DNA from: an uncultured Candidatus Saccharibacteria bacterium
GTDB lineage: Bacteria; Patescibacteriota; Minisyncoccia; Minisyncoccales; CAYVNG01
Length of the DNA stretch: 64,000 nt
NCBI GenBank assembly: GCA_964452875.1
Contig: CAYVNG010000001.1
Coordinates: 2,786-66,785 of the forward strand
Direction of reading: 5' to 3'
In this document: positions 1 to 64,000 of the stretch, piece after piece
Layout: every line of letters begins with the position of its first letter
Position numbering within the stretch: the first letter of the stretch is position 1
The notes under the pieces: model-generated
Told to the model about the DNA's origin: nothing
Databases searched by the model: none
Seen by the model: the letters and a program-made list of their open reading frames with translations, nothing else
Made by a program: the position numbers and the translations under genes

Positions 1-532
1 TAAGATAAGCTCCTTGATCTTTCTTGAAATAGTCTTGTCTAAAGTCAAGAAAGAAGACCTTATAAGCTGCTGGCTCAAGGTCGAGCCTCCGTATTTCGGT
101 TCTTGGATGACCAAGTCCAGCAAGACCGCCCTGATTATCCCTTTGAAATCCACCCCATAATGGGAATAGAAATTCGCGTCTTCGGTAGCCACTACGGCCT
201 GCTGAAGATATTTCGGTATCTCTTCCAGATTTACCAGTTCTCTTTTTTCTTCACCGTATATTCGATAGAGGAGGGTCTTCCCTGTCCTATCGTATATCTC
301 CGTTGGCTGGATCATTTGTTTTTCCGTGAATTTTTCCGGCCTGGGCAGGTCTTTGGCGTAATATAAGAAAACAAAGAAAGCGGCGGTAACGCCGGCAGAA
401 AGGAGGAGAAACAGGACTTTCAGCACTTTTTTAACGCTTTTTGCCCTTTTTCCCTCCTTGAAGATTTTTCTGTTGTTTTTTATCCTTACCATTTCCGTTA
501 TTGGTTATTTATAATAATAAAAATCCAAGTGA

Positions 533-1768
533 TTGGCAAGCCAGCTATTTTCTGTTAAAATCATGGAAAACATGGGGATCAGTAATGATTCTGAAAAAAT
601 ACAGCAGGCCCTGAGCAGGGGAGTGGAAAATGTGATAGATGGGCAACATTTGAAATCCCGGATGGAAAACAAGGAAAAACTGAGGATCAAATTGGGGATC
701 GATCCTACCGGGCCCAAGATTCACATCGGGAGAGCCACCCAGCTTTTGAAGCTCAAAGAATTCCAGGATTTGGGGCATCAGATCGTTTTTATAATAGGCG
801 ACTTCACCGCCCAGATAGGGGACGCTTCTGATAAGAAGGCCATGAGAAGGGCTTTGACTAAAGAAGAGGTCAGGAAGAATATGAAAGACTATCTCTCCCA
901 GGTCGGAAAGATTTTGGATATCAGGAAGGTTGAAGTGCACAAAAACAGCGAATGGCTTTCGAAGCTCAGCGCTAAGGATCTGATGTCTTTATCCATGAGT
1001 TTTACCGCCCAGCAGATGATCCAGAGGAGGAATTTTAAGGAAAGGTGGGAAGAAGGAATACCCATAGGTCTGCATGAACTGCATTACCCTCTTTTCCAGG
1101 GATATGATTCGGTCGCGATCAAGGCGGATGTTGAGATAGGGGGATTCGACCAACTTTTCAATCTGAAAATAGGCAGGGAAATGCAAAAAATGTCCGACCA
1201 GCAGCCCCAGGATATCATGGCTCTGAAAATGCTTTCCGGGACAGACGGGAGGAAAATGTCCACCAGCTGGGGGAATGTGATAAATATAACCGATAAGGCA
1301 GAAGACATGTTCGGGAAGCTGATGTCTATGAAGGATGAACTGATTCTGAATTATTTTGAGCTTTGCACAAGGATTCCCCAGAAAGAATTGGAAGAGATCA
1401 AAGCATCTCTTGAAGAGAAGAAGATTAACCCCAAGGATTTGAAAGAACGACTGGCAGAAGAAATAGTGGGGATTTACCACGGCAAGAAAATGGCCAAAGA
1501 TGCAAAGCAGGAGTTTGAAAGGGTTTTCAAAGAAAAGAAGAATCCGAACGTCATCCCAGAAGAGAGGGTCTCTGAAAAGGAAATAAATATATTGGATCTG
1601 CTGGTTAAGACGAAGCTGACTTTGTCGAAAACCGAAGCAAAAAGGCTCGTTCTCCAAAAGGCGGTTGAAATAGACGGCAAAGTCAAGAGCGACTGGAAAG
1701 AAACGGTCAGTCCCGAAAAAGGCATGGTCCTCAAGGCAGGGAAGAGGAGATTTGTCAAAATATCCTGA
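533..1768 (+). CDS. tyrS: tyrosyl-tRNA synthetase
   Basis: HIGH-like GIDPTGPKIHIGRATQ and KMSTS (KMSKS) class I motifs; C-terminal S4 RNA-binding domain (LDLLVKTKLTLSKTEAKRLV). Start may be the internal ATG at 563 or 575. Confidence 0.85.
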   Translation: MASQLFSVKIMENMGISNDSEKIQQALSRGVENVIDGQHLKSRMENKEKLRIKLGIDPTGPKIHIGRATQLLKLKEFQDLGHQIVFIIGDFTAQIGDASDKKAMRRALTKEEVRKNMKDYLSQVGKILDIRKVEVHKNSEWLSKLSAKDLMSLSMSFTAQQMIQRRNFKERWEEGIPIGLHELHYPLFQGYDSVAIKADVEIGGFDQLFNLKIGREMQKMSDQQPQDIMALKMLSGTDGRKMSTSWGNVINITDKAEDMFGKLMSMKDELILNYFELCTRIPQKELEEIKASLEEKKINPKDLKERLAEEIVGIYHGKKMAKDAKQEFERVFKEKKNPNVIPEERVSEKEINILDLLVKTKLTLSKTEAKRLVLQKAVEIDGKVKSDWKETVSPEKGMVLKAGKRRFVKIS

Positions 1769-1775
1769 ACAAACC

Positions 1776-1800
1776 AAAAACCCCTATAAGGGGGTTTTTG
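1776..1800 (+). terminator. rho-independent terminator after tyrS
   Basis: aaaaaCCCCtataaGGGGGttttt: perfect GC stem flanked by an A-run and a T-run, 8 nt after the tyrS stop. The symmetry suggests it could act in both directions. Confidence 0.7.
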
Positions 1801-2050
1801 GTTTGAAAAGGAAGCTATATAGTTTCTTCCTCTTCGGTTTCTTCCTCTTCAGTGGTTTCCTCGGTTTCTTCTGCCGGGGTCTCTTCTTCTTGGCTTGTGA
1901 ATGGTTTTATCATGGTTATAGACTTGTTTTTCTATTAGGTTTTTTCGACCTTTTCCCGCCTCTATCTAGAAAGAAATCCTGCTTTAATGGCGGGATTATG
2001 TCTACACGGGGTAGTATAGACGATTCTAGGGATTTGTCAACCCCTTTGAC

Positions 2051-2536
2051 CTATTTTACGAAGTTCGAGCCGCAAATGCAGACAGCCAGGGCGTCTGCCG
2101 CGTCGTCTGGTTTTGGTATTTTTTCCAGGCCGAGAATCATCTTCACCATGTACTGGACCTGTTTTTTTTCCGCCCTTCCGAAGCCGGTGACCGATATTTT
2201 AATCTGGGGAGGGGTGAATTCGAGGATCGGGATCTTCTTTTTCGCCGCTTCCAGCAGAATGACGCCCTTGGCCTGGCTTACGGGCATGGCCGTTTTTAGG
2301 TTTTTGAAGAAATACAGCTTTTCTATCGCCAGGACGTCAGGTTCGTGCTTTTTAAGTATTTTTAGCAGTCCTTTCTGAAGACATACCAGCCTCTCTGCAT
2401 CTGAAAAAGAGGGGCTGGTTCGAATGTAGCCGCATTCTATGTATCTCAGTCCGTTCTTTGATTTAAGACCTCCGGCCTTTTCTATCACCCCGTATCCGGT
2501 GATGGCCGTGCCAGGATCAATGCCGAGTATAATCAT
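2051..2536 (-). CDS. ruvC: crossover junction endodeoxyribonuclease RuvC
   Basis: N-terminus MIILGIDPGTAITGYGV; size and acidic catalytic residues typical of RuvC. Confidence 0.9.
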   Translation of the reverse strand: MIILGIDPGTAITGYGVIEKAGGLKSKNGLRYIECGYIRTSPSFSDAERLVCLQKGLLKILKKHEPDVLAIEKLYFFKNLKTAMPVSQAKGVILLEAAKKKIPILEFTPPQIKISVTGFGRAEKKQVQYMVKMILGLEKIPKPDDAADALAVCICGSNFVK

Positions 2537-2539
2537 AAA

Positions 2540-3280
2540 TCACTCTTCGGTTTCGAAATTGGAAAACACGTCCTGGATTGAATCGTTTTCGTCCAGGGCT
2601 TCAAAGAGGCTCTGACATTCTTCCAAGATTTCCTTGTTTATCTTAATCCTTTCTTTGGAAACCCAGCTCAAATATGCGGAATCTGTCTCAACTCCCTTTT
2701 CTTCCAGGGTCTTTTTGATTTTGTCCAGGTCTTCAGGCTTCGTATAGATAAAAAGCGTGTCAGCCTCCCATTCCAGGTCTTCAGGGCCGCTTTCAATGGC
2801 GGCCATTTCCAGTTTTTCTTTGTTTTTCAGGCTTTCTGATTGAGAATCAAGTTTGGCTACCAAGCATCCTTTTTGCTCGAACATCCATCGGACTGCTCCC
2901 TCTGACACCAGCTTTCCTTTCTTGGCCGACAATATCTGCTTGATTTCTCCTAAGGTCCTTTTCATATTATCGGTGATGCCTTCAATTATCAAAGCCGTGC
3001 CTCCCGGCCCGCAGGCTTCGAAGCTGAATTGCTCAAGCTTTTCTCCTTCCAGCTCTCCTGTCCCTTTTTTGATGGCCCTTTCAATATTATCCTTGGGCAT
3101 GTTGATCTTTTTTGCCTGCTCCATGGCGATCCTTAAAGAAGGGTTTGTCTCAGGATCGCCTCCTTTTTCGGATGCGGCTATGGACAGCTGGCGAGAAAGC
3201 CTGGAGAACATTTTTGATCTTTTCGCGTCGCTGGCCTCCTTCTTGTGTTTGATTGTCGAGAAATGGCTATGTCCGCTCAT
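2540..3280 (-). CDS. yebC: YebC/PmpR family DNA-binding regulator
   Basis: MSGHSHFSTIKHKK..., DUF28-type sequence. It sits in the conserved ruvC-yebC arrangement. Confidence 0.9.
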   Translation of the reverse strand: MSGHSHFSTIKHKKEASDAKRSKMFSRLSRQLSIAASEKGGDPETNPSLRIAMEQAKKINMPKDNIERAIKKGTGELEGEKLEQFSFEACGPGGTALIIEGITDNMKRTLGEIKQILSAKKGKLVSEGAVRWMFEQKGCLVAKLDSQSESLKNKEKLEMAAIESGPEDLEWEADTLFIYTKPEDLDKIKKTLEEKGVETDSAYLSWVSKERIKINKEILEECQSLFEALDENDSIQDVFSNFETEE

Positions 3281-3971
3281 ATGTTTTATTATATTCTTTT
3301 TTTACCTCTTTTTTAAGCAAGAATATCGTCGCGCAAGAGAACAGCGCGGTTCCCGCTGCTATGGCCGGAATGGGCGGGGGGTCTTCAGGATAGACGTTTT
3401 CAGAGAATGAAGCTTCCTCCTGAGAGAGAAACGATTCCTGCTTGCTGTTTTTGTCTTTCGGCGTTCCTCCCTGATCCCGGCTGCTCTGCCAACTTCCAGG
3501 GATGTTCGGGGAAGCGGAATAGTCTTTTCTCTCCATAGTCAGTTTTCCTTCGTTGCTGCCCGCAAACCATCCTCCAGAACAGTCGATTTCTTCGACCAGT
3601 CCAGAAAGAGGGTCGAATATCTGCATTTTTGTCCCGTTATTCTTCAACGAGCCTTTGTATATCTGGTCGGCTGCAGCTTCTGGTAATGTGTCTTCGTCAG
3701 TCCTTTCTAACAGATAGAAAGAGTGAGGGAGGATCGTTCCTTCCAGAAATATTTTGCTTTCCCCGAGCTGTAAATACCACCCTTCCAGGGACAGGGGGTC
3801 ATCCCCGGCGTTGTACAGCTCTATCCATTCATCCGCAGAAGACAGGGACGTCCCCATCCAGGCGATTTCGCTTATCTTTAAAAAATTGGTTTCCTTGCAA
3901 AAAGCAAAATGGGCCGAAATCATTCCGGCCGCAGTCAGACATATGATGCAAAGTTTGTTGAATGGGCTCAT
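3267..3971 (-). CDS. lamin-tail-domain (LTD) protein, secreted or membrane-anchored
   Basis: N-terminal signal or TM segment; LTD core ISEIAWMGTS...DEWIELYNAGDDPLSLEGWYLQ...FYLL; C-terminal hydrophobic anchor (IPAIAAGTALFSCATIFLL). Overlaps the yebC start by 14 nt. Confidence 0.65.
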   Translation of the reverse strand: MSPFNKLCIICLTAAGMISAHFAFCKETNFLKISEIAWMGTSLSSADEWIELYNAGDDPLSLEGWYLQLGESKIFLEGTILPHSFYLLERTDEDTLPEAAADQIYKGSLKNNGTKMQIFDPLSGLVEEIDCSGGWFAGSNEGKLTMERKDYSASPNIPGSWQSSRDQGGTPKDKNSKQESFLSQEEASFSENVYPEDPPPIPAIAAGTALFSCATIFLLKKEVKKEYNKTYERT

Positions 3972-3979
3972 GGTAGGAA

Positions 3980-5011
3980 TTACAGGAAAAGCTGCTTATC
4001 TTGATATTTCATCCCCATATGCTGGTAGGCCAGCCTTGTCGCCATCCTTCCTTTCGGAGTCCTTTCAATAAGGCCGAGTTGCAAGAGATATGGCTCGTAA
4101 ATATCCAGGATGGTCCCTTCTTCTTCCGCAGTCGCCGCTACCAGGGTCTTAATCCCCACTGGGCCCCCTTCGAACTTTTTAATGATGGTAGACAGGACTT
4201 TTCTGTCCCCGTTTTCCAGACCGAGAACGTCGATTTCCAAGAAATTCAATGCTTCTTCGGCCGCTTCGGCAGTTATTGTCTTTTTTCCTTCAACCTGCGA
4301 AAAATCCCTCACCCTTTTCAAAAGTCGGTTGGCGATCCTCGGGGTGAATCTGGATCTTGAAGCTATAATCTCCACGGCTTCGGACTCTATCTCCACTCCC
4401 AGTATGACAGCCGATCTTTTGATTATTTTTTCCAAATCCTCTTTTTCGTAGAAATTAAGATGAAAAGTCGCACCGAACCTGTTTCTTAGGGGGGAGGAGA
4501 TCAAAGATATTCTGGTGGTGGCCCCAACTAAGGTAAAGTGAGGGATTTTGAGCTCCATTGTCCTTGCCATTGGCCCTTTTCCTATTATCAGATTCAACTT
4601 GAAGTCTTCCATCACCGGATAGATTATTTCCTCGCAGAGTTTGTTCATCCTGTGAAGCTCGTCTATGAATAGGATGTCTCCTTCCGACAGATTGGTCAGG
4701 ATGGCTGCCAGATCTCCCGCCTTTTCTATGGCCGGTCCTGAAGTCACCTTCATATTCGCTCCCGACTCTTTAGCCACCAGGTAAGCCAAGGTTGTTTTGC
4801 CGAGCCCCGCGTTCCCGTAAAAAAGAAGATGCTCTGGGACCTCTTTCCTCTGTTTAGCGGCTTCGATTATGACACTCAGATTCTTCTTAACCTTTTCCTG
4901 TCCCACGTATTCCTGCCACGACTGAGGTCGCAAGGCCGAATCCAAATTTTCCTCTTCAAGGGAAAGAGGTCCTTCGGGGTCGCTGTTTGTCTGGAATCTT
5001 GACAAAGACAT
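3980..5011 (-). CDS. ruvB: Holliday junction branch-migration helicase RuvB
   Basis: Walker A GNAGLGKTTLA, Walker B DILFIDELHR, sensor motifs; full-length AAA+ RuvB. Confidence 0.95.
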   Translation of the reverse strand: MSLSRFQTNSDPEGPLSLEEENLDSALRPQSWQEYVGQEKVKKNLSVIIEAAKQRKEVPEHLLFYGNAGLGKTTLAYLVAKESGANMKVTSGPAIEKAGDLAAILTNLSEGDILFIDELHRMNKLCEEIIYPVMEDFKLNLIIGKGPMARTMELKIPHFTLVGATTRISLISSPLRNRFGATFHLNFYEKEDLEKIIKRSAVILGVEIESEAVEIIASRSRFTPRIANRLLKRVRDFSQVEGKKTITAEAAEEALNFLEIDVLGLENGDRKVLSTIIKKFEGGPVGIKTLVAATAEEEGTILDIYEPYLLQLGLIERTPKGRMATRLAYQHMGMKYQDKQLFL

Positions 5012-5041
5012 AATAGTTTGATATAATAAGTCGTCTGTATT

Positions 5042-5202
5042 GTAAGCGAAATATAGTTGTTCCGGAGCTGGGGGATAGGATTTTTTCTTAGTTTTTGGAT
5101 GGTCTGGGTTTCACCGAGACCTCTCCTCGGAAAAAAGTCCAAACTTTATGTTCCCAAGCTAAAGCATTCCCCCCAGCTCCGGGTCCGTTATATTTCGCTT
5201 AC
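5042..5202. repeat. imperfect 34-nt inverted repeat pair (14-6-13 arrangement) flanking about 92 bp
   Basis: Left arm 5042-5075 gtaagcgaaatatagttgttccggagctggggga. Reverse complement of 5168-5202 is gtaagcgaaatataacggacccggagctgggggga. The right arm covers the last codons and stop of gspE (..VSEI*). The enclosed segment contains the hairpin ccgagacctctcctcgg. Confidence 0.8.
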
Positions 5203-6456
5203 TCTTTCCACCTCTTCGATGGTGGTCATTTTTTTAAGGACTTTTATCATCCCGTCCTGTCCCATTGTCACCATCCCTCTTTCGACGGATTTTTCCCGCA
5301 GGGCTGCGATCGAAGGATTGGTCAAAATAAATTTTTCAGCTTCGTCGTCCATAAGGAAAGATTCGAATATTCCCACCCTGCCCTGATATCCTGTGTTGTT
5401 GCAGTATTTGCACCCCTTGGCCTTGGGGATTCTCAAAGATGAATCCAAGACTGGGAGGTGTATTGTCTTCAGAAGGGGAGACAGGATTTTTTTTATCTTT
5501 TCCAGTTCTTCTAGAGTAGGCTTTTCCATAACGCCGCATTTTTCGCATATCTTCCTTACCAGTCTCTGGGCCACGATAACGTTTATGGCCGGCCCGAGAT
5601 TCATTGGATTCGCCCCTAGGCTTATCATTCTCGCTATCGTCCCGGCAGCGTCGTTTGTATGAAGAGTCGAAAATACGAGGTGCCCTGTCAGGGCCGCCTG
5701 GATCGCTATTTTAGCGGTTTCCCCGTCCCTGATCTCTCCTACCAAGATGACGTCAGGATCCTGGCGCATTATGGACTTCAGCCCGGAAGCGAAAGTGTAT
5801 CCCTTCGAGGGATTGGTCTGCGTCTGGGTGATGTCTTCTAAATGGTATTCAATCGGGTCTTCAATGGTGATTATTTTTATCCCGGGCTTTTGTATCTTTT
5901 TTAAGAACGCGTAAAGGGTCGTTGTTTTGCCCGAGCCTGTCGGACCGGTGATTATCACCATTCCGTTCGGTTTTTTTATCTCCTTGTCGAAGACGGATAA
6001 AAGGTCGTCTCTAAGCCCCAAATCTTCCATTTTTACTAGCTTCTCTGGATCCAGTATTCTGAGGACGATCGATTCTCCCTCTTCGGAAGGGAGGACGGAT
6101 GTCCTTGCTTCGATCTCCCTTTCTTCCGTTTCAATGGTGAATCTCCCTGATTGGGGCCGGTCAGTCACGTTCAGCTTGGCCTTGGACAGGAACTTCACCC
6201 TTGAAACAATTCCTTTGTAAAGGCTAAGATCCATATCCAGGATGTCATGCAGCAGGCCGTCGATCCTGATCCTCAACCTCACCACTTTTTCCTGAGGCTC
6301 AAAATGAAGGTCGGAAGCTCTTAAGGAAACAGCTCCCCCAAGGATAATTTCCAGCAGTTTCGTGGTCGGGACTTTGAGGTTTTTTTCTATCAGTTTTTTG
6401 AAATCATCGACGCTCTCCGTCCCTTCCGAGAACAATTTGGATATTTTGACTGCCAC
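5188..6456 (-). CDS. GspE/PilB-family type II/IV secretion-system ATPase
   Basis: Walker A GPTGSGKTTT, Asp box, Walker B DPDVILVGEIRD, His box, and a C-terminal tetracysteine (CEKCG...CKYCNNTGY). Confidence 0.85.
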   Translation of the reverse strand: MAVKISKLFSEGTESVDDFKKLIEKNLKVPTTKLLEIILGGAVSLRASDLHFEPQEKVVRLRIRIDGLLHDILDMDLSLYKGIVSRVKFLSKAKLNVTDRPQSGRFTIETEEREIEARTSVLPSEEGESIVLRILDPEKLVKMEDLGLRDDLLSVFDKEIKKPNGMVIITGPTGSGKTTTLYAFLKKIQKPGIKIITIEDPIEYHLEDITQTQTNPSKGYTFASGLKSIMRQDPDVILVGEIRDGETAKIAIQAALTGHLVFSTLHTNDAAGTIARMISLGANPMNLGPAINVIVAQRLVRKICEKCGVMEKPTLEELEKIKKILSPLLKTIHLPVLDSSLRIPKAKGCKYCNNTGYQGRVGIFESFLMDDEAEKFILTNPSIAALREKSVERGMVTMGQDGMIKVLKKMTTIEEVERVSEI

Positions 6457-6472
6457 TGCTTTTGTCTTTATG

Positions 6473-7594
6473 TTAAAAATTTTCGATAAATCGCTGGTAT
6501 GCCTTTTCCACGTCTTTTTCCCTGATTAAGAACAGGGCGGTTTTTCCTTTTGAAACGCCTTCGAAACACTGGAGCACTTTTTCTGCCGATCCCTGGCGGG
6601 AAGAATGGAAAATGCCTTTCACTATCGGCGGGGAAGCGTGGCTTTCCCATAGAATAAGGAGGTTCGGCATAAGCTGGCTTCCGAAATTGAATTTCAGCTC
6701 TTTCAGGACTTCGGCCAAATCCTTAGATCCGGCCTGTGAATCCTTGAAGTCGTTCTCCGTGAGCTTGCTGCAGTAAAGCCCTTTTTCCTGGTCGAAGGCC
6801 AGTTTCTTCAAAACCTGGCCGAGTAGCTTTATCTGCGATATCGATTTCGTCTTATATAGGTTCTGAATTATCTTCTGGTGATCGGCTCCCTTTTCGATCA
6901 GCAGGGAAGATATCTCGAAGGTCTTGGGTTTCGCCTTCGGGCTTCTGAAATTTTCCGAAGCCCAGATTAATCCGGCCAGGAGAAAAGTGGCCGAAGTTTT
7001 ATCCAAAAGGCTTTCGTCCAGGGACTTGATCAGCTCGAACGACATCTCCGACAAAGAAGAAGACTTCATGTCCAGAAGGTTCACTTCTCCGAAGTCTTGA
7101 TTTTCCAATGAGTTGTCTATATTCAGGACAGGAGTATCGTAAAAGAGCGAAGGATTGCTGCTGAATTTGTCTCCCAACGTTTCGAAACTGGAGGCGCCGA
7201 CGGTTATCAAGAGATCCGGCCTGCCCTCGTCTCCCTCAAGAAATTTTTGAGAATTGAAGATTAGATCTTTTTCAGATATTCCTTCGCCGGCGGAAGTCAG
7301 ACATATTTTCAGCTCTTTACTGTCCTTTTCATAAGAGACTTCGGAAACGCTTTTTTGCCCGGGTTTTACCGAAATAACCAGCTTGGATTCGGCCAGAAAA
7401 CGGAATTCTCCCGGGATTTTTTCAATAAATAGATTTGCCTTTTTCCCGAGTTTTTTTAAACTATAGAAAAGGGCGGATGCGGCGCAAAAAGCGTCTCCTT
7501 CGATCAGGGAGAGTTCAAAATTGGCCGGGATGAACAAGCTTACGTTTCCGGCCTTGCAGATCAGGTCTTTTGCAGAATCCAATGAATCCGTCAT
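6473..7594 (-). CDS. NrnA-like DHH/DHHA1-fold protein with degenerate catalytic motifs
   Basis: N-terminal layout resembles NrnA (DLICKAGNVSLFIP...GDAFCAASALFYSLKKLGKK), but the DHH motifs and the GGGH motif of DHHA1 are not conserved (HSSRQGSAE). Confidence 0.3.
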   Translation of the reverse strand: MTDSLDSAKDLICKAGNVSLFIPANFELSLIEGDAFCAASALFYSLKKLGKKANLFIEKIPGEFRFLAESKLVISVKPGQKSVSEVSYEKDSKELKICLTSAGEGISEKDLIFNSQKFLEGDEGRPDLLITVGASSFETLGDKFSSNPSLFYDTPVLNIDNSLENQDFGEVNLLDMKSSSLSEMSFELIKSLDESLLDKTSATFLLAGLIWASENFRSPKAKPKTFEISSLLIEKGADHQKIIQNLYKTKSISQIKLLGQVLKKLAFDQEKGLYCSKLTENDFKDSQAGSKDLAEVLKELKFNFGSQLMPNLLILWESHASPPIVKGIFHSSRQGSAEKVLQCFEGVSKGKTALFLIREKDVEKAYQRFIENF

Positions 7595-7651
7595 TTTTTA
7601 ATTAATTAAGATTAGCTTAGTTTTTAAAAACGGTCAACCCCGGAAAAGAAA

Positions 7652-8119
7652 ATGGAAGATTTTTTAACCCTAGGCGGAGAGCAGACGAAAAAAGCGGGAG
7701 CCCTTTTCGCAAAAAAGATACTGGGAAAGGGTTTTTTTGATAAAAAGACCATTGTCATAGGGCTGACCGGGAATCTCGGGGGAGGGAAGACCACTTTCGT
7801 GCAGGGGTTTGCCAAGGGATTGGGGATAGAAGAAAAAATCCTCAGCCCCACCTTCGTTCTGGCCAGAAGGTTTCTCATTCCGAAAGCCTTGGGTTCCAAA
7901 GCCAGAGCGCTTTATCATATTGACTGCTACAGGATGAAAAATCCAAAAGAGCTGCTGGACATCGGTTTTGAAAAAATGATTTCTGGAGCCGGGAACATCG
8001 TCATAGCGGAATGGGCCGACCGGGTGAAAAAGATATTTCCCAAGGATGCCTTTATGGTCGATTTTCTTTTTTTAGAGGAAAATAAAAGGAGGATAAGAAT
8101 AAAATGGGGAAAGCAGTAA
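7652..8119 (+). CDS. tsaE: tRNA t6A37 biosynthesis ATPase TsaE
   Basis: P-loop GLTGNLGGGKTTFVQGF; about 150 aa, YjeE family. Confidence 0.8.
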   Translation: MEDFLTLGGEQTKKAGALFAKKILGKGFFDKKTIVIGLTGNLGGGKTTFVQGFAKGLGIEEKILSPTFVLARRFLIPKALGSKARALYHIDCYRMKNPKELLDIGFEKMISGAGNIVIAEWADRVKKIFPKDAFMVDFLFLEENKRRIRIKWGKQ

Positions 8120-9021
8120 TATTAGACAGCAATTCGATAATCCATCGCGCGTTCCACGCCTTGCCTCCTTTGACCACGAAAAAAGGTGAGCCGATAAACG
8201 CGGTTTACGGCTTTCTGTTGGTTTTTTTCAAAATAGTAAAGGACATCAGGCCCGATTACGCGGCCGCCTGCTTTGATTTTCCGGCCCCGACTTTCAGGCA
8301 CAAGATGTACGATAAATACAAGGCGAAAAGGCCTCCTGCGCCGGAAAGCCTTTATTCTCAGATTCCCAAGGTGAAAGAAGTTCTCAAATCGTTCAGCGTT
8401 CCCGTTTTCGAGAAGGAAGGTTTTGAGGCGGACGATTTGGTAGGAACCCTGAGCAAGAAGTTTACCCAAAATGTTGAAGCGGTCATAGCTTCCGGAGACC
8501 AGGACGCCCTTCAGATGGTCGATCAAAGAACCAAGCTCTATTTTTTAAGACAGGGGATCAAGAACGTTCTCATATACGACGAAAAGGCGGTGCAGGAAAA
8601 ATACGGCATCGCACCGTCTCAGATGGCTGACTTCAAATCTTTGAGAGGGGATCCTTCAGACAATATTCCAGGAGCTTCCGGGGTGGGAGAGAAGACAGCG
8701 GTCAGTCTCATCAAAGATTTTGGGAGCGTGTCCAATCTTTACAGCCAGATCAGCCAGGGCGGCAAGGAAGCGGAATCGATGAAACCCGGCCTGAAAGCGA
8801 AGCTGATAAAATCAAAGGAAAACGTTTTTTTCAGCAAGCAGCTTGTTGAGATAAACAGGGACGTTCCGATCGATTTTGACTTGGCAGCTTGCCGCTGGGG
8901 AGATTTTAACGTCAAAAAAGCGGAAGAAATGCTGGCTGAATTCGGATTCAAGAGCTTGGCGGAAAGGATTCCTCGGCTTGACGGGAAAAGGGAAATTGGA
9001 GAGAATTTCAAGTTGTGGTAA
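8104..9021 (+). CDS. stand-alone 5'-3' exonuclease (Pol I N-terminal / FEN-like)
   Basis: ILDSNSIIHRAFHALPP..., GFEADDLVGTL, and the H3TH motif GDPSDNIPGASGVGEKTA. Confidence 0.85.
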   Translation: MGKAVILDSNSIIHRAFHALPPLTTKKGEPINAVYGFLLVFFKIVKDIRPDYAAACFDFPAPTFRHKMYDKYKAKRPPAPESLYSQIPKVKEVLKSFSVPVFEKEGFEADDLVGTLSKKFTQNVEAVIASGDQDALQMVDQRTKLYFLRQGIKNVLIYDEKAVQEKYGIAPSQMADFKSLRGDPSDNIPGASGVGEKTAVSLIKDFGSVSNLYSQISQGGKEAESMKPGLKAKLIKSKENVFFSKQLVEINRDVPIDFDLAACRWGDFNVKKAEEMLAEFGFKSLAERIPRLDGKREIGENFKLW

Positions 9022-9034
9022 AATAGTAAGAGAA

Positions 9035-9370
9035 ATGTCTTCATATCCATTTTTTCTTAACATATTTCTGGGAATAGTGATCCTAGTTCTTTTTGCCGTC
9101 TATCAGAAAAAGGTGAGAGACCTGAGGAGGGCCCGCAGGGAAGTCGAGGACATCTTGGAAATAAGGACCAAGGCGAGAACCAGGGAATTGAGCGAGTTGG
9201 CCGGGAGCCTGGAAGAAAAAGTGGAAGAAAGGACGGCAGAGCTGCAAAGAAGGATCGACGAGCTGGAAAAGTTCCATCAGCTGACCGTCGGAAGGGAGTT
9301 GAAGATGATCGAGCTTAAGGAAAAGATCAGGGATCTTGAAAAAAAGAATTTAAATAAAAAGAATTTTTGA
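9035..9370 (+). CDS. membrane anchor plus signalling coiled-coil module (likely N-terminal part of the downstream sensor kinase)
   Basis: One TM helix (FFLNIFLGIVILVLFAVY) followed by a coiled coil with the EERTAELQRRIDELE motif that usually precedes PAS domains. Its stop overlaps the HK start (TGATG). Confidence 0.5.
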   Translation: MSSYPFFLNIFLGIVILVLFAVYQKKVRDLRRARREVEDILEIRTKARTRELSELAGSLEEKVEERTAELQRRIDELEKFHQLTVGRELKMIELKEKIRDLEKKNLNKKNF

Positions 9371-10899
9371 TGGCAAAAGAGATGCATAAAATTCTCGGTC
9401 AGGGTGTCGCCCCTTTGGGAGAGATCAAAGAGCTCATTTGCCGGTTGCCTTTGGCCGTCTGCGTCGTCGGGAGCTCTGGGGCGATTCTCGGAATCAACGA
9501 TGAGTTCAGCAAGCTTTCAGGATATGCAGCAGACGAGGCGGAGGGAAGGGATTTCAACGGCATTTTTTTTAATAAAAGCGAGTCAGGGCCGGCGGCCGAA
9601 AGAGGCGGGGGAAGCAGGGAATTCAGGCTGATCGCCAAAAACGGCGAGAGAATCCCCGTGAACGTTTTGATATCTCCTTTGTCCAAAAAAGAAGAAGATT
9701 CTTCGGCCAGCATAGCCATCTTGTACGACATCACCGACGCAAAAAAATCCCAGGAGCTCCTGGAAGAAAGGGTGGAGAGGAGGACCAAGGACTTGGAAGA
9801 ATCAAGGATGGCCCTGATGAACATGCTTGAAGACGTTGAGGAGGCGAAAAGGGTCGCAGAAGAGGAAAAGGACAGAACAATGGCCCTGATCTCCAACTTT
9901 ACGGACGGTCTTTTGTTTTTCGACAAGAAAGACCGGCTTACTCTGATAAACCCGAAGGCCCAGAGTCTTTTTTGCATAAAAGCGGGAAAGGTGGCGGGAA
10001 GGCATATGGCTGATTTGGGGAAGATGAAGGAGATGGAGCCTTTAAAAAAATTGCTCGGAGAAGACATTAAGGACGTCTCAAGGGAGGAATTGGCTCTCGG
10101 ACAGGATCTTATCGTGGAAGTGTCCACTATTTCGGTTCTAAAGCAGGGGGAGCAGACAGGGACGCTGGTCATCGTCCACGACGTCACCAGGGAAAAAATG
10201 GTGGAAAAGCTGAAAACGGAATTCGTTTCCCTTTCCGCCCATCAGCTGAGGACGCCCCTTTCAGCCATTAAATGGACCTTGAAGATGTTTTTAGAAGGGG
10301 ATATAGGCGAAATCACGGAAGAGCAGAAAGAGTATCTCGGGAAAACGTACCAGTCCAACGAGAGGATGATTGATCTGATTAACGACCTGCTGAATGTGAC
10401 CAGGATAGAAGAAGGGAGATATCTGTACAAACCAGAGCTGACAGACCCGACAGCAATCGTCCAGGACGTCGTAGACGCTTTGAGAGAGCAGATAAAGAAC
10501 AGAAAAATCAAATTCAGATTCGACAGGCCGAAAAAGGCCCTTCCTTTGATCAAGGCGGACGAGGAGAAGATAAAGCTGGTCGTGCACAACCTCCTGGACA
10601 ATGCTCTGGCTTACACCCCTTCTTTAAAGGAGATATCTGTTTTTCTTCATGAAGAGAAAGACGGCATAGAGTTCGGAGTCAAGGACAGCGGGATCGGCAT
10701 TCCCAAAGATCAGCAAGGGAGGATTTTCACGAAATTCTTCAGGGGAACCAACGCTATGAAAGTGGACACAGGAGGGACCGGGCTCGGTTTGTACATTTCG
10801 AAAAACATCGTCGAAGCCCACGGAGGCAATATTTGGTTCGAATCCAAAGAAGGGGAGGGGACGACCTTCTTTTTCAAGATTCCGAAAGCGAAGCCTTAG
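9370..10899 (+). CDS. PAS-domain sensor histidine kinase
   Basis: Two PAS-like regions, HisKA H-box SAHQLRTPLSAI, HATPase_c N/G boxes (GIGIPKDQQGRIF, GGTGLGLYISK). No TM segment of its own. Confidence 0.85.
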   Translation: MAKEMHKILGQGVAPLGEIKELICRLPLAVCVVGSSGAILGINDEFSKLSGYAADEAEGRDFNGIFFNKSESGPAAERGGGSREFRLIAKNGERIPVNVLISPLSKKEEDSSASIAILYDITDAKKSQELLEERVERRTKDLEESRMALMNMLEDVEEAKRVAEEEKDRTMALISNFTDGLLFFDKKDRLTLINPKAQSLFCIKAGKVAGRHMADLGKMKEMEPLKKLLGEDIKDVSREELALGQDLIVEVSTISVLKQGEQTGTLVIVHDVTREKMVEKLKTEFVSLSAHQLRTPLSAIKWTLKMFLEGDIGEITEEQKEYLGKTYQSNERMIDLINDLLNVTRIEEGRYLYKPELTDPTAIVQDVVDALREQIKNRKIKFRFDRPKKALPLIKADEEKIKLVVHNLLDNALAYTPSLKEISVFLHEEKDGIEFGVKDSGIGIPKDQQGRIFTKFFRGTNAMKVDTGGTGLGLYISKNIVEAHGGNIWFESKEGEGTTFFFKIPKAKP

Positions 10900-10951
10900 G
10901 GGCTTGAATGATTTCTGTCGAAATTGTAAAATAAGGTAAGAAGAAAACATT

Positions 10952-11323
10952 ATGGCAAAAAAGATACTAATCATCGAAGACGAGCAGATAATGGCAGATC
11001 TTCTTCAGAGGAAGCTTTCCGAAGAGGGATACGAGGTTTCCCTGGCCAGAGACGGGGAAGAAGGGCTTGCGAAAATGAGGGAAGTGAAGCCTGACCTGAT
11101 CCTGCTTGATATAATTATGCCCAAGATTGGCGGCATCGAAGTGCTTGAAGAAATGCAAAAAGAGCCTGATTTGAAAAAGATATCCGTGATCGTCATTTCT
11201 AATTCCGGTCAACCTGTTGAGCTGGACAAGGCCCAGAGGATGGGGGCGGAAGACTGGTTGGTCAAGACCGAGTTCGATCCAGCCGAAGTCATAGAAAAAG
11301 TTAAAAAGAATTTGTTGGAATAA
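10952..11323 (+). CDS. single-domain response regulator (CheY-like receiver)
   Basis: KILIIEDE, phospho-acceptor LLDIIMP, conserved downstream Ser/Thr and Lys positions; no output domain. Confidence 0.85.
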   Translation: MAKKILIIEDEQIMADLLQRKLSEEGYEVSLARDGEEGLAKMREVKPDLILLDIIMPKIGGIEVLEEMQKEPDLKKISVIVISNSGQPVELDKAQRMGAEDWLVKTEFDPAEVIEKVKKNLLE

Positions 11324-11373
11324 TAATTCTGTTCCGCAACGGGACCGTGCCTTCGCTGCGGGGCACCAGTATC

Positions 11374-11742
11374 ATGGCAAAAAAAATCTTAATTATCGAA
11401 GACGATAAGTTTCTCAGGGAGCTGATAGTGAAAAAGCTCAAAGACGAGAGCTACGATTTGATCGAGGCGGCGGACGGAGAGGAAGGGTTTGAAAAAATCG
11501 GCAAGGAACATCCAGATCTTGTTTTGCTGGATTTGATATTGCCGGGTATGGACGGATTCGAGGTTCTAGAAAAGGTGAAGGACGATGCTTCTTTGTCCTC
11601 TGTTCCTGTGATCATCCTGTCGAATCTCGGACAGCGAGAAGAGGTTGAAAGGGGATTGAAACTCGGTGCGGTCGATTATATGATCAAAGCCCACTTTACT
11701 CCGGGGGAAATAGTGGAAAAGATCAAAGAAATCTTGAAATAA
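11374..11742 (+). CDS. single-domain response regulator (CheY-like receiver), paralog of the upstream one
   Basis: MAKKILIIEDDKFLRE...LLDLILPGMDG...; tandem duplicate of the previous gene. Confidence 0.85.
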   Translation: MAKKILIIEDDKFLRELIVKKLKDESYDLIEAADGEEGFEKIGKEHPDLVLLDLILPGMDGFEVLEKVKDDASLSSVPVIILSNLGQREEVERGLKLGAVDYMIKAHFTPGEIVEKIKEILK

Positions 11743-11763
11743 AAAAGAAGAGTCAGTTCCAAT

Positions 11764-12663
11764 ATGCCAGAGCTTCCAGAAGTGGAAACAACAGTGAAGG
11801 GCCTGAAAAAAACAGTCCTCGGTCGAAAGATCGAGGATGTTTGGTCTGATACCCCGAAAATGACCCGTGTTTTCAAGAAAGGAGAGATGAAAAGCGATTT
11901 TCCCGGATTCAAAAATGAAGTGAAAGGGAAAAAAATTCTGAAGATAGGAAGAAGAGGAAAAAACATTCTTTTCTTTCTTTCTGAAGGGAAAATCCTGCTC
12001 GTTCATCTGAAGATGACTGGCCATTTTCTTTTTGGAAAATGGAGAATGGAGAATGGAAAACAAAAGTCCTTGTCAAAAGGACCTTTGACCGAAGATCCGA
12101 TGAACAGATTTATCAGGGCCGTCTTCTATCTCGGCAAAGAAAAACAGCTCGCCTTATGCGACCTGAGGAAATTTGCGAAGATGGAGCTTTGGGACGGAAA
12201 AGACCTTAAAAATTCAAAAGTGTTCAGTTCTTTGGGACCGGAGCCACTTTCCGCAGGTTTTACCTTCAAAAAGTTTAAAGATGTCTTGAAGAACAAGAAA
12301 GGAAGGATAAAACAGGTCTTGATGGACCAGACCGTTATAGCCGGGATAGGGAACATTTATTCTGACGAAGCGCTTTTTGCTGCGAAGATCCATCCCTTGA
12401 AAAGGACCTTTAGTTTGAAAGAAAAAGAGCTGGAAAGGATTTATTCTGCCGTCAAAAAGGTGCTGAAGCAAGGGCTAGACAAGAAAGGCGAGTCGTTCTC
12501 CGATTTCAGGACCGTTTCGGGCGAGAAAGGGGAATTCGACAGCTTCAGGCAGGTATACCGGAGGGAAGGGGATCCATGCTTCAAATGCAAAAAGCCGATA
12601 AAAAGGATAAAAATAGGGGGGAGGAGCTCTTGCTTCTGCCCAAAATGCCAGCCGGAGAGCTGA
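11764..12663 (+). CDS. mutM: formamidopyrimidine-DNA glycosylase (Fpg/Nei family)
   Basis: MPELPEVET N-terminal catalytic Pro/Glu; H2TH region; C-terminal zinc finger CFKCKKPI...CFCPKCQ. Confidence 0.85.
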   Translation: MPELPEVETTVKGLKKTVLGRKIEDVWSDTPKMTRVFKKGEMKSDFPGFKNEVKGKKILKIGRRGKNILFFLSEGKILLVHLKMTGHFLFGKWRMENGKQKSLSKGPLTEDPMNRFIRAVFYLGKEKQLALCDLRKFAKMELWDGKDLKNSKVFSSLGPEPLSAGFTFKKFKDVLKNKKGRIKQVLMDQTVIAGIGNIYSDEALFAAKIHPLKRTFSLKEKELERIYSAVKKVLKQGLDKKGESFSDFRTVSGEKGEFDSFRQVYRREGDPCFKCKKPIKRIKIGGRSSCFCPKCQPES

Positions 12664-12670
12664 GAATCAT

Positions 12671-13588
12671 ATGCTGATCATTCTCTATGGGAAAGACGTA
12701 TACCGGATTAAAAGGGAGCTGAAAAAAATAATCAGCAAATCGGCTTTGAAAAAAGAAGCGCTTTTCTTCAGCAATGAAAATTTTTCCTTTGACGACTTTC
12801 GCAGGGAAATCGGCCAGACATCCATATTTTTTTCGAAGAAAGCGATAATTCTCGAAAACGTCTTGAAAAATGAAGAATCAGCCGGGAAAATAAAGAAGAT
12901 GGTGAAGGAAATGGCAGCTTCTGAAAGCCTTTTCGTCTTTTCCGAAGAAGGAGGGATGGAAGCAAGGATGGCGGATTTTTTCAAAAAATACGGGGAGGTT
13001 GAAAAAATAGACGCGCTCGAAGGAGTGAATCTCGGCAAATGGGTGGAAAAAGAGCTGATCGGCAGCCAGACTAAAATCGAGCCTTCGGCCTTGGCCGAGC
13101 TGATAGTACGTACGGGCAGCGACTTGTGGCGGATAGAAAACGAGGTTGAAAAGCTCAAAGCTTACAAAAAAAGCCAGCCGATTCTGAAAAAAGACGTGGA
13201 AGATCTGGTCCACCAGAAGGCGGAAGCGGATATTTTCGAAACCATCGACGCCCTGTCCGTCAGGGATAAAAAGAGGGCTTTGAAATTAATTCATCTTCAT
13301 CTTGAAAAAGGGGATTCTCCCTTTTATCTTCTGTCGATGATCAATTACCAGTTCAGGAACATCCTCGAGGTGAAAGATCTGGCCGAACAAGGAATGCCCT
13401 ATCCTTTGATGGCCAACGAAACGGGCATGAAACCATATCCATTTAAAAAGAGTTTTGAACTTTCTAAAAGGTTTTCGCTGGAAGAACTGAAAAAAATCTA
13501 TCGGAAGCTTTTTCAGATAGACTTCAAGATCAAAAGAGGGGAGATCGATCCGAAAACCGCTCTTGATTTTTTGGTCGCCGAAATTTAG
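12671..13588 (+). CDS. holA: DNA polymerase III delta subunit
   Basis: MLIILYGKDVYRIKRELKKI N-terminus; length and AAA+-like fold pattern of HolA. Confidence 0.6.
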   Translation: MLIILYGKDVYRIKRELKKIISKSALKKEALFFSNENFSFDDFRREIGQTSIFFSKKAIILENVLKNEESAGKIKKMVKEMAASESLFVFSEEGGMEARMADFFKKYGEVEKIDALEGVNLGKWVEKELIGSQTKIEPSALAELIVRTGSDLWRIENEVEKLKAYKKSQPILKKDVEDLVHQKAEADIFETIDALSVRDKKRALKLIHLHLEKGDSPFYLLSMINYQFRNILEVKDLAEQGMPYPLMANETGMKPYPFKKSFELSKRFSLEELKKIYRKLFQIDFKIKRGEIDPKTALDFLVAEI

Positions 13589-13845
13589 CGGATTTTGAGA
13601 GATTTCGCTATCCTTGACTTGTTTCTCGAAGCGGTGTTTTTTTTGATCAGGCCGTTTTTGGCGGCTTTGTCCAGCGATTTGTATATCTCAGGAAGAAGGT
13701 CTTTTGCTTCCTTCATCTTGCCCCCGGAAATCAAAACCTTCGCTTTTTTGAGAAGCTCTCTCATATTCGTCCTTTGGGACGCATTCCTTTTTTTTCTCCT
13801 TCCGCTCTGGCGGATCGCTTTTTTGGCTGCTTTTGTAATTGGCAT
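13585..13845 (-). CDS. rpsT: 30S ribosomal protein S20
   Basis: MPITKAAKKAIRQSGRRKKRNASQRT..., basic 86-aa S20. Confidence 0.9.
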   Translation of the reverse strand: MPITKAAKKAIRQSGRRKKRNASQRTNMRELLKKAKVLISGGKMKEAKDLLPEIYKSLDKAAKNGLIKKNTASRNKSRIAKSLKIR

Positions 13846-13879
13846 ATTATGTCCAATATATCAAAGATGTCGGGAAAAA

Positions 13880-15901
13880 TCAACTCTTTCCGCCTTTTTC
13901 CATCTTTTTAATGATGTCTCTTATCACCGCCGCCCTTTCAAAATCCAATATACCGGCGGCAGCCTTCATCTCCTTTTCCAGCAGTTTTACGTCCTTTATG
14001 AAGCCCATCTCGAGGGCAACCTGCTTTTCCTTTGAAGCGAATGACCATTCTCTTATTTCCTTTGAAACAGCCTTCGGCGTTATCTTATTTTCCTTGTTGT
14101 ACCTTTCCTGGATTTTTCTTCTTCGCGAGACTTCGGAAATGGCTTTTTGCATGGATTCGGTGGTTTTGTCGGCATACATTATCGCCTTTCCTTCTTTGTG
14201 CCTGGCTGCTCTTCCCATTGTCTGAATGAGGGTTGTTTCATTCCTCAGGAATCCCTCTTTATCTGCGTCAAGAATGGCGACCAGTGAGACTTCCGGCAGA
14301 TCCAGTCCCTCCCTTAAAAGGTTTATCCCGACCAGGACGTCGTATTCTCCCTTTCTCAACTCGGCCAGTATTCCCGGCCTTTCCAAAGTCTTAATCTCCG
14401 AATGGAGCCATTTGGTCTTGATTCCCTGTTCAACCAAATGGTCTGACAGGGCTTCAGCCAGCTTTTTGGTCAGGGTGATGACCAGGGTTTTCTGATTTTT
14501 TTCGATCCTTTTTTTAATTTCTTCTGCGAGGTCATCCATCTGTCTTTCCGTTTTCCTCACCTCGATAGAAGGTTCAAGCAATCCAGTGGGCCTGACCAGT
14601 TGTTCGACTATGTAGTTTTTCGCGTTTTCCTTTTCCGTTTCTTCGATGAAGTCCCCGGTTTCGAATTTCCCCGGGGTGGCCGAAACGCAGACGGTCTGGG
14701 ATATTTTTTCTTTAAATTCGTCGAAAGTCAGAGGCCTGTTGTCTATGGCTGACGGGAGGCGGAACCCGTGTTCGATCAATACCTGCTTTCTTGCCCTGTC
14801 CTGGATTGCCATCGCCCTTATCTGGGAAATAGTGAGATGGGATTCGTCTATGAAGGTCAAAAAATCCCTTTTCCCTTCCAGAGCAGGGAAGTATTCCAAC
14901 AGGGAATATGGGGGTTGACCCGGTTTTCTGAATTCAAGGTGCCGGGAATAGTTTTCCACTCCATGACAATATCCGGTTTCCTTCAAAAGCTCCAGATCGT
15001 AGTTAGTCCTCTCCTCGAGCCTCTGAGCTTCCAGTAGCTTCCCGTTTTTTTTCAGGTATTCCAGCCTTTCTTCAAGTTCATTCCTGATGTTCTCTGCGGC
15101 GATGTCTATCTCTCCCTGGGGGGTGACCCAGAAAGTGGCTGGAAAAACGCGGCAGCTCGGCTGCGCTTTTTCCGATTCATGGTCAAAGGAAGCAGAGAAG
15201 GAGGATATCTTTTCGATCCTGTCCTGCCAGAGTTCTATCCTCAAAATTTCCTTTCCCGTCACCAGATGGATGTCGATGATGCTTCCCCTGGCCCTGAAGT
15301 CTCCCGGCCCGAATTCAATGTCGTTTCTTTTATATTGGAGGGCGGACAAAGAGAAAAGAAGCCTTTTTCTTTCCATTTTCTGGCCCGTTTTCAGCTCTAG
15401 AGATATCTGTTTGTAATATTCAGGCGAGCCTATATTGTAGATGCAAGACACGGAAGCCACCACGATAGCGTCCTTTCTCGTCAAAAGGTCCTGGATGGCA
15501 GCATGCCTGAGCTGGTCGATGGTTTCGTTGATCTTCGAATCCTTCTCTATATAAGTGTCTGTCTGGGGGATATAGGCTTCCGGCTGGTAGTAGTCGTAAT
15601 AGCTTACGAAATAATGGACGGCGTTGTCAGGGAAAAAATCCTTGAATTCCTGAAAAAGCTGGGCACAAAGGGTTTTATTCGGGCTTATAACCAGGGCGGG
15701 CCTTTGGCATCTTTCAATGACTTTGGCCATTGTCATCGTCTTCCCGGACCCGGTTACTCCGAGCAAGACCTGCCTTTTCACACCTCTTTCGATGTTTTTG
15801 ACAAGCTTTTCTATGGCCTGGGGCTGGTCTCCGGTCGGGTTAAAGCGAGATTTCAGATTGAACATACACCATATTTTAAAACGGAACTCGGTTTTTTTCA
15901 A
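13880..15901 (-). CDS. uvrB: excinuclease ABC subunit B
   Basis: [14 protein letters not shown], Walker A GVTGSGKT, helicase motifs, C-terminal UVR domain ([16 protein letters not shown]). True start is probably the internal MFNLKSRF (about 15865). Confidence 0.95.
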
Positions 15902-15937
15902 GTTTAACGTTTCCGTCTTTTAGTGTAGAATAACCTA

Positions 15938-16498
15938 ATGATCCACTACATCAGAGGAAAAATTGTTTTTAAGGAGGAGAAATTCGTTGTCATTGAAAAC
16001 GGGGGAATCGGATACAAAATCAACTGTTCTTCTGCGGTGCGAGAAAAGATGCCGGACCAGGGGGAAATCAAGATTTTCACCTATCTTTTCCCAAAGGAAG
16101 GAAGCATAGAGCTCTACGGCTTTTTGGCTGAAGAAGAGCTTGAGCTGTTCGAAATACTTAACGAAATCTCAGGAATCGGCCCCAGGACCGCCCTTGATCT
16201 TTCCGTGTTCGGAAGCTTAGAGAAATTGAAAGAGGTTATGGAGAAAGGGGAGCTTGAACACAAAGTGAAAGGAGTCGGCAAGAAGAAAGCCCAGAAGATC
16301 GTCTTGGAACTGACAGGGAAGATAAAAGAATCCAGCCCGGCTCTTAATAAAGACCTTCCCAGCGAAGCCCTGGACGCGCTGGTTTCACTGGGATTCCCGA
16401 AACAAAGGGCATTGCAGGCCTTGAAGGAAACACCTGCCAATTTGGAAAAGACAGAAGAAAAAGTGAAAGAAGCCCTCAAAATATTGGGGAGGAGGTAA
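15938..16498 (+). CDS. ruvA: Holliday junction DNA helicase RuvA
   Basis: MIHYIRGKIV..., HhH pairs (ISGIGPRTALDL, GVGKKKAQKIVLEL) and a C-terminal domain III. It is encoded apart from ruvB and ruvC. Confidence 0.9.
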   Translation: MIHYIRGKIVFKEEKFVVIENGGIGYKINCSSAVREKMPDQGEIKIFTYLFPKEGSIELYGFLAEEELELFEILNEISGIGPRTALDLSVFGSLEKLKEVMEKGELEHKVKGVGKKKAQKIVLELTGKIKESSPALNKDLPSEALDALVSLGFPKQRALQALKETPANLEKTEEKVKEALKILGRR

Positions 16499-16503
16499 CC
16501 ATC

Positions 16504-17688
16504 ATGAAATCGTTGCTCAGAAAAATCGTTCCCAAGTTTTTGATAGGATGGTATCATCTTCTCCTCGCTTTTGCAGGGGCTTTTTTTTGCGGTTTTCCCT
16601 CGAGAAAGCTTTTGGTGGTGGGGGTGACCGGGACCAACGGGAAATCCACGACCGTGGATCTAATATCAAGGATACTTGAAGCTTCAGGCCGGAAAACGGC
16701 TTCTGCTTCTTCCATCCGCTTCAAGATAGGAAGGGAGGAGGAGCCCAACACCCTGAAAATGACCATGCCCGGGCGATTCAAATTGCAGAAATTTTTGAAA
16801 AAAGCGGTTGGCCAGGGCTGCTCCTGCGCCGTGTTGGAAGTGACTTCAGAGGGGATAAGGCAATCCCGCCACAGGTTCATTGATTTTGAAGCGGTTGTTT
16901 TCACCAATCTCAGCCCGGAGCACATCGAAAGCCACGGCGGATTTGAAAACTACAAGAAGGCGAAAGGGGCTCTTTTCTCGGTTTGCAAAAAAATCCATGT
17001 CGTAAACCTGGATGACCAGAATGCCGGGTATTTTTGGGATTTTCCGGCGGAAAAAAAGGAAGGCTACGGTATCAAGGATCTGCAGAAATACAATCCTTTT
17101 GATTTGAAACTGCCAGGGGAGTTTAATACATACAACGCGCTGGCTGCATTAGCAACTGGATCCGTCCTGGGGCTGGATCCAGAAACATGCAAGAAAGCCT
17201 TGCAAGAAGTTACGTTGATCCCGGGCCGGATGGAAACAGTCGTCTCAAATCCATTCAAAGTCGTCGTTGATTACGCCCACACTCCCGATTCTTTGGAAAA
17301 AGTATATGGAACGCTGAAAAAGGAAGGCAGCAGGTTGATCTGCGTCCTGGGGTCTTGCGGAGGAGGGCGAGACAAATGGAAGAGGCCCAGGATGGGGGAT
17401 ATAGCAGCTTCATTTTGTGACAAGATAATATTGACGAACGAAGACCCTTACGACGAACCTCCGATGGAGATAATTGAAGACATAGAAAAGGGAATCTCCA
17501 ATTTTTCTGAGCTTAAAAAGGTCTTGGACAGGAGGAAAGCTATAGCGGAAGCCTTGTCTTCAGCCCGGAATAATGATACGGTCGTTGTAACGGGTAAAGG
17601 GTCTGAGATGTGGATGTGCATCGCAAAAGGAAAGAAGATCCCTTGGAGCGATAGGGAAATAATTTTGGAAGAAATGAAAAAAATATGA
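16504..17688 (+). CDS. Mur ligase family protein (MurE-like middle and C-terminal domains, short N-terminus)
   Basis: P-loop VVGVTGTNGKSTT; DYAHTPDSLEKVY and GSCGGGRDKWKRPRMG as in MurE/MurF. 394 aa, so it lacks the usual N-terminal domain and lies outside any dcw cluster. Confidence 0.6.
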   Translation: MKSLLRKIVPKFLIGWYHLLLAFAGAFFCGFPSRKLLVVGVTGTNGKSTTVDLISRILEASGRKTASASSIRFKIGREEEPNTLKMTMPGRFKLQKFLKKAVGQGCSCAVLEVTSEGIRQSRHRFIDFEAVVFTNLSPEHIESHGGFENYKKAKGALFSVCKKIHVVNLDDQNAGYFWDFPAEKKEGYGIKDLQKYNPFDLKLPGEFNTYNALAALATGSVLGLDPETCKKALQEVTLIPGRMETVVSNPFKVVVDYAHTPDSLEKVYGTLKKEGSRLICVLGSCGGGRDKWKRPRMGDIAASFCDKIILTNEDPYDEPPMEIIEDIEKGISNFSELKKVLDRRKAIAEALSSARNNDTVVVTGKGSEMWMCIAKGKKIPWSDREIILEEMKKI

Positions 17689-17834
17689 AAAGGATACCCA
17701 GAAGCGTCAAAAAGCAGTTGAGGAAAAAGAAGGCCCAAATAAGGCAGGAAATTTTTGGAGAAGGAGACCAAAGGAAGGCCATATTTAGGCTTTACGATTT
17801 TTTAGGCAAGAAAGATGAAGAGCAAAAAGTTTGA
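17685..17834 (+). CDS. possible small basic protein (49 aa)
   Basis: MKRIPRSVKKQLRKKKAQIRQEIFGEGDQRKAIFRLYDFLGKKDEEQKV. ATG overlaps the Mur-ligase stop (ATGA). Below the ORF-track length cutoff. Confidence 0.25.
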   Translation: MKRIPRSVKKQLRKKKAQIRQEIFGEGDQRKAIFRLYDFLGKKDEEQKV

Positions 17835-17860
17835 GGAAAATCTGCTGATTGTAAAATGCA

Positions 17861-18808
17861 ATGAAAACTAAAGAGATTTTCGACCTTGCTATAAAAATGG
17901 GGATCGAGTCCGATTTCAGGACCGAAGAAGGGGTTGGGAAGTTTTTGGCGAGGAAAAAGAAGGAATATGACAGCCTTCCTGACAAAAAGAAGAATGAGTT
18001 CGACAAGGAAGCCCTTGAAAATCCTTATCTTGATTCCCGCATTTACAATATTTCCCAGGACAAAGACGTCAAAAGAGTGCTGGTAGGAGTTGATATCGAG
18101 CCTGCCGAAGTGTTGATGGCGAAAGATCTGGGAGGCATTGATTTGGTCATAGCCCATCACCCGATAGGGAAGGGATTGGCCCATTTGGCTGACGTCATGG
18201 AACTGCAGTGCGACGTTCTGAACCTTTACGGCGTGCCCATAAACATCGCCGAGGGGCTGATGAGAGAAAAGATCAGGGAGGTCTCAAGGGGAGTCAACTG
18301 CCTGAATCACGAAAGGACGGTGGATGCGGCCAGGCTTTTGGGGATCAATTTGATTAATTCGCATACTCCGTGCGACAACCTGGCAGCGAAGTTTCTGAAA
18401 GACGCTGTCGAAAACGAGAATTTAGAAAGGATAGGAGATGTTTTGGATCTCCTCAAAAAAATCCCTGAGTACAAAAAAGCCGGGGAAATAGGGGCAGGGC
18501 CCAAGATTTTCGTAGGGGAGGAGGAGAACAGGTGCGGGAAAATCGCCTTGACCGAAATCACAGGAGGGACGGAAGGATCCTCGAAGCTTTACGAAAAAAT
18601 GGCTCAGGCCGGGATAGGCACGGTCATCGGCATGCACGTTTCAGAAGAACACAAGAAGGAAGCGGAAGCGGCTAACATCAACGTGGTGATAGCCGGCCAC
18701 ATGTCTTCTGATTCTTTGGGGATAAACCTGTTTTTGGACAAGCTCCAAGGAAAAGGAGTGGAAATAGTGCCTTGCTCCGGGCTTATAAGGATTTCCAGGA
18801 ACTCCTAG
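17861..18808 (+). CDS. NIF3 (YqfO/YbgI) family dinuclear-metal-centre protein
   Basis: DLVIAHHP motif, C-terminal VIAGHMSSDSLG; typical NIF3 size. Confidence 0.8.
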   Translation: MKTKEIFDLAIKMGIESDFRTEEGVGKFLARKKKEYDSLPDKKKNEFDKEALENPYLDSRIYNISQDKDVKRVLVGVDIEPAEVLMAKDLGGIDLVIAHHPIGKGLAHLADVMELQCDVLNLYGVPINIAEGLMREKIREVSRGVNCLNHERTVDAARLLGINLINSHTPCDNLAAKFLKDAVENENLERIGDVLDLLKKIPEYKKAGEIGAGPKIFVGEEENRCGKIALTEITGGTEGSSKLYEKMAQAGIGTVIGMHVSEEHKKEAEAANINVVIAGHMSSDSLGINLFLDKLQGKGVEIVPCSGLIRISRNS

Positions 18809-18823
18809 GATATTTTTATTATT

Positions 18824-18860
18824 CTTTTAATCGGCATAAGTCAACCTTATGCCTTTTGTG
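18824..18860 (+). terminator. rho-independent terminator after the NIF3 gene
   Basis: ggcataag-tcaac-cttatgcc (8-bp stem) followed by ttttgtg. Confidence 0.6.
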
Positions 18861-18873
18861 ATAAAATGAAGAT

Positions 18874-20001
18874 ATGAAGACAGGCGTTGCCACAGTCCCT
18901 TTGGATTACGGAAGGTGCCCCAGGTGGCTTTTTGAAAGGATGAAAAGGCTTTCCAAAGGCATAACCACGGCCATTGTTGAGGAGTTCGGCCCGGAAGAAT
19001 TCCTGAAAAGAATGTCTGATCCTGTATGGTTCCAATCTTTCGGATGCGTCCTGGGTTTCGACTGGAACAGCAGCGGGCTTACCGTCACCACTTTGGGAGC
19101 CTTGAAAGCCGGACTTTTCGAGGTGCAGGACCATCTCGGCCTTTACGTCTGCGGAGGCAAAAGGACTTCAAGAGAGACCCCGACGGAGATTGAAGCTTAT
19201 GGGATATCCAGGCATTTCTCTTTCGCCCCGGACCTGATATATGCCTCAAAGATGGCGGCTAAAGTGGATTCCTCCTTGATACAGGATAATTACCAGATTT
19301 ATCAGCATAATTTCCTGTTCACCAAGTCCGGCAGCTGGGCGGTCATACAGCAGGGAATGAACACGGAAAACCAAACAGCGAGGCGCTATCACTGGCTTTC
19401 AGAGTCCCTTTCCAAGAAAAAAGAATTCATCGAAGAGCCCCATGCAGGCATCATATCCGGGGCCAGGGCTAGGCCGTTGAATCTGGTCGCCAAGGAAAGC
19501 GCAAAGAACAGGGAAGTGAGCGAGAAGATGGCGACCGAGGAAGCAGGCTCCTTTTTGAAAAACTTAAAGCTCATCCAGACCAAAAAGGAAAACAACCTCG
19601 TATCAATGAAACTCTACGATAAGGAGTTCTACTGGCATCCGGTCGTGGAAGAGAAGTTCGACCTGAAGCGTTTGGAAAGAACGGTTTTTTCCATAAAAGA
19701 AAGCGATCCCAAAGGATTCGAGGAGCTTTTGAGTCTTAAAGGAGTCGGCCCCAAGACCATAAGGGCCCTTTCCCTGGTTTCTGAACTGGTTTACGGAGCA
19801 ATCCCTTCGTACAAAGATCCGGCTAGATACAGCTTCGCCCACGGAGGCAAGGACGGCACCCCTTATCTCCCGGATCAGAAAGAAATGGACAAGACTATAG
19901 AGATTCTCGAAAGGGGGATAAAAAAGAGCCTGATTTCCATTAAAGAGAAGGAAGAGGCTGGAAAAAGGATCAGAAAAACCTTTTTATTGGAAAAGCCTTA
20001 A
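18874..20001 (+). CDS. DUF763-like protein with C-terminal helix-hairpin-helix
   Basis: N-terminus LDYGRCPRWLFERMKRL...WFQSFGCVLGFDWNSSGLTVTT recalled as the DUF763 signature; C-terminal HhH LKGVGPKTIRAL. Stop overlaps the Elp3 stop (TTAA). Confidence 0.5.
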   Translation: MKTGVATVPLDYGRCPRWLFERMKRLSKGITTAIVEEFGPEEFLKRMSDPVWFQSFGCVLGFDWNSSGLTVTTLGALKAGLFEVQDHLGLYVCGGKRTSRETPTEIEAYGISRHFSFAPDLIYASKMAAKVDSSLIQDNYQIYQHNFLFTKSGSWAVIQQGMNTENQTARRYHWLSESLSKKKEFIEEPHAGIISGARARPLNLVAKESAKNREVSEKMATEEAGSFLKNLKLIQTKKENNLVSMKLYDKEFYWHPVVEEKFDLKRLERTVFSIKESDPKGFEELLSLKGVGPKTIRALSLVSELVYGAIPSYKDPARYSFAHGGKDGTPYLPDQKEMDKTIEILERGIKKSLISIKEKEEAGKRIRKTFLLEKP

Positions 20002-21563
20002 TTGTCCAGGTTTTTAACCATGTAAGTGTCTCTCAAGTCGTATCCGAGTTTTCTGTAATATCCCCTTACGCCGATGCCGGATATGACGGCTATTTTTTTC
20101 GCCTTGAATTCTTTCTCGGCTATTTTTTCAGCTTCTTCCATCAGTCTTTTGCCGAGCCCGGTATGCTGGGGGGAATTTTTGTTCCTTTCTTTTTTTATCT
20201 CCTGGAGCTGGCCGTAAGTGTGTAATTCTCTTATCAAAGCAGCGCCATCGAGAATTTTGGAAACAGGATATTTGCTTTGCTTTCTCAAACGGAGAAGGCT
20301 GTAAAGCCTTTTCCGCTTTCTATCTTCCATAGTCAAAAAAACCTCCTTGCCGTTCGAAGCCGTGAAATCCTTTCTGAAAAGAAAAACCTTTTCATCAGAT
20401 TCGTAGGCCGACCTCACCTCCCTGCACCTTATGCATTTGCAGCTCCATTTTTCGTTTTTGATCTCCCTTCCGACCACCTGGCGGAGATTGGAGATGCGGG
20501 CCGGCCCGGCAGCTATGCTGCAAGAAGGGATGTCTCTTATAATCCTTTGGATTCTTACATAATATGGAACGATTTTTTTGATGCTTTTGATAAGATCTAT
20601 GGCCTGGCGGTCCGTGTAAACTTCATACTTTCCTTTTTTCCACCATTTGTGCAGCAAGGAGTTTTTCAAGATTGCAGTCGGATATATTTTCAGCCAGTCT
20701 GGCCTGAACCTTTGGTCAAGAAAGAGAACTTTGAACATCTTCACGTCCTTTTTAAGGTCAGATCCCGGAAGATTGGGCATCATCTGGTAGCAGACTTTGA
20801 ATCCCGTATTCTTGAGAAGCTCGGTGGCAAGGATCGTTTCTTCCACTTTATGACCCCTTTTGTTAATTTTCAAGACATCGTCAAAAAGGCTTTGGACTCC
20901 CAGCTCGACTCCTGTGATGCCGAGGCGTCTCAATCTTGTTATCTCTTCTTTCGTCACAAAATCCGGTCTGGTTTCGACCGATATCCCGATTATCCTGCTG
21001 CAGGATTTTTCGTTCTTTTTTTGAGCTATAAAGAGATTTTTTGAGAAAGACTTATTACAGGCGTCAAAGCATCTTTTAACGAACCAGGACTGATAATTTT
21101 TCGGATAAAAACTCCAGGTGCCTCCGATTATTCTCAGATCGATTTTATCTATAGGATGGCCTCCTTCCTTAAGAGCTTTCAATCTCATTTCGGTTTGTTT
21201 GAAAGGGTCGTATTTGTTCGAAACGGCCCTCATCACCGCAGGCTCGTTCTTAAGGTAGCTTTTGGGGGCCCCTTTTTCTGAAGGGCAATAAACGCATTTT
21301 CCAGGGCAAGGATAGGGCTTTGTCAGTACGGAAACGTTGACTATCCCTGAAAGTGACCTTATCGGCCTCACCCTCAAAAGGCGTTCGATTCTCAAGGACC
21401 TTTTGACCCTGGTTGTTTCGTGATAAGCTTTTAATAGCTCGCGGTTTGAAGGGCAGGGGATGCCGTATCTCTTGGCCGTTTCCCTTTTTATCCTAGCCAA
21501 ATCAGCCGGAGTTTTCGCTCCGGATCCATTTAATCTTTCGACTATTTTTTTCAATGCTTCCAT
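19998..21563 (-). CDS. elp3: Elongator Elp3 homolog (radical-SAM plus GNAT tRNA U34 carboxymethylation enzyme)
   Basis: Radical SAM CPGKCVYCP (Cx4Cx2C); Elp3-type central region; C-terminal GNAT acetyl-CoA motif (HTGLGKRLMEEAEKIAEKE...GIGVRGYYRKLGY). Confidence 0.85.
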   Translation of the reverse strand: MEALKKIVERLNGSGAKTPADLARIKRETAKRYGIPCPSNRELLKAYHETTRVKRSLRIERLLRVRPIRSLSGIVNVSVLTKPYPCPGKCVYCPSEKGAPKSYLKNEPAVMRAVSNKYDPFKQTEMRLKALKEGGHPIDKIDLRIIGGTWSFYPKNYQSWFVKRCFDACNKSFSKNLFIAQKKNEKSCSRIIGISVETRPDFVTKEEITRLRRLGITGVELGVQSLFDDVLKINKRGHKVEETILATELLKNTGFKVCYQMMPNLPGSDLKKDVKMFKVLFLDQRFRPDWLKIYPTAILKNSLLHKWWKKGKYEVYTDRQAIDLIKSIKKIVPYYVRIQRIIRDIPSCSIAAGPARISNLRQVVGREIKNEKWSCKCIRCREVRSAYESDEKVFLFRKDFTASNGKEVFLTMEDRKRKRLYSLLRLRKQSKYPVSKILDGAALIRELHTYGQLQEIKKERNKNSPQHTGLGKRLMEEAEKIAEKEFKAKKIAVISGIGVRGYYRKLGYDLRDTYMVKNLDN

Positions 21564-22320
21564 GAAAGAAAAAAGGGCCGAACAATTGCTAAAAGAGATT
21601 ACAGACTATTATAACCTGGAGGCAGATGAATTTTCAAGGACCAGGAAAGAACCCTGGCCAGAAATTGAATTTTTGTTCGACAGTCTCAACCTCGGGGAAA
21701 AGGTCTTGGATTTAGGTTGCGGCAACGGAAGATTCTTCCGTTTTTTCAAAAAAAGAAAGGTTGACTATTTTGGGACGGATGCTTCCCCTAAATTGGTTGA
21801 AATAGCAAAAAGGGAAAATCCTGGAGCAAGGTTTGAAACGGCAGACGCTTTGAATCTTCCCTTTCCGGGCAACAATTTCGATAAAATCTACAGCATCGCT
21901 GTTCTCCATCATATTCCATCATACGGTTTAAGGATGAAATTTTTGAAGGAGGCGGAAAGAGTGCTGAAACCCGGAGGCATTCTTGTATTAACCTGTTGGA
22001 AATTGCCGTTCAGGAAAATGGTTTTCTTGAATTTAAAATCATTGTTATCTAAAATATTTAAAAGGGAGGATATGGACAAGGGAGACGTCTTCGTTCCATG
22101 GCGGAAGAAGGCAAGAAGGTATTATCATATTTTTTCCGAAAAGGAATTGGGAAAAATTGTTAAAGAATCAAGGTTTACAATAGAAAAGTCTGGAATCGTC
22201 AAAAACGAAAAAAGGAACAGGCAGAATTTTTATATCGTTGCAAAGAAACAGCCCTCTGACTATTTGCCAGAGGGCTTGCGGGGCGAAATGGGACGAACTA
22301 CTTCCTCGATATTGAGATAA
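21562..22320 (+). CDS. Trm9/ALKBH8-type tRNA (mcm5U34) methyltransferase-like class I SAM methyltransferase
   Basis: Blocks recalled from yeast Trm9: EFSRTRKEPWPEIEFL (FSQTRYKPWPIV), VLDLGCGNGRF (GIDVGCGNGKY), SIAVLHHIPSY...VLKPGGILVLTCW (SIAVVHHWST...LRQGGQALIYCW), DVFVPWRKK...RYYHIFSEKEL (DVFVPW...YRYYHLYREGEL). Start ATG overlaps the Elp3 start on the opposite strand. Confidence 0.8.
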   Translation: MKEKRAEQLLKEITDYYNLEADEFSRTRKEPWPEIEFLFDSLNLGEKVLDLGCGNGRFFRFFKKRKVDYFGTDASPKLVEIAKRENPGARFETADALNLPFPGNNFDKIYSIAVLHHIPSYGLRMKFLKEAERVLKPGGILVLTCWKLPFRKMVFLNLKSLLSKIFKREDMDKGDVFVPWRKKARRYYHIFSEKELGKIVKESRFTIEKSGIVKNEKRNRQNFYIVAKKQPSDYLPEGLRGEMGRTTSSILR

Positions 22321-22583
22321 GAGCTCAAGGGTGGGATTCTCGTCCTGGGACATATTTTTTCGAGAAGTTTCTTCAGAGCCTTGAAGGCTTGGCGTTCTGA
22401 AGAAGCTGTGACATACTTTTCCTTGATCTCAGGTATCCCAGGAAGGCACCCTTTTATCAGGAAGAGTTTCTTTGGTTTTCTATTTTTCGTTACCAACTTT
22501 TACCTCCTTTTGATATTATACCAATAAAAAGCATTTTAGTCAAGTTAAAACGCTTCTTTATCTTTTCTCTTTAAATTGGTAAA

Positions 22584-23132
22584 ATGAATGTAATGAAATA
22601 TAAAATCGCAGTAAGCGGAGCTTCGAAGCTCAACACCTGTTCAAAAGGAATAGAAAAGCTGGCTGAGAATCTGGGGAGGGAAATAGCCAAAAGCGGGTCT
22701 GTCCTGATAACCGGAGCCACGACCGGAGTCCCTTATTATTCGGCCAAGGGCTGTAAGGAAGCAGGAGGGATAAGCATCGGATTCTCTCCCGCCGCCTCCC
22801 TCAAGGCCCACCAGAAGACATACAAGCTCCCTATAGATCAGTTCGACGTGATAGTCTTCACCGGATTCGACTACAGCGGAAGAAACCTTCTGATGACCAG
22901 GGCGGCCGACGCAGTGATCATCTGCTGCGGCAGGATGGGGACGCTGAACGAATTTACCATCGCATTCGAGGATAAAAAGCCGATAGGGATTTTGGAAGGA
23001 TCTGGAGGGACGGCAGATTCCATAAAGGATCTTTTGAGCAAACCGCATAGGAAGGCGGCTAAGATAGTTTATGACAGAGACCCCAAAAGGCTCGTTCAAA
23101 AACTGCTGGAGGTAGTTAAAAAAGGTCGTTAA
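22584..23132 (+). CDS. TIGR00725/LOG-like (SLOG Rossmann) protein
   Basis: IAVSGASK...VLITGATTGVPYYSAKGCKEAGGISIGF...ADAVIICCGRMGTLNEF matches the TIGR00725 layout (GGxxGVM, GGxxIGI, ADAVIAxxGGxGTLSE). Confidence 0.55.
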   Translation: MNVMKYKIAVSGASKLNTCSKGIEKLAENLGREIAKSGSVLITGATTGVPYYSAKGCKEAGGISIGFSPAASLKAHQKTYKLPIDQFDVIVFTGFDYSGRNLLMTRAADAVIICCGRMGTLNEFTIAFEDKKPIGILEGSGGTADSIKDLLSKPHRKAAKIVYDRDPKRLVQKLLEVVKKGR

Positions 23133-23151
23133 ACCATTTCAGTAAAATTTT

Positions 23152-23409
23152 ATGCCGGACAAAAAAGAAAAATTAGTCGGCGAAATAACCCATTACTTCG
23201 GGAATATAGGAGTGGCAGTGATAAAGGCCTCAGACAAGATCAAAGTGGGGGACACCATCCATGTGGTTGGGGGAGATGCTGATTTTACCCAGGAAGTGGA
23301 TTCCATGGAAGTTGACCACCAGAAGGTGAAGGAAGCCAAGAAAGGAGCGGAATTCGGGCTGAAGATCGACCAAAAAGTGAGGGAAGGATACCAGGTTTAC
23401 AAGCCCTGA
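23152..23409 (+). CDS. EF-Tu domain-2-like small beta-barrel protein
   Basis: 85 aa; GEITHYFGNIGVAVIKASDKIKVGDTIHV...EVDHQKVKEAKKGAEFGLKID..VREGYQVYK resembles the translation-factor-like small protein family. Confidence 0.5.
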   Translation: MPDKKEKLVGEITHYFGNIGVAVIKASDKIKVGDTIHVVGGDADFTQEVDSMEVDHQKVKEAKKGAEFGLKIDQKVREGYQVYKP

Positions 23410-23432
23410 TTTTCGGTTGCAAAAGATAGGCG

Positions 23433-23466
23433 TTTTCCGGCAGGTCGCTGCCTGCGATCTTTTTTC
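23433..23466 (+). terminator. candidate terminator
   Basis: gcagg-tcgctg-cctgc hairpin followed by gatcTTTTTT. Confidence 0.4.
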
Positions 23467-23498
23467 TGCAGAATGATTGGAAAAATTTCGTAAAAGCC

Positions 23499-24221
23499 TT
23501 GATTATGGTTTTTTTTAAACTTTTACAAACATTTTCGTTTCCCACGGTTTTCCTTTTCCTTATCCTCCTTTCGGGTCTTTTGCTGTCCAAAAGGAAAGCG
23601 GGCATGGTCCTGCTTATTGTCGGAACGGCTTTTTACCTTTTCTTTTCCGTTACCCCGTCCGCCGACCTTCTGATCCGCCCTCTTGAGAACAGATATGAGG
23701 AACAGGACGCCCAGGAAGCGGAATACATCGTTCTCCTGACAGGAGGGATGGAAAACAGCAAGACCGCTTTAGGGGAAAGCACAATATTCCGGGTCGTAAA
23801 AGCGTTCCAATTGTATTCAAACTTCAGCGACAAGCCTTACATCATAGTCTCCGGGGACGATCCGACCCTTTCTTTCTCTTCAGCCAGCGAAATAGCCGGC
23901 TTTCTTGGATCTTTGGGAGTGGAGGAAGAAAGGATAATCGTTGAATCTGAATCAAAAACGACTTTTCAATCGGCCAAGGAAGTGAAAGATATCGTCCGAG
24001 AAAAGAAATTCGCTTTGGTTACTTCTGCCTATCACATGCCCAGGGCGGTGTACTCCTTTGAAAAATATGGGTTGCAGCCGTTTCCCGTTCCATCAGACTT
24101 CAAGGCGGAAAAAGATTACAGTATTTTTGATTTTTTCCCCCAGGCGGACAATCTCAGAAAGTGCAATCTGGCCTTTCACGAATATCTGGGGCTGATATAT
24201 TATTCTTTTAAAAAACCATGA
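23499..24221 (+). CDS. DUF218 (YdcF/SanA/ElyC) family membrane protein
   Basis: N-terminal TM helices; core YIVLLTGG...IIVSGDD...LVTSAYHMPRAVYSF (HMxRA motif). Confidence 0.7.
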   Translation: MIMVFFKLLQTFSFPTVFLFLILLSGLLLSKRKAGMVLLIVGTAFYLFFSVTPSADLLIRPLENRYEEQDAQEAEYIVLLTGGMENSKTALGESTIFRVVKAFQLYSNFSDKPYIIVSGDDPTLSFSSASEIAGFLGSLGVEEERIIVESESKTTFQSAKEVKDIVREKKFALVTSAYHMPRAVYSFEKYGLQPFPVPSDFKAEKDYSIFDFFPQADNLRKCNLAFHEYLGLIYYSFKKP

Positions 24222-24313
24222 CAAAATTAGACGTCATTATAATCGTTTCGGTCTTCGTCCTGATAATCTGGTATCTAGCGACAAACCTGCCGGACATCGT
24301 AAAAGGTTTTTAA
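24218..24313 (+). CDS. possible 31-aa single-TM micropeptide
   Basis: MTKLDVIIIVSVFVLIIWYLATNLPDIVKGF. ATG overlaps the DUF218 stop (ATGA), and its TAA lies 1 nt before the EndoQ ATG. Confidence 0.3.
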   Translation: MTKLDVIIIVSVFVLIIWYLATNLPDIVKGF

Positions 24314-24314
24314 G

Positions 24315-25562
24315 ATGAAGATCGTCTGCGATTTCCATATTCATTCCAAGTATTCCAGGGCCACCAGTAAAGAAACGGATCTGGAGCATCTGGCTTGTTC
24401 AGCCAAACGTAAAGGGATAGACGTTTTAGGTACTGGGGATTTTTCCCATCCCGAATGGTTCAGATACCTCAAAGAAAGCCTGGAGCCGGATCAGGAAGGA
24501 CTTTTCAAGATGAAAAAACAGGATAACGGCATAAGGTTCATTCTTACCAACGAGATAAGTTGTATTTATTCCAAAGACGGCAAAGTGAGAAAAATCCATG
24601 TTCTTATTCTTGCTCCTTCGTTTGAAACCGCAGAAAAAATCAATGTAAGACTCGGACTGATAGGGAATCTCAAATCTGACGGAAGGCCGATACTCGGGCT
24701 TGACGCCAAGGAACTGGCCAAAATAGTCTTGGAAGCTTCCGAAGATTGTCTGGTCGTTCCCGCACACGCCTGGACTCCCTGGTTCGGGATATTCGGGTCG
24801 AAGTCAGGGTTCGACTCCATAGAAGAGTGCTTTGAAGAGTATTCGGACCGCATATATGCCATTGAAACAGGGCTCTCTTCAGATCCTTCGATGAACTGGA
24901 GGCTGAAAGCGCTGGACAGCGTCAGCTTGATAAGCAACTCCGACGCACACAGCCCGGGGAAGATCGGCAGGGAAGCCAATGTTTTCGATATTGGTCTCAG
25001 CTATCCTGCGATTATAGGAGCGATCAAGGAGAAAAATCCTGAAAGGTTTCTCTATACCATCGAATTTTATCCTGAAGAAGGGAAATATCATTATGACGGC
25101 CACAGGAATTGCGGAGTTTCCCTTTCCCCGGCAGAATCCAGAAAGAGCAACGGCGCCTGCCCTGTCTGCGGAAAGCCTTTGACTGTAGGGGTTTTGAGCA
25201 GGGTGGAGCAGTTGGCAGACAGACAGGAAGGATTCAAGCCGGAAAACGCCGTCCCTTTCAAGAGCCTGATACCTTTAGAGGAAATTATAACTGAAGCCAT
25301 GGGGAACGCTTCTTTGACTAAAGCAGGGGCGAAAGAATATGAGAATCTTATCGGCAAGTTCGGCTCCTCTTTAAAAATACTTTTGGACGCTTCCAGGAAA
25401 GATTTGGAAGCAGAAACCGCTCCTGAAATCGCGGAAGCGATAATAAGGGCCAGGCAGGGGGATGTCCTTATCGAGCCTGGGTATGACGGGGTCTTCGGCA
25501 GGATCAGGATTTTTCCTGCTGAAAAACCAGGACCCGGCCTGAAACAAAAAACTTTATTCTGA
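24315..25562 (+). CDS. endonuclease Q (EndoQ, TIGR00375) homolog: PHP-domain nuclease with Zn finger
   Basis: Blocks recalled from Pyrococcus EndoQ: DFHIHSKYSRATSK, GTGDFSHPEW, FILTNEIS, PAHAWTPWFG, ISNSDAHSPGKIGREANVFD, GKYHYDGHRNC, CPVCGKPL, GYDGVFGRIRIF. Confidence 0.75.
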   Translation: MKIVCDFHIHSKYSRATSKETDLEHLACSAKRKGIDVLGTGDFSHPEWFRYLKESLEPDQEGLFKMKKQDNGIRFILTNEISCIYSKDGKVRKIHVLILAPSFETAEKINVRLGLIGNLKSDGRPILGLDAKELAKIVLEASEDCLVVPAHAWTPWFGIFGSKSGFDSIEECFEEYSDRIYAIETGLSSDPSMNWRLKALDSVSLISNSDAHSPGKIGREANVFDIGLSYPAIIGAIKEKNPERFLYTIEFYPEEGKYHYDGHRNCGVSLSPAESRKSNGACPVCGKPLTVGVLSRVEQLADRQEGFKPENAVPFKSLIPLEEIITEAMGNASLTKAGAKEYENLIGKFGSSLKILLDASRKDLEAETAPEIAEAIIRARQGDVLIEPGYDGVFGRIRIFPAEKPGPGLKQKTLF

Positions 25563-25567
25563 ATAGA

Positions 25568-25930
25568 ATGATAGACGAATATTTTTTCGGCTCGATCGTC
25601 ATAAACGGCAATCATTATTCAAAAGACGTCGAAGTGAGATGGGACGGCGAAGTTTTTGACTGGCAAAGGGAAGAGAGCCATGTTTTCAGCCTCAAAGACG
25701 TAGAAAGGGCAGTGGATCAGGATCCAGAGCTTATAGTCATGGGGACAGGGGAATCCGGGATGGCGAAGCTGACCGAAGAATGCAGGGATTTCATAACAGA
25801 GAGGGGGATTGAACTTGTTACTGATAGGACAGGGGAAGCAGTTAAGACTTTCAATATAATACTCCAGGATTCCATGGAAGAGGAAGGGAAGCAGAAAAAG
25901 GTAATCGGGCTTTTCCATCTTACCTGCTGA
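25568..25930 (+). CDS. Mth938-like (DUF498) domain protein
   Basis: 120 aa; ELIVMGTGESG...LTEECRDFITERGIELV pattern of the Mth938 fold. Confidence 0.5.
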   Translation: MIDEYFFGSIVINGNHYSKDVEVRWDGEVFDWQREESHVFSLKDVERAVDQDPELIVMGTGESGMAKLTEECRDFITERGIELVTDRTGEAVKTFNIILQDSMEEEGKQKKVIGLFHLTC

Positions 25931-25939
25931 GAAAGCAAA

Positions 25940-25966
25940 AATCCGGATTTTCTCCGGATTTATGCC
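25940..25966 (+). terminator. candidate terminator after the Mth938-like gene
   Basis: aatccgga-ttttc-tccggatt hairpin; the downstream T-tract is weak (tatgcc). Confidence 0.35.
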
Positions 25967-26204
25967 GATTGTCTCGTCTCCATTCTTATGAGAATCTTTT
26001 AGACACTGAGGCCTTTATCCCCTAAATATTTGAAAGAACAAAAAAACAGGGGGCCTGCAAGGAGGTTAGCAGGCAAGACTCTCATAAGAATAAAGACGTT
26101 TATCTGAAAGAGCTTAGACATGATATTATACATCATTGATTCATTTTTGTCAACATAAAGATGGCTTTACTGGCCGAAAAAATAAGGATATACTGGAAAA
26201 TAGC

Positions 26205-27242
26205 ATGAAAAAAGTTCTGCTTTTTTTTATATCATTGGTTATCGGCACCCTGCTTTTGTTGGCAGTCGTCCAGAAAACAGGCTGGGAAGAAGTGAAATCC
26301 GTCTTTCTGTCTTTTTCCGGCTGGGACGGGCTTATAATCCTGGGGTTGAGCTTTTTGATGTTGGTGGTCGGGAATTTGAGGTGGCAGGAAGTCCTGAAAG
26401 GGCAGGGGATAAACATACCCTTTCTCCCTTTGTTTAGGATTTACCTTGCCGGATTCTCGGTCATGTTCCTGGCCCCCGTCGTTCTTTTCGGAGGGGAAAC
26501 TTTGAAAGCATATCTCATAAAAAAGAAATATTCATTGAGTTGGGATCAGGGAGTAGCTTCGGTGGTGGTAGACAGGATGATAGAGCTCACTGTTTACGTG
26601 TTTCTTATCCTGATCGGGGTGGTATATTTCGTTTTTTCAACCGGATTCCATTTTTCCGGTTTCAATTTGGCATTAGGATCGGTTTTGGCTCTTTTCATTG
26701 CCGGCATCTTCCTGTTCTATTCTAAATGTTTCAAAAAGCAGAGCATTCTGAAATTTTTCGTCGGCCTTTTCAAACCAGAGGCTGACGACGGCAAGCCTTT
26801 CGAATTGGAAATGGAATTTTTCAAAATACTCAAGCCGACAGGGAGGTTATTCTGGAAAGTGGTCGCCCTTTCCTTCCTGCGCTGCGGAGTGATGCTGGCC
26901 AGGGTATGGGTCTTGCTCTTTTTCCTCGGCAAGACGCTAGGCCTGCTGCCCGCCCTTTCAGTCCTCAGTTTCTCGTATTTCGCCTTGATGGTTCCTGTTC
27001 CGACCGCTCTCGGAGTGCACGAAACTTTCCAGGCTCTCGTTTTTTCAGTCCTGGGGATAGGCTCTTTCATGGCCCCGGCTTTCGCCATGATTATCAGGGC
27101 GGGAGACCTTCTCATGTCTCTGATCGGATTGGTCCTGCTTTTCCATTTCGGATTCAGCCTGGCCAAGGATGTTCTGTTCAAAAAAATAGAGGCTTTCGCC
27201 AACTACAGCAACGGAAAAAACCACAAAAACGGGCAAGTATGA
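26205..27242 (+). CDS. flippase-like / lysylphosphatidylglycerol-synthase-TM-like (UPF0104) integral membrane protein
   Basis: Eight or more TM helices; MKKVLLFFISLVIGTLLLLAVVQKTGWEEV start typical of the TIGR00374 family. Start placed at the internal ATG 26205. Confidence 0.55.
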   Translation: MKKVLLFFISLVIGTLLLLAVVQKTGWEEVKSVFLSFSGWDGLIILGLSFLMLVVGNLRWQEVLKGQGINIPFLPLFRIYLAGFSVMFLAPVVLFGGETLKAYLIKKKYSLSWDQGVASVVVDRMIELTVYVFLILIGVVYFVFSTGFHFSGFNLALGSVLALFIAGIFLFYSKCFKKQSILKFFVGLFKPEADDGKPFELEMEFFKILKPTGRLFWKVVALSFLRCGVMLARVWVLLFFLGKTLGLLPALSVLSFSYFALMVPVPTALGVHETFQALVFSVLGIGSFMAPAFAMIIRAGDLLMSLIGLVLLFHFGFSLAKDVLFKKIEAFANYSNGKNHKNGQV

Positions 27243-27643
27243 TTTTCTATATCAATACAAAAGGGTTCAATGATGTTGTTGACATCACTGAGAAGGTTTC
27301 CGAGCTGGCGGCCCAGTCAGGTGTGGAAGACGGGATTTGCCTGGTTTCCTGTTCAGGATCCACTGCTGGCGTCACTACGATTGAATATGAAGAGGGGGCA
27401 ATTAAGGATTTAAAAAGGGCGCTTGAAATATTGGCCCCGATGAACGGCATCTATGAACACCAAAAGAAGTGGGGGGACGGAAACGGATACGCCCACGTGA
27501 GGTCAGCTTTGATGAAACCCTGCATATCTTTCCCTATGGAAAAAGGAAGGATAAAGCTCGGCACCTGGCAGCAGATAGTCCTCATCGATTTTGACAACCG
27601 GCCAAGGGAAAGGGAGTTGTCGGTCAAAGTCGTTTCTTCTTGA
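27239..27643 (+). CDS. YjbQ (UPF0047) family protein
   Basis: MIFYINTKGFNDVVDIT...HVRSALMKPCISFPMEKGRIKLGTWQQIVLIDFDNRPRERE, classic YjbQ. ATG overlaps the upstream stop (ATGA). Confidence 0.75.
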   Translation: MIFYINTKGFNDVVDITEKVSELAAQSGVEDGICLVSCSGSTAGVTTIEYEEGAIKDLKRALEILAPMNGIYEHQKKWGDGNGYAHVRSALMKPCISFPMEKGRIKLGTWQQIVLIDFDNRPRERELSVKVVSS

Positions 27644-27659
27644 AGGAATCGTATAAAAA

Positions 27660-27912
27660 AGTTGAGCCCGGATTCGTATCACTTTCTCATGGAGGGTAAC
27701 GCGCGTGCGTTGTTTCTCCGGTGAGCGATGTGTACGAATCCGGGCTTGAATGGTCCGACGGTCCAATTATTTCACGAGAGTTAAAGTACACGCCCTCTAG
27801 GGAGGACGAGTACTACGCCTTATTATTCTGTACAAGGCGTTCCTCCTTTCTGAAGAAGACGGCGTGGCTGGATACGTCCGCTTTATCAACCGACTCCAGC
27901 CGTCCCTTCTCT
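27660..27912 (+). ncRNA. candidate structured RNA or cis-regulatory element of unknown family (strand uncertain)
   Basis: 426-nt non-coding gap in an otherwise compact region, with locally higher GC. agcccggattcgta (27665-27678) pairs perfectly with tacgaatccgggct (27733-27746), enclosing the nested helices ggagg/tctcc and aacgc-gcgt-gcgtt with the palindrome acgcgcgt. Further helices ggagga.../...ttcctcc and gacggcgtggctgg.../ccagccgtc follow, then ccttctcttt. Confidence 0.3.
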
Positions 27913-28069
27913 TTGGATTCTATCGCATAAAGTCCAAAGAGAAGAGGTAAATTGTTTTACGCCTATATTATACATCTTTTGCAATAATTGTCAAGGGATT
28001 GGATATTGCTTGCTAAAGAAAGATTCAGGCTTTAAAATATAAGGAGAAAAGGAAAATAAAACAAAAATC

Positions 28070-28753
28070 ATGTTAGGAATAAAAATAAACAGAGTGGTGA
28101 AGTTCCTGGTTCTGAGCGATCTGGCTTTTTGGGGAGGATGGGGATTGCTGACTCCGGTATTCGCCATTTTCATCGTTGACAGGATCGAAGGGGGATCCGC
28201 CCTGGTCGTCGGCATTGCGGCAGCAGTTTATTGGATCTTCAGGTCTTTTTTCAGGATACCCATAGGCATCATACTGGATACTTGCCCTGGAGAGAAGGAC
28301 GACTATTGGTTTTTGACTGTCGGCTTGGCGATCGCTTCCCTGGTTTCCTTCGGATTCATTTTCGTCACTACTCCGATACAGATATACCTCTTGCAGACGA
28401 TTTACGGGATTTCCATGGCAATGTCGCTTTCCGGCTGGTCTGCCATATTCACCAGGCATATCGGTAAAGGGCAGGAAGCCACCGCCTGGGGGATAGATGC
28501 CACTTTGGTGGGGATGGGGACCGGCATCTCCGGAGCGCTGGGAGGATGGGCGGTGACTCAGTTCGGGTTCGACGCCGTTTTCGTCGCGGTGGGATTGACC
28601 GGCATAATAGGAACGCTGCTGCTTTTAGGGATAAGGAATGACATAAAAGGGGTGTTTGACCGCGGATTTCCGGCCAGCGTGAGGGAAATTTTTCGAAGCG
28701 ATGAAAAACAGGGAAATAGCGAATCTACTTTACGAGATAGCCGATTTTCTTGA
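28070..28753 (+). CDS. six-TM membrane protein, possibly a half-size MFS-like transporter
   Basis: Six predicted TM helices, with a DRxGG-like motif after TM2 (FIVDRIEGG). A sigma70-like TTGCTA-17-TAAAAT lies at 28010-28038. Confidence 0.4.
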   Translation: MLGIKINRVVKFLVLSDLAFWGGWGLLTPVFAIFIVDRIEGGSALVVGIAAAVYWIFRSFFRIPIGIILDTCPGEKDDYWFLTVGLAIASLVSFGFIFVTTPIQIYLLQTIYGISMAMSLSGWSAIFTRHIGKGQEATAWGIDATLVGMGTGISGALGGWAVTQFGFDAVFVAVGLTGIIGTLLLLGIRNDIKGVFDRGFPASVREIFRSDEKQGNSESTLRDSRFS

Positions 28754-30458
28754 AGCTGAAAACGTTCAGTTCAAGCCCTTTGCCTACAGGAGGGCCGCTT
28801 TCGGGTTAGAGAGCCTTGGGAAGGACGCGAAAGACATATACAAAGAGGAAGGGTTGAGCGGTTTGGAAAATATCCCTGGCGTAGGGAAAAGCATCGCAGA
28901 AAAAATAGAAGAGTATATCAGAAAAGGGAGGATAAAAACCCATGAAAATCTGAAATCGAGGATGCCGATAAAAATGAGGGAGCTTGTTTCGCTTGAGGGG
29001 CTGGGACCCAAAAAGGTCAAGCTTCTTTACAGAAAGCTCGGGGTATCTGACATAAAGAGTCTGGAAAGGGCGGCAAAAAATCATGAGATAGCCAAACTTG
29101 AAGGATTCGGAGAAAAGACGGAAAAGAACATTTTGGAAAGCGTAAGTTTCAAAAAAAAATCTGAAGGCAGGTTCTTAACAGGGGATATTTTAGAGGAAAT
29201 AGAAGAGATGGAAGAGTCCCTCAGAAAATCCGAATACGTCAGGAGAGCCGTTGTAGCCGGATCTGTAAGAAGGAAGAAGGAAACCGTAGGGGACGCTGAT
29301 ATGCTGGTTACAGCGGGCAATTCAAAGAAAGCGATGGATTTTTTCGTCTCCCTGCCAGGAGTCGTCAAGGTGCGCAGCAGGGGAGGGACAAAGGCTTCCG
29401 TGAAAACGAGCAGGGGATTCGATATTGATCTGAGGGTCGTCCCTGAAAATAGCTTTGGAGCGGCTCTCCAATATTTTACCGGCTCCAAGGATCACAATAT
29501 CGTTTTGAGGAAAATCGCCGCAACCAAAGGGCTGAAGCTTTCAGAATACGGCCTTTTTAGGAATAATAAAATGATCGCCGGCAGAACAGAAGAAGGCATT
29601 TACCGCGCCCTGGGCATGAAGTGGATGGATCCTGAGATAAGGGAGAATTCAGGGGAAATAGAGGCTGCAATCAGAGATTTCAAAGGAGAAAAACCAGGGC
29701 TTCCAAGACTCATCGCACATGAGGATATCAAAGGGGATCTTCACTGCCATTCAAGCTGGGCCAGAGGAGCCAACACTGTATGGGAAATGGCTGAAGCCTG
29801 CAAGGAAGCAGGATACGAATATTTTGGCGTTTCAGATCACACTAAATTCCTCAAAATCGAAAAAGGGCTCGATGAAAACGATCTTAGGAAACAGAGACTG
29901 GAGATAGATCGGCTCAACAGGGAGCTTGAGAAGCTTGGAATCAGATTCGCAATCCTTCAGGGGGCTGAAGTCAATATATTGGAAGACGGATCTGTCGACA
30001 TTAAAGACGAAGCCCTGAAAAAGCTGGATTACGTCATAGCCGGGGTCCATTCCAATTTTAAAATGAAAAAAGAGGGCATGACCGAAAGGATCATAACAGC
30101 GATGAAGAATGGGCATGTAAATGTAATATCCCATCCGACAGGCAGGTTGTTTGGAAAGAGGGATCCTTACGAGATTGATTTCGACAGGGTATTGAGGGCC
30201 GCAAAAGTTTACAGCGTCGCCTTGGAGATAAACTCTTTTCCAGAAAGGATGGACTTGAACGACCTTAATATCCGCAGAGCCAGAGAAGCAGGGGTAAAAA
30301 TGGCGATCAATACCGATTCCCATCAGAAGGGCCATCTTGAGAACATGAAAGCGGGGGTCGACCAGGCCAGGAGGGGATGGGCCGAGAAAAAGGACATAAT
30401 CAATTCATGGCCTTTGCCAAAGATAGTTCAATTTTTCAAAAAACCTTATGTCAGTTGA
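28701..30458 (+). CDS. polX: family X DNA polymerase with C-terminal PHP domain
   Basis: HhH motifs (IPGVGKSIAEKI, LEGLGPKKVKLL), Pol beta-like palm (GSVRRKKETVGDADMLV), PHP histidines (GDLHCHSSWARG, GVSDHTKF, ISHPTGRL). The first 53 nt overlap the preceding gene. Confidence 0.85.
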   Translation: MKNREIANLLYEIADFLEAENVQFKPFAYRRAAFGLESLGKDAKDIYKEEGLSGLENIPGVGKSIAEKIEEYIRKGRIKTHENLKSRMPIKMRELVSLEGLGPKKVKLLYRKLGVSDIKSLERAAKNHEIAKLEGFGEKTEKNILESVSFKKKSEGRFLTGDILEEIEEMEESLRKSEYVRRAVVAGSVRRKKETVGDADMLVTAGNSKKAMDFFVSLPGVVKVRSRGGTKASVKTSRGFDIDLRVVPENSFGAALQYFTGSKDHNIVLRKIAATKGLKLSEYGLFRNNKMIAGRTEEGIYRALGMKWMDPEIRENSGEIEAAIRDFKGEKPGLPRLIAHEDIKGDLHCHSSWARGANTVWEMAEACKEAGYEYFGVSDHTKFLKIEKGLDENDLRKQRLEIDRLNRELEKLGIRFAILQGAEVNILEDGSVDIKDEALKKLDYVIAGVHSNFKMKKEGMTERIITAMKNGHVNVISHPTGRLFGKRDPYEIDFDRVLRAAKVYSVALEINSFPERMDLNDLNIRRAREAGVKMAINTDSHQKGHLENMKAGVDQARRGWAEKKDIINSWPLPKIVQFFKKPYVS

Positions 30459-30942
30459 AAAATCGGCAGGCGCCCTGGTCTTCAGGAAAAGAAAGGACAG
30501 GAAAGAATACCTCCTTCTGCATTATCCCCAGGGTTCAAAATCGAAAAAGGATTACTGGGACTTCCCGAAAGGGCACATTGAAGAAGGGGAGACCAGATTG
30601 GATGCTGCGAAGCGAGAGGTGAAGGAAGAAACGGGGATAAAGGACCTGAGGATATTGGAAGGGTTTAAAAAAGGGATAAGATATTTTTTCAGGATTAAAG
30701 ACAAGCCGATTTTGAAAAAGGTGGTCTTCTACCTGGCCGAAACGAAAACCAGGAAAATCAGGCTTTCGAACGAACATATCGGCTTTGCATGGCTTTCTTT
30801 CGCCAAGGCCGTTAAAAAATTGACTTTTGACAATGCCAAAGAAATACTCAAAGAGGCGGATGATTTCTTTTCAAAGAGAAGTCTTCCGAGTCGTCAGAAA
30901 AATACCGAGAGGCAGGGTGATGACCTACAAAGAGGTGGCTGA
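30448..30942 (+). CDS. NUDIX hydrolase
   Basis: Nudix box GHIEEGETRLDAAKREVKEETGI. Confidence 0.8.
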   Translation: MSVEKSAGALVFRKRKDRKEYLLLHYPQGSKSKKDYWDFPKGHIEEGETRLDAAKREVKEETGIKDLRILEGFKKGIRYFFRIKDKPILKKVVFYLAETKTRKIRLSNEHIGFAWLSFAKAVKKLTFDNAKEILKEADDFFSKRSLPSRQKNTERQGDDLQRGG

Positions 30943-31114
30943 AAAAGCGGGATTCCCCTTATCTTGGAGGGCGGTCGGGAATGTCCTGCATAAGAACATA
31001 AGCCCTCTTATTCCTTGCCACAGGGTGATTAAATCTGACGGAACGGTCGGAGGATTCAACAAAGGGATTCAGTACAAGAAGATGCTGCTCAGAAAGGAAG
31101 GAATCAAAATATAA
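30860..31114 (+). CDS. ogt: methylated-DNA-protein-cysteine methyltransferase, C-terminal (active-site) domain only
   Basis: SFQREVFRVVRKIPRGRVMTYKEVA and active-site PCHRVI. Only the DNA-binding/active-site domain is present (about 85 aa). Overlaps the NUDIX 3' end by about 80 nt in another frame. Confidence 0.7.
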   Translation: MISFQREVFRVVRKIPRGRVMTYKEVAEKAGFPLSWRAVGNVLHKNISPLIPCHRVIKSDGTVGGFNKGIQYKKMLLRKEGIKI

Positions 31115-31115
31115 A

Positions 31116-31142
31116 AAAACTGCCCGCAACAAGCGGGCGGTT
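31116..31142. terminator. bidirectional terminator between ogt (+) and rplT (-)
   Basis: aaaaaaa-ctGCCCGC-aacaa-GCGGGCgg-ttt; a T-run follows on the minus strand and a short one on the plus strand. Confidence 0.65.
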
Positions 31143-31145
31143 TCC

Positions 31146-31493
31146 TTATTTCTTCGCTTCTTCAGCTACTTTTTTGAACACTTCTGGATAGCTTTCTGCC
31201 AGTTGGGACAGAATTTTTCTGTCCAGTTCGATCTTGTTTTTCTTCAATCCTGAGATGAATTTACTGTAAGAAATGCCGCTCTGGCGGCAGGCAGCGTTGA
31301 TTTTTATCTGCCAAAGTTTGCGAAATTCTCCTTTTTTCGCCTTCCTGTCCCTGTAAGCGTAAGTCCAGGCATGGTACAAAGCTTCCTTGGCCTGTCTGTA
31401 TTTCGATTTTCTTCCCCATTTGAAACCCTTGGCGTGCTGGAGGACGTTTTTTCTTCGCTTGTGGGCTGTTTTTCCTCTTTTTATTCTGACCAT
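31146..31493 (-). CDS. rplT: 50S ribosomal protein L20
   Basis: MVRIKRGKTAHKRRKNVLQHAKGF... Confidence 0.95.
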   Translation of the reverse strand: MVRIKRGKTAHKRRKNVLQHAKGFKWGRKSKYRQAKEALYHAWTYAYRDRKAKKGEFRKLWQIKINAACRQSGISYSKFISGLKKNKIELDRKILSQLAESYPEVFKKVAEEAKK

Positions 31494-31512
31494 AGTATTT
31501 TATACAATTGGC

Positions 31513-31701
31513 TTACCACCTACTCAACAGCTTTTTAATTTTTTTGGCTTCGTTCTTGGGCAGATTGACCCATTTCCTGCCTTTCCTGGTCTGCTTGCTG
31601 GTTTTTTTGGCTCTGTAATGATCCTGACCAGTGGCTCTTCTCAGGACTTTTCCATTTTTTGTGATTTTGAATCTTTTGGATATCGATTTTCTTGTTTTCA
31701 T
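31513..31701 (-). CDS. rpmI: 50S ribosomal protein L35
   Basis: MKTRKSISKRFKITKNGKVLRR... Confidence 0.9.
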   Translation of the reverse strand: MKTRKSISKRFKITKNGKVLRRATGQDHYRAKKTSKQTRKGRKWVNLPKNEAKKIKKLLSRW

Positions 31702-32210
31702 GTTGATTTTGATATTATCATCGTGAGGCCCCGGAGCTCTTTTTTGATCCCTCTTTCTATCCTGAAAGGAATCTTTTCCTTCAGCAATCCGAGGAATTTC
31801 TCTATTTTTTCATTGGCGAATTCGCCCAGCGCCTTTTCTCTTCCCCTCAAGCGCATTTCAATCTTCACTTTATTCCCCTGGTTCAGGAATTTTGCGGCGT
31901 TATCCGCTCTCGTCTCAAGATCGTGCAGGGAAATATTAAAAGTCAATCTTATCCCTTTCAAGTCCCCGCCGGTCTTTTTTTCCGTTTCCTTTCTTTTTTT
32001 CTCCAGCTGATAAAGGTATTTTCCATGATCTATTATCCTGCAGACCGGGGGATCGATCCTTTCGGTGACCTGCACTAAATCTAAATTACGCTCCCGGGCT
32101 TTGCGGAGCGCTTCTTCTATCTTTACGACCCCTTCCTGCTGCCCTTCTTCTCCTATCAGCATCACTTCTCTCGCCCTTATTCTGTTGTTTATCAATGGTT
32201 TTTCGTACAA
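31698..32210 (-). CDS. infC: translation initiation factor IF-3
   Basis: INNRIRAREVMLIGEEGQQEGVV...DLVQVTERIDPPVCRIIDHGKY; conserved infC-rpmI-rplT operon. Confidence 0.9.
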   Translation of the reverse strand: MYEKPLINNRIRAREVMLIGEEGQQEGVVKIEEALRKARERNLDLVQVTERIDPPVCRIIDHGKYLYQLEKKRKETEKKTGGDLKGIRLTFNISLHDLETRADNAAKFLNQGNKVKIEMRLRGREKALGEFANEKIEKFLGLLKEKIPFRIERGIKKELRGLTMIISKST

Positions 32211-32221
32211 ATCCTTTAAAA

Positions 32222-32565
32222 GTGGAGGTGGAGGGATTGAACCCTCGTCCAGAAAGTTTAATGAATTCTCTCTACAGGTTTAGCCGGTTTTTTCTTTTCG
32301 GAGCGCCGGATATGAAACTGGCAAAATTCCGATGCTCCCAGTCCCAGAAGTTCAACAGCCGTTCGGGACGGGTCGGCTGTCTATCCCGAAGATTTGACAC
32401 CCGGCTTCCGCTCATCGGGAGTCGGCGGAGCGGATGGCTTTAAGCGTAAGCTAAAGCGGGTTGTTTGAATAAGTTGGCACTTATTGCTTTCTAGAAGTTT
32501 TGTCAGATTCTAGAATACTGAACCTGCCGAACTCTATAAACGTTCCTGTCGAATCTTTCACCCCC
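32222..32565 (-). ncRNA. ssrA: tmRNA (ssrA), tag peptide ANLFKQPALAYA
   Basis: Minus-strand 5' end GGGGGUGAAAGAUUCGACAGGAACG matches the E. coli 5' end GGGGCUGAUUCUGGAUUCGACGGG. Minus-strand 3' end GGACGAGGGUUCAAUCCCUCCACCUCCAC matches GGACGCGGGUUCAACUCCCGCCAGCUCCACCA (T-arm and acceptor). Acceptor GGGGGUG/CACCUCC has the G3.U pair and an A discriminator; CCA is not encoded. Tag region AAUAAGU GCC AAC UUA UUC AAA CAA CCC GCU UUA GCU UAC GCU UAA sits at 32440-32478. Length 344 nt. Confidence 0.8.
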
Positions 32566-33007
32566 GCATCCTCAATTCTCTCTTTATTTTCATATCCAAC
32601 TCCCTCTTTTTTATCAGTTCTCTCTTATTAATGGTTTTTTTCCCTCTTCCTATCCCGAATTCAAGCTTAATTTTTTCTTTTTTAGTATATATCTTTAACG
32701 GGATTAAAGTCAAGCTTTTTTGGCTTGTCTTTCCGATCAAATACCTTATTTCCTCTCTGTTTAAAAGCAGCTTCCTGGGCCGTTTGCTGTCGTAGTTTCC
32801 AGGGGCGTTGGCCGGCTGATAGGCCGGGATGGTCGCTTCCACCCAGAAAAACTCGCCCTTTTTCAGGGAAACGTAGGATCCAGCCAAATTGACGCTCCTT
32901 TCTTTGATCGATTTCACTTCCTGGCCGGTCAAAGATAATCCGGCTTCGAACTTCTCCAGGATCTGGTGGTTGAAATATGCTTTTTTGTTTTCGGCGATTG
33001 TTGGCAT
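32558..33007 (-). CDS. smpB: SsrA-binding protein SmpB
   Basis: MPTIAENKKAYFNHQILEKFEAGLSLTGQEVKS...KLLLNREEIRYL...; its last two codons and stop overlap the tmRNA 5' end. Confidence 0.9.
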   Translation of the reverse strand: MPTIAENKKAYFNHQILEKFEAGLSLTGQEVKSIKERSVNLAGSYVSLKKGEFFWVEATIPAYQPANAPGNYDSKRPRKLLLNREEIRYLIGKTSQKSLTLIPLKIYTKKEKIKLEFGIGRGKKTINKRELIKKRELDMKIKRELRMRG

Positions 33008-33463
33008 TTACCTTTTCTCCAATCTTAGCATAAGAAAGAGAAGGGATCTCCAGTAAAGGTTCATCCTTTTGCTCTTCGCCTCCTTAAAGGAATATTTTTC
33101 ATCCTGCTTTTGCACTCTCACGCGGTAAACGGCGACAAGTATCCCGGTCCTGTCCATTCCTTTCCGACAGTGGATCAGAACAGGAATTTTTTCCGGTTTT
33201 TCGAACAGGCTCAAAAAATTGCGGATGCCCTCCTTGTCTGTTCTGCGGAAGATATTCTTGAGGGGGATGTGCATCAGGGATATGCCGTTGTCCCTGGCGA
33301 ATTTTTCCTCGAAATCCTCGACCGCTCCCCTCAGGTCGATTATGGTCTTGATGCCGTATTTCTCTTTGAGATAGCTCAAAAAATAACCGCTTGGCTGGGC
33401 GGACCGGTACAATTTTCCCGGGTCGACGATTTCGAAATTGTAGTTTGACTCCAAAGTTCCCAT
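33008..33463 (-). CDS. protein tyrosine/dual-specificity phosphatase
   Basis: CX5R P-loop HCRKGMDRTG. Confidence 0.7.
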   Translation of the reverse strand: MGTLESNYNFEIVDPGKLYRSAQPSGYFLSYLKEKYGIKTIIDLRGAVEDFEEKFARDNGISLMHIPLKNIFRRTDKEGIRNFLSLFEKPEKIPVLIHCRKGMDRTGILVAVYRVRVQKQDEKYSFKEAKSKRMNLYWRSLLFLMLRLEKR

Positions 33464-33543
33464 AAAAGAAGCGGTTTTTATTCCATTATACTTCCATTTC
33501 CTTGTTTTTCCAGCGATTGCGTCCGGCCGTTTTAAAAGGTAAA

Positions 33544-35139
33544 ATGAACCTGATGGTGCGCCAGATGATAAAAAAAGAAGTGGAAGAGGCGGTGGAGTCT
33601 CTCCAGAAGGAAAGGGTCTTCCCTGATTTTGAGATGCCTGTCATTGGAGTGGGGCGTTCCCAGAAGCCCGAGCAGGGAGATTATTCCGTCAATGCGGCCA
33701 TGACCATAGCCAAAGAGATCCGAAAAGACCCTTTTGAAACGGCAGAGGTCATCGTTGAAAAATTGAGGCACAAGGAATCGGTTTTCTCCAAGGTGGAATG
33801 CGCAAGGCCGGGATTCGTCAACTTTTTCCTGAAAGAAGAATATCTTCAGGATTATCTCAGAGAAGTGCTGGAAAAAGGAGACAATTTCGGAACTTTGGCA
33901 GGAGGGGGAAAGGTGAATGTCGAGTTCATTTCCGGAAATCCGACCGGTCCTTTGCATATCGGGAACGGGAGGAGCGCATTCGCCGGAGACGTTCTGGCCA
34001 ATGTCTTGGAAAAAAGCGGGCGAGAAGTGGCCAGGGAATATTATATAAACGACGCCACTTCCAGCCTTCAGATTGCCACTATTAAGGACACTGTTTCGCA
34101 GATCGGCAGCGAAGCTGCCAAAGGAACTCTTCCTTATTACACTCCATATCTTGAAGAAAAGGTTTTAACATTGGGTTCTGGGGCGAACATCGACCAAATA
34201 ATCGCTTCTATCCAGGAAGACAACAGGAAATTCATCGCTGAAAAATTGAAGATAAGGTTTGACAACTGGATTTCCGAGAAAAGCGACATCTACGGAAATG
34301 GCGGAACCGAAGATCTCCTCAAATGGCTTTATGATAAAGGCCTGGTTTACGAAAAAGAAGGAGCCATATGGATCAAACTTTCTCAATTCGGCAGCGAAAA
34401 AGACTGGGTGCTGGTCAGAAAGAACGGATTCGGCACATATCTGCTCGGGGACATCGCTTACCATAAAAACAAATTTGACCGCGGTTTTGACAAATTAATC
34501 AACATCTGGGGAGCGGACCACCAGGCTCATGTGAGCAAGATGAAGGCGGCAGCCAGGATGCTCGGCAGGGAAGGGGATCTTGAAATCCTGATACTCCAGC
34601 TGGTGACTCTCAAAGGGAAAGAAAAGCTTTCAAAGAGATCGGGAAAGATCGTCACCTTAGAAGAACTTATCAATGAGATCGGCTTGGACGCGGCGAGATG
34701 GTTTTACCTCCAAAAATCCCTTGATACCCACATGGAAATCGATATCAGCCTGGCGAAAGAGCAGTCTGAAAGGAATCCGGTCTATTACGTCCAGTACGCC
34801 CATGCCAGGATCTGCAGCATTTTCAGGAAAGCTGGCATCAAGGACGTTTCAGCTGAGGACACTCATTTGCTCAGCCATCCTTCAGAACTCCAGCTTTTGA
34901 GGAAGATAACTCTTTTCCCTGAAATAGTAGAAGACACGGCTGAAGACTATCAGATCCAAAGGCTTTCCAAATACGCCTTGGATTTGGCCGGTTCCTTCCA
35001 CCAGTTTTACGGGGACTGCAAAGTGATTTCAGACGACGAAAAAATGACTCGGGCCAGGCTTTCTTTAGCTTTGGGAGCCAGGATCGCCTTAAAAAACACG
35101 CTGTCGCTGATGGGGATATCCGCTCCGGAGCAAATGTAG
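33544..35139 (+). CDS. argS: arginyl-tRNA synthetase
   Basis: HIGH-type PTGPLHIGNGRSA; anticodon-binding DALD-type C-terminus ending ...GISAPEQM. The ORF also allows a TTG start at 33502. Confidence 0.9.
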   Translation: MNLMVRQMIKKEVEEAVESLQKERVFPDFEMPVIGVGRSQKPEQGDYSVNAAMTIAKEIRKDPFETAEVIVEKLRHKESVFSKVECARPGFVNFFLKEEYLQDYLREVLEKGDNFGTLAGGGKVNVEFISGNPTGPLHIGNGRSAFAGDVLANVLEKSGREVAREYYINDATSSLQIATIKDTVSQIGSEAAKGTLPYYTPYLEEKVLTLGSGANIDQIIASIQEDNRKFIAEKLKIRFDNWISEKSDIYGNGGTEDLLKWLYDKGLVYEKEGAIWIKLSQFGSEKDWVLVRKNGFGTYLLGDIAYHKNKFDRGFDKLINIWGADHQAHVSKMKAAARMLGREGDLEILILQLVTLKGKEKLSKRSGKIVTLEELINEIGLDAARWFYLQKSLDTHMEIDISLAKEQSERNPVYYVQYAHARICSIFRKAGIKDVSAEDTHLLSHPSELQLLRKITLFPEIVEDTAEDYQIQRLSKYALDLAGSFHQFYGDCKVISDDEKMTRARLSLALGARIALKNTLSLMGISAPEQM

Positions 35140-35199
35140 ATGCTTGTCTTTTGAAGGGGAAAACACGGGTAAAGAGCCCTTTTTATTTTTGGAAAAATC

Positions 35200-35208
35200 T
35201 GGTAGAAT
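35200..35208 (+). promoter_or_regulatory. extended -10 element (TGgTAGAAT) for ileS; near-leaderless transcript
   Basis: tGGTAGAAT ends 11 nt before the ileS ATG (35220); no SD sequence in between. Confidence 0.35.
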
Positions 35209-35219
35209 GTTAATTACTC

Positions 35220-38200
35220 ATGGATCTGAATTTTCCCAAAATTGAAGAGAAAATCCTGAGATTTTGGCGCAAGGACGACACTTTCAAAAAGAGCGTAAAG
35301 CAGAGGAAAGATGCCCGTAGGTTCGTATTTTTTGAAGGGCCTCCCACTGCCAACGGCAGGGCCGGAATACACCACATTCTGGCAAGAATCTTCAAGGATG
35401 TCATCTGCAGGTACAAGGCCATGCAGGGCTTTAAGGTTGAAAGGAAAGCCGGGTGGGACACCCACGGCCTTCCGGTCGAGCTCGAGGTTGAAAAAAGGCT
35501 CGGGCTGAAGAGCAAGAAGGAAATAGAGAAATACGGGATCGCCAAATTCAACAAGCAGTGCAGAAAGTCGGTCTGGCTTTATCAGCAGGACTGGGAAAAA
35601 ATCACCGAAAGGATAGGGTTTTGGGTGGACATGGAAAATCCTTACATCACTTACAAGAACGGCTATATCGAGTCGGTCTGGAGCATTTTGAAAAAAATCA
35701 GCGAAAAAAATCTCGTCTACCAGGATTACAAATCGGTTCCTTACTGCCCGAGGTGCGGCACGGTCCTGTCCAGCCACGAAGTCGCTTTGGGCTACAAAAA
35801 GGTGAAAGACCCGGCAGTCTACGTCAAGTTCAGGCTCGAGGATGAAGAATCAACCAGCCTGCTCGTCTGGACGACCACTCCCTGGACGCTGCCCGGTAAT
35901 ACCGGGATTGCCGTGAATCCGGATTTCGTTTATGTGAAAGCGAAGTTTGGTGACGAGAAACTGATTTTGCTCAAAGAAAAGATCCACATCCTCGGAAATG
36001 AAGTTGAAGCGTCAGAAGAAATCAAAGGGAAAGACCTTGTCGGCCTGAAATACCTGCCTTTTTATCCCTCTGAAAAAGCGGTCAGCCAGGGAAGCAATTA
36101 CAAGGTGATAGCGGGGAGTTTCGTCTCCTTGGAGGACGGCACGGGACTGGTCCACATAGCCCCGGCTTTCGGGGAAGAGGACCTGGAAGTGGGCAAGAAA
36201 AACAACCTTCTGGTCTTGAAAACGGTTGACGAAGCAGGCAGGATGACGACCCCAGGATACGCCTGGGACAACCTTTTCGTGAAAGAAGCAGATCCGATGG
36301 TCACAGAGGATCTGGAAACAAAAGGCCTGCTTTTCAAGAAAGAAGATTATGAGCACGATTATCCTTTTTGCTGGAGATGCGGATCCCCATTGCTTTATTA
36401 TGCGAAGCAGAGCTGGTTTATAAACATGCAGAAGGTGAAAAAACAGCTTATTTTAAATAATGAAAGGATAAACTGGGTCCCTTCGCATTTGAAAGAAGGC
36501 AGGGTCGGAGAATGGCTCAGGGAGGTCAAGGACTGGGCCTTTTCCAGAGAGAGATACTGGGGGACTCCGCTGCCAGTATGGGAATGCGATAAATGCAAGA
36601 AAAAAATATTCATCGGCGGAATGGCAGAATTGTCCTCGCAGAAAGCCAGTAAGAACAATTTTTATTTCATCAGGCACGGAGAGTCTTTAAGGCAGAAAAG
36701 GAGAATATCTGCGTGCTTCCCAGAGAAGCTGCGCTGTCCCTTGACTCCAAAAGGAAGAAAGCAGGTTGAAGAACAGGCAAAGAAGTTAAAAGCCAAGAAG
36801 ATCGACCTTATCTTCTCTTCCGATCTTTTAAGGACCAAAGAAACAGCCGAGATTATAAGCAAGGAGATCAAGGTGAAACCCGCATACGACAAAAGGCTGC
36901 GGGAGTATAACGCCGGGATTTTCAACGGAAAATCGGTAGACCTAATCCATTCATATTTTAAGAACGACCTGGATTTGAGGTTCAAGAAAAGGATCCCCAA
37001 AGGGGAGAGCTATACCGACCTCCAGAGAAGGATGCACCAGTTTTTGAAAGAAATCAATGAAAAATACGAAGGGAAAAATATTCTGGTGGTGAGTCATGAG
37101 ACGCCTCTGACCTTGCTGGAAGCAGCTCTCAAAGGGATTCCCAAAAAGGAATTTTTCGCTTTCAGGGAAAAAAATAAGCTCGAGGTGTCAGAATTTAAGA
37201 AAGTTGAATTCAGAAATTTCCCATACGACCTCGATATGGAAATAGACCTTCACAGGCCGTACGTAGACGAAATCGAATTTTACTGCTCTTGTCAGAAAGG
37301 GAAAATGAAGAGAGTAAAAGAGGTCATTGATTGCTGGTTTGATTCAGGCTCCATGCCTTTCGCCCAGGCCCATTGGCCTTTTGACCAGAAGGATGGGTCA
37401 AAAAAGCCTCCCGCGCTTTTTCCGGCAGACTACATCTCAGAAGCGGTGGATCAGACCAGGGGCTGGTTCTACACTCTGCATGCCATCTCAACTTTGCTTA
37501 ATTTCGGCCCGGCATACAAAAATGTTATTTCCGTCGGCCACATTTTGGACAAGAAAGGAGAAAAGATGTCAAAGTCCAAAGGCAATGTGGTGAATCCCTG
37601 GCAGATGATTTCGATATACGGGGCCGACGCCGTGAGATGGTATCTCTTCACTTTGAACCAGCCCGGTGACTCCAAGCTTTTTTCGGAAAAAGATCTTTCC
37701 GAGTCGCTCAGAAGGTTTGCAATGACTTTCTGGAACTGCGCAAAGTTTTTTGAAACTTATAGGGCCGAAGCTTCGAAATCTCCAAAAAACGTCAAAAATC
37801 TTCTTGACAAATGGATTCTGTCCAGGCTGAGCTTTGTCGAAAGATCAGTCGGGAAAATGATGGGAGAATACGACGTCACTTCCGCGGCCAGACTGATAGA
37901 GAATTTCGTCATAGAAGACCTTTCTTTGTGGTACATCAGGAGGTCTCGAAGGAGGTTTCAGAAGCCGGAAACGAAAGAGGAGCTGCAGGAAGCAGCTTTT
38001 GTGCTGGAAGCCGTGTTGAAGGAGGTATCTCTGATCTTGGCTCCTTTCGTCCCTTTCTTGAGCGAAAAAGTCTACAGCATGGCAGGGGGGAGAAAAAGCG
38101 TCCACCTTGAAGATTGGCCGAAGAATATTGGTAAAAGGGAAGATAAGAAGCTGGACGAAAGTATGAATCTGGTAAGGGAAGTGGTGAAACTCGGTCTCAA

Positions 38201-38693
38201 AATCAGAGCTTCTTCCGGATTGAAGCTGAGGCAGCCTTTGAGCGAGTTAAGATTCCGCATCAAGGGAACGGTTCTTGGAAAAGGGCTGGAAGGCCTGATT
38301 AAAGAAGAACTGAATGTAAAAAAGATAAAATCAGCGAAGACCATGCCCTCTGGCCGCTTTTGGAAAAAAGAAGAAAGCGGGAAAATCAATGCCGCCTTGA
38401 ATGTCGAGATGACCCAAGAGCTGAAAGAAGAAGGGGAGGTAAAAGAAATTTTGAGATTTGCTCAGGAAATGAGGAAAGAAGGCGGTCTTAAACCGAAAGA
38501 CAGGATTGAGATATATTATTCCGGGAATTTTGAAATCAGCAACATAATTAAAAGAAACAAAGATATCATTTTGAAGGAAACCAAGGCGCAAGGACTTTTT
38601 GAAGGGAAAAAGCCGGGAATGGGGTATAATATAGAAAAGGAGGTAAAAGTCGACAGCCGAACCATTTGGTTGGGCATAAAAAAGGTCAAATAA
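35220..38693 (+). CDS. ileS: isoleucyl-tRNA synthetase (type 2) carrying an inserted histidine-phosphatase domain
   Basis: PPTANGRAGIHHI (HIGH region), CP1 editing domain (TTPWTLPGNTGIAVNP), WAFSRERYWGTPLPVWECDKC, DCWFDSGSMP, KMSKSKGN, and an IleRS type-2 C-terminus. 1157 aa because of the internal insertion. Confidence 0.9.
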   Translation: MDLNFPKIEEKILRFWRKDDTFKKSVKQRKDARRFVFFEGPPTANGRAGIHHILARIFKDVICRYKAMQGFKVERKAGWDTHGLPVELEVEKRLGLKSKKEIEKYGIAKFNKQCRKSVWLYQQDWEKITERIGFWVDMENPYITYKNGYIESVWSILKKISEKNLVYQDYKSVPYCPRCGTVLSSHEVALGYKKVKDPAVYVKFRLEDEESTSLLVWTTTPWTLPGNTGIAVNPDFVYVKAKFGDEKLILLKEKIHILGNEVEASEEIKGKDLVGLKYLPFYPSEKAVSQGSNYKVIAGSFVSLEDGTGLVHIAPAFGEEDLEVGKKNNLLVLKTVDEAGRMTTPGYAWDNLFVKEADPMVTEDLETKGLLFKKEDYEHDYPFCWRCGSPLLYYAKQSWFINMQKVKKQLILNNERINWVPSHLKEGRVGEWLREVKDWAFSRERYWGTPLPVWECDKCKKKIFIGGMAELSSQKASKNNFYFIRHGESLRQKRRISACFPEKLRCPLTPKGRKQVEEQAKKLKAKKIDLIFSSDLLRTKETAEIISKEIKVKPAYDKRLREYNAGIFNGKSVDLIHSYFKNDLDLRFKKRIPKGESYTDLQRRMHQFLKEINEKYEGKNILVVSHETPLTLLEAALKGIPKKEFFAFREKNKLEVSEFKKVEFRNFPYDLDMEIDLHRPYVDEIEFYCSCQKGKMKRVKEVIDCWFDSGSMPFAQAHWPFDQKDGSKKPPALFPADYISEAVDQTRGWFYTLHAISTLLNFGPAYKNVISVGHILDKKGEKMSKSKGNVVNPWQMISIYGADAVRWYLFTLNQPGDSKLFSEKDLSESLRRFAMTFWNCAKFFETYRAEASKSPKNVKNLLDKWILSRLSFVERSVGKMMGEYDVTSAARLIENFVIEDLSLWYIRRSRRRFQKPETKEELQEAAFVLEAVLKEVSLILAPFVPFLSEKVYSMAGGRKSVHLEDWPKNIGKREDKKLDESMNLVREVVKLGLKIRASSGLKLRQPLSELRFRIKGTVLGKGLEGLIKEELNVKKIKSAKTMPSGRFWKKEESGKINAALNVEMTQELKEEGEVKEILRFAQEMRKEGGLKPKDRIEIYYSGNFEISNIIKRNKDIILKETKAQGLFEGKKPGMGYNIEKEVKVDSRTIWLGIKKVK
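36660..37259 (+). other. about 200-aa PGAM-type histidine-phosphatase domain inserted in-frame in IleRS
   Basis: FYFIRHGESLRQ (RHGE catalytic His), LTPKGRKQVEEQAKKL, SSDLLRTKETAEII, EYNAGIFNGKS, VVSHETPLTLL (second His). Lies between the Zn knuckle (WECDKC) and WFDSG of the synthetase core. Confidence 0.75.
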
Positions 38694-38703
38694 TGATTTA
38701 AAT

Positions 38704-38994
38704 ATGCCTTTATTCGAAAAAAAACAGGACCTGAGCAGAGCTGAAGTGAGGGAAGCTCTCAGAAAGGCTTCTTATCAGATTCCAGGCGGAGGAGGGATAA
38801 TCTCGAAAGAGGACCGGGTGAAATTGGAAAAAGAAGTGCTCCCCAGAAGCAAATTCGGAGATAGGATAGATCAGAGAGATTACGACAAGGGGATTAGGGA
38901 TTTGGAGAAAGCAAAATATGCCGCCAAGACGAGCAAGGAGAAAATTGAAATTGACAGGCAAATAAGAGTTTTAAAGAGTTTGCGTGACAAATAA
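38704..38994 (+). CDS. hypothetical protein (96 aa, charged)
   Basis: ORF tightly packed between ileS and recO; no recognisable motif. Confidence 0.4.
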   Translation: MPLFEKKQDLSRAEVREALRKASYQIPGGGGIISKEDRVKLEKEVLPRSKFGDRIDQRDYDKGIRDLEKAKYAAKTSKEKIEIDRQIRVLKSLRDK

Positions 38995-38999
38995 GGCAA

Positions 39000-39731
39000 A
39001 TGTTCACGCGCTACAGCACAAGATCCTTTGTTTTTAAAAATTACGGCAGAGGTGAAGTGGATCAGTTTTTTGTTGTTTTCAGCAAGGATTTCGGGAAATT
39101 GACCATTTTAGCCAAAGCTGCCAGGAAGATCGCCTCGAAGCTCAAGGGAGGGATGGACCTTTTTTCTTTTTCGGAAATGGAATTCATCCAGGGGAAGCAC
39201 AATAAGACGCTCGTTGACGCCAGGTCGATCCGCGCTTTCCCCGAGATCAAAAAAGACCTTAAGGCTTCGAGTTTGGCTTTCAGGATGGCGGAGCTCTTTG
39301 ACCAAATGATCGGCAAAGAGGAGCCGGATAAAAACCTTTGGATGCTGTTGAAAGAATCTTTCGGGATGCTGGGCAGTAGGATTTTTATTGAGAGAAAGGA
39401 TGACCTAGTTTATTATTATTTTTTCTGGAATCTGGCGGCCATTCTTGGATTCAAGCCAGCTTTGCACTCCTGCGCTTATTGCCAGGGGAAGATAGCTTCC
39501 GAAGACATCTATTTTGATTCCGATTCAGGAGGAGTGGTATGCAGTGACTGCTTTAAGAAAGAAAGGAAGGGGTCGAGAACCAGCCAGGACGTCATAAAGA
39601 TAATAAGGATTATTTTGGAAAAAAGACCAGGAATGCTTGCCAGACTTAAGCTTTCAGAGGACCATTTCAGCGGTTTGAAAAAGATATCAGAGGAATTTCG
39701 CCTATTCTTGGAACAGGGAAGGAAAACCTAA
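39000..39731 (+). CDS. recO: DNA repair protein RecO
   Basis: N-terminal OB fold; C-terminal Cys4 zinc motif CAYCQGKI...CSDCF. Confidence 0.8.
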   Translation: MFTRYSTRSFVFKNYGRGEVDQFFVVFSKDFGKLTILAKAARKIASKLKGGMDLFSFSEMEFIQGKHNKTLVDARSIRAFPEIKKDLKASSLAFRMAELFDQMIGKEEPDKNLWMLLKESFGMLGSRIFIERKDDLVYYYFFWNLAAILGFKPALHSCAYCQGKIASEDIYFDSDSGGVVCSDCFKKERKGSRTSQDVIKIIRIILEKRPGMLARLKLSEDHFSGLKKISEEFRLFLEQGRKT

Positions 39732-39746
39732 TTCAAATTAAAAGAT

Positions 39747-41447
39747 ATGAGGAATAAAATATTTGTCATTCTGCCGATCGCATTTCTTGTCCTTGGAGCT
39801 TTGGGCTATTTTTATTATCAGAAGAACATCTATTCTAAAGAAATACTGAAGCTGGAGATAATGGGCCCTGAATACGCTGACCTGGCCGAAGAAGTGGAAT
39901 ACATCGTGAAATACAAGAACAACGGGGATACCAGGCTGGAGGAACCTGAGCTGGTCTTTGAATATCCCCAGCATGCTCTTCCAATAGGAGAAGATGCCTT
40001 ACGAGTCACCAAAGGGCAGGATACCTTAGGAGAGGCGATCTATCCTGGAGAAGAGAAAACAATAACCTTCAAGGCCAGGCTGTTCGGCAAGGAGGGAGAA
40101 ATGCTGCAGGCGAAGGCCTCCATGCTGTACAGGCCGAAAAATCTCAAGCCGTTCTATGAAAATTCCACCACTTTCACGACCGTTATCGAAAAAGTCTCTT
40201 TGAGTCTTGAGATAGACCTTCCTTCCAAAACCGAATCGGCCAAGGAAATCCAATTCGGGATAAATTATTTTTCCAATCTTTCTTATCCGCTTTCCGATCT
40301 GAGGGTGAAAATGGAATATCCTTCCGATTTCGAGTTTTCAGAATCAGAGCCTGAAGGGCTGGCGAAGAACGAATGGGAGATAGCGTCTTTGAATCGGGCC
40401 GAAGGAGGAAGGATCGACGTCAAAGGGAACCTCATGGGAGAAACAGAGGAAACAAAAGTGTTTCAGGCCAAGCTCGGGTTATGGCAGAACAACGAATTCG
40501 TCCTTCTCAAGGAGGTGAACAGGGGAGTGCAGATATCGATTCCTTCCTTGTATATCTCCCAGCAGATCAACGGGAATCCTGAATACGTCGCATCGGCAGG
40601 CGACATATTGCACTACGAGATATTCTTCAAAAACATAGGGGAGGAGGATTTGAACAACCTTTTTTTGATAGCGAAGCTTGAGGGGCCGTTCGACTTTCCG
40701 AGCCTTAAATCATATACCGGAGAATTCGAAACAGGGGATAACTCGATCGTCTTTGACTGGAGGAGGAATTCAAGCCTTCAAATACTTAAAAGCCAGCAGG
40801 AAGGGAAAGTGGAATTCTGGATAAACCTTAAGGATGATTGGGAGTCTGGGAACAGCAATCAGAAAGCGGTGAACAAAATATATCTCGGCCAGACCAGAAA
40901 GGATTTTGAAACCAAGATAAATTCCAAAGTAGAGCTTGCCAACAAGGTATATTTCCAGGACGATTCCAAATTCTTTGAAGGTGATCCCCGTCCGGAAGGG
41001 GAGGAGGTTTTCGGCAATACAGGCGAGATTCCCCCCAAAGTCGGATCCATGACCACGTACACCGTGATCTGGCAGGTTGAAAACGGATCCAATCCGGTTG
41101 AAGGGGTTAAGATAAGGGCGGTCCTCCCGGAAAACGTAGGGCTAACCGGGAAGATATTTCCGGAAGAGCAGGTTTCCAACTTCACTTTCGACTCAAAGTC
41201 GAAGGAAATAGTCTGGATAGTAGGCAGCCTGGAAAAAAGCCAGAAATCTTCTTCAATAGCCTTCCAGGTGGCCCTTGTCCCGGACAGCTCCCAGCAGGGA
41301 GAAACCCCGTTGCTGGTAAAAGACGTTTCCATTTCCGGAGACGACAAGTGGACTGCAAGGAGCTTTCAAATAGAAGGTCTTGAAATCAGTACCGCTTCCT
41401 TGGGAGACGAGAACGCCGGGGAAGGAGCGGGTGAAGTCAGGAGGTAA
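39747..41447 (+). CDS. signal-anchored surface protein with repeated DUF11/CARDB-like beta-sandwich domains
   Basis: N-terminal TM (IFVILPIAFLVLGALGYFYY); repeated motifs AEEVEYIVKYKNNGDTRL and AGDILHYEIFFKNIGEEDL, typical of conserved-repeat-domain proteins. Confidence 0.6.
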   Translation: MRNKIFVILPIAFLVLGALGYFYYQKNIYSKEILKLEIMGPEYADLAEEVEYIVKYKNNGDTRLEEPELVFEYPQHALPIGEDALRVTKGQDTLGEAIYPGEEKTITFKARLFGKEGEMLQAKASMLYRPKNLKPFYENSTTFTTVIEKVSLSLEIDLPSKTESAKEIQFGINYFSNLSYPLSDLRVKMEYPSDFEFSESEPEGLAKNEWEIASLNRAEGGRIDVKGNLMGETEETKVFQAKLGLWQNNEFVLLKEVNRGVQISIPSLYISQQINGNPEYVASAGDILHYEIFFKNIGEEDLNNLFLIAKLEGPFDFPSLKSYTGEFETGDNSIVFDWRRNSSLQILKSQQEGKVEFWINLKDDWESGNSNQKAVNKIYLGQTRKDFETKINSKVELANKVYFQDDSKFFEGDPRPEGEEVFGNTGEIPPKVGSMTTYTVIWQVENGSNPVEGVKIRAVLPENVGLTGKIFPEEQVSNFTFDSKSKEIVWIVGSLEKSQKSSSIAFQVALVPDSSQQGETPLLVKDVSISGDDKWTARSFQIEGLEISTASLGDENAGEGAGEVRR

Positions 41448-41500
41448 AATTTAAAAAGGAGCTTGAAGCATTTTTCGAGCTTGAGTTCCTTCATCCATAC

Positions 41501-42820
41501 ATGGGATCGCTTCAAAAAATAGTCTCTTTAGCAAAACGGCGCGGATTCGTGTTCCCTTCTTCAGAGATATACGGAGGGTTCGGATCCTGCTATGATTTCG
41601 GGCCTTTGGGAGTCGAAATGAAGAACAATATAAAGAAAGCCTGGTGGTCAGAGATGGTCAGGGCCCAGGATAGCGTCGTTGGCCTGGATGCGGCGATATT
41701 GATGTCCCCGAAGATATGGGAGGCTTCCGGTCATCTGACGGCTGGTTTTGCGGACGAGCTGGTTGAATGCACGAAATGCAAAAAGCGCTTCAGAACAGAC
41801 GAAATAACCGGCAAATGCCCAGAATGCGGAGGGGAAGTGACCAAACCCAGGAAGTTCAACCTTATGATGAAGACCTTCGTAGGGCCGGTGGAGGAAGAAG
41901 CTTCACAGGCCTATTTGAGGGCCGAGACCTGCCAGGGGATTTACGTCAATTTTAAGAACGTGATGAATTCCATGAGACTGAAGATCCCTTTTGGGATCGC
42001 TCAGATAGGAAAATCATTCAGGAACGAAATCACCCCGCGGGACTTCATCTATAGGACCAGGGAGTTCGAACAAATGGAGATGCAGTGGTTTTGCCATCCG
42101 GAAAAGGCGGGCGAGTTCTTCGAATACTGGAAGGAAAAGAGGATGAAATGGTATTTGGATCTCGGGATGAGGAAGGAAAACATCAGATTCAAGGAGGCCG
42201 CGAAAGAGGATCTGGCCCATTACGCCAAAAGAGCGGTCGATATCGAATATGAATTTCCTTTCGGCTGGAGGGAGATCGAGGGAATACATAACAGGGGGGA
42301 CTGGGATCTTTCCAATCATTCCAAGAGTTCCGGCCAGGATTTGAGCTATTTTGACGAAGCAGAAGGGAAGAGATACACGCCCCACATCATAGAAACGTCG
42401 GTCGGGGCGGACAGGTCGTTTTTCGCCTTCCTTTGCAACGCTTTTGAGGAAATAAAAGGAGGGAGGACCAAGACGACGGAATCTGTAAAGGAGGAAGAAG
42501 TTTTCTTGAGGCTGCATAAGTCGATCGCTCCGGTGAAAGCAGCGGTTCTTCCGTTGATGAAGAACAAGCCCGAGATCGTTAAAAAAGCGAAAGAGGTGTA
42601 CCAAGCCCTCAAGCCTCATTTCTCCGTCCAATACGACGAGGTCGGCTCAATAGGCAAAAGGTACAGGAGGCAGGATGAGATAGGAACGTTTTTCTGCCTG
42701 ACTGTGGATTTCGATTCTTTGGAAAAGGATGACCTGACCGTAAGAAACAGGGATACGATGGAGCAAAAAAGGATAGACATTAAGGGGATAGCCGAGTTTT
42801 TAGCAAAAGAAATCTCATGA
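41501..42820 (+). CDS. glyQS: glycyl-tRNA synthetase (alpha2 dimeric type)
   Basis: KRRGFVFPSSEIYGGFGSCYDFGPLGVE; class II motifs; C-terminal anticodon-binding domain. Confidence 0.9.
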   Translation: MGSLQKIVSLAKRRGFVFPSSEIYGGFGSCYDFGPLGVEMKNNIKKAWWSEMVRAQDSVVGLDAAILMSPKIWEASGHLTAGFADELVECTKCKKRFRTDEITGKCPECGGEVTKPRKFNLMMKTFVGPVEEEASQAYLRAETCQGIYVNFKNVMNSMRLKIPFGIAQIGKSFRNEITPRDFIYRTREFEQMEMQWFCHPEKAGEFFEYWKEKRMKWYLDLGMRKENIRFKEAAKEDLAHYAKRAVDIEYEFPFGWREIEGIHNRGDWDLSNHSKSSGQDLSYFDEAEGKRYTPHIIETSVGADRSFFAFLCNAFEEIKGGRTKTTESVKEEEVFLRLHKSIAPVKAAVLPLMKNKPEIVKKAKEVYQALKPHFSVQYDEVGSIGKRYRRQDEIGTFFCLTVDFDSLEKDDLTVRNRDTMEQKRIDIKGIAEFLAKEIS

Positions 42821-44085
42821 TCTGCAGAAAGGAATCAAAAAACGGATTGAGGATTATAGTGGTTCCGAGGAAAAACACCCAGGCCGCCACTGTTCTGGTT
42901 CTAGTCGGAGCCGGGTCCAAATACGAGAACAAGGAGATTAACGGGATTTCCCATTTTTTAGAGCATATGTTCTTCAAAGGGACGAAGAATAATCCCACTT
43001 ACTTGGAAGTGGCCGAAAAGATGGACAAGGTGGGAGGGATATTCAACGCCTTCACTTCCGAAGAATATACAGGCTATTTTGCCAAAGTGGAATCTTCCAA
43101 ACTGGAGCTGGCCTTAGATTGGGTCTCTGACATTTATCTCAGCTCCGTTTTCCCTTCAAAAGAGGTTATCAAAGAAAAAGGGGTGATTATTGAGGAGATA
43201 AACATGATAGAGGACCATCCCATGACCTATGTCTATTCTCTCTGGCCCAAGGTCCTTTACGGGGATCAGGCGGCAGGCCGGCCGATCATAGGAACGAAAG
43301 AGAATATCAGAAATATAAAGAGGAAGGATTTGGTCGAATACCAAAAAAGCCATTATACCGCCTCCAATACCGTAGTCTGCATCGCCGGGAACGTGGATCA
43401 GGAGAGAGCCTTTGAATTAACAAGAAAATATTTTTCGGGGATAAGAGAGTCCCTGCCCATTTCGAAAGAAAAAGTCAAAGAAAAGCAGACCAAGCCCCAG
43501 TCTCTTGTCCTAAAAAGGAAGACGGGGCAGACCCATTTCTGCCTTGGAGCCAGGGGATACAGCTTGTTCCATCCAGACAGGTACGTCCAGGACATCTTGG
43601 CCATAATCCTCGGGGGGATGATGAGCTCCAGGCTTTTCGTGAAAGTGCGGGAGAAACTCAGCCTGGCTTACTATGTCAGGACTGAATCTGACGCCGATTC
43701 CGACACAGGGTCTTTACTAACCGTGGCTGGCGTGGATAATAATAAGGTAGAGAAGGCGATTTCCGAGATTTTGAAAGAATACAGGAAAATAGCCAGGGAA
43801 AAGGTCCCGGCCGGCGAGCTCAAAAAAGCCAAGGATAATCTGAAAGGGAAAATGGCTTTGTCCTTGGAATCTTCTGACGCCTTGGCCTATTTTTACGGCG
43901 CTCAGGAGCTTGTGGAGGAAAAAATGCTTTCTCCGAAGGAAATATTCAAAGCCGTGGATAAAATATCCAGAGAAGACGTTTTGAGAGTTGCTAGGGACGT
44001 TTTTAAAGTCAAAAATCTGAATCTGGCCTTGATAGGGCCGGTTGAAAGAGAAGGGAGGTTTCAAGACATTTTGAATAAATTTTAA
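42817..44085 (+). CDS. M16 family zinc peptidase
   Basis: HxxEH zinc motif HFLEHMFFKGT; inverted zincin fold pattern. Confidence 0.8.
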   Translation: MICRKESKNGLRIIVVPRKNTQAATVLVLVGAGSKYENKEINGISHFLEHMFFKGTKNNPTYLEVAEKMDKVGGIFNAFTSEEYTGYFAKVESSKLELALDWVSDIYLSSVFPSKEVIKEKGVIIEEINMIEDHPMTYVYSLWPKVLYGDQAAGRPIIGTKENIRNIKRKDLVEYQKSHYTASNTVVCIAGNVDQERAFELTRKYFSGIRESLPISKEKVKEKQTKPQSLVLKRKTGQTHFCLGARGYSLFHPDRYVQDILAIILGGMMSSRLFVKVREKLSLAYYVRTESDADSDTGSLLTVAGVDNNKVEKAISEILKEYRKIAREKVPAGELKKAKDNLKGKMALSLESSDALAYFYGAQELVEEKMLSPKEIFKAVDKISREDVLRVARDVFKVKNLNLALIGPVEREGRFQDILNKF

Positions 44086-44093
44086 AAACAGCC

Positions 44094-45131
44094 ATGAACG
44101 AAGAAAAAGTGCTGGACATTTCCTGGGGGACGATTTTCAAGATCGGGACGGCCGCCCTGGGCTTTTATCTTTTCTACACGATAAGGGACATTCTGATCTG
44201 GTTCATTTTTGCAATCATCATTTCCATACTTTTTAATCCAGCGATCGTTTTTTTGGTGAAAAAGAAAGTTCCCCGCGTGCTGGCCACCATATTCGTCTAT
44301 TTGGTTTTTTTCGGCATGATCGGCGGCTTAATCTATCTGGTCGCCGCTCCTCTTTCATCGGAAGTGGGTAAATTCACCCAGCTTTTCCCGCAGTATTTCG
44401 ATAGGATAGCCCCTCCTTTGAGCGGTTTAGGGATTGAGGCTTTTGAGAATCTTGAGTCTTTCACGGCCACCGTTGAAGCCTGGCTGACCAACGCTTCAGG
44501 GAGCATCTTCAGCGGCATTTTCTCTTTTTTCGGAGGAGTGCTTTCGTCCATCACCATTTTCACCATCGCCATCTTCCTTTCGGTGGAGGAGATGGGGATC
44601 GAAAAAATGCTGATCCTGATCTCTCCTAAGAAATATGAGTCGGCCATCATGGATCTTTGGGAAAAAAGCCAGATGAAAATATCCAGATGGTTCTCTTCCA
44701 GGATGATATCAAGCGCTTTCGTCGGATTCTTGACGTTTTTTGCAGCTTACGTCCTAGATGTCGAATACAGCGTTTCTTTCGGGCTTTTAAGCGGAGTCAC
44801 TAATATAATTCCCATCATCGGGCCGGTGGTCGCCGGAGCGATAATCGTCGGGTTCTTGATGATCCAGGGCCTTTGGGTCAAGGCTTTGCTTATGCTGATA
44901 ATCTTCGTGCTTATCCAGCAGATAGAAGGGAACATATTGACCCCGGTTCTGACCAAGAAATTCATCGGACTGCCCGCTGCCATCGTCCTGGTGTCCATGA
45001 TGATAGGAGGGAAGCTTTGGGGCATTCTGGGAGCCATTCTCGCCATTCCTTTAATAGGGATTTTTTACGAGTTTTTAGGCGATTTTTTGAAAAGGAAAAA
45101 AGAAAAAGAGGCCGCGGAAACGGCAGTTTAG
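44094..45131 (+). CDS. AI-2E family transporter (UPF0118/PerM-like)
   Basis: Eight TM helices; WGTIFKIGTAALGFYLFYTIRDIL start typical of the family. Confidence 0.75.
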   Translation: MNEEKVLDISWGTIFKIGTAALGFYLFYTIRDILIWFIFAIIISILFNPAIVFLVKKKVPRVLATIFVYLVFFGMIGGLIYLVAAPLSSEVGKFTQLFPQYFDRIAPPLSGLGIEAFENLESFTATVEAWLTNASGSIFSGIFSFFGGVLSSITIFTIAIFLSVEEMGIEKMLILISPKKYESAIMDLWEKSQMKISRWFSSRMISSAFVGFLTFFAAYVLDVEYSVSFGLLSGVTNIIPIIGPVVAGAIIVGFLMIQGLWVKALLMLIIFVLIQQIEGNILTPVLTKKFIGLPAAIVLVSMMIGGKLWGILGAILAIPLIGIFYEFLGDFLKRKKEKEAAETAV

Positions 45132-45583
45132 CCGGCGACCAATATTGAAAGGGAAACAAAGGCGGCTGCAACCTGCGAGAGGATTCTCCAAAAGACGGGA
45201 ATCTTTTTGTTTTCAAGCCGATGAATTATTTTTGAGTGGAAGAACTGGTGTTTTTCCAAAAAACGGTTTTCAGAAAAAACCAGGTTCAGGAAAAATACAG
45301 AGTCTGGCAGGCAAGCGACCAATCCTCCGGCGAAAGCCAAAAGGTTTTTTCCAGAAAAAAAATATAATATCAGGAAGCCGGAAAAGAAGTCCGTTGAAAC
45401 TTTCAGAAAGTCCGGAAAAGATTTCTTCCAATTCCTTCCGGCTATATTTTTGATCGGATATTCCCTATGGGGCAGTAAATCCAACAGATAATGGGTCAAA
45501 AGGGAAAAAAGCAGACCGGGAAATGCGCTTTTAGCTGCTGAGGATGCGGCTGCTCCTGCCAGAATATGGACTGCAAGCACCAT
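45128..45583 (-). CDS. membrane protein, possibly YdjM/DUF457-like
   Basis: Four hydrophobic helices; HxxxD/H pattern (LLTHYLLDLLPH). Weak assignment. Confidence 0.3.
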   Translation of the reverse strand: MVLAVHILAGAAASSAAKSAFPGLLFSLLTHYLLDLLPHREYPIKNIAGRNWKKSFPDFLKVSTDFFSGFLILYFFSGKNLLAFAGGLVACLPDSVFFLNLVFSENRFLEKHQFFHSKIIHRLENKKIPVFWRILSQVAAAFVSLSILVAG

Positions 45584-45636
45584 AGAAATAGTCTTTAAAA
45601 ATGTTAGAATGAAAACAGTATGAGATTATACCATTT

Positions 45637-47157
45637 ATGGGAGAGAAATTCTATATAACCACGAGCATAGCTTATACCAACGCCCCTCCGCACATAGGGT
45701 ATGCCTTGGAATCCGTGCAGGCGGACGCCATCGCCCGCAGCCAAAGGATGGCGGGGAAAGACGTTTTTTTCTTGACTGGGACCGACGAACACGGGCAAAA
45801 GATAGCGACAGCCGCCAAAAGCCACAACATTGATCCCCAGTCTTTCGTTGACGGCATTTCCAAAAAATTCCAAGGCCTAAGGCAGTTGCTGAACCTCTCT
45901 ACGGACAGCTTCATCAGGACCACTGACCGGAAAAGGCACTGGCCCTCGGTCGAGAAAGCGTGGCTGGAATTAGTAAAGAACGGGGACATAGTGAAGAAGA
46001 AATACAAGGGATTTTACTGCGCAGGCTGCGAAGCCTTCGTCACTGAAAAAGACCTGGTCAAGGGGAAATGCCCGATCCACGGTAAAGAGCCGGAATCCTT
46101 GGAAGAAGAAAATTATTTTTTCAGGCTTTCGAAATATTCAAAAAAACTCGAAGAAATCATCGAAAACGACGCGATCAGGATAATTCCCTCTTCCAAAAAG
46201 AACGAAATGTTCCAATTCATCAAAAGCGGGCTCGAGGACGTTAGTTTTTCTAGACCGAGGAAAAATCTGGAGTGGGGGATTCCCGTCCCGGGAGATTCGT
46301 CTCAGACCGTCTATGTCTGGGCCGATGCACTGGTAAACTACGTGTCCGCCATAGGGTACGCGGAAAATTCCGATGATTTCAAAAAATACTGGCCGGCCGA
46401 CGTCCATTGCGTGGGGAAGGATATCCAGAAGTTCCATTGCCTGATCTGGCCTGCCATGCTTTTGTCCTTGGGGTTGGAGCTGCCAAAATCTGTTTTCGTG
46501 CACGGATTCATCACCGCAAACGGGCAGAAGATGTCCAAATCCCTGGGGAACGTGGTCGATCCTTTCGAACTGGTGGAAAAATACGGAACAGACCCTGTCA
46601 GATATTTCCTGCTCAGGGAAATTCCCCAGACCGAGGACGGGGATTTCAGCTATGAGAAAATGGAAGCAAGATGCAACGGCGAATTGGCGAACGGAATAGG
46701 GAACACATTGAGCAGGGTGCTGACGCTGATCGAGAAAAAATGCGGAGGAGAGATCTCTGGCCCTGGCAGAGGAGAAAACCAGCTCAGAGATTTTTTGGTC
46801 TTCGAGGTTTTGCCGAATTCCCAGTGCGGAAGCGGTTTTGATTTCAGCCTCGCTCTTTCCAAGATTGCGGAGGCTTTCAAGATGATAGACCGGGAGATAG
46901 ATCAAACAAAGCCTTGGGAATGGGATTCAGAAACCGCCCGATCAAACCAGTATTTCTATTCCTGGACGGCTTCGATAAGGTTTTTGGCTTGTTTATTGCT
47001 TCCTTTCATCCCGGGATCGGCAGAAGAGATTCTAAAGCAGCTGGGCTTGGATCCTGAAGAGGAGAAAAAGGACGTTATAAGGAAGGGGATCGTCTGGGAG
47101 GATTTGAAGCCGGGACAGAAAATCAGAAAGGGAAAAATCTTGTTCCAGCGCTTTTGA
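45637..47157 (+). CDS. metG: methionyl-tRNA synthetase
   Basis: [18 protein letters not shown] (HIGH), Zn knuckle CAGCEAF...[13 protein letters not shown]. Confidence 0.9.
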
Positions 47158-48079
47158 TTCTGAACTCCACGTTTTTCTCGTTCCTTGCCTTCAGGGAATA
47201 ATATTTGGTCAGTCTTTCGGCCTCCTCAACGGCCGTTTTTTCAATTAAAGGATCATTTTTTCCGTACTGCCTGACCAGGGTCATCGGTCCTTTGTATTTT
47301 TTCATTTCAACCAAAACGTCTCCTTTTTCAGCCGTTTTTCTGAGCAGCGAGTTTTCTTCTTTGTTTCTCCCGACGACGATCAGGCATTTTCCCTTGCAAA
47401 AATGCCTTCCGATTTTTGCCAAAAAAACGTCGCTTTCAGAGAATTCTTTACAGAAAGAGTTGATTATTTTCATCCTCTTGGAGAATTCAGGGTCGGTAAG
47501 CAAGCACCCTCCAGCCGGATTCGGATATTGCTTGATTTGATATTTTTCAGTCAGCTCAATTTGTTTTTTCCTTGATTTTCCGCATATCATCAGCAGTTTT
47601 TCCCTTTCCACCTGCCCCGATTTTTCAGGAATCGTTTTTTCCAAAAGCTTTGCTGAAAGCGGTCTTAAAAGAAAGCCTTCCAAACAGGATTCTTTTTCAA
47701 TAGTCTGCATCGCTTCTCTGTTCTGGCTCATAGGTCTTTGGCCCAGCACTTCTCCGGTGGCCACGAATCCGTATTTTTCTTTTCTCATTATTTCTTTGGC
47801 TTTTTTGAGCATCAATATCCTGCAGTCGATGCAAGGATTCATCCCTTTTCCGTATCCGAAAAGAGGGGATTTCAGCATTCCGAGATGCGCTTTCGATATG
47901 TCAATTGTCCTGTGTTTCAGTTTCAGCTGTTCGGCTGATTTCTCCGCCTTTGCCGAGTCAAAAAAACAGCTCTTGAATATGAGAGCTGTGACGCCTATCC
48001 TCTGTTCTTCCAGGATTTTAGCCGCCAGCATCGAATCCAATCCCCCCGAGAACAAAAGCAGGGCCTTGGTCCGTTTCAT
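47123..48079 (-). CDS. ThiI-like PP-loop ATPase (tRNA sulfurtransferase family) without a THUMP domain
   Basis: PP-loop SGGLDS at residues 11-16; [13 protein letters not shown] matches the ThiI ATGESLGQVASQT; C-terminal extension with CxxC-like cysteines. Confidence 0.55.
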
Positions 48080-49296
48080 TTTATTCTTCTCACTTCCGTC
48101 TTGAATTGGGTGAAGACTCTGGTATCGTCCGGAACGTTTTCAAGAACGACGGTCGCCGGCCCGATCATGGAATTCTTCCCGATCAGCACGCCCGGCATCA
48201 GGCTGGCATTTATCCCTGTCTTGGAGTTCTGGCCCATGATGACCCCGAGCGACTTGAGCCCGGTGTCTATCTTTTCCCCTTTGACAGAGGACTTGACTGA
48301 GTTTCTGTCTATTCTCAGGTTGGCGGTGACGGTTCCGGCTCCGATCCGGCATCCTTTGTCGAAGACGGAATCGCCGAAAAATCCGGAATGAATATGCACG
48401 TTCTCCTGGAAAATGCACCTGGCCACTTCGGCGTTCGCCCCGATCAGGGTCCCTTTTTCCAGATTAGAATATTCCCTCACCACGGCATTGTTTCCGATTA
48501 TGGAATCGTCCCCTATATAGCAGGGGCCTTTGATGACTGCGTTTTCGAAGATCTTCACGTTCTTCCCTATATAAACATTGCCTTTGGTTTTCGCCTTTGA
48601 ATGATTTTTATGTTTCAAAAATCTGTCAAAAAGGTATTTCTGGAAAGAGAAAAGGTCCCATGGGTATTTCAGGGAAGGGGAGTCTGATTTTCCAAAAATG
48701 ACTATGTCGGTCGGGTTGGCCTTGACGTAAGAAGAAAGGGCTTTTTCAAAGTCGTATTTTTCCTTTTTTGTCTTTTCATATGTTTTAAAGAAGTCAGGGC
48801 TTAACAGATATACTCCCAAGACTCTTATGTCCGAAGGATTTTTCCCTTTTTTCGGCTTTTCCACTATCCCCAAAACCCTGCTGCCTTTTATTTTCGCTAT
48901 GCCGAACAACTCCGGGGTTTTTGTCTTTTGGCCGAAGAGAAGGGATTTTTGCTTGTTTCCCTCCGTTTTCGATATTATTTCCCCGACATCGACCCGCTCT
49001 GCGTTCAATACCAAAAATCTTCCTTTTAGAAATTTTTTCGCCTTGGACAAGGCGTCTCCCATGCCCTCCGGACGAGGTTGGATCACGAATTTCAATCCTG
49101 GGAATCCGGTCAATTCTTTTTCAATCTCCTTTTCGGGGCCCTGGACGACTATAATGTCGTTGATTCCGCTTTTTTCCAGCTCCTTGAGGGTATACCAGAT
49201 CAAGGGTTTTCCCATCATCTTCAAAAGGCTCTTGTGATTTTGATTGAGCGGCCAGAATCGGGATGATTCTCCTGCGGCCAAGACTACGGCTTGCAT
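48076..49296 (-). CDS. GlmU-like bifunctional sugar-1-phosphate nucleotidyltransferase / left-handed beta-helix acyltransferase
   Basis: N-terminal [16 protein letters not shown] (nucleotidyltransferase G-x-G-x-R); C-terminal hexapeptide repeats ([13 protein letters not shown]..., [10 protein letters not shown]...). Confidence 0.7.
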
Positions 49297-49298
49297 GT

Positions 49299-50261
49299 TT
49301 ATTTTATGCTTAATATCGCGTTGGCTAATTTTTTCGGATCGTGGACTAGGGATCCGTCAGAGCGAAGAAGGTCTTTCCCTATGAATTTCGGCTTTTGAAG
49401 GTCACCATCGGCAGCCACCGGTCTTAAAAGCTCGGGATTGTTTTTTTTGCAAAAGCTGATCATTTTTCGGTTCGGCTTCTTTGAATTATATATGACGTAA
49501 TCGAGTTCCTTTCCCAGTAGCTTTTCTATCTCTGCGGCAAAGCTTTTAACGCTGAAATTGTCCGTTTCCCCGTGCTTTTGCATCAGATTGCAGATATAGA
49601 CCGTTTTCGCCTTGCTTTTCCTTATGGCTTCTGCCATACCTTTTGTTAAAAGTATCTGAGCCAGGGAGGAGAAAAGGTCTCCCGGGCCTATGATTATGAG
49701 GTCAGCGCTTTTGATGGCTCGGACGGATTCAGGATAGGCGAAAACGTCCGGTTTAAGGTACACTTTTTTGATTCTCAAGCTTCCGTTGTGCTTGGGGATG
49801 TCGATGTCGGTTTCCCCCTTGATTACTTTCCCGTTTTCCAAGACCGCGTACAGATCTCCCTTGTCTAAGGTCGCCGGAAGAACCCGGTGTTTTATATTAA
49901 GAATCTTTTTTATCTCCCTGAGGACTCTTTCGTAGTTGTTGCTGCTCAATTCGAAAGCAGTGATGAGGAGGTTGGCGAAATTGTGCCCTTTCAGGGATCC
50001 GGAAGTGAATCTGTAATTGAACAGGTTTTTCAGTTCGCTGGTCGTGTTTGAAAGGGCGAGGAGCGACCTTCTTATGTCTCCGGGGGAGTTTATCTTGTAT
50101 TCCTTCCTAAGTCTTCCGGACGATCCTCCTGAATCGAGCATTGAGCAGATGACAGACAGCCTGACCGGTTTTTCCTTCAGTCCGGCCAGCACGGTTTTCG
50201 GCATAGCATTCCCTCCTCCCAGGCAGACGATGTGCCTAATTTTTTTTGTGCTCTGTCGCAT
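49299..50261 (-). CDS. YvcK/CofD (UPF0052) family protein
   Basis: [20 protein letters not shown]-terminal motif. Confidence 0.75.
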
Positions 50262-50841
50262 ATTTTTGCGCGAGGCCGAGAGTCTCTCGGTTGATCTTAA
50301 GGTATTGTTCAGGAATTACGTCCAGGACGGCTTTGGAAATAGTTTTGAAATCGATGGGAATGATTTCTTTGATGGAAGCCAAAGCCAGAAGGAAGATTCC
50401 GGCCGTCACGTCCGTTCCCAGCTCCTTTCTGCAGATGTCCGAAGCTGGTATGAAGGATATTTTTTTCGTCTTTTGACTGAGCATTCTTGCGATCTCTTTT
50501 TCCTGGACAGGGGACTTGAAGGGGATCGGGGAAATCAGCTTATTTATCAGAAAAAAAGTGTTTTTGCCCGCAAAGCCGGCTGCGTTCAAGGCTTCCTGCT
50601 GCTCAAGGCTCAAGATCAAGTCGGCTTTCCCTTTTGCCACCAGAGGAGAATGTATCTTTTTTCCGATTCTGGCGTGCACTTCGACTGAGCCTCCCCTTTG
50701 GGAAAGGCCGTGGAGCTCTGAGGTCTTGACGTCTAATCTCAAATCCATGGCCGCTTTCGCCATTATCTGAAGGATGGTTATCAGCCCCTGGCCTCCGGTT
50801 CCGACCACCACCGCATTGAATTGTTTTTTACTATTTTTCAT
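50236..50841 (-). CDS. iorB: indolepyruvate:ferredoxin oxidoreductase beta subunit (2-oxoacid:Fd oxidoreductase gamma-type)
   Basis: AVVVGTGGQGLITILQIMAKAA motif; adjacent to iorA. Confidence 0.75.
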   Translation of the reverse strand: MKNSKKQFNAVVVGTGGQGLITILQIMAKAAMDLRLDVKTSELHGLSQRGGSVEVHARIGKKIHSPLVAKGKADLILSLEQQEALNAAGFAGKNTFFLINKLISPIPFKSPVQEKEIARMLSQKTKKISFIPASDICRKELGTDVTAGIFLLALASIKEIIPIDFKTISKAVLDVIPEQYLKINRETLGLAQKYATEHKKN

Positions 50842-50842
50842 C

Positions 50843-52471
50843 TTATTTTTTCTCTACGAATTTGCACGGATGCTCGGATATTATAACCGAGACCTCCTTC
50901 CTGTTGACGAAATCCTTCACCGTTTTCACAAACTCTTCCTGGTTGAAGGGGTCGACGATTTTGACGTTTTTGACTCCGCAGGCCTTGACCACGTCATATA
51001 TCCTTATTCCCTGGCGGTCTTTGGGGGCGGCCGGATTGGGCTGGTGCCCGGTCATGGCCGTGGTGGAGTTGTCCATTATGATTATCAAAGGGTTGGATCT
51101 GTTGAAAACGGTGTTTACCAGGGCCGGGATGCCAGAGTGGAAGAAGGTGGAATCTCCTATGAAAGATATCGTTTTCTGGGGATGGGCTGGGTTGGATTTT
51201 TTTATCCCGTGGCTGACGCCGATGGAAGAACCCATGCAGAAAAGGAAGTCCTGGAGGTTATGCGGGGGCATTCCCCCGAGCATGTAGCACCCTATGTCTC
51301 CCCCGAAAACGATTTTTTTCTCGTCCACCGCCTTTTTGACTCCGTTGAAAACCAGCCAGTAAGGACAGCCCGGGCAGAGCTGGGGGAATCTTTTGAGAGC
51401 TGTAATTTTGGTTTCTTCCGGCAGGGAATATTTTTTGCCCAGGAGTTTTGCTATAGCGAAAGTGACGTCTTCCGGCTTTGACTCTCCGGTCTGAGAAAGA
51501 AGACTTTTCCCTTGTATTTTCAGTTTGCAATTCGCTTCCTTGGCGATTATTCTAATCTCTTTTTCGACAAAGGGTTCCATTTCTTCCGCCACGAGGACTT
51601 CCTTCAGCGGAGAAATGAATTCTTTCACTATTTTTTCCGGGAAAGGATAGAAAAAGTCAATCTTCAGGACAGGAAGGGAAGCGTTCAGCTCGTTGATCGA
51701 CTCCATTGCATAGAGGTAGGAAATCCCCGAGGCGATTATCCCTTTAGTCTGCCCTTTTGTTTTCGGTCCAGGACGTCTTTCCGCGAACTCCTTTATCCTT
51801 TTTTCTTTTTCAAGAAGTTCTTCTTTCATTTCCAGGACCCTCGGAGGCAGGGTTACGAATCTGGATCTGTCGCGGACGAATTTCCCTGAAAGGGATTTTA
51901 GTTCTTTGAGCTTTCCGAGTTTGACCGGCATCCTCTGATGGGAAACTCTGGTGGTAGTCCTCACCATCACCGGTATTTTGAAGACTTCCGAAATCTCGAA
52001 GGCCTTTTTCACGAAATCCTTGCATTCCTGGGAATCTGAAGGCTCGAGTGTCGGGATATGGGCCAGATACGAGTAAGCTCTTGAGTTCTGCTCTGACTGA
52101 GCAGAGCTCCAGCATCCAGGGTCGTCGGCTACGAAGATGACGGTAGGCCCTCTGCTTCCGGTGTAAACGAAAGGTATTAAAGCTTCGGCGCAGACGTTCA
52201 GCCCGAAATGCTTCATCGCCACCAGGGTTTTCAGTCCCGATAGGGAAGCCCCGATGCCGGCCTCAAGAGCCACTTTTTCATTGGTGGAAAATTCAAAGTA
52301 CGCTCCTGCTTCTTTTGAAATTTTGTAGAAAATATTCCCTATCTCCGAGGCTGGCGTGCCAGGATAGGTCGAAACGAACTGGACTCCGGCTTCAAGAGCT
52401 CCCCTTACAGCAGCTTCGTTACCCAGCAAAAGAACCTTTTCTCCGGTTTTTTTTGAAAGTAATTCTTCCAT
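50843..52471 (-). CDS. iorA: indolepyruvate:ferredoxin oxidoreductase alpha subunit
   Basis: LLLGNEAAVRGALEAGVQFVSTYPGTPASEI N-terminus; TPP-binding GDIGCYMLG; CPGCPYWL. Confidence 0.8.
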   Translation of the reverse strand: MEELLSKKTGEKVLLLGNEAAVRGALEAGVQFVSTYPGTPASEIGNIFYKISKEAGAYFEFSTNEKVALEAGIGASLSGLKTLVAMKHFGLNVCAEALIPFVYTGSRGPTVIFVADDPGCWSSAQSEQNSRAYSYLAHIPTLEPSDSQECKDFVKKAFEISEVFKIPVMVRTTTRVSHQRMPVKLGKLKELKSLSGKFVRDRSRFVTLPPRVLEMKEELLEKEKRIKEFAERRPGPKTKGQTKGIIASGISYLYAMESINELNASLPVLKIDFFYPFPEKIVKEFISPLKEVLVAEEMEPFVEKEIRIIAKEANCKLKIQGKSLLSQTGESKPEDVTFAIAKLLGKKYSLPEETKITALKRFPQLCPGCPYWLVFNGVKKAVDEKKIVFGGDIGCYMLGGMPPHNLQDFLFCMGSSIGVSHGIKKSNPAHPQKTISFIGDSTFFHSGIPALVNTVFNRSNPLIIIMDNSTTAMTGHQPNPAAPKDRQGIRIYDVVKACGVKNVKIVDPFNQEEFVKTVKDFVNRKEVSVIISEHPCKFVEKK

Positions 52472-52520
52472 TTTTCTGTTTTTCCGACGCGCTTGAGGGG
52501 CGCATGGAATTTAAATATCC

Positions 52521-54359
52521 TTATTCAACGGTCACGCTTTTGGCCAGATTCCTCGGCTTGTCTATATCTTTTCCGAGCTTCAGCCCGGCATAGGCTGCAA
52601 AAAGGTGAGCGGGGATCACTGACAGTATCGGGGTAAGCATTTCCATGGTCTGAGGGATGTATATTAAGTCGTCTGCCATTTTTTTTATCTCCTCGTTCCC
52701 TTCGGTAGCCACTGCTATCACCTTGCCGTTCCTGGCCTTGGTTTCCTCTATCGCATTGATCATCTTCTCGTAGACCGAATCTGAAGGGACGAAGCAGAAA
52801 GTCGGGAAGTTCTCGTCGATCAAGGCTATCGGTCCGTGCTTCATTTCCCCGGCCGGATACCCTTCAGCATGTATTAAGGTGGTCACTTCTTTCAGCTTGA
52901 GGGCCCCTTCTAAGGCTATGGGATAGTTGTATTTCCTCCCCAGGAAAAAGAAGTTCCTGTATTTAGAATATTTTTCAGCTATTTTTTTTATCTTTTCGCT
53001 TTGCCCTAATATTTTTTCAGCCAGTCCGGGAAGCTTTTCAAGCTCTGAAGCTATTTTTTTTCCGGTTACCAAAGACATCCCTCTCTGCCTTCCGAGGAAG
53101 ACGGTCAGCAAAGCCAAGATTGCCAGTTGGGAAACGAATACCTTGGTGGAAGCCACTCCGATTTCCGGCCCGACGTGGTTGTAAACCCCGGCGTCGGTCT
53201 CCCTTGTCTGGGTGGATCCCACCGTGTTGGTGATGCCCAGGGCCAGAGTCCCTTTTCTTTTAGCTTCTTTCAGGGCTCCTATGGTGTCTGCCGTCTCTCC
53301 TGACTGGGAAATGGCCAGGACCGCCGTGTTTTCGTCTATAACCGGCTTTTTGTACCTGAATTCTGATCCTATGCCGACTTCGACCGGGATTCCCGCGTAT
53401 TCTTCGATCATATATTCTCCGATCATAGCCGCATGCCTTGCTGTCCCGCATCCTAAAATAATAAGCCTGTTTATCCCTTTCATTTTTTCCTTCACGCTTT
53501 CAAGCCCTCCGAGATTGGCTAGGCCCTCTTCTATGAGCAGCCTTCCAGCTATGCTTTTTCTGATGGATTCCGGCTCTTCGAATATCTCCTTGAGCATGAA
53601 GTGGGAGAACTCTCCCTTCTGGGACTCTTCCATCTTTATGTCCAAATCTTCAAAGGACTTGTCTTCCAGGACATTTTCTTTCAGAACGAAGAATTTTTCC
53701 GAAGTCATTACGGCAAGCTCGTTGTCTTCCAGATAGACCACCTTCTTGGCGTAGGGGACTATGGCGTTCGGATCGGAAGCGACCAGGTAGTCTCCGTTCT
53801 CCAGCCCCACTCCGATCAAGAGGGGGCTTGAAAGCCTGGCCACGACCAGTTTTTCAGGATCGTCCCTGCATATGACCGCCAACGCGTAGGTTCCCTTAAG
53901 GAGCTTTAAAGCTTTGGCCGTAGCTTCCTCCAGGTTCCCCTTGAAATAGTGCTCTATCAAGTGGCTTATCACTTCGGTATCTGTTTCGGAGGTGAATTTG
54001 TGGCCCTTGGCCTTCAGCTTTTCCTCCAAATCCTTGTAATTTTCGATTATACCGTTGTGGACGACGAAAACGTTCCTTTTGCAGTCGCATTGAGGATGGG
54101 CATTCTCTTCAGTGACCTTGCCTGTGGTCGCCCATCTGGTGTGAAGAATGAAAGGACTTCCCGAAACAGGGGATTTGTAAAAAAGCTCTTCCAACCGGTC
54201 TATCCTCCCCACCGTTTTGATGGAAAAAATGGATTTTTTTTCATGGTCGTAGACGGCAAGGCCGGCGGAGTCGTATCCGCGGTATTCCAGCCTTTTCAAG
54301 GCGTCGATGCCTATCTTCACGTTATTCTGTTTTCCGAAATATCCTATGATGCCGCACAT
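52521..54359 (-). CDS. glmS: glutamine--fructose-6-phosphate aminotransferase
   Basis: MCGIIGY N-terminal nucleophile; two SIS domains; ends ...KSVTVE. Confidence 0.95.
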   Translation of the reverse strand: MCGIIGYFGKQNNVKIGIDALKRLEYRGYDSAGLAVYDHEKKSIFSIKTVGRIDRLEELFYKSPVSGSPFILHTRWATTGKVTEENAHPQCDCKRNVFVVHNGIIENYKDLEEKLKAKGHKFTSETDTEVISHLIEHYFKGNLEEATAKALKLLKGTYALAVICRDDPEKLVVARLSSPLLIGVGLENGDYLVASDPNAIVPYAKKVVYLEDNELAVMTSEKFFVLKENVLEDKSFEDLDIKMEESQKGEFSHFMLKEIFEEPESIRKSIAGRLLIEEGLANLGGLESVKEKMKGINRLIILGCGTARHAAMIGEYMIEEYAGIPVEVGIGSEFRYKKPVIDENTAVLAISQSGETADTIGALKEAKRKGTLALGITNTVGSTQTRETDAGVYNHVGPEIGVASTKVFVSQLAILALLTVFLGRQRGMSLVTGKKIASELEKLPGLAEKILGQSEKIKKIAEKYSKYRNFFFLGRKYNYPIALEGALKLKEVTTLIHAEGYPAGEMKHGPIALIDENFPTFCFVPSDSVYEKMINAIEETKARNGKVIAVATEGNEEIKKMADDLIYIPQTMEMLTPILSVIPAHLFAAYAGLKLGKDIDKPRNLAKSVTVE

Positions 54360-54362
54360 ATT

Positions 54363-56789
54363 CTAAGGTATGACCAGGTTGATCAGCTTTCCGGGGATGA
54401 AAACAACCTTCTTAATTTCTTTTCTTTCTATCCATCTCTTAACTTTTTCCCGCTCAAGTGTCAATTCTTGTATTTTCTCCTTAGGAGTCCCGGCCTTCAC
54501 CTCCATACTGTCCCTCACTTTCCCGTTTATCTGGATTATAAGCTCGAACGTTTCCTTTTTTATGAGATTTGGGTCGTATTCGGGCCATTTTTCAGAGAAT
54601 ATCGAGCCCTTTTTTTTCAGATGAGACCATATTTCTTCTGCCATGTGCGGAGCCATCGGGCTTATCAATTTGATCAGGGCTTCGTATTCCTTAAGAGGGA
54701 CGGTTTTCGCCTTGTCCATTTCGTTGACCAGGATCATCAGGCTTGAGACGGCGGTATTGAATCTGAAAGAGTCGATGTCTTCTGAGACTTTTTTGATCGT
54801 CTGGTGAGTTATCCTCTCAAGAGCTTCGCTTTTTTCGACCGGCGACGTCTTGCCACATAGATTCCATATCTTGTTCAAAAATCTGTGGCAGCCCGTTACT
54901 CCCTTGTCCGACCACTCGGTCGCCTGATCGGCCGGTCCCATGAAAAGCTCATAAATCCTTATGGTGTCGGCCCCGTATTTTTTGATTATTTCATCAGGAG
55001 TGATTATATTCCCTTTCGATTTCGACATTTTGGCTCCGGTATGGTAGATGATCCCCTGGCAGAATAGTTTCGAAAACGGCTCTTCGAAAGAAAGGTGGCC
55101 CAAATCCTTGAGCGCTTTCACGAAAAATCTGGAATAAAGCAGATGGAGGCAGGCGTGCTCCGCCCCTCCGACGTAGAGATCGACTGGAAGCCATTCTTCT
55201 ATTTTTTTCCTGTCAGCGAAGTTTTTTTCGTTTTCAGGATCGGCATATCTCAGAAAATACCAGGAAGAGCAGACGAAAGTGTCCATGGTATCTGTCTCCC
55301 TTTTCGCTTTGCCTTTGCAGACCGGGCATTTCACCTCGACGAATTTTTTTGATTTGGCCAAAGGGGATTCTCCTTCTCCGGCCGGCTTAAAGTCTTTTAT
55401 CCTCGGGAGATTTACGGGAAGATCTTTTTCCGGCACAGGGACAGCTCCGCATTTCGGGCAGTGGATGATCGGTATGGGCGATCCCCAATACCTCTGGCGG
55501 GAAATAAGCCAGTCACGGAGGCGGTAAAAAACGGCATTCTGGCCGAGCTTCCTTACGGACAGATATTTCGTTATCTCTTCTTTGGCTTTTTTAGAAGACA
55601 GCCCGGAAAATGGCCCTGAATTGACCAGCGTCCCTTCTCCTTCGAAAAGCTCTTCCTGGCTGTTTTTATCCGCGGAAACGACGACTTTCTTTATCGGAAG
55701 GCCGTATTTTTCGGCGAATGCGAAATCCCTCTGGTCGTGAGAAGGGACTCCCATTACGGCCCCTGTGCCGTAATCCATCAGAACGTAGTCTGCCACAAAC
55801 ACCGGAATTTCCTTATTGTTGATGGGATTCACGGCAGAGATGCCTTTCAGTTCCTTTCCCGTCTTTTCCTTTTCTTCCGAAGCCCTTTCGATCTCGGTTC
55901 TTTTCTTGGAAGCCTTGACGTAATCTTCCACTTCCCTTTGATTTTCGATGAATTCCTTGGCTTTTTCTATCAAAGGGTGCTCCGGGGAAAGGACGACGTA
56001 AGTGCATCCGAAAAGGGTGTCCACCCTGGTCGTGAAAACCGGAAGAGAGAGGCTTTCCCTCGAGTTTTGCAGTTTTATCTCGAAAATAACTTCCGTTCCC
56101 TCGCTTTTGCCGATCCAGTTTTTCTGCATCACCTTTATCTTTTCCGGCCAGTCGATTCTATCCATGTCTTTTAGCAGGCGGTCGGCAAAGTCGGTTATCT
56201 TGAAAAACCACTGCTTCAAATATTTCTTTTCCACCAAAGAGCCGCATCTTTCGCATTTTTCGTCGATGACCTGTTCTCTGGCCAGGACCGTTTTGCAGGA
56301 AGGGCAGTAGTTTACGGGAGCTTTTTTCTGATAGGCCAGGCCGGCTTTGAAAAGGGTCAGAAACATCCATTGGGTCCACTTGTAGTATTTAGGATCGAAA
56401 GTGACGACTTCCCTTTCCCAGTCGTACCCGAACCCGCACATCTTGAGCTGTCTTCTGATATTTTTGATCGCTTTTCCTGTCTGGATGGACGGATGGACCC
56501 CTGTTTTCAAAGCGTAGTTTTCGGCCGGAAGGCCGAATGCATCGAATCCCATCGGATGGAGACAGCTGGCCCCCTGCATCATCCTCTTTTTGACTATGAC
56601 GTCGGTGATGGTGTATCCCTTTAAATGACCCACGTGCAGCCCGTAAGCAGAAGGATAGGGGAACATGTCCAGGCAGTAGAACTTTTTTTTATCCCTTTTC
56701 TGTTTTGCTTTGAACACTTCGGATTTTTCCCAAAAAGCCTGCCATTTCTTCTCAATATTAGAGGGATTGTAAGCTTTCATGTTATTCAT
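54363..56789 (-). CDS. leuS: leucyl-tRNA synthetase
   Basis: YPSAYGLHVGHLKGY (HIGH), CP1 editing domain, KMSKSKGN; bacterial-type LeuRS. Confidence 0.95.
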   Translation of the reverse strand: MNNMKAYNPSNIEKKWQAFWEKSEVFKAKQKRDKKKFYCLDMFPYPSAYGLHVGHLKGYTITDVIVKKRMMQGASCLHPMGFDAFGLPAENYALKTGVHPSIQTGKAIKNIRRQLKMCGFGYDWEREVVTFDPKYYKWTQWMFLTLFKAGLAYQKKAPVNYCPSCKTVLAREQVIDEKCERCGSLVEKKYLKQWFFKITDFADRLLKDMDRIDWPEKIKVMQKNWIGKSEGTEVIFEIKLQNSRESLSLPVFTTRVDTLFGCTYVVLSPEHPLIEKAKEFIENQREVEDYVKASKKRTEIERASEEKEKTGKELKGISAVNPINNKEIPVFVADYVLMDYGTGAVMGVPSHDQRDFAFAEKYGLPIKKVVVSADKNSQEELFEGEGTLVNSGPFSGLSSKKAKEEITKYLSVRKLGQNAVFYRLRDWLISRQRYWGSPIPIIHCPKCGAVPVPEKDLPVNLPRIKDFKPAGEGESPLAKSKKFVEVKCPVCKGKAKRETDTMDTFVCSSWYFLRYADPENEKNFADRKKIEEWLPVDLYVGGAEHACLHLLYSRFFVKALKDLGHLSFEEPFSKLFCQGIIYHTGAKMSKSKGNIITPDEIIKKYGADTIRIYELFMGPADQATEWSDKGVTGCHRFLNKIWNLCGKTSPVEKSEALERITHQTIKKVSEDIDSFRFNTAVSSLMILVNEMDKAKTVPLKEYEALIKLISPMAPHMAEEIWSHLKKKGSIFSEKWPEYDPNLIKKETFELIIQINGKVRDSMEVKAGTPKEKIQELTLEREKVKRWIERKEIKKVVFIPGKLINLVIP

Positions 56790-56852
56790 TTTATCTCAAA
56801 AAAGGCGGGCTGTAAATCTCAAGCCGCCCTTCCGAAGCCGTTCTAAAGAGGG

Positions 56853-57692
56853 TCAGATATTGAAGAATTCCCTTGCGTTTTCAAAAGTCCGCTCTTCCAC
56901 TTCCTTTATACTTATTCCCTTAATCTCAGATATTCTCTCAATGACGTATTTTACAAATACGGGCTCGTTTCTTTCTTTGAGTCCGGGAGGGGCAAGGTAC
57001 GGACAGTCGGTTTCAACCATCATTTTATCAAGAGGGATATTGCTGATAATCTTGGCGAAATCGATTCCGGAGATGCTCTTGAAAATGATCCCGTTAAGGC
57101 CGATATGATATCCGAAGCCGAGGTATTTTTTAAGCTGCTCTTCTGTTCCCACGAAGCTGTGGACTATGGCTCTTTCCGGCCTGATTTTTTCGTTCTCTTC
57201 CAGAAAAGAGATCAGATTCTGATGGGCCATCCTGCAGTGCAGGATGAAAGGAAGCGCCAGTTCTTTTGCGAGCAAAAACTGGCCTGAAAGCGCTTCTTCC
57301 TGGCTTTTTTTGAATATTTCCAGCTTTTTCTTGGTTTTCGGCTTCCAATAATAGTCAAAGCCCGCTTCTCCTATCGCCACCACCTTTTTCGATTCGGCCA
57401 GGTCCTTGTATCTGTCCGGATCGAATTTTTCCTCCCTGGACACGAACTGCGTTTCCTGAAGGTCTTCTTTTATCTTCACCAGCCCGGCCTGCAAATGGAG
57501 GGGATGGAGCCCTATTGAGGCAAAGAATCCTTTTCCGTACTTTTCCGCTATTTCCATCGCCCTTTTGGAGGTGTCGTACTGGGAACCTACATTCACCACC
57601 CAGATTTTTTCTTTAACGCATCTTTCAACGACCTCGTTAAGGTCGCTTTTGTAGGCGCTGAAATTGAGATGGGCGTGGGTGTCTATTATCAT
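56853..57692 (-). CDS. tatD: TatD family metal-dependent DNase
   Basis: MIIDTHAHLNF start; TIM-barrel His/Glu/Asp pattern. Confidence 0.9.
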   Translation of the reverse strand: MIIDTHAHLNFSAYKSDLNEVVERCVKEKIWVVNVGSQYDTSKRAMEIAEKYGKGFFASIGLHPLHLQAGLVKIKEDLQETQFVSREEKFDPDRYKDLAESKKVVAIGEAGFDYYWKPKTKKKLEIFKKSQEEALSGQFLLAKELALPFILHCRMAHQNLISFLEENEKIRPERAIVHSFVGTEEQLKKYLGFGYHIGLNGIIFKSISGIDFAKIISNIPLDKMMVETDCPYLAPPGLKERNEPVFVKYVIERISEIKGISIKEVEERTFENAREFFNI

Positions 57693-57733
57693 TGATGATT
57701 TAATCTTATCCTTTTTCTTTTTCTTTTCAAAGG

Positions 57734-57761
57734 TTGACGGAACGGATGATTGTGGTATAAT
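57734..57761 (+). promoter_or_regulatory. near-consensus sigma70 promoter (TTGACG-16-TGgTATAAT)
   Basis: ttgacg at 57734-57739 and tataat at 57756-57761 with a TGn extension, followed by a strong SD (aaaggggaggtga) 5 nt before the ATG at 57792. Confidence 0.55.
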
Positions 57762-57791
57762 ATTGGCAGTACGAAAGGGGAGGTGACAGAT

Positions 57792-57968
57792 ATGCTTTAC
57801 TTCTGCAGGGTGTGCGGGCTTCTATTCAAGTTTTACTCGGGAAAGAAGATTGCAGAGTATCTTCTGGACGGTGTCCCTCAGAGCGTGTCGGTGGAGACCG
57901 ACCGCAGAGGGAATCCTGTGGAATGCCCGCACTGCAAAACGAAAATGCCTGAAGTGTGCGAGGTCTGA
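57792..57968 (+). CDS. 58-aa zinc-ribbon protein
   Basis: CxxC...CxxC (CRVCG ... CPHCK); preceded by a consensus promoter and a strong SD. Confidence 0.4.
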   Translation: MLYFCRVCGLLFKFYSGKKIAEYLLDGVPQSVSVETDRRGNPVECPHCKTKMPEVCEV

Positions 57969-58038
57969 TCTCCTTGGCCGGCATTGCTTAAAACTCTGCC
58001 GGCCTTTTCTTTTTCTCGTTCAAAGCTACAATAGAGCA

Positions 58039-58620
58039 ATGAAAGAGATGAGGATCAAAAGAGATAATGTTGATGCTATCTTGAAAGAAGCGCAGAAAGC
58101 GATCAAAGAAGGGAGAGTCATCATTTGCCCTACAGACACCGTTTACGGACTTTGCGCTGACGCTTTGGATCAGAAAGCGGTCAGCAGGGTTTTTAAAATC
58201 AAAAAAAGGGACAGGAAAAAGCCCCTTTCCGTTTTTGTCAAAAGCGTCAGGGAAGCTTCCAAGATTTCTTTCTTGAGAAAAGAGGATGCGACAAAGATGA
58301 AGGCAGGAAAAATAACCGGAATACTGATGGCAAAAAGGAAGTTTCCCAAAGGCGTCCTTGCAGAAGACGGCACTATAGGAATTCGCATCCCGAATCATGA
58401 TTTTGTAAAAAAGCTGCTGGAGAAAACAAAGACTCCTTTGACCGGCACTTCAGCCAATATTTCCGGCAAGCCTGCTTCAACTGAGATAAAAGAGATATTG
58501 GCCCAGTTCAAGAAAGAAAGATTCAAACCTGACTTGGTGATCAACGCAGGAAACCTCAAAAAAAGGAATCCCTCAGCCGTGATCGATTTCACGAGAAAAG
58601 GGAGAGTGGTCAGAAAATAG
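58039..58620 (+). CDS. tsaC: L-threonylcarbamoyladenylate synthase (TsaC/YrdC)
   Basis: VIICPTDTVYGLCADALDQKAVSRVFKIKKRDRKKPLSV, the YrdC signature. Confidence 0.8.
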   Translation: MKEMRIKRDNVDAILKEAQKAIKEGRVIICPTDTVYGLCADALDQKAVSRVFKIKKRDRKKPLSVFVKSVREASKISFLRKEDATKMKAGKITGILMAKRKFPKGVLAEDGTIGIRIPNHDFVKKLLEKTKTPLTGTSANISGKPASTEIKEILAQFKKERFKPDLVINAGNLKKRNPSAVIDFTRKGRVVRK

Positions 58621-58642
58621 GATCAAAATTACTTCAAATAAG

Positions 58643-59305
58643 TCAGCGACCGCCATCTTCCCATTCCTTGAGGAACTTTTTCAAATACTCTTTCAGAAAG
58701 CGATGGCGGCCTTCGGCGATTTTCTTTGCCGTTTTTGTGTTCATCCTGTCTTTCAGCAAAAGGAGTTTCTCATGAAAGTGGTTTATGCTCGTGCTTTCGC
58801 TGAAAAAGTATTCTTTCTTTGAATCATGCATTTTCACTTTTTTCCCCGGAATATGAATAGGCCGGCCGGCATACCCGCCGTAAGCGAAAGTGCGGGCTAT
58901 TCCTATGGCGCCTATGGCGTCGAGCCTGTCGGAGTCCTGGACCACTTTTCCTTCGATGGTCTTCATTTCCGTTTTCACCCCAGCTCCCTTGAAGGACATA
59001 TTCGATATTATTCCGCAGACGTTATCCGTAATTCCTTCTGGCAAGGAATATTTCTCAAGGATTTTCCTGGCTGCCTTGGGTCCGGCCGTGTCGTCCCCGT
59101 TATTGAATTTCCAGTCCGCTATGTCGTGAAGGAGGGCGGCGAGCTCTATGACGAACATGTCTGCTTTTTCGATCCTGCCGATGCGTTTTGCCGTATTCCA
59201 TACCCGCAAAACGTGCCACCAGTCGTGGCCGGTGTTCTCTTTCTCGAATTTCTGCTTCACTTCGTCTGAGACTTTTTGGACGATTTTCTGCTGTTTAGGA
59301 TTCAT
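58643..59305 (-). CDS. HD-domain phosphohydrolase
   Basis: HD motif (WHVLRVW...LLHDIADWKF) and downstream Asp. Confidence 0.75.
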   Translation of the reverse strand: MNPKQQKIVQKVSDEVKQKFEKENTGHDWWHVLRVWNTAKRIGRIEKADMFVIELAALLHDIADWKFNNGDDTAGPKAARKILEKYSLPEGITDNVCGIISNMSFKGAGVKTEMKTIEGKVVQDSDRLDAIGAIGIARTFAYGGYAGRPIHIPGKKVKMHDSKKEYFFSESTSINHFHEKLLLLKDRMNTKTAKKIAEGRHRFLKEYLKKFLKEWEDGGR

Positions 59306-59376
59306 GAAGAAAAATCAAAGGTTTAATATCTTTTGCATTTTAAGCATAACTTATTGCCGTTCTGGCAGCAAACATG

Positions 59377-59415
59377 TTGCACAAAAAAGAGCCCTGCGCA
59401 GATATATCCCGCGAA
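59377..59415 (-). terminator. rho-independent terminator of the 59423-59914 gene
   Basis: Minus-strand agccct-tcgcgggatatatctgcgc-agggct followed by cttttttg. Confidence 0.55.
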
Positions 59416-59422
59416 GGGCTTG

Positions 59423-59914
59423 TCAGCTCGCAATGAATTTGTAGAGGAGCCAGGGCATGCGTTTGAGTATCCTCTCCCTCCTGTCCCATGCTTTGCGGGA
59501 TCTGGTCCGCTTCTGCAAAGAATCTTGGCAGAACCAGGAGTCTTCCGAGTACTGCCCGATCTCTTCGCAAGGCAGGACCTTTACAAGCGCCCCAGCTTCG
59601 CGGACCGCCTCTCGGACGTCCCGCAGGGCGCGCCATAAATGCGGTTCGGCTGCCACCACCCACAGCTTTTCGATTCTTTCCTGATCAGCCCAATTGACCG
59701 CTTCCCTGGCGAATCGGAAAGTAGACGGCGGTTCTCCAAATCGCTCTCGAATGCGCTCTGTCGGCACGCTGTCTTCGATGCGAACGTCAAGCTGGGTGTA
59801 AATATGGGAATTAAGCTCCCTGGCCTTATTCGACGCGATTTCAGAGATGATCCTGTTGGAAAGGATATTATCTGGCGCGCCGAATGCGAATGCTATGATG
59901 CCTGTTTTTTTCAA
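59423..59914 (-). CDS. hypothetical protein in a compositionally atypical (GC-rich) segment
   Basis: 163 aa; GIIAFAFGAP...LWVVAAEPHLWRA (faint DUF218-like HxxRA). The codon composition is far more GC-rich than the neighbouring genes. Confidence 0.4.
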   Translation of the reverse strand: MKKTGIIAFAFGAPDNILSNRIISEIASNKARELNSHIYTQLDVRIEDSVPTERIRERFGEPPSTFRFAREAVNWADQERIEKLWVVAAEPHLWRALRDVREAVREAGALVKVLPCEEIGQYSEDSWFCQDSLQKRTRSRKAWDRRERILKRMPWLLYKFIAS

Positions 59915-60031
59915 TGTCCGCCTCCTGTTCCGACCTTGGATTATTGCATGAAATTCGGTATTTGTAAATATTCTAGTATTGAATTAGTCGGGGCGATTAA
60001 TAAGTTTTTTGAAGCTTTACACAGACACTTT

Positions 60032-60066
60032 AAAAAAGCCCCGAACAGGAGAATCCTGCAAGGGGC
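60032..60066 (-). terminator. rho-independent terminator of the 60079-60330 gene
   Basis: Minus-strand gcccc-ttgcaggattctcctgttc-ggggc followed by tttttt. Confidence 0.55.
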
Positions 60067-60078
60067 TGAAGCACGCGG

Positions 60079-60330
60079 TCACCAGTCTTTTTCGGTGACT
60101 ATGATCCATATCCACCAGATGGTGGCTGCCAAGCAGATGGCGCCGAGGACATCATGGCCGAAGGTGAAACACGAAATCGTAGCGTAAACGAGCGCTATGA
60201 TACCTGTCACCCTCGCCCACTTCATATACCTTTGACCTCTTTTCCATTCCTCCCTCATCATCCTTGTCCTTCGAAGCAATCTTTCGCACCGAAACTTCAA
60301 CTCTGTCGACTCTTCATCTTTTTGCTTCAT
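60079..60330 (-). CDS. small two-TM membrane protein (83 aa)
   Basis: Charged N-terminus followed by two hydrophobic helices (VTGIIALVYATISCF, AICLAATIWWIWIIV). Confidence 0.35.
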   Translation of the reverse strand: MKQKDEESTELKFRCERLLRRTRMMREEWKRGQRYMKWARVTGIIALVYATISCFTFGHDVLGAICLAATIWWIWIIVTEKDW

Positions 60331-60420
60331 GTTCCTCCTTCATATCCAGAATTGTTCGGGATCTTTAAAATTATAATATATTTATTGAGATTGTCAAGGC
60401 AATGAGCAATCAACAAATAA

Positions 60421-60447
60421 AAAAGGAATTCTTGGAAATTCCTTTAA
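60421..60447 (-). terminator. terminator downstream of tRNA-Leu
   Basis: Minus-strand aaggaatt-tccaag-aattcctt followed by ttttatttg. Confidence 0.55.
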
Positions 60448-60461
60448 TATGTCATTCGAAA

Positions 60462-60545
60462 GTGCCGCGGGAGGGACTCGAACCCTCACAGGATTGCTCC
60501 TATACGATTTTGAGTCGTACGCGTAAACCAGTTCCGCCACCGCGG
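60462..60545 (-). tRNA. tRNA-Leu (anticodon CAA), class II
   Basis: Minus-strand GCCGCGG-TG-GCG-GAACTGGTTTA-CGC-G-TACGA-CTCAAAA-TCGTA-TAGGAGCAATCCTG-TGAGGGTTCGAGTCCCTC-CCGCGGC-A. 7-bp acceptor stem, 3-bp D stem, anticodon loop CU-CAA-AA, long variable arm, canonical T arm. CCA not encoded. Confidence 0.85.
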
Positions 60546-60561
60546 CATGCTTCTACAAGCA

Positions 60562-60591
60562 GATTTTTACCGTTTTTCTTCGCGTTGTCAA
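60562..60591 (-). promoter_or_regulatory. candidate tRNA-Leu promoter (TTGACA-16-TAAAAAT)
   Basis: Minus-strand ttgaca at 60591-60586 and taaaaat at 60568-60562; the tRNA 5' end lies 16 nt downstream. Confidence 0.45.
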
Positions 60592-60619
60592 TTAAAAGAT
60601 ATTGTGTTAATTTATTTTA

Positions 60620-61420
60620 ATGACGCAAGTGCTGACCATCGTTAATGCCAAGGGAGGGACAGGAAAGACGACCACGGCCGTTAATCTGGCCGGTTTTCTT
60701 GCTGAAAAAGGAAAAAAAGTCCTTCTTGTCGACATGGATTCCCAGGCCAACGCCACTTTCTGTCTGGGAATCAACCCGAAAGTCCTTCCTCTTTCCATAT
60801 ATAATGTCATGGTAGGCCAGGTCACTCCCCATGCAATCCTCCAGAAGAAAGCCACTATTCCTTTCTACGATCTTTTTCCCGCTTCCCCGGATCTGGCCGC
60901 AATAACCGTGGAACTAGTCAATTCCAAGGATAGGGAATTCAGGCTGCGCCAAGTGCTGGAGGATATAAAAAAATCGTACGATTACATAATAATAGATTCG
61001 CCTCCCAGCTTAGGCCTTTTGACCATAAACGCCCTTTGCGCCGCCGACAAGCTTATAATTCCGGTCCAGTGCGAATACCTGTCCCTGGAAGGTCTGGAGC
61101 AGCTGCTCAATACGATAGAACTGGTGAAAAATAATTTAGAGAGGAGCCTTGAAATTGCCGGCGTTTTGCTGACCATGTATAATAGAAGAAGCTCTTTGAG
61201 CAGGGAAGTGGCAAAAGAGGTGAGGAACAGATTCGAAGGAAAGATTTTCGACGCCGTCATCCCCAGGAGTTCGGCTCTTGCTGAAGCGCCGAAATTCGGG
61301 AAGACCATTCTGGAGTACGCCCCGAACTCAAAAGCGTATTTTGCCTACAAAGAGCTGGCAGAAGAGGTCATCAATCTCGGAGAAGGCGGGAGCCTGCCTC
61401 CAGAGAAAAAGGAAGAATAA
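60620..61420 (+). CDS. parA: chromosome partitioning ATPase ParA/Soj
   Basis: Deviant Walker A NAKGGTGKTTTAVNLA. Confidence 0.9.
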   Translation: MTQVLTIVNAKGGTGKTTTAVNLAGFLAEKGKKVLLVDMDSQANATFCLGINPKVLPLSIYNVMVGQVTPHAILQKKATIPFYDLFPASPDLAAITVELVNSKDREFRLRQVLEDIKKSYDYIIIDSPPSLGLLTINALCAADKLIIPVQCEYLSLEGLEQLLNTIELVKNNLERSLEIAGVLLTMYNRRSSLSREVAKEVRNRFEGKIFDAVIPRSSALAEAPKFGKTILEYAPNSKAYFAYKELAEEVINLGEGGSLPPEKKEE

Positions 61421-61435
61421 ATATTTTTAAAAAAC

Positions 61436-62308
61436 ATGAGACAACCGTTCGGAAAGGGATTGGAATCCCTTATTCCCAAAAAGAACCAAAAACCGGCAGG
61501 AGAAAGTGAAAAAAAGGATTCCGTTTTTTTGATTGAAGTTGAAAGGATAACCGCCAATCCTTACCAGCCCAGAAAAGAGTTTGACCAGGAAGGGCTGCGC
61601 ACTCTTTCCGAATCGATAAAAGATTACGGAGTCCTCCAGCCCTTGGTGGTGAGCAGGGCGGAAAGGGAAGGGAGGATAGAATATCAGCTGATCGCCGGGG
61701 AAAGAAGGCTTTTGGCTTCCAGGATGGCGGGTCTTACCGAAGTGCCGGTGGTGATCAAAGAATCTACCGACAAGGAAAAATTGGAAGTTTCCCTGATCGA
61801 AAACGCCCAGAGGCTGGATTTGAATCCAATAGAAAAGGCAGAGGCTTTCCAGAGGCTCCACGACGAATTCGGCCTGGTCCAAAAAGAGATCGCCAGGATA
61901 TGCGGTATGAGCAGGGAGGCGGTGGCCAACACAATGAGGCTCCTGGACCTGGCGATAGAGGCGAGGGAAGCGGTCAGGGTAAAGAAGATAAGCGAAGGCC
62001 ATGCCAGAGCTTTGCTGGGGGTGAAGTCGCCTGAAAAGCAGAAAAGCGTTTTCGAGAAAACGGTGAGGGACGGACTGAGCGTAAGAGAAACAGAAGAACT
62101 GGCCAAAAAGATCGAGGTATGGCAGCCCTTGCCGAGAAAGATTGACTTCCCGTCGTTCAGGGAATTCAAAGAAGCAGAAGAAAAGGTTAAAAAGATGTTC
62201 TCCTTGAAAGGACTGAAGATAGGCGTTGAGGGAGGAAAGCCCAAACTGACGATGCTTTTCAATTCCAAAGAAGACCTTAAGAAGCTTTTCCAAACCTTCG
62301 AGCGCTAG
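61436..62308 (+). CDS. parB: chromosome partitioning protein ParB/Spo0J
   Basis: ParB box QLIAGERRLLASRMAGL; HTH; GERR motif. Confidence 0.9.
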   Translation: MRQPFGKGLESLIPKKNQKPAGESEKKDSVFLIEVERITANPYQPRKEFDQEGLRTLSESIKDYGVLQPLVVSRAEREGRIEYQLIAGERRLLASRMAGLTEVPVVIKESTDKEKLEVSLIENAQRLDLNPIEKAEAFQRLHDEFGLVQKEIARICGMSREAVANTMRLLDLAIEAREAVRVKKISEGHARALLGVKSPEKQKSVFEKTVRDGLSVRETEELAKKIEVWQPLPRKIDFPSFREFKEAEEKVKKMFSLKGLKIGVEGGKPKLTMLFNSKEDLKKLFQTFER

Positions 62309-64000
62309 ATTTTCTTGACTGAAGCCACTCCCTTCACTTCTTTCAGCATTCCGAAAAGATTATCCATTTCCTCGAACCCCGATGTTTCTATCTTGGCCGT
62401 TATCACGAAGGGATTCGATTTTTCTTTCGACTTGCTGCTTATAGCCAGGATGTTTATGCTCATTGAGCTGATCACGGAAGTGATGTCGCTCAGCAGTTCG
62501 GTCCTGTTCTCAGCCGTTATCTTTATCTTCACCGGATAAAGCTTTTTTTCTTCCCCCCAGCCGGCCTCGATCACCCTCTGGGGCCACTTTTTGTTCAGCC
62601 TCAAGAAATTTTTGCAGTCTTCGGCATGCACCGCCGCCCCCCCTTGGCTGGTGACATAGGCTTTGATTTCGTCTCCTGGCTTGGGAGAGCAGCATTTAGC
62701 CATCCTTATTTTGATTCCGGCCTGGCCGGCCAGGAAAACCTTTTTTTCTTTCTGGTCTTTTTTGAGGATCCTTTCGAAGAATGACTTTTTGGGTTTAAAG
62801 AGCTCTTTTTCCCTGACCAGGTTTCTGGCTATCTCCCTGACGGTTATTTCCCCCTCTCCGACAGCCACCAAAAGGGTGTCTAAATCCTTGTATGAGGAAA
62901 AGGCTTTTAAGAGATCTTCTTTTTTGTTCTTTGGGATCTGATGCCAGGATATTTTCTGGAATTGCTTTAGTTCCTGGTCTATCATATCTATCGCCTTGCC
63001 CAGGTTTTCCGGCAGAGATTCTTTTTTGAGCCAGAATTTGATGTGACTTTTGGCCAGGCTTGTCTTTACGAAATCAACCCAGTCCCTGGCCGGGGTCCTT
63101 GAAGGATCGGTGATGATTTCCACCACGTCGCCGTTCTTCAGCGGATAGGATAAAGAGCACATTTTCCCGTTCACTTTTGCTCCGGTGCAGTGGTTTCCTA
63201 TTTCCGTGTGCACGCCGTAAGCGAAATCTATCGGAGTCGCCTGTTCGGGAAGGTCCACGGCGTCTCCTTTCGGGGTGAATACGAATATCCTGTTTTTAAA
63301 GAAGTCTATTTTCAGCCCTTCCCAGAAGTCTTTGGATTTTGTGGTCTCTTTCTGCCAGTCGCGCAGCTGGCTGACCCATTGGAATTTTTTGACGTCGGTC
63401 TTAAGATTGACCCCTTCTTTTTTCGCCCAATGGGCGCAGATTCCGTATTCCGCCTCTTCGTGCATTTCAGGCGTCCTTATCTGAATTTCGGTTATTATTC
63501 CGTCCACGAAAAAGACGGTGGTGTGCAAGGATCTGTATCCGGTCGGGCGGGGGAGAGCTATATAGTCTTTAATGCGGCCGGGCAAGGGTTTCCACTGTTT
63601 GTGGATTATCCCCAGTATTTTGTAGCAGCTCGCAACATCCTTGGCTATGACCCTGAGGGCCACCAGATCATATATCTTGTCCAGTTCCATGTCATATCTC
63701 AGGAGCTTCTGGTACAGGCTCCAGTAGTGTTTGGCCCTCACATGTATGTCCAGCGGGATTATCCTTTCTTTTTTCAGGGCCTTCAGCAGGATGGGTTTGG
63801 TTTTTTCCAGATATTCCGTTCTTTTCCCGTATTTTTTGCCGACGCTCTTTTTGAGCCAGTTATATTCTTTGGGGTAGAGGAAAGAGAAGGCCAGGTCCTC
63901 GAGCCTTCCTTTCATTTCTCCGATGCCTAGCCTGTTGGCCAGGGGGGCGAAAAACTCCATTGTCTCTAAGGCGATCCTTTTCTGTTTTTCTTCCGGAAGG
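62305..64000 (-). CDS. RelA/SpoT-family (p)ppGpp synthetase/hydrolase, partial (N-terminus beyond the window end)
   Basis: Synthetase domain (RIKDYIALPRPTGYRSLHTTV...IQIRTPEMHEEAEYGICAHW), TGS domain and C-terminal ACT domain. The reading frame is open to the window edge. Confidence 0.85.
   Translation of the reverse strand, partial: LPEEKQKRIALETMEFFAPLANRLGIGEMKGRLEDLAFSFLYPKEYNWLKKSVGKKYGKRTEYLEKTKPILLKALKKERIIPLDIHVRAKHYWSLYQKLLRYDMELDKIYDLVALRVIAKDVASCYKILGIIHKQWKPLPGRIKDYIALPRPTGYRSLHTTVFFVDGIITEIQIRTPEMHEEAEYGICAHWAKKEGVNLKTDVKKFQWVSQLRDWQKETTKSKDFWEGLKIDFFKNRIFVFTPKGDAVDLPEQATPIDFAYGVHTEIGNHCTGAKVNGKMCSLSYPLKNGDVVEIITDPSRTPARDWVDFVKTSLAKSHIKFWLKKESLPENLGKAIDMIDQELKQFQKISWHQIPKNKKEDLLKAFSSYKDLDTLLVAVGEGEITVREIARNLVREKELFKPKKSFFERILKKDQKEKKVFLAGQAGIKIRMAKCCSPKPGDEIKAYVTSQGGAAVHAEDCKNFLRLNKKWPQRVIEAGWGEEKKLYPVKIKITAENRTELLSDITSVISSMSINILAISSKSKEKSNPFVITAKIETSGFEEMDNLFGMLKEVKGVASVKKI

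Follow-up and report, generated by a model that had tools for sequence, protein, structure and literature searches.

In the archaeon Haloferax volcanii, HvoTrm9–Trm112 has been shown to make mcm5U, and clustering of the Elp3 and Trm9 genes has been noted in Sulfolobus solfataricus; Trm9 is thus not essentially eukaryotic, as a preliminary description of the DNA studied here had held. Known Trm9 enzymes require Trm112. Another possible fate of cm5U in archaea and yeast is ncm5U. The one characterized bacterial Elp3 is that of Dehalococcoides mccartyi (DmcElp3), whose activity in vitro is very weak. Among bacteria, a 2020 review assigns Elp3 to Dehalococcoides alone, and it notes that no bacterium has ever been shown to contain xcm5U. 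The reviews in the field report no Trm9-type methyltransferase in Patescibacteria or Chloroflexota. In the literature that we covered, to which the 2016 structure paper does not belong, we found no published methyltransferase partner of DmcElp3.

We analyzed a 64-kb stretch of DNA (the window). Since it encodes tmRNA, SmpB, IF3, L20 and L35, its host is a bacterium, and it resembles Patescibacteria (CPR). The last four of these genes also accompany the gene pair described here on a public contig. The pair and its immediate surroundings have the following layout:

19998–21563, minus strand: Elp3 gene, 521 aa, a predicted stand-alone radical-SAM/GNAT tRNA U34 carboxymethylase
21562–22320, plus strand: gene of a Trm9-type SAM-dependent methyltransferase (MT), 252 aa plus stop, with a conserved core at residues 1–231
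21561–21564, no strand: CATG palindrome in which the divergent Elp3 and MT start codons share 2 nt, leaving no intergenic region
21608–21637, minus strand: candidate Elp3 promoter-like site, TTGAAA-18-TATAAT (11 of 12 matches), within the MT coding sequence

Both ORFs are present as previously described, with the exception of the MT start, which has to be shifted. A mechanical ORF listing gave the MT as 21460–22320 (plus strand, 286 aa). In an alignment of 30 sequences, however, all 29 homologs begin at the methionine encoded by ATG 21562, and we therefore set the start at this codon. As a consequence, the MT comprises 252 aa, and the Elp3 and MT start codons overlap. Homolog alignments back both start codons, and near-zero spacing between the two genes is found again in related species. 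The TTGAAA-18-TATAAT site upstream of Elp3 is promoter-like solely in its match to the consensus.

By its sequence, the minus-strand ORF is a genuine full-length Elp3. It matches NCBIfam model TIGR01211 with 558.2 bits (cut-off, 350), residues 7–519 of 521 corresponding to model positions 2–522. The best PDB matches are the Elp3 proteins of M. infernus (MinElp3; E = 5e-130) and D. mccartyi (E = 1.5e-119). All domains are present, including the Elp3-specific central domain and the C-terminal GNAT domain, and the ORF was thus rightly described as a full Elp3:

21360–21563, minus strand: N-terminal basic extension, residues 1–68, apparently archaeal-like and missing in Dehalococcoides Elp3
20757–21308, minus strand: radical-SAM domain (Pfam PF04055), residues 86–269
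21285–21308, minus strand: FeS cysteines C86, C90 and C93 (CPGKCVYC)
20457–20702, minus strand: central Radical_SAM_C domain (Pfam PF16199; 73.7 bits, cut-off 31.9), residues 288–369
20424–20441, minus strand: linker Zn-binding cysteines C375, C377 and C380 (CKCIRC, residues 375–380), typical of prokaryotic Elp3
20037–20171, minus strand: GNAT/KAT acetyl-CoA site (QHTGLG, residues 466–471; Y502), with Pfam GNAT matches at residues 465–509

The FeS cysteines are spaced Cx3Cx2C and not Cx4Cx2C, as had been stated. The same spacing is seen in Dehalococcoides Elp3 and in all 60 full-length Elp3 ORFs of related loci (57 bacterial-labeled ORFs, that of the window itself and two from archaeal-labeled contigs). 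The linker Zn cysteines are conserved in bacterial and archaeal Elp3 (PMC6367351). Individual Pfam GNAT matches on the C-terminus score below their cut-offs. The pocket residues of DmcElp3 (K77, K193, E386 and Y441) are found as K140, K256, E446 and Y502 in the window Elp3. Lysine and arginine make up 19 of the first 69 residues, and the N-terminus, for which the literature describes a role in tRNA binding, aligns with MinElp3 from residue 13, whereas the alignment with DmcElp3 begins only at query residue 69. Pfam ELP3_N matches this region weakly (22.8 bits, below the cut-off of 27).

The closest characterized relative of the MT, by sequence and by predicted fold, is Trm9. Yarrowia Trm9 (5cm2_Z) is the best PDB sequence match over the full length of the protein (phmmer E = 2e-18; 70 bits versus 46 for the next match) and also ranks first when a profile of 30 MT sequences is used (82.5 versus 70.5 bits). 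The AlphaFold2 model of the MT (pLDDT 88) gives the same answer, Yarrowia Trm9 being the first Foldseek match with a TM score of 0.84 on the target and 28% identity, bearing in mind that fold similarity alone cannot separate class I methyltransferases from one another. Moreover, all four sequence blocks by which the MT had originally been aligned with Trm9/ALKBH8 are found in it (FSRTRKEPWP, AVLHH...KPGG...TCW, DVFVPW and RYYHIFSEKEL).

Profile searches are divided between the two proteins: Elp3 passes the curated model, whereas the MT obtains only generic matches. Pfam assigns Methyltransf_11 (81.6 bits) and also matches Methyltransf_25 and Methyltransf_23, all of them generic class I methyltransferase families, and no Trm9-specific family came up in either Pfam or NCBIfam. 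Scores against the named NCBIfam methyltransferase families are all far under the cut-offs (DVU_1556 family, the best, 61.5 bits versus 155; UbiE/MenG, 47 versus 158; BioC, 44 versus 185; CmoB, 25.6 versus 209). In the automatic annotation of JGI, many homologs of the MT are called TRM9 or ALKBH8 and others UbiE; we found no paper that describes the TRM9-named bacterial homologs.

To compare the MT with Trm9 at the residue level, we considered ten residues of ScTrm9 with a shown or proposed role in catalysis or in the binding of cm5U (Y18, R29, D72, H115, H116, W145, W168, R241, Y243 and N271); for those other than D72, this role comes from mutagenesis or modeling. All ten are conserved in the window MT, in the same order as Y17, R28, D50, H116, H117, W146, W180, R186, Y188 and N222. 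They are distributed over the following elements:

21610–21660, plus strand: putative N-terminal substrate-binding helix and motif (Y17...FSRTRKEPWP), Y17 matching ScY18 and R28 matching ScR29
21703–21729, plus strand: predicted SAM-binding motif I (VLDLGCGNG), D50 matching ScTrm9 D72
21907–21912, plus strand: histidine pair H116/H117, matching ScTrm9 H115/H116 and predicted to position the carboxylate and uracil O4
22084–22128, plus strand: DVFVPW...RRYYH blocks, with W180 matching ScW168, R186 matching ScR241 and Y188 matching ScY243
22225–22227, plus strand: N222, matching ScTrm9 N271 and predicted to recognize uracil O2/N3

Seven of the ten are retained by 88% or more of 81 homologs, and D50 is invariant among the aligned MTs. 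In the Chloroflexota homologs, the residues equivalent to ScY243 and ScN271 are changed.

The pairing of the two genes is far beyond chance, because 71 of 80 species-level loci, which represent the other species encoding a relative of the window MT, have Elp3 no more than 6 kb away from the MT gene. In 55 of the 71, the two genes are directly divergent, and the median distance between their starts is 25 nt. Two bacterial phyla, Patescibacteria and Chloroflexota, have kept the pair, and within them Elp3, formerly considered rare in bacteria, is not rare. Clustering of all flanking ORFs revealed no third gene conserved beside the pair; only Elp3 and the MT are kept. Pairwise distances of Elp3 and MT are correlated with r = 0.90, and none of 999 Mantel permutations reaches the observed value. 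One contig labeled 'Pacearchaeota' has a near-identical Elp3/MT arrangement.

We consider it quite probable that the pair represents a two-gene tRNA wobble-uridine module of the archaeal/eukaryotic type, and that its genes have long been inherited together in Patescibacteria and Chloroflexota instead of having been imported recently. The (m)cm5U34 module put forward in the preliminary description is supported by the family matches, the ten conserved residues and the pairing, and it is from these observations that we infer its chemistry and product. Elp3 and the MT most likely make cm5U and then mcm5U at U34. In the first step, Elp3 would act alone, without Elp1, 2, 4, 5 or 6, and SAM would be cleaved at the [4Fe-4S] cluster. 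The GNAT domain would take the acetyl group from acetyl-CoA, and the carboxymethyl group would be placed onto C5 of U34 to give cm5U34. In the second step, the MT, as a divergently encoded Trm9 ortholog, would use SAM to methyl-esterify the carboxyl group of cm5U34, yielding mcm5U34. Within the MT, the residues matching ScTrm9 R29 and H116 would place the carboxylate, and those matching N271 and H115 would read the uracil. Since cm5U can be diverted to ncm5U in other organisms, different tRNAs may end up with different products.

It is also conceivable, albeit improbable, that the two enzymes are coupled but that their chemistry or end product is not canonical mcm5U. The MT might act on another side chain derived from Elp3; alternatively, ncm5U or some unknown derivative might predominate in vivo and only a few tRNAs be methylated, and the Chloroflexota might differ further. 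Such a deviation would fit the statement of the 2020 review that no bacterium has been shown to contain xcm5U, the very weak in vitro activity of DmcElp3, the two changed residues in Chloroflexota and the observation that Haloferax trm9 and trm112 mutants lack cm5U and contain an unidentified species. Nevertheless, none of the residues with a proposed role in binding the cm5U carboxylate or the uracil ring is changed in the window MT, and the window Elp3, unlike DmcElp3, appears to have the full archaeal-like N-terminus.

As a recent event, the possible horizontal acquisition raised in the preliminary description finds no support, because the genes are syntenic in relatives, their GC content is unremarkable and the bacterial and archaeal sequences stand apart in a rough neighbor-joining tree. 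In this tree, which is the extent of the phylogeny, the MTs of bacteria fall into clades of Patescibacteria and of Chloroflexota, sister to three archaeal sequences, while the 'Pacearchaeota' MT nests within Patescibacteria. A recent import from archaea, or an archaeal contamination of the contig, is thus very unlikely. The archaeal structure as the closest match of the window Elp3 and the 'Pacearchaeota' contig would both agree with such an origin, as would the three archaeal-labeled MTs that stand apart from the bacteria (L050, L052 and L055), which have about 35% identity to the window MT, a value also seen for some Patescibacteria and above that of the Chloroflexota. Against this stand the tmRNA of the window, the SmpB, IF3 and bacterial ribosomal protein genes that also accompany the pair on the public contig, and the synteny in many related species. 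Furthermore, the GC content at the pair (0.435), although at the low end, lies inside the window range of 0.43–0.49, and the Elp3 and MT distances co-vary.

Finally, the view that the MT methylates small molecules or proteins as a generic enzyme (UbiE-, SmtA- or BioC-like), with no link to tRNA and only incidentally next to Elp3, draws on the uniformly generic profile matches (Methyltransf_11/25/23, UbiE, BioC and ArsM, the NCBIfam ones far below cut-off) and on the name UbiE given to homologs by some sources, but it is largely refuted and hardly credible in light of Trm9 as the top solved relative by three methods, the conserved Trm9-specific N- and C-terminal blocks and functional residues, and the Elp3 adjacency kept across phyla.

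A point against the two-gene wobble-uridine module, beside the generic profile matches of the MT and the statement of the 2020 review on xcm5U, concerns Trm112. As reported before, there is no Trm112-like partner nearby: neither a signature nor a PF03966 match was found among the called genes of the window by motif scans and precomputed Pfam matches, the latter spanning most of the 64 kb with the exception of about 11.7–13.2 kb. The flanks of the 80 related loci contain no Trm112-like gene either, and we saw no obvious fusion of Trm112 to the MT. V59 and F78, two hydrophobic residues through which YlTrm9 contacts Trm112, are replaced in Patescibacteria by Lys/Arg and mostly by Asp/Glu or other polar residues, respectively; the contact positions also vary in the four archaeal MT sequences. 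Conceivably, the MT acts without Trm112.

A more far-reaching idea, which we regard as tentative and on the doubtful side, is that a self-sufficient, Trm112-independent Elp3/Trm9 module predates the split of Patescibacteria and Chloroflexota and is used in place of MnmE/MnmG. If so, these bacteria would decode with mcm5(s2)U34 of the archaeal/eukaryotic type, and the xcm5U pathway would either be ancestral to both prokaryotic domains or have been transferred between them very early. The head-to-head layout with zero spacer would then reflect coupled expression of both steps.

Compared with the bacterial MnmE/MnmG(-MnmC) system, which forms cmnm5U/mnm5U, the target would be the same (C5 of wobble U34) and so would the decoding role, whereas enzymes, cofactors and side chain bear no relation to those of the pair; MnmE, MnmG and MnmC are not encoded within the 64-kb window. 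CmoM (SmtA) of E. coli is a class I methyltransferase that converts cmo5U to mcmo5U by methyl-esterifying the carboxyl group on the wobble-uridine side chain. The MT is likewise a class I enzyme with such a carboxyl as its proposed target, but it is partnered with Elp3 instead of CmoA or CmoB, its sole cmo-pathway match is CmoB (25.6 bits), and no CmoM chain was recognized among its 53 PDB sequence matches. DmcElp3 shares with the window Elp3 its bacterial origin, its stand-alone form and the FeS motif CPGKCxYCP, at an E value of 1.5e-119, yet the window protein has about 63 extra N-terminal residues.

With eukaryotic Elongator (Elp1–6) and Trm9/ALKBH8–Trm112, the pair has in common the two catalytic folds and the functional residues, but it comes without accessory subunits, AlkB/RRM domains or a detected Trm112. 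The archaeal system also shows parallels: Elp3 without Elp1, 2, 4, 5 or 6, a Trm9 ortholog, clustered genes, a long basic Elp3 N-terminus and three Zn cysteines. Unlike in archaea, a Trm112 gene or fusion was not found near the pair, the FeS motif is Cx3Cx2C (Cx4Cx2C in Methanocaldococcus Elp3), and the genes, in a bacterial host, are in strict head-to-head order and nearly without a spacer. The pathway itself is already known, and homologs have already been named TRM9 automatically by JGI; the pair would add a bacterial member to it.

Elp3 and a Trm9-type methyltransferase (MT) lie head to head in the window, and together they form a conserved two-gene module. Their reading frames are as follows:

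19998–21563, minus strand: Elp3 ORF, 521 aa
21460–22320, plus strand: MT ORF as listed mechanically, 286 aa
21562–22320, plus strand: true MT gene from the alignment with homologues, 252 aa

We place the MT start at 21562, since all 29 aligned homologues begin at the Met encoded there. As a result, the ATG of MT and the opposite-strand ATG of Elp3 have two bases in common within a CATG palindrome (21561–21564). With such near-zero spacing, each promoter must sit within the coding sequence of the partner gene, and because there is no intergenic DNA, expression of the pair must be unusual. A promoter-like site for Elp3 (TTGAAA-18-TATAAT, 21637–21608; a consensus match only) is situated inside the MT coding region.

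Palindromic codon overlaps occur at both ends of Elp3: at TTAA (19998–20001), its stop codon is overlapped by that of a convergent DUF763 gene (18874–20001). A 255-aa ORF antisense to Elp3 (20277–21044, plus strand) recurs in 36 loci and is most simply not a gene but a shadow ORF, held open because Elp3 is conserved on the opposite strand.

With one genome scanned for each GTDB species, 356 MT relatives were returned, and we analysed the best 80 loci. These comprise many Patescibacteria lineages, Chloroflexota/Anaerolineae and four archaeal-labelled contigs, together with contigs labelled Thermoanaerobaculia, Myxococcales, Nitrosomonadaceae (one contig, with its MT nested among Chloroflexota sequences) and Gammaproteobacteria (nine contigs) and one unplaced 'Candidatus Multivorans'. 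Elp3 is directly upstream of MT and divergent in 55 of the 80 loci, which bears out the gene pairing claimed in the preliminary description. It is divergent at a distance of 0.4–2 kb in nine further loci, co-directional and adjacent in two, and on the MT strand about 4 kb away in five; it was not found near MT in the remaining nine, four of which do not have enough flank to tell. The start-to-start gap in the 55 directly divergent pairs, extrapolated from tblastn coordinates, has a median of 25 nt; it is ≤15 nt in 25 pairs, and the start codons overlap in 10. Clustering of all flanking ORFs revealed no third conserved neighbour gene, the next-largest 'families' being shadow ORFs antisense to Elp3. 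Across 60 loci, the pairwise divergences of Elp3 correlate with those of MT (r = 0.90, a value reached by none of 999 Mantel permutations), which is what co-inheritance would give.

The minus-strand protein is a genuine and complete Elp3. It scores 558 bits against NCBIfam TIGR01211 (cut-off, 350; residues 7–519), and Pfam identifies Radical_SAM, the central Radical_SAM_C domain and a C-terminal GNAT domain, so that the full Elp3 proposed at the outset is upheld over a generic fusion. The best PDB matches are Elp3 of Methanocaldococcus infernus (E 5e-130) and of Dehalococcoides mccartyi (DmcElp3; E 1.5e-119). The FeS cysteines are C86, C90 and C93. Their motif, CPGKCVYC, is Cx3Cx2C and not Cx4Cx2C as previously described; Dehalococcoides Elp3 and all 60 full-length Elp3 ORFs of related loci have the Cx3Cx2C spacing too. 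The protein also contains three Zn cysteines in the linker (C375, C377 and C380) and the acetyl-CoA motif QHTGLG, and DmcElp3 residues K77, K193, E386 and Y441 correspond to K140, K256, E446 and Y502. Whereas DmcElp3 lacks an N-terminal extension, the window protein has a basic one of 68 residues, which aligns with the N-terminus of archaeal Elp3; in archaeal-type Elp3 this region is reported to be important for tRNA binding.

Searches of MT against Pfam and NCBIfam gave generic class I matches, those in NCBIfam all far under the family cut-offs, and neither database returned a Trm9-specific family. We therefore based the family assignment on comparison with the PDB, on mapping of residues and on context. 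The top match among all PDB sequences is 5cm2_Z, Trm9 of Yarrowia lipolytica (E 2e-18, 70 bits, whole length), with the next at 46 bits; a 30-sequence MT profile leaves the ranking unchanged (82.5 versus 70.5 bits). The same chain is the best Foldseek match of the MT AlphaFold model (pLDDT 88; TM 0.84 on target, 28% identity), a fold that by itself would not discriminate. We then considered the yeast Trm9 (ScTrm9) residues that are needed for activity or are proposed to bind the cm5U carboxylate or uracil (Letoquart et al. 2015): Y18, R29, D72, H115, H116, W145, W168, R241, Y243 and N271. MT keeps all 10, as Y17, R28, D50, H116, H117, W146, W180, R186, Y188 and N222, and seven of them recur in ≥88% of 81 homologues. 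Many of the homologues are automatically annotated by JGI as 'tRNA (uracil-5-)-methyltransferase TRM9' or ALKBH8, others as UbiE. A CmoM-like reading of MT was rejected: none of the 53 PDB sequence matches was recognised as CmoM, and the partner gene of MT is Elp3 in place of CmoA or CmoB.

On this evidence, we assign MT as a Trm9 orthologue. The preliminary description had reached the same identity from four sequence blocks, all of which we find in MT, and the structure prediction it proposed as a check points, like sequence and profile, to 5cm2_Z. Family membership, residue conservation and genetic linkage of the pair are direct observations, and overall its reading as Elp3/Trm9 is supported.

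The Chloroflexota MTs retain R29, H115, H116, W145, W168 and R241 (ScTrm9 numbering). The equivalent of Y243 is Val, Ala or Cys and that of the uracil-reading N271 is Gly, Ser or Ala; these replacements could stem from a shifted alignment or from a genuine difference in how the substrate is recognised.

Known Trm9 enzymes require the activator Trm112. Neither Trm112 (PF03966) nor MnmE or MnmG of the bacterial U34 pathway is present in the precomputed Pfam assignments of called genes on contigs that span most of the window (all but ∼11.7–13.2 kb). We also scanned six frames of the window and the ORFs of the 80 flanks for Trm112/YcaR-like small ORFs, using a [C/D]PX[C/D]...CxxC signature and a YPI.DGIP-type motif, and found nothing relevant; the only signature matches fall within LeuRS and a POR subunit. 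No MT–Trm112 fusion is evident in the window or the 80 flanks. These results agree with the earlier remark that no Trm112-like partner is encoded nearby. The hydrophobic Trm112 contacts V59 and F78 of the Yarrowia enzyme are replaced in Patescibacteria by Lys/Arg and, for the most part, by Asp/Glu or other polar side chains. At position E100, where the N89K change combined with L91R disrupts the yeast complex, the window MT carries Arg, and 16 of 41 Patescibacteria sequences carry Lys or Arg. Since four archaeal MT sequences also vary at the contact positions, the mapping is only suggestive as regards Trm112 independence; taken with the searches, it hints that MT may be a stand-alone enzyme.

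The host is bacterial: a tmRNA is encoded in the window, and JGI and ENA metagenome contigs that encode the same proteins (Elp3 on one contig is 99.6% identical) also carry SmpB, IF3, L20, L35, S20, RuvABC, RelA/SpoT, ParAB and many aminoacyl-tRNA synthetases. Archaeal contamination was rejected on the basis of the tmRNA and of SmpB, IF3 and the ribosomal proteins on the matching contigs. The closest MT homologues are from Parcubacteria, Paceibacterota and Nealsonbacteria. In a rough neighbour-joining tree of MT (Yarrowia Trm9 root, few outgroups, no support values), three archaeal sequences are sister to all bacterial ones, among which the Chloroflexota make up one approximate clade and the Patescibacteria another. 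The pair has a GC content of 0.435, inside the window range of 0.43–0.49. Tree, synteny and ordinary GC argue against a recent import of the pair into this genome, and horizontal acquisition, raised as a possibility in the preliminary description, is thus countered as a recent event.

One contig nested in Patescibacteria in this tree is labelled Pacearchaeota (DAOPTN010000030.1); it carries the Elp3/MT pair, its MT is 41% identical to the window MT, and its DPANN label reflects either mis-binning or CPR–DPANN transfer. The MTs of the nine 'Gammaproteobacteria' MAGs also group with Patescibacteria, which suggests that these labels cannot be relied on. The 'Saccharibacteria' label that many of the closest loci of Patescibacteria type bear is equally doubtful.

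MT ends in a C-terminal tail of ∼21 aa (PSDYLPEGLRGEMGRTTSSILR; 22255–22317) that the aligned homologues lack. In the model the tail is of low pLDDT, and it runs on through a terminator-like hairpin; it looks like read-through following loss of an ancestral stop codon. Downstream of MT is a gap of 264 nt. The features of this region and elsewhere in the window are:

22276–22250, minus strand: terminator-like hairpin near the MT 3' end
22260–22496, minus strand: 78-aa ORF
22543–22515, minus strand: strong promoter-like site in the gap, TTGACT-17-TATAAT with upstream TG
22584–23132, plus strand: SLOG/LOG-like protein (LDcluster4, 129 bits), directly downstream
23152–23409, plus strand: 85-aa protein similar to Peptidase_U32_C and to domain 2 of EF-Tu, recurring in 15 related loci
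35220–38693, plus strand: 1157-aa class I aminoacyl-tRNA synthetase
47123–48079, minus strand: 318-aa protein with a PP-loop ATPase domain (ThiI and tRNA_Me_trans HUP matches) and a C-terminal NFACT-R_2 RNA-binding domain

The promoter-like site and hairpin bracket the 78-aa ORF, which has no Pfam match and is conserved only in contigs from the window's own organism; the gap has no Rfam match. The element (22250–22583) may be a small gene or sRNA. No link of the SLOG/LOG-like and 85-aa protein genes to the pair is evident. The 318-aa protein is a candidate tRNA thiolation enzyme, which might supply the s2 group of an mcm5s2U. In the synthetase, a His_Phos_1 (histidine phosphatase) match listed between the two tRNA-synt_1 matches is an unusual insertion, and a DUF5915 match follows the anticodon-binding domain.

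By analogy with the enzymes characterised in archaea and eukaryotes, we expect Elp3 to split SAM at its FeS cluster and to use the acetyl group of acetyl-CoA in forming cm5U34, which MT would then methyl-esterify to mcm5U34. With ∼70 counterparts, the locus represents a complete Elp3 and Trm9 pair kept across two bacterial phyla, and this conservation predicts mcm5U in bacterial tRNA. Both proteins are small, presumably stand-alone enzymes, and expression in E. coli should be feasible, opening a route to Elongator chemistry and to Trm9 without Trm112. The pair is also a concrete marker for two questions: how split codon boxes are decoded in CPR bacteria, and whether the pathway is older than the bacteria/archaea split.

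A 2017 review found homologues of Trm112-partner methyltransferases undetectable in bacteria, and a 2020 review confined bacterial Elp3 to Dehalococcoides and saw no evidence for xcm5U in bacteria; a 2026 paper reports Elp3 in 'numerous bacteria'. No paper on Trm9 in bacteria, or on either enzyme in Patescibacteria/CPR, came up in our full-text searches. Within Patescibacteria and Chloroflexota, however, Elp3 is not rare, contrary to the preliminary description of bacterial Elp3. As far as the searched literature shows, the locus has been flagged by automatic annotation yet is undescribed. Trm9 is not essentially eukaryotic, as had been assumed in the preliminary description: the archaeal pathway is established, with Trm9–Trm112 of Haloferax volcanii making mcm5U, and Elp3/Trm9 clustering has been noted in Sulfolobus. 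Since that pathway is known and the bacterial pair is undescribed, the locus is a bacterial newcomer to a known pathway. The predicted mcm5U in bacteria and a Trm9 that may do without Trm112 would come as a surprise to specialists, but each of the two enzymes is plainly orthologous to a known one.

Follow-up and report, generated by a model that had tools for sequence, protein, structure and literature searches.

The 426-nt gap between the yjbQ gene and an MFS transporter gene in a Nealsonbacteria-like CPR bacterium probably holds a stand-alone structured small RNA gene, here called RNA1, which lies on the minus strand and belongs to no known family. It is quite likely that RNA1 is an independent sRNA gene of that strand, where it would be transcribed from a consensus sigma-70 promoter. 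The sequence data support its fold and strand, the promoter and terminator signals, and the lack of a known family. Any specific mode of action for RNA1, on the other hand, must be considered doubtful.

The organism behind the analyzed stretch of DNA (64 kb, here called the window) is a Nealsonbacteria-like representative of the Parcubacteria. Among the homologues of the flanking MFS protein found in a protein search, the best-named are from Candidatus Nealsonbacteria MAGs, and contigs identical to the window's are present in ENA, JGI and Logan assemblies. The genes around RNA1 are housekeeping genes, all on the plus strand, and encode in order a PHP-domain protein, DUF498, an LPG-synthase-like membrane protein, YjbQ, then (across the gap) the MFS half-transporter, PolX, a NUDIX protein and a DNA_binding_1 protein. 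RNA1 is thus convergent with yjbQ and divergent from the MFS gene. The main features of the setting are:

27239-27643, plus strand: yjbQ
27644-28069: intergenic gap between yjbQ and the MFS gene, 426 nt
27655..27962, minus strand: inferred primary transcript RNA1, ~308 nt, with ends inferred from the promoter and the terminator-like hairpin
27967..27994, minus strand: sigma-70 promoter of RNA1 (-35 TTGACA at 27994-27989, 16-nt spacer, -10 TATAAT at 27972-27967; 12/12 matches)
28010-28038, plus strand: divergent promoter-like site TTGCTA-17-TAAAAT for the MFS gene (9/12 matches; conserved in the sister-lineage contig L084)
28070-28753, plus strand: MFS half-transporter gene
32220-32565, minus strand: tmRNA

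A six-frame comparison between lineages revealed no frame that is open and conserved across the whole gap in both, the six frames of the gap gave no Pfam match, and a search of 5.8 billion proteins with the sole frame that stays open found no homologue. The gap is therefore without a credible ORF, as the original prediction had stated, and on the same grounds it is not a recognizable pseudogene, the decayed remnant that would have refuted that prediction.

Promoter, limits and strand of RNA1

The original prediction described a structured region at 27660-27912 and never considered the minus strand. All of its helices are indeed present in the sequence: the perfect 14-bp inverted repeat (27665-27678 / 27733-27746), the inner GGAG/CUCC and AACGC/GCGUU stems, the GGAGGA/UCCUCC pair, and the GACGGC..GGCUGG/CCAGCC..GCCGUC pair. 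The plus-strand promoter-like site at 28010-28038 was also described correctly. The limits, the strand and the claim of elevated GC content did not survive. Positions 27660 and 27912 cut through an element whose unit extends over ~27655-27994, and what was taken for a C/U-rich tract belongs to an additional hairpin (27904-27946), of which it forms one arm. The region was said to be more GC-rich than its surroundings; its GC content is 0.49-0.53 vs 0.47-0.53 for flanking coding sequence and exceeds only that of the AT-rich promoter stretch (0.32). Also overlooked was the perfect sigma-70 promoter at 27994-27967 on the minus strand.

The 64 kb contain only four perfect 12/12 promoter sites, vs 0.01 expected (a 400-fold enrichment), and the other three precede discrete, compact transcription units, namely two RNA candidates and one small protein gene. 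Both hexamers of the RNA1 promoter are identical in the sister lineage (L084-L088). From the promoter, transcription should start at ~27962 +/- 2, which gives the transcript listed above; the sister-lineage form would be longer (~382-386 nt). The promoter-like site for the MFS gene lies 15 bp from the -35 element of RNA1, as a neighbour outside the RNA1 unit.

Two further RNA candidates with consensus promoters are found elsewhere in the window. A hairpin RNA candidate of ~160 nt with a 6S-like shape lies at 5042-5202(+), and a second, more widely conserved sRNA candidate (sRNA2), in which a hairpin loop, ACCUCCUU, copies the 16S anti-SD tail, lies 1.8 kb from RNA1. RNA1 was considered as a paralogue of sRNA2 and rejected as such, the promoter block being the only part that is similar.

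Four lines of evidence argue that RNA1 is encoded by the minus strand. First, the 12/12 promoter is on that strand. Second, a U-run comes after the terminal hairpin on that strand only. Third, the minus strand folds better. For the whole unit (27962 to 27650, minus strand), the minimum free energy (MFE) is -129 kcal/mol vs -81.4 +/- 4.8 for shuffled sequences (z = -9.96), and the L084 form folds at z = -6.9; for 27644-27930, the comparison with shuffles gives z = -7.1 (-7.09) on the minus strand and z = -4.3 (-4.28) on the plus strand. Fourth, the conserved helices contain U·G or G·U pairs (three in the 5' hairpin H1, one in hairpin H3 and one in the terminator), which a plus-strand RNA would have as A·C mismatches. 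Strain variants also swap C-G for U·G, as in GGAUC/GGUCC of L087 and CUUCUGC/GCAGGAG of L091.

These results bear directly on the suggestion, included in the original prediction, that the region is a riboswitch or leader on the plus strand that controls the downstream MFS gene. RNA1 resembles transporter riboswitches in that it is structured, conserved and located beside (and upstream of) a transporter gene, and the plus strand does beat its shuffles (z = -4.3), but so would the reverse complement of any structured RNA. The plus-strand z is far weaker than that of the minus strand, and the G·U pairs, the promoter and the terminator-like end all place the RNA on the opposite strand. In addition, the MFS promoter-like site at 28010-28038 is downstream of the whole structure, which would put the structure outside the MFS 5' UTR. 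Orthologous MFS genes in relatives lack the element and usually abut or overlap the upstream gene, and no riboswitch or other aptamer family in Rfam matches. A riboswitch is therefore hardly credible.

Organization of the predicted RNA and its conservation between lineages

The predicted fold of RNA1, both in the window and in L084, is a chain of local hairpins with no pairing between the 5' and 3' ends. Its parts, from 5' to 3', are:

27904..27946, minus strand: 5' hairpin H1, ~19 bp (14 bp plus 4-5 bp), with a C/A mismatch and U·G pairs
27857..27903, minus strand: variable internal domain (GGGACGGCUGGAG ... AUAAAG ... CACGCCGUC), with junction motifs CGGCUG, AUAAAG and CACGCCG
27841..27859, minus strand: SD-sequestering hairpin, CU-rich UCUUCUU with perfect SD-like AGGAGGA (27847-27841), predicted in the MFE of both lineages
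27815..27840, minus strand: hairpin H3, ACGCCUUGU / AUAAGGCGU
27797..27835, minus strand: candidate mini-ORF of 12 codons, UUG start and UAG stop, read from the sequence
27785..27814, minus strand: hairpin AGUAC-CGUCCUC-CCUA-GAGGGCG-GUACU followed by UUUAA, terminator-like, 7 pairs, overlapping the Pro-Pro-stop codons
27747..27784, minus strand: remnant of the variable 3' domain (longer in L084 and L091 by ~95 nt, with two to three extra hairpins)
27655..27746, minus strand: long terminator-like hairpin (27746-27665) with the 14-bp helix at its base, followed by CAAC-UUUUUU (U6, 27660-27655)

Homologues of the MFS and YjbQ proteins were sought in the collection of 5.8 billion proteins, and they comprise the window's own cluster, one sister lineage with 86-87% identity (86% for MFS), and then proteins with identities that drop to 73% or less. 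In the sister lineage (L084-L090), the corresponding gap measures 497 nt and contains a homologous element in the same orientation. Motifs kept across both lineages are GGGA(A)CGGCUG, AUAAAG, CACGCCG, GAAAGGAGGAA and CCUCCCUAG; outside the conserved blocks, RNA1 has diverged and contains large indels. As a neutral reference, the 4-fold degenerate sites of six flanking genes are identical between the lineages in 265 of 559 cases (47%). Because neutral sites have retained so little identity, the conserved blocks must be under selection, and the comparison supports purifying selection on the 5' domain.

The H1 stem is near-invariant between lineages, with a different apical loop (UGCGA vs CAAGU). 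Of its 18 pairs, 16 never vary and the other two change on one side only (C-G to or from U·G), with pairing kept. In the internal domain, the motifs are kept between the window and L084 and the helices between them differ, so that the pairing register is ambiguous. The SD-sequestering hairpin contains AAAGGAGGAA, which is invariant between lineages, and takes the form CCUUC-GAAA-GGAGG in L084. H3 differs from its L084 counterpart by two compensatory double changes (G-C to A-U and U-A to C-G) and retains one conserved G·U. For the hairpin at 27785..27814 there is no covariation support, its register differs in L084, and its CCUCC could alternatively pair with the GGAGG of the SD-like element.

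The 14-bp repeat at the base of the terminal hairpin has an estimated chance number of ~0.02 in 64 kb, and no second copy of the 14-mer occurs within the 64-kb window. The inner tiers of this hairpin are CUCA/UGAG, GGAG/CUCC and AACGC/GCGUU. Three different sequence versions (window/L091, L084 and L086) fold alike, with compensatory changes in four base pairs. The U-run that follows is found on the minus strand only and in all variants, as CAAC-UUUUUU in the window and, among relatives, as CUUUCUUUU or CCUUUUUUU. A spacer of 4 nt separates it from the stem in the window and in L091, less than ideally for an intrinsic terminator, and the terminator scan that was used covers only loops smaller than that of the terminal hairpin. 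This long GC-rich hairpin and its U-tract should nevertheless end transcription before it runs antisense into yjbQ.

Pooling H1, H3 and the terminator gives 46 curated pairs, in which 96.5% of the cells are paired. Control structures slid by 1-3 columns are 30-51% paired and have 0-1 pairs with double-sided changes. Double-sided changes relative to the sister lineage affect six of the curated pairs, a number reached by 3 of 500 shuffles; the signal derives from about two independent lineages and a few strain variants, that is, from few independent events. RNA1 is thus a non-coding element with a structure conserved through compensatory change, to which some two independent lineages contribute. 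The covariation that the original prediction expected of a genuine structured RNA is in this sense present.

The same comparison argues against a model in which the palindromes act as DNA, with H1 as an operator for the back-to-back promoters, the 14-bp repeat as a protein site or bidirectional terminator, and no functional RNA. The invariant half-sites and variable center of H1 are what an operator would look like. However, H1 (+17 to +59) falls within the predicted transcript, and its conserved asymmetries (the C/A mismatch and U·G) are typical of RNA. Furthermore, the other helices vary in sequence and yet keep their pairing, and the U-run is on one strand only. This DNA-level model is extremely improbable.

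RNA1 would begin with a conserved 5' domain in which H1, the junction motifs, the sequestered SD-like AAAGGAGG, H3 and the CCUCC element follow one another, continue with a plastic 3' domain of dispensable hairpins and end with the long GC-rich hairpin and its U-tract. Most likely, RNA1 is made and acts in trans through the conserved 5' domain, either as a regulatory RNA or as an RNA that binds a protein or the ribosome; ribosomes may in addition read a 12-codon ORF within this domain (see below).

A young insertion with a plastic 3' half

RNA1 has been seen in only two species-level lineages, which are closely related and belong to one uncultured CPR bacterium. In the closest outgroup the synteny is the same, and only 78 nt separate yjbQ from the MFS gene. 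Among the GTDB relatives that could be measured, 67 of 78 have 155 nt or less upstream of the MFS gene, and the upstream gene often overlaps it. Searches with nhmmer used a single sequence and a 5-sequence profile as queries, and 80 GTDB loci around MFS orthologues, 10 loci (+/-10 kb) of the closest outgroup and the window as targets. They matched the two known lineages only, with no match at the MFS loci of other relatives or near the outgroup locus. A metagenome scan with a strict H1 hairpin pattern added only another contig of the L084 lineage. Since the upstream gene nearly abuts the MFS gene in most measurable relatives, the element is a young insertion, 350-420 nt long, that opened up a previously tight yjbQ-MFS junction. 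It arrives together with the divergent promoter-like site (28010-28038) for the MFS gene that it now separates from its neighbour.

The 3' half has changed even among close strains. The YjbQ protein of L091 is 98% identical to that of the window, and L091 has the long 3' domain found in L084; its extra hairpins are CUUCUGC/GCAGGAG, GGACCUAGG/CCUAGGUCC and GUUCGgCGG/CCGuCGAAC. Because so near-identical a strain has the long form, the window form is derived: a recent deletion took ~95 nt out of the interior of the RNA, and with them two hairpins and one half of another. The 3' domain therefore seems dispensable or weakly constrained, and the core of RNA1 is the conserved 5' domain plus the terminal hairpin. 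The strain-level deletion could reflect relaxed constraint, or it could reflect partial decay of the RNA.

One might then ask whether the entire element is what remains of inserted foreign DNA in decay, for instance of a mobile element, a prophage fragment or a gene-cassette leader. In that case only the promoters would matter, for example by driving the split MFS-PolX operon, and the RNA would be a by-product. Such a remnant would account for the insertion relative to other lineages, for the highly variable 3' domain, with its ~95-nt strain-level deletion and its mosaic distribution between strains, and for the conservation of the divergent MFS promoter alongside the element. It would not account for compensatory changes that maintain helices, nor for the fact that H1, the junction motifs, the SD element and H3 are conserved far better than neutral sites (47%). 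A second copy was found neither in the window nor among ~1 Mb of related loci, and terminal repeats were not seen. A viral-contig scan of the region gave 0, blastn searches of phages and plasmids gave no match other than chance ones of 38 nt, and there is no protein-domain similarity. Decay of foreign DNA is accordingly a very unlikely explanation. A MITE, IS remnant or other repeated mobile element was rejected because the element occurs just once in the window and the ~1 Mb of related loci and has no phage, plasmid or viral match.

There is also no gene for a partner protein (nuclease, recombinase or reverse transcriptase) among the LPG synthase, YjbQ, MFS, PolX, NUDIX and DNA_binding_1 neighbours. 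An omega-RNA, a bridge RNA and a retron msr were rejected, as no partner gene is nearby and the HEARO and msr models are unmatched.

A candidate 12-codon reading frame

The 5' domain contains a candidate mini-ORF. In both lineages, a UUG stands 6-8 nt downstream of the invariant SD-like AAAGGAGG, and the same in-frame UAG ends the frame. The window version reads UUG UAC AGA AUA AUA AGG CGU AGU ACU CGU CCU CCC UAG, or M-Y-R-I-I-R-R-S-T-R-P-P-stop. The predicted peptides are MYRIIRRSTRPP (window), MKKIIRRSLRPP (L084) and MTKIIRRSLRPP (L087/88), with the pattern M-x-x-IIRRSxRPP-stop, and the last nine residues differ at one position. There are 11 nucleotide differences, of which seven are at third positions and five are synonymous, and three residues are changed. 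Random placement of 11 substitutions gives P = 0.004 for so few residue changes and P = 0.014 for the third-position excess, in statistics that are post hoc and based on three sequence versions.

Pro-Pro-stop and Arg-Pro-stop are C-terminal contexts that slow termination; the former promotes tmRNA tagging, and the latter is the end of TnaC. One might imagine that RNA1 is chiefly an mRNA or leader for the 12-codon ORF, with ribosomes recruited by one of the genome's few perfect SDs and then pausing, or terminating inefficiently, at Arg-Pro-Pro-stop in the manner of TnaC-type or Pro-stop arrest, and that it serves as a translation-sensing attenuator or as a dual-function sRNA. The paused ribosome would cover the CCUCC hairpin and thereby decide between a stop at the weak hairpin and U-run (27808-27785) and continuation into the 3' domain.

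Several features are consistent with this model. The spacing of AAAGGAGG and UUG and the in-frame stop are shared by both lineages, the substitution pattern favours coding, and the RPP-stop end resembles the contexts that slow termination. Alternative pairings can be drawn (the CU-rich strand with the SD, or the SD with CCUCC, which belongs to the Pro-Pro codons CCUCCC), and the stop codon is overlapped by a terminator-like hairpin. SDs also appear rare in front of window genes: most have no obvious upstream SD, judged from uncurated ORF starts. RNA1 is like leader-peptide attenuators and arrest peptides of the Pro-stop (TnaC) and RAPP types in having a short candidate ORF with a variable N-terminus and a conserved C-terminus (Arg-Pro-Pro-stop), in its alternative SD/stop pairings and in the weak terminator-like hairpin just past the stop.

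Against the model, no minus-strand gene follows that an attenuator could control; past the frame, the transcript has just its 3' hairpins and its terminator, beyond which yjbQ lies antisense. The candidate frame ends in RPP-stop and so differs from the RAPP and W..D..P-stop motifs. The predicted fold buries both the SD and the start codon in stems, the hairpin past the stop codon is out of register in L084, and a homologous peptide is absent from the 5.8 billion proteins. Two of the "synonymous" changes double as compensatory changes of H3, and the frame has a UUG start and is judged by post hoc statistics on three sequence versions. A role chiefly as mRNA or leader is thus fairly unlikely.

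A variant without a downstream gene can be formulated, in which RNA1, as a free-standing sRNA, would sense ribosome state. Here, translation of a putative arrest ORF (..IIRRSxRPP-UAG) behind the perfect SD, or stalling on it, would switch the pairing partner of GGAGG between the CU-rich strand and CCUCC, and so control read-through into the 3' domain or the binding of a partner. This is distinctly unlikely; if it were true, sRNA2, with its loop ACCUCCUU, would be one possible partner of RNA1. An RNA that acts in trans through its 5' domain remains the preferred reading of the element.

Relation to known RNAs and meaning for the CPR

The original prediction left a choice between an unclassified lineage-specific RNA, a 6S-like RNA and the riboswitch discussed above, and it is the first that fits. 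Rfam yielded no family for the RNA1 locus in a search of the whole window (gathering thresholds; E<=1). At E<=10, the region 27500-28200 and the long L084 form gave only chance-level matches to miRNA, snoRNA and CRISPR-DR models, so that no family was found, as had been proposed. In particular, neither the short nor the long form matched 6S, RNase P, SRP, tmRNA, riboswitch, HEARO, retron msr or ribozyme models at that threshold. A tRNA/tmRNA scan of the gap had no match, and inspection of RNA1 by eye for RNase P P4/CR motifs, SRP domain IV and a CsrA-type excess of GGA revealed nothing convincing. With structure and promoter kept in the sister lineage, and with the element absent from the same locus in the other relatives that were fetched, RNA1 is best viewed as lineage-specific.

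The 6S RNA option (RF00013) deserves mention because RNA1, too, is predicted to be independently transcribed, structured, driven by a consensus promoter and fast-evolving in sequence. RNA1 is, however, 310-385 nt rather than ~180 nt long, and it has no 5'/3' closing helix, no central bubble and no match to the 6S model at E<=10; the 6S-like interpretation is therefore set aside.

A parallel is provided by long, multi-hairpin, terminator-ended sRNAs that may contain a tiny ORF, such as Staphylococcus RNAIII (hld), SgrS/SgrT and SR1/SR1P. Like these, RNA1 has its own strong promoter, a chain of hairpins, a terminal hairpin with a U-tract and a length of a few hundred nucleotides, along with a candidate short ORF and purine-rich and pyrimidine-rich elements that resemble SD and anti-SD sequences. 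RNA1 differs from them in having no sequence or structural homology to them, in the size of its candidate ORF (12 codons), in its restriction to two lineages and in its CPR host, most of whose genes appear to lack SDs. Targets in trans could not be singled out by computation: RNAduplex predictions for 53 translation-start regions had a mean of -42.2 kcal/mol vs -41.6 kcal/mol for shuffled targets.

The best-supported description of RNA1 is therefore that of an orphan bacterial sRNA of a familiar kind, in a host for which such sRNAs were not found in the literature: a search for CPR/Patescibacteria sRNAs of this kind returned none. Non-coding RNA genes of these bacteria beyond rRNA, tRNA, tmRNA, RNase P RNA and SRP RNA appear little described. 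The narrow distribution of RNA1 limits its wider importance for now. Its practical value lies in a corrected annotation (strand, limits and promoter) and in a small model for searching CPR genomes. CPR organisms have tiny genomes and few regulators, and RNA1, together with the two further candidates in the window, suggests that such reduced episymbionts gain and keep sRNA genes.

Strain variation within the RNA1 gene

Between the window strain and the closely related strain L091, the YjbQ proteins are 98% identical and the terminator hairpins of RNA1, the probable structured sRNA gene next to yjbQ, are nearly identical. The middle of RNA1 is nonetheless strongly different, with many substitutions and a 95-nt indel (L091 1807-2058 versus window 27644-27850). 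Because this middle part has diverged despite the near-identity of YjbQ and the terminator hairpins, the sequence comparison suggests internal recombination or mosaicism in the RNA1 gene.

A hairpin RNA candidate and a small ORF behind perfect promoters

Two other units of the window lie behind perfect promoters (12/12 sigma-70 matches):

4999-5203, plus strand: promoter and long hairpin RNA candidate
4999-5027, plus strand: perfect promoter of this candidate
60040-60397, minus strand: fourth perfect promoter and small ORF
60397-60370, minus strand: the fourth perfect promoter, with the small ORF behind it

The first unit occupies a gap whose flanking genes are both on the minus strand. After the promoter the sequence forms a long, imperfect hairpin (5042-5202, plus strand; about 160 nt), with arms GUAAGCGAAAUAUA..CCGGAGCUGGGGG and CCCCCAGCUCCGG..UAUAUUUCGCUUAC and a folding z of -8.5. 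Its shape is similar to that of 6S RNA; a comparison with Rfam 6S gave no match.

The second unit follows closely on a tRNA gene (60463-60546). Its ORF encodes about 83 aa, the C-terminal half being hydrophobic, and a terminator-like hairpin is found at about 60075-60040. The ATG, at about 60329 on the minus strand, is preceded by a strong Shine-Dalgarno sequence (GAAGGAGGAAC-ATG). Across the upstream regions of about 50 ORFs from the whole window, with start codons uncurated, most genes lack a recognizable Shine-Dalgarno sequence in the 30 nt before the start, and a clear GGAGG is found only at a few, such as those starting at 8104 and 16504, this small ORF and the RNA1 mini-ORF.

A second sRNA candidate, sRNA2

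The sRNA2 candidate and its neighboring elements are as follows:

25975-26153, minus strand: sRNA2, about 125 nt, behind a perfect promoter
26153-26125, minus strand: this promoter, TTGACA-17-TATAAT
25935-25960: terminator-like hairpin AUCCGGA-GAAAA-UCCGGAU, between the DUF498 gene and sRNA2

The stem of the last hairpin is preserved in L084, a sister-lineage locus, by compensatory changes (AUCAGGC/GCCUGAU).

The fold of sRNA2 is closed by a long helix (UUCUUAUGAGAGUCUU/AAGAUUCUCAUAAGAA), and inside it lies a hairpin with the conserved loop (A)ACCUCCUU, which resembles the anti-Shine-Dalgarno tail of 16S rRNA. The RNA also contains the motif GGGGAUA and a helix pairing CCCC with GGGG. Of the 39 pairs in the RNAalifold prediction, 17 show double-sided changes; comparison of sRNA2 with Rfam gave no match.

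Homologues of sRNA2 were found in related loci:

L084 2798-2981
L091 96-287
L015 1689-1798
L016 2760-2886
L026 2781-2899

In L016 and L026 the MFS gene directly adjoins sRNA2, which lies upstream and divergent. The candidate is kept in distant Parcubacteria, a wider range of conservation than that of RNA1, and sRNA2 is probably the more interesting of the two RNAs.

Follow-up and report, generated by a model that had tools for sequence, protein, structure and literature searches.

How does a housekeeping aminoacyl-tRNA synthetase come to harbor a phosphatase within its catalytic body, and does this arrangement reflect a functional relationship between the two activities? The question is raised by ileS in the window, the stretch of 64,000 nucleotides from an uncultured Candidatus Saccharibacteria bacterium analyzed in this study, where the original prediction had recognized a histidine-phosphatase domain inserted in frame into an isoleucyl-tRNA synthetase (IleRS).

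Results

The host is an intact type-2 isoleucyl-tRNA synthetase

The product of ileS matches the IleRS equivalog TIGR00392 with 897.4 bits (cut-off 621.4), the match being split into one stretch on either side of the insert, and it is further matched by the Pfam profiles tRNA-synt_1, Anticodon_1 and DUF5915 (aa 1049-1155). Its features are as follows:

35220..38693, + strand: ileS, type-2 IleRS hosting the phosphatase domain, a single uninterrupted open reading frame of 1157 aa
35364..35375, + strand: GIHH (aa 49-52), the swapped, non-canonical form (GXHH) of the class I HIGH motif
35745..36380, + strand: CP1 editing domain, from CPRC (aa 176-179) to CWRC (aa 384-387), with WTTTPWTLPGN at 217-227
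36585..36596, + strand: first half of the Zn knuckle, CDKC of WECDKC (C456/C459), directly after WGTPLPVW
37284..37292, + strand: second half of the Zn knuckle, CSC (C689/C691), with C689 invariant in the alignment
37335..37349, + strand: WFDSG (aa 706-710), at which the chain re-enters the Rossmann fold for its second half; W706, D708 and G710 are invariant
37563..37577, + strand: KMSKS loop (aa 782-786), invariant in the alignment

The proposed assignment to the type-2 enzymes is borne out by the DUF5915 region at the C-terminus, by the GXHH variant and by the closest solved host structure, the IleRS2 of P. megaterium (8C8U, TM 0.77), which ranks ahead of the IleRS1 structure 8C9E. In an alignment of 59 sequences, the residues of CPRC, CWRC and WTTTPWTLPGN, which we take from established knowledge of IleRS to belong to the CP1 editing domain, are invariant, as are C456 and C459 (59/59), and the G-x-H-H pattern is kept in 56 of the 59 (G49 and H51 in 58 each, H52 in 56). 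The GXHH signature is confined to IleRS2, where it constitutes the mupirocin hyper-resistance variant (Brkic et al. 2023, PMC10485003). The acquired mupirocin-resistance enzymes do not account for the protein, whose scores for MupA (NF000257, 817 bits) and MupB (NF000258, 822 bits) lie far below the cut-offs of 1900. Judged from the order of the sequence motifs, the Zn-knuckle region would be equivalent to CP3 in the nomenclature of PMC11685878. With its equivalog score and its KMSKS, WFDSG and editing-domain motifs all present, the host is intact and is the organism's housekeeping type-2 IleRS.

A complete histidine phosphatase resides in the Zn-knuckle loop

The loop between WGTPLPVW and WFDSG accommodates a phosphatase domain of about 190 aa, whose features are listed below:

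36654..37211, + strand: His_Phos_1 domain nested in the host, aa 479-664, which starts at N479 and closes with its final strand EVSEFKKVEF
36672..36680, + strand: RHG with R485, the nucleophile H486 and G487, within RHGES (aa 485-489, nt 36672-36686)
36831..36833, + strand: R538, second phosphate-binding Arg, in SSDLLRTKETA
36903..36905, + strand: E562, putative proton donor, in RLRE, aligned with the LRE-motif Glu of PhoE
37095..37097, + strand: H626, second catalytic His, in VVSHE (aa 623-627, nt 37086-37100)
37212..37244, + strand: C-terminal linker RNFPYDLDMEI, which leads the chain back to the IleRS motif DLHRPYVD

In the whole protein, the Pfam profile His_Phos_1 (PF00300, cut-off 21.7) covers aa 481-650 with 131.8 bits (E 3.3e-38), and a search with segment 36660-37259 alone, as had been suggested, returned the same family with 136.9 bits (E 8.4e-40). 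The originally quoted motifs were all located (WECDKC, RHGES, LTPKG at 508-512, SSDLLRTKETA at 533-543, VVSHE and WFDSG). Alignment with insert-less orthologues places the insertion at about aa 473-675, in place of a loop of about 10-15 residues, so that the limits initially given (aa 481-680) were essentially right; the shortness of this loop in orthologues and the full His_Phos_1 domain that replaces it also exclude a known IleRS CP insertion devoid of catalytic residues. An assembly chimera is equally excluded by the occurrence of the identical protein on 5 contigs, by entries in ncbi, jgi, lgn and ena, and by hundreds of homologues.

The predicted catalytic residues are strongly conserved. 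R485 and H486 are found in all 59 full-length fusions and in 308 of 311 nested copies, the remaining 3 being truncated at the N-terminus; R538 is present in 59/59 and 310/311, and H626 in 59/59 and 311/311, respectively. R538, E562 and H626 align with the corresponding residues of PhoE (1EBB/1H2E), and position 562 is Glu in 50 and Asp in 9 of the 59 full-length members. This proton-donor Glu had not been among the motifs listed originally. The full set (R485, H486, R538, E562, H626) is retained in 304/311 nested and in 110/111 free-standing copies. With its profile score, the RHG motif, the second Arg, the acid, the second His and the alpha/beta fold, the insert has the hallmarks of branch 1 of the PF00300 superfamily, in line with its initial description as a complete phosphatase with intact catalytic residues, and the conservation of these residues argues for a functional domain. 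The mean pairwise identity of the insert (0.525) is near that of the C-terminal domain of IleRS (0.542), although its evolution is more rapid than that of the synthetase's catalytic core; the retained catalytic set and the identity close to that of the C-terminal domain indicate that it is under purifying selection. In the linker region, conservation of F664, P668 and D676 reaches 90% or more. An AF2 model of the full-length protein (pTM 0.58) displays the insert with confidence and the linker at a pLDDT of 83-91, with values below 50 in the Rossmann catalytic core.

Relationship to known phosphatases and synthetases

The nested domain reaches the threshold of none of the named histidine-phosphatase subfamilies defined by NCBIfam equivalogs. 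When searched alone, it scored well below the cut-offs for cofactor-dependent phosphoglycerate mutase (TIGR01258, 26.6 vs 81.7; NF038349, 89.8 vs 225; GpmB NF002901, 90.7 vs 261). The same holds for the phosphohistidine phosphatase SixA, a compact cap-less fold of about 155 aa (TIGR00249, 34 vs 74.5), and for the phosphoserine phosphatase PspA (NF045917, 88.1 vs 350), although the PspA structure 4IJ5 is the top structural neighbor. The best-scoring named subfamily, the alpha-ribazole phosphatase CobC (TIGR03162), also remained below its cut-off (107.6 vs 162.9).

In structural comparison, the fold is closest to the capped small-molecule phosphatases PhoE, PspA and CobC, which mildly favors a small or nucleotide-like substrate. 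The nearest phosphatases, PhoE of G. stearothermophilus (1H2E/1EBB), PspA/iPSP1 (4IJ5), CobC (6E4B), GpgP (6S2Q) and the riboflavin-pathway HFP (9MMH), share 22-28% identity with the domain. They are free-standing enzymes, whereas the domain of the window lies inside a synthetase and its version in relatives directly upstream of one, and its family is further distinguished from them by its own conserved C-W-P-E-K loop following strand 1.

The protein phosphatases SixA, PGAM5 and Sts were also recovered as structural relatives, which is consistent with a regulatory or protective module. It would either dephosphorylate IleRS or a partner protein, and thereby undo inhibitory phosphorylation such as HipA-type kinases impose on other synthetases, or sense or destroy an alarmone or a phosphorylated inhibitor with IleRS as its target. 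The GXHH motif of the host, linked to antibiotic hyper-resistance, hints at past selection by compounds that target IleRS, and embedded in some relatives are GNAT domains, which in other systems serve to detoxify aminoacyl-nucleotide antibiotics. We nevertheless regard such a role as very improbable.

Fusions of the same domain are known from PFK-2/FBPase-2 (1BIF), the mycobacterial RNase H/acid phosphatase of the Rv2228c type (NF005567), the Nudix protein MutT1 (9CXX/3FJY) and the TFIIIC subunit tau55 (2YN0), all of which were recovered as sequence or structural relatives. They demonstrate that the branch-1 domain is a portable module, able to combine with kinases, nucleases and Nudix hydrolases. 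These proteins are end-to-end fusions, none of them with an aminoacyl-tRNA synthetase, whereas in the window the phosphatase is inserted in the middle of a domain.

On the side of the host, the IleRS2 of P. megaterium (8C8U/8C8W) shares the type-2 affiliation and the GXHH motif with the window protein, which also has DUF5915. The solved IleRS chains comprise 821-1061 aa compared to 1157 aa in the window, and none of the solved or described IleRS that we compared has its Zn knuckle interrupted by a catalytic domain. The family ileS_w_GNAT (NF040702) is a curated earlier example of an IleRS that accommodates an additional enzymatic domain. Its inserted fold differs from the phosphatase, and in the relative P0385 the site differs as well; the window protein is not a member (300.8 bits vs 1999) and does not match any acetyltransferase family of Pfam. 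The classic case of a second active site gained by a synthetase through insertion is CP1 of the class Ia enzymes, a catalytic domain placed in the Rossmann fold via a Zn-stabilized connection (PMC13114784; PMC11685878). CP1 is universal in IleRS, ValRS and LeuRS and hydrolyzes mis-acylated tRNA, whereas the phosphatase is lineage-specific and belongs to an unrelated superfamily.

The nested architecture is widespread in Patescibacteria

The insert had initially been treated as a one-off curiosity, a view that does not hold, since the architecture is widespread and old in Patescibacteria and extends over hundreds of uncultured species. The survey of relatives that had been proposed recovered the same insertion, with PF00300 carried by all of the 120 best full-length homologues (53-58% identity), and nearly all of the best 150 representatives at 50% identity match a junction-spanning profile contiguously. 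Conservation of the domain spans more than 150 clusters at 50% identity, and the nested architecture is contained in many public records whose automatic annotation reads simply IleRS. Our literature search did not find a description of an aminoacyl-tRNA synthetase with a histidine-phosphatase domain, in agreement with the initial statement that none is known, and the arrangement thus appears to be undescribed in the literature found.

A free-standing counterpart upstream of ileS

The gene preceding ileS offers an insight into the origin of the nesting:

33502..35139, + strand: argS (ArgRS), the upstream operon partner, assigned from its open reading frame and synteny

In the window, argS and ileS are separated by only 80 nt devoid of genes, a position that in relatives is occupied by a free-standing phosphatase gene. 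On 5 contigs, free homologues with 49-52% identity reside between argS and ileS, and among 80 reference species, 46 contain the nested form and 31 a free gene directly upstream of ileS, in 26 of the 31 within 200 bp. The nested domain is the same protein as the one encoded separately between argS and ileS in sister lineages. Since the whole SmpB-ArgRS-IleRS-RecO block is syntenic throughout Paceibacteria, these 31 cases of adjacency are not independent.

When the phosphatase domain was used alone, its tree had very short internal branches on which free and nested copies are intermixed, and the question of a single origin was put to the tree of the host instead. There, lineages with the free upstream gene are basal and sister to the nested forms, 42 of 43 of which constitute one clade (64/100 bootstraps). 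The free upstream gene is the ancestral state, and nesting at the Zn-knuckle site originated essentially once.

Such adjacency alone could, even without a functional link, favor local insertion into ileS. The domain might accordingly be a passenger, a neighboring housekeeping metabolic phosphatase of the PhoE/PspA/CobC kind that local duplication and deletion copied into permissive surface loops of IleRS, a protein that is essential and constitutively expressed. The two activities would then be chemically unrelated and the fusion would only secure co-expression, as expected for constructive neutral evolution in streamlined genomes. This explanation is in line with the metabolic nature of the nearest structural relatives, the faster evolution of the insert compared to the catalytic core, the inheritance of adjacency in Paceibacteria with the entire syntenic block, and a free homologue (L023) that is located away from ileS beside a MetK-like open reading frame. 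It does not readily explain why ileS is the host at every locus examined, even though the free gene borders on argS just as directly.

Insertions at other sites and in multiple copies

The same domain family is also found at the IleRS sites 1b, 2 and 3 and in multi-copy forms, and unrelated lineages have placed it in these three other loops. Up to three diverged copies are retained per IleRS, each with intact catalytic residues; copies within one protein share 24-33% identity, compared to 43-53% between positional counterparts of different proteins. In P0326 (site 3 only) and P0361 (sites 2 and 3), the Zn knuckle is uninterrupted and there is no free phosphatase gene nearby, and the gene neighborhoods and GC content of both, as well as of P0385, are unlike those of the Paceibacteria block. 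Inserts at site 3 are rare, and a search with the site-3 junction of P0326, which was dominated by IleRS flanks of the Chloroflexota type, recovered P0416 and P0497. Other proteins combine the phosphatase with unrelated modules, in P0385 with two GNAT modules, one in the CP1 region and the second at site 2, and in P0377 with a P-loop kinase-like module (AAA_33/AAA_18).

Every insertion site is a loop whose length varies and which may simply be permissive, and this property, together with the presence of GNAT and kinase-like modules in IleRS loops, would be expected for a passenger. Conversely, the insertion of one family at no fewer than four sites, including in unrelated neighborhoods without an adjacent phosphatase gene, and the maintenance of multiple catalytically intact copies argue against it, and we consider this explanation rather unlikely.

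The kinase-like module of P0377 recalls the end-healing enzymes that combine a kinase with a phosphatase, and it is thus relevant for a potential role in the repair of tRNA 3'-ends. In this case, the domain would free A76 from a blocking phosphate, at the 3'- or 2'-position, or from a pyrophosphate, as can result from nuclease damage or from pyrophosphorylation of the CCA end by a toxin, and the synthetase could recharge the tRNA in the same binding event. toxSAS enzymes pyrophosphorylate tRNA CCA ends, and through its short conserved linkers the domain is anchored in the connective-peptide region of the synthetase's catalytic body. In the close family, the domain also has a higher basic charge per residue than the remainder of the protein (0.093 vs 0.042), but this is not a general property, with 0.036 across nested copies compared to 0.109 in free ones, and since the data sets are inconsistent, we have given the net charge no weight as an argument for RNA binding. 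Repair is further disfavored by the cap, which is typical of small-molecule enzymes, and by the lack of a reason why tRNA-Ile alone would need it, and we know of no branch-1 member that acts on RNA ends. Taken together, such a function appears improbable.

Discussion

The presented analysis has revealed an IleRS that we think is probably a bifunctional protein, whose coupling to the nested phosphatase has been selected. The domain is likely an active phosphomonoesterase that would operate via a phospho-histidine intermediate, and its repeated genetic and physical association with IleRS would, by Rosetta-stone logic, be the result of selection rather than accident. The same reasoning leads us to expect that, in lineages with a separate gene, the free form is probably a working partner of IleRS. 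Concerning its chemistry, we can offer only a tentative proposal, held with low confidence, in which the domain would act on a nucleotide-like compound, either formed or bound at the synthetase, and take off its terminal phosphate. Candidate substrates are AMP or a different nucleotide by-product, as well as adenosine with a 2'- or 3'-phosphate, for instance at a blocked CCA end of tRNA, and their processing would leave the aminoacylation site or the tRNA substrate clear. The two substrates initially suggested, a tRNA 3'-phosphate end and a nucleotide by-product, are likewise conjectural.

A stronger version of this proposal, which we deem unlikely, would regard the phosphatase as a true third active site of IleRS beside synthesis and editing, working in cis on a substrate that is bound to the synthetase. 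Its target might be a tRNA whose CCA end bears a phosphate or pyrophosphate, or else a nucleotide that the synthetic site has produced, and the enzyme would thus repair or clear its own substrate prior to charging. The repeated independent insertions at four sites, the multi-copy forms and the conserved argS-phosphatase-ileS operon would, in such a case, reflect selection for proximity.

Aminoacyl-tRNA synthetases are among the best-studied enzymes, and their editing domains, tRNA-binding appendices and eukaryotic signaling add-ons have each revealed new biology. The nesting of the phosphatase, its upstream gene and the independent acquisitions imply that isoleucylation is linked to the hydrolysis of phosphate esters, a connection of which we have found no description. 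If this link concerned only co-expression, the family would provide a clear natural case of repeated domain nesting in an essential enzyme and help to define protein-engineering rules for permissive insertion sites. If it were chemical, whether in the repair of tRNA ends, the clearance of nucleotides or the defense against inhibitors, it would constitute a new class of synthetase-associated activity and might shed light on how translation is protected in ultra-small symbiotic bacteria.

The nested phosphatase domain and its host

In the window, the ileS product is interrupted in its Zn-knuckle loop by a histidine-phosphatase domain.

Features of the window's IleRS (ORF from ORF and profile matches; motifs by motif position)
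35220-38693, + strand: IleRS, single uninterrupted ORF of 1157 aa
aa 456-459, + strand: Zn-knuckle CDKC
aa 485-489, + strand: RHGES
aa 508-512, + strand: LTPKG
aa 533-543, + strand: SSDLLRTKETA
aa 623-627, + strand: VVSHE
aa 689-691, + strand: CSC
aa 706-710, + strand: WFDSG

The ORF scores 897 bits against the NCBIfam IleRS model TIGR00392 (cut-off 621), and Pfam assigns tRNA-synt_1, Anticodon_1 and the IleRS2-type C-terminal domain DUF5915; judged by these profiles the host is a type-2 IleRS. The IleRS match is made up of two separate stretches with Pfam His_Phos_1 (PF00300) falling between them (aa 481-650, E 3.3e-38), which confirms the phosphatase insertion described in the original prediction, and the segment 36660-37259 by itself matches the same family with E 8.4e-40. 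All motifs quoted in that prediction are found in place, together with an acidic catalytic residue that it did not name, E562 (RLRE), which aligns with the Glu of the PhoE LRE motif. Base composition across the insert shows nothing unusual. A full-length structure model places aa 450-700 at a pLDDT of 83-97, but its catalytic core is poor and the pTM only 0.58. The class I HIGH signature is GIHH (window 35364-35375, aa 49-52), the swapped GXHH form which Brkic et al. 2023 (PMC10485003) associate with hyper-resistance of IleRS2 to mupirocin. G-x-H-H is found in 56 of 59 close homologues (G49 in 58, H51 in 58, H52 in 56), and related lineages with a free phosphatase gene carry either GIHH or canonical HYGH.

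An artefactual origin of the insert is ruled out by the identical 1157-aa protein (P0121), read on five contigs and present in four collections (ncbi, jgi, lgn and ena), and by its homologues. PF00300 and IleRS domains occur together in 120/120 of the best hits to the full window protein (1116-1214 aa, 53-58% identity), whose source names include Nealsonbacteria, Wildermuthbacteria, Pacebacteria/Paceibacterota, Parcubacteria and Patescibacteria. In an exhaustive profile search with an alignment spanning both junctions, run on 1.84 billion representatives of 50%-identity clusters, almost all of the 150 best-scoring entries matched the whole profile in a single contiguous stretch, and at rank 150 the score was still 376 bits. 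The architecture therefore extends over about 150 such clusters or more. In some members the Zn-knuckle cysteines have been lost while the insert is retained. Public records of nested forms are automatically annotated as IleRS or 'class I tRNA ligase family protein'.

The claim of intact catalytic residues is borne out, the set R-H-R-[E/D]-H being complete in the window, in 304/311 nested domains (every copy collected) and in 110/111 free copies. The seven incomplete nested copies comprise three with N-terminal truncations, three with real substitutions and one in which the acidic position falls into a gap of the alignment. In an alignment of 59 full-length fusions R485, H486, R538 and H626 are invariant (59/59), and the residue at 562 is acidic throughout (E in 50, D in nine). 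With a mean pairwise identity of 0.525, the insert is about as conserved as the IleRS C-terminal domain (0.542) and less so than the catalytic core (0.71-0.77), and it is flanked by short, conserved linkers (N479 invariant; F664, P668 and D676 at least 90%). At the level of sequence it is firmly shown that the nested domain is real and catalytically complete in its residues and that it has been conserved over the long term in a housekeeping IleRS.

Origin of the nested domain

The same phyla also encode free-standing proteins of about 188-198 aa that share 49-55% identity with the insert and align with it over its whole length. In all four loci looked up, argS and ileS flank the free phosphatase gene in the same orientation, and the ileS directly downstream of it encodes an insert-less IleRS of 923-959 aa. 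The block is the one found in the window: L20-L35-IF3 / SmpB / ArgRS / (phosphatase) / IleRS / RecO / DUF7619. Alignment with these IleRSs delimits the insert, since they contain about 10-15 residues at the position of the window's about 200.

When one genome from each GTDB species was scanned with a profile, a relative was found in 245 species. Among the best 80 loci, the domain is nested in ileS in 46 species, encoded by a free gene directly upstream of ileS in 31 (26 within 200 bp; gaps -7 to 1637 bp), present in a two-domain form in two and away from ileS, on a short contig, in one. In nested loci the argS-ileS interval, 80 nt long in the window, holds no gene. The sole free homologue not adjoining ileS (locus L023, 714-1280; about 50% identical to the insert) comes after a MetK-like ORF and before unrelated genes on a 5.9-kb Paceibacterota contig.

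In a neighbour-joining tree of the host IleRSs (910-926 columns, 100 bootstraps), free-upstream lineages occupy the basal position (nine species, canonical HYGH) and a sister GIHH clade (eight species), and 42 of 43 nested forms fall into one clade together with two double-domain forms, the 42-member nested split being recovered in 64/100 bootstraps; L070, a long-branch nested sequence, lies outside. By this distribution, the free upstream gene is the ancestral state, and nesting at site 1, the position used in the window, is derived and essentially of single origin. A tree of the phosphatase domain by itself has no resolved branching. The origin of the nested domain from a gene otherwise directly upstream of ileS is, on these comparisons of gene order and sequence, firmly shown.

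Other genes of the block and of related loci
32222-32565, - strand: tmRNA gene (tag peptide ANLFKQPALAYA)
32558-33007, - strand: smpB, adjoining the tmRNA gene
33008-33463, - strand: Cys-based dual-specificity/tyrosine-phosphatase-like protein, 151 aa (HCRKGMDRTG; Pfam PTP-NADK 60 bits, Y_phosphatase3 54 bits)
38704-38994, + strand: 96-aa ORF between ileS and recO, no Pfam match
L003 6700-7311, L004 3579-4190, L007 6663-7289, L008 6675-7289: 203-208-aa ORFs, no Pfam match

The phosphatase-like gene between smpB and argS adds to the block a phosphatase unrelated to the nested one; at several related loci the smpB-argS spacing, only about 30-50 bp, is too short to accommodate it. The tmRNA gene overlaps the 3' end of smpB by a few bases. 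In L001, L003, L006 and L089 the ileS-recO interval likewise holds a small ORF, of 87-129 aa. The 203-208-aa ORFs sit between the free phosphatase and ileS in some relatives, and both versions share a C-terminal L-x-L-Y-W-x-G-S-x-W motif. In two related contigs (L001 4470-8047, L002 1-1881) the fusion-type ileS is, as sequenced, divided among several ORFs, owing either to sequencing frameshifts or to real gene splits: the ENA contig of 270 kb has four such ORFs, Nealsonbacteria PFCK01000041 has two.

Insertions at other sites of IleRS

The long proteins collected, a set biased to site 1 by the query, were classified by insertion site with six conserved IleRS motifs as anchors.

Phosphatase copies by IleRS site (P, proteins; L, loci)
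Site 1 (WGTPLPVW...DLHRP, the window's site): 241 proteins; 23 more ambiguous between 1 and 1b
Sites 1 and 1b (1b, second half of the knuckle): P0327, P0375, P0328
Sites 1 and 2 (2, after WFDSG...PFAQ, before DQTRGWF): L049, L050
Sites 1 and 3 (3, between KMSKS and NWYIRRSR): P0273, P0334
Sites 1b and 2, with a third copy beginning at 3: P0340
Sites 2 and 3: P0361
Site 3 only: P0326

L049 and L050 (L050 4510-8613; contig JBAZJI010000001, 957 kb) encode a 1368-aa IleRS with two nested phosphatases, the second about 50 residues downstream and about 40% identical to the window insert. IleRSs with the phosphatase at the other sites (site 3 lying ahead of the anticodon-binding helices), loci L090 and L092 among them, are found in unrelated genome contexts, and some reach up to three copies. 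Copies inside one protein are 24-33% identical and positional counterparts across proteins 43-53%, and the multi-copy architectures are therefore old and conserved. In P0326 and P0361 the Zn knuckle is intact and without insertion; their neighbours (UvrB/UvrC/AlaRS and PurA/DAHP synthase/SLH proteins, respectively) are unrelated to the Paceibacteria block, and no free phosphatase gene was found in the gene neighbourhoods examined. Independent recurrence of the phosphatase at other sites of predicted IleRSs is firmly shown.

Additional modules are found in two proteins with the phosphatase at site 1. The 1561-aa P0385 (L091, 6001-10686; 13 cluster members, contigs up to 2.1 Mb), from an organism of higher GC (locus GC 57%), carries a GNAT acetyltransferase within the CP1 region and, at site 2, another module that is GNAT-like. 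P0377 (1395 aa, on a single 11.6-kb contig) has at site 2 a module resembling P-loop kinases (GACGAGKT; matches to Pfam AAA_18/AAA_33 and, weakly, to Zeta_toxin and CPT), a pairing of kinase and phosphatase reminiscent of end-healing enzymes or PFK-2/FBPase-2.

Discussion

The closest solved relatives of the host, P. megaterium IleRS2 (8C8U, the closest, TM 0.77), the yeast IleRS-tRNA complex (8WND) and T. thermophilus IleRS (1ILE), have 821-1061 residues and none contains this insert. A precedent for an extra enzymatic module in IleRS is NCBIfam NF040702 (IleRS with GNAT domain), and the window protein scores far below its cut-off. Branch-1 histidine-phosphatase domains are also known fused end to end with PFK-2, RNase H (Rv2228c type), Nudix MutT1 and TFIIIC tau55, and each of these was recovered as a relative. 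Among class Ia synthetases the CP1 editing domain is the classic example of an inserted catalytic domain (PMC13114784, PMC11685878). We found no description of an aminoacyl-tRNA synthetase with a histidine-phosphatase domain in the literature, nor any mention in recent papers on IleRS evolution and structure or in a 2026 survey of domain insertions. We classify the arrangement among multi-domain synthetases and portable histidine-phosphatase modules.

The phosphatase might be a neutral passenger domain that is not functionally coupled to its host, as every insertion site is a loop of variable length and the cases of adjacency within Paceibacteria are not independent, the whole block being syntenic. 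However, IleRS repeatedly became the host, including in neighbourhoods that lack a phosphatase gene, which together with the operon adjacency makes a mere passenger rather unlikely. By Rosetta-stone reasoning, a functional link is usual between proteins that occur as a fusion in some genomes but as separate products elsewhere. In light of this logic, the adjacency and the repeated choice of host, we consider a real functional coupling of phosphatase and IleRS the likelier reading and probably the correct one. The interpretation of the original prediction is partly supported, in that the nested domain is very probably functional. Its capped PhoE/CobC/PspA-like fold favours a small or nucleotide-like phosphomonoester; our tentative best guess at the putative substrate is a nucleotide-type compound produced or bound at the synthetase, which could be AMP or another by-product, or a phosphorylated 3'-terminal adenosine. 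A phosphatase nested in IleRS is surprising to the specialist, and the finding is broad and immediately testable.
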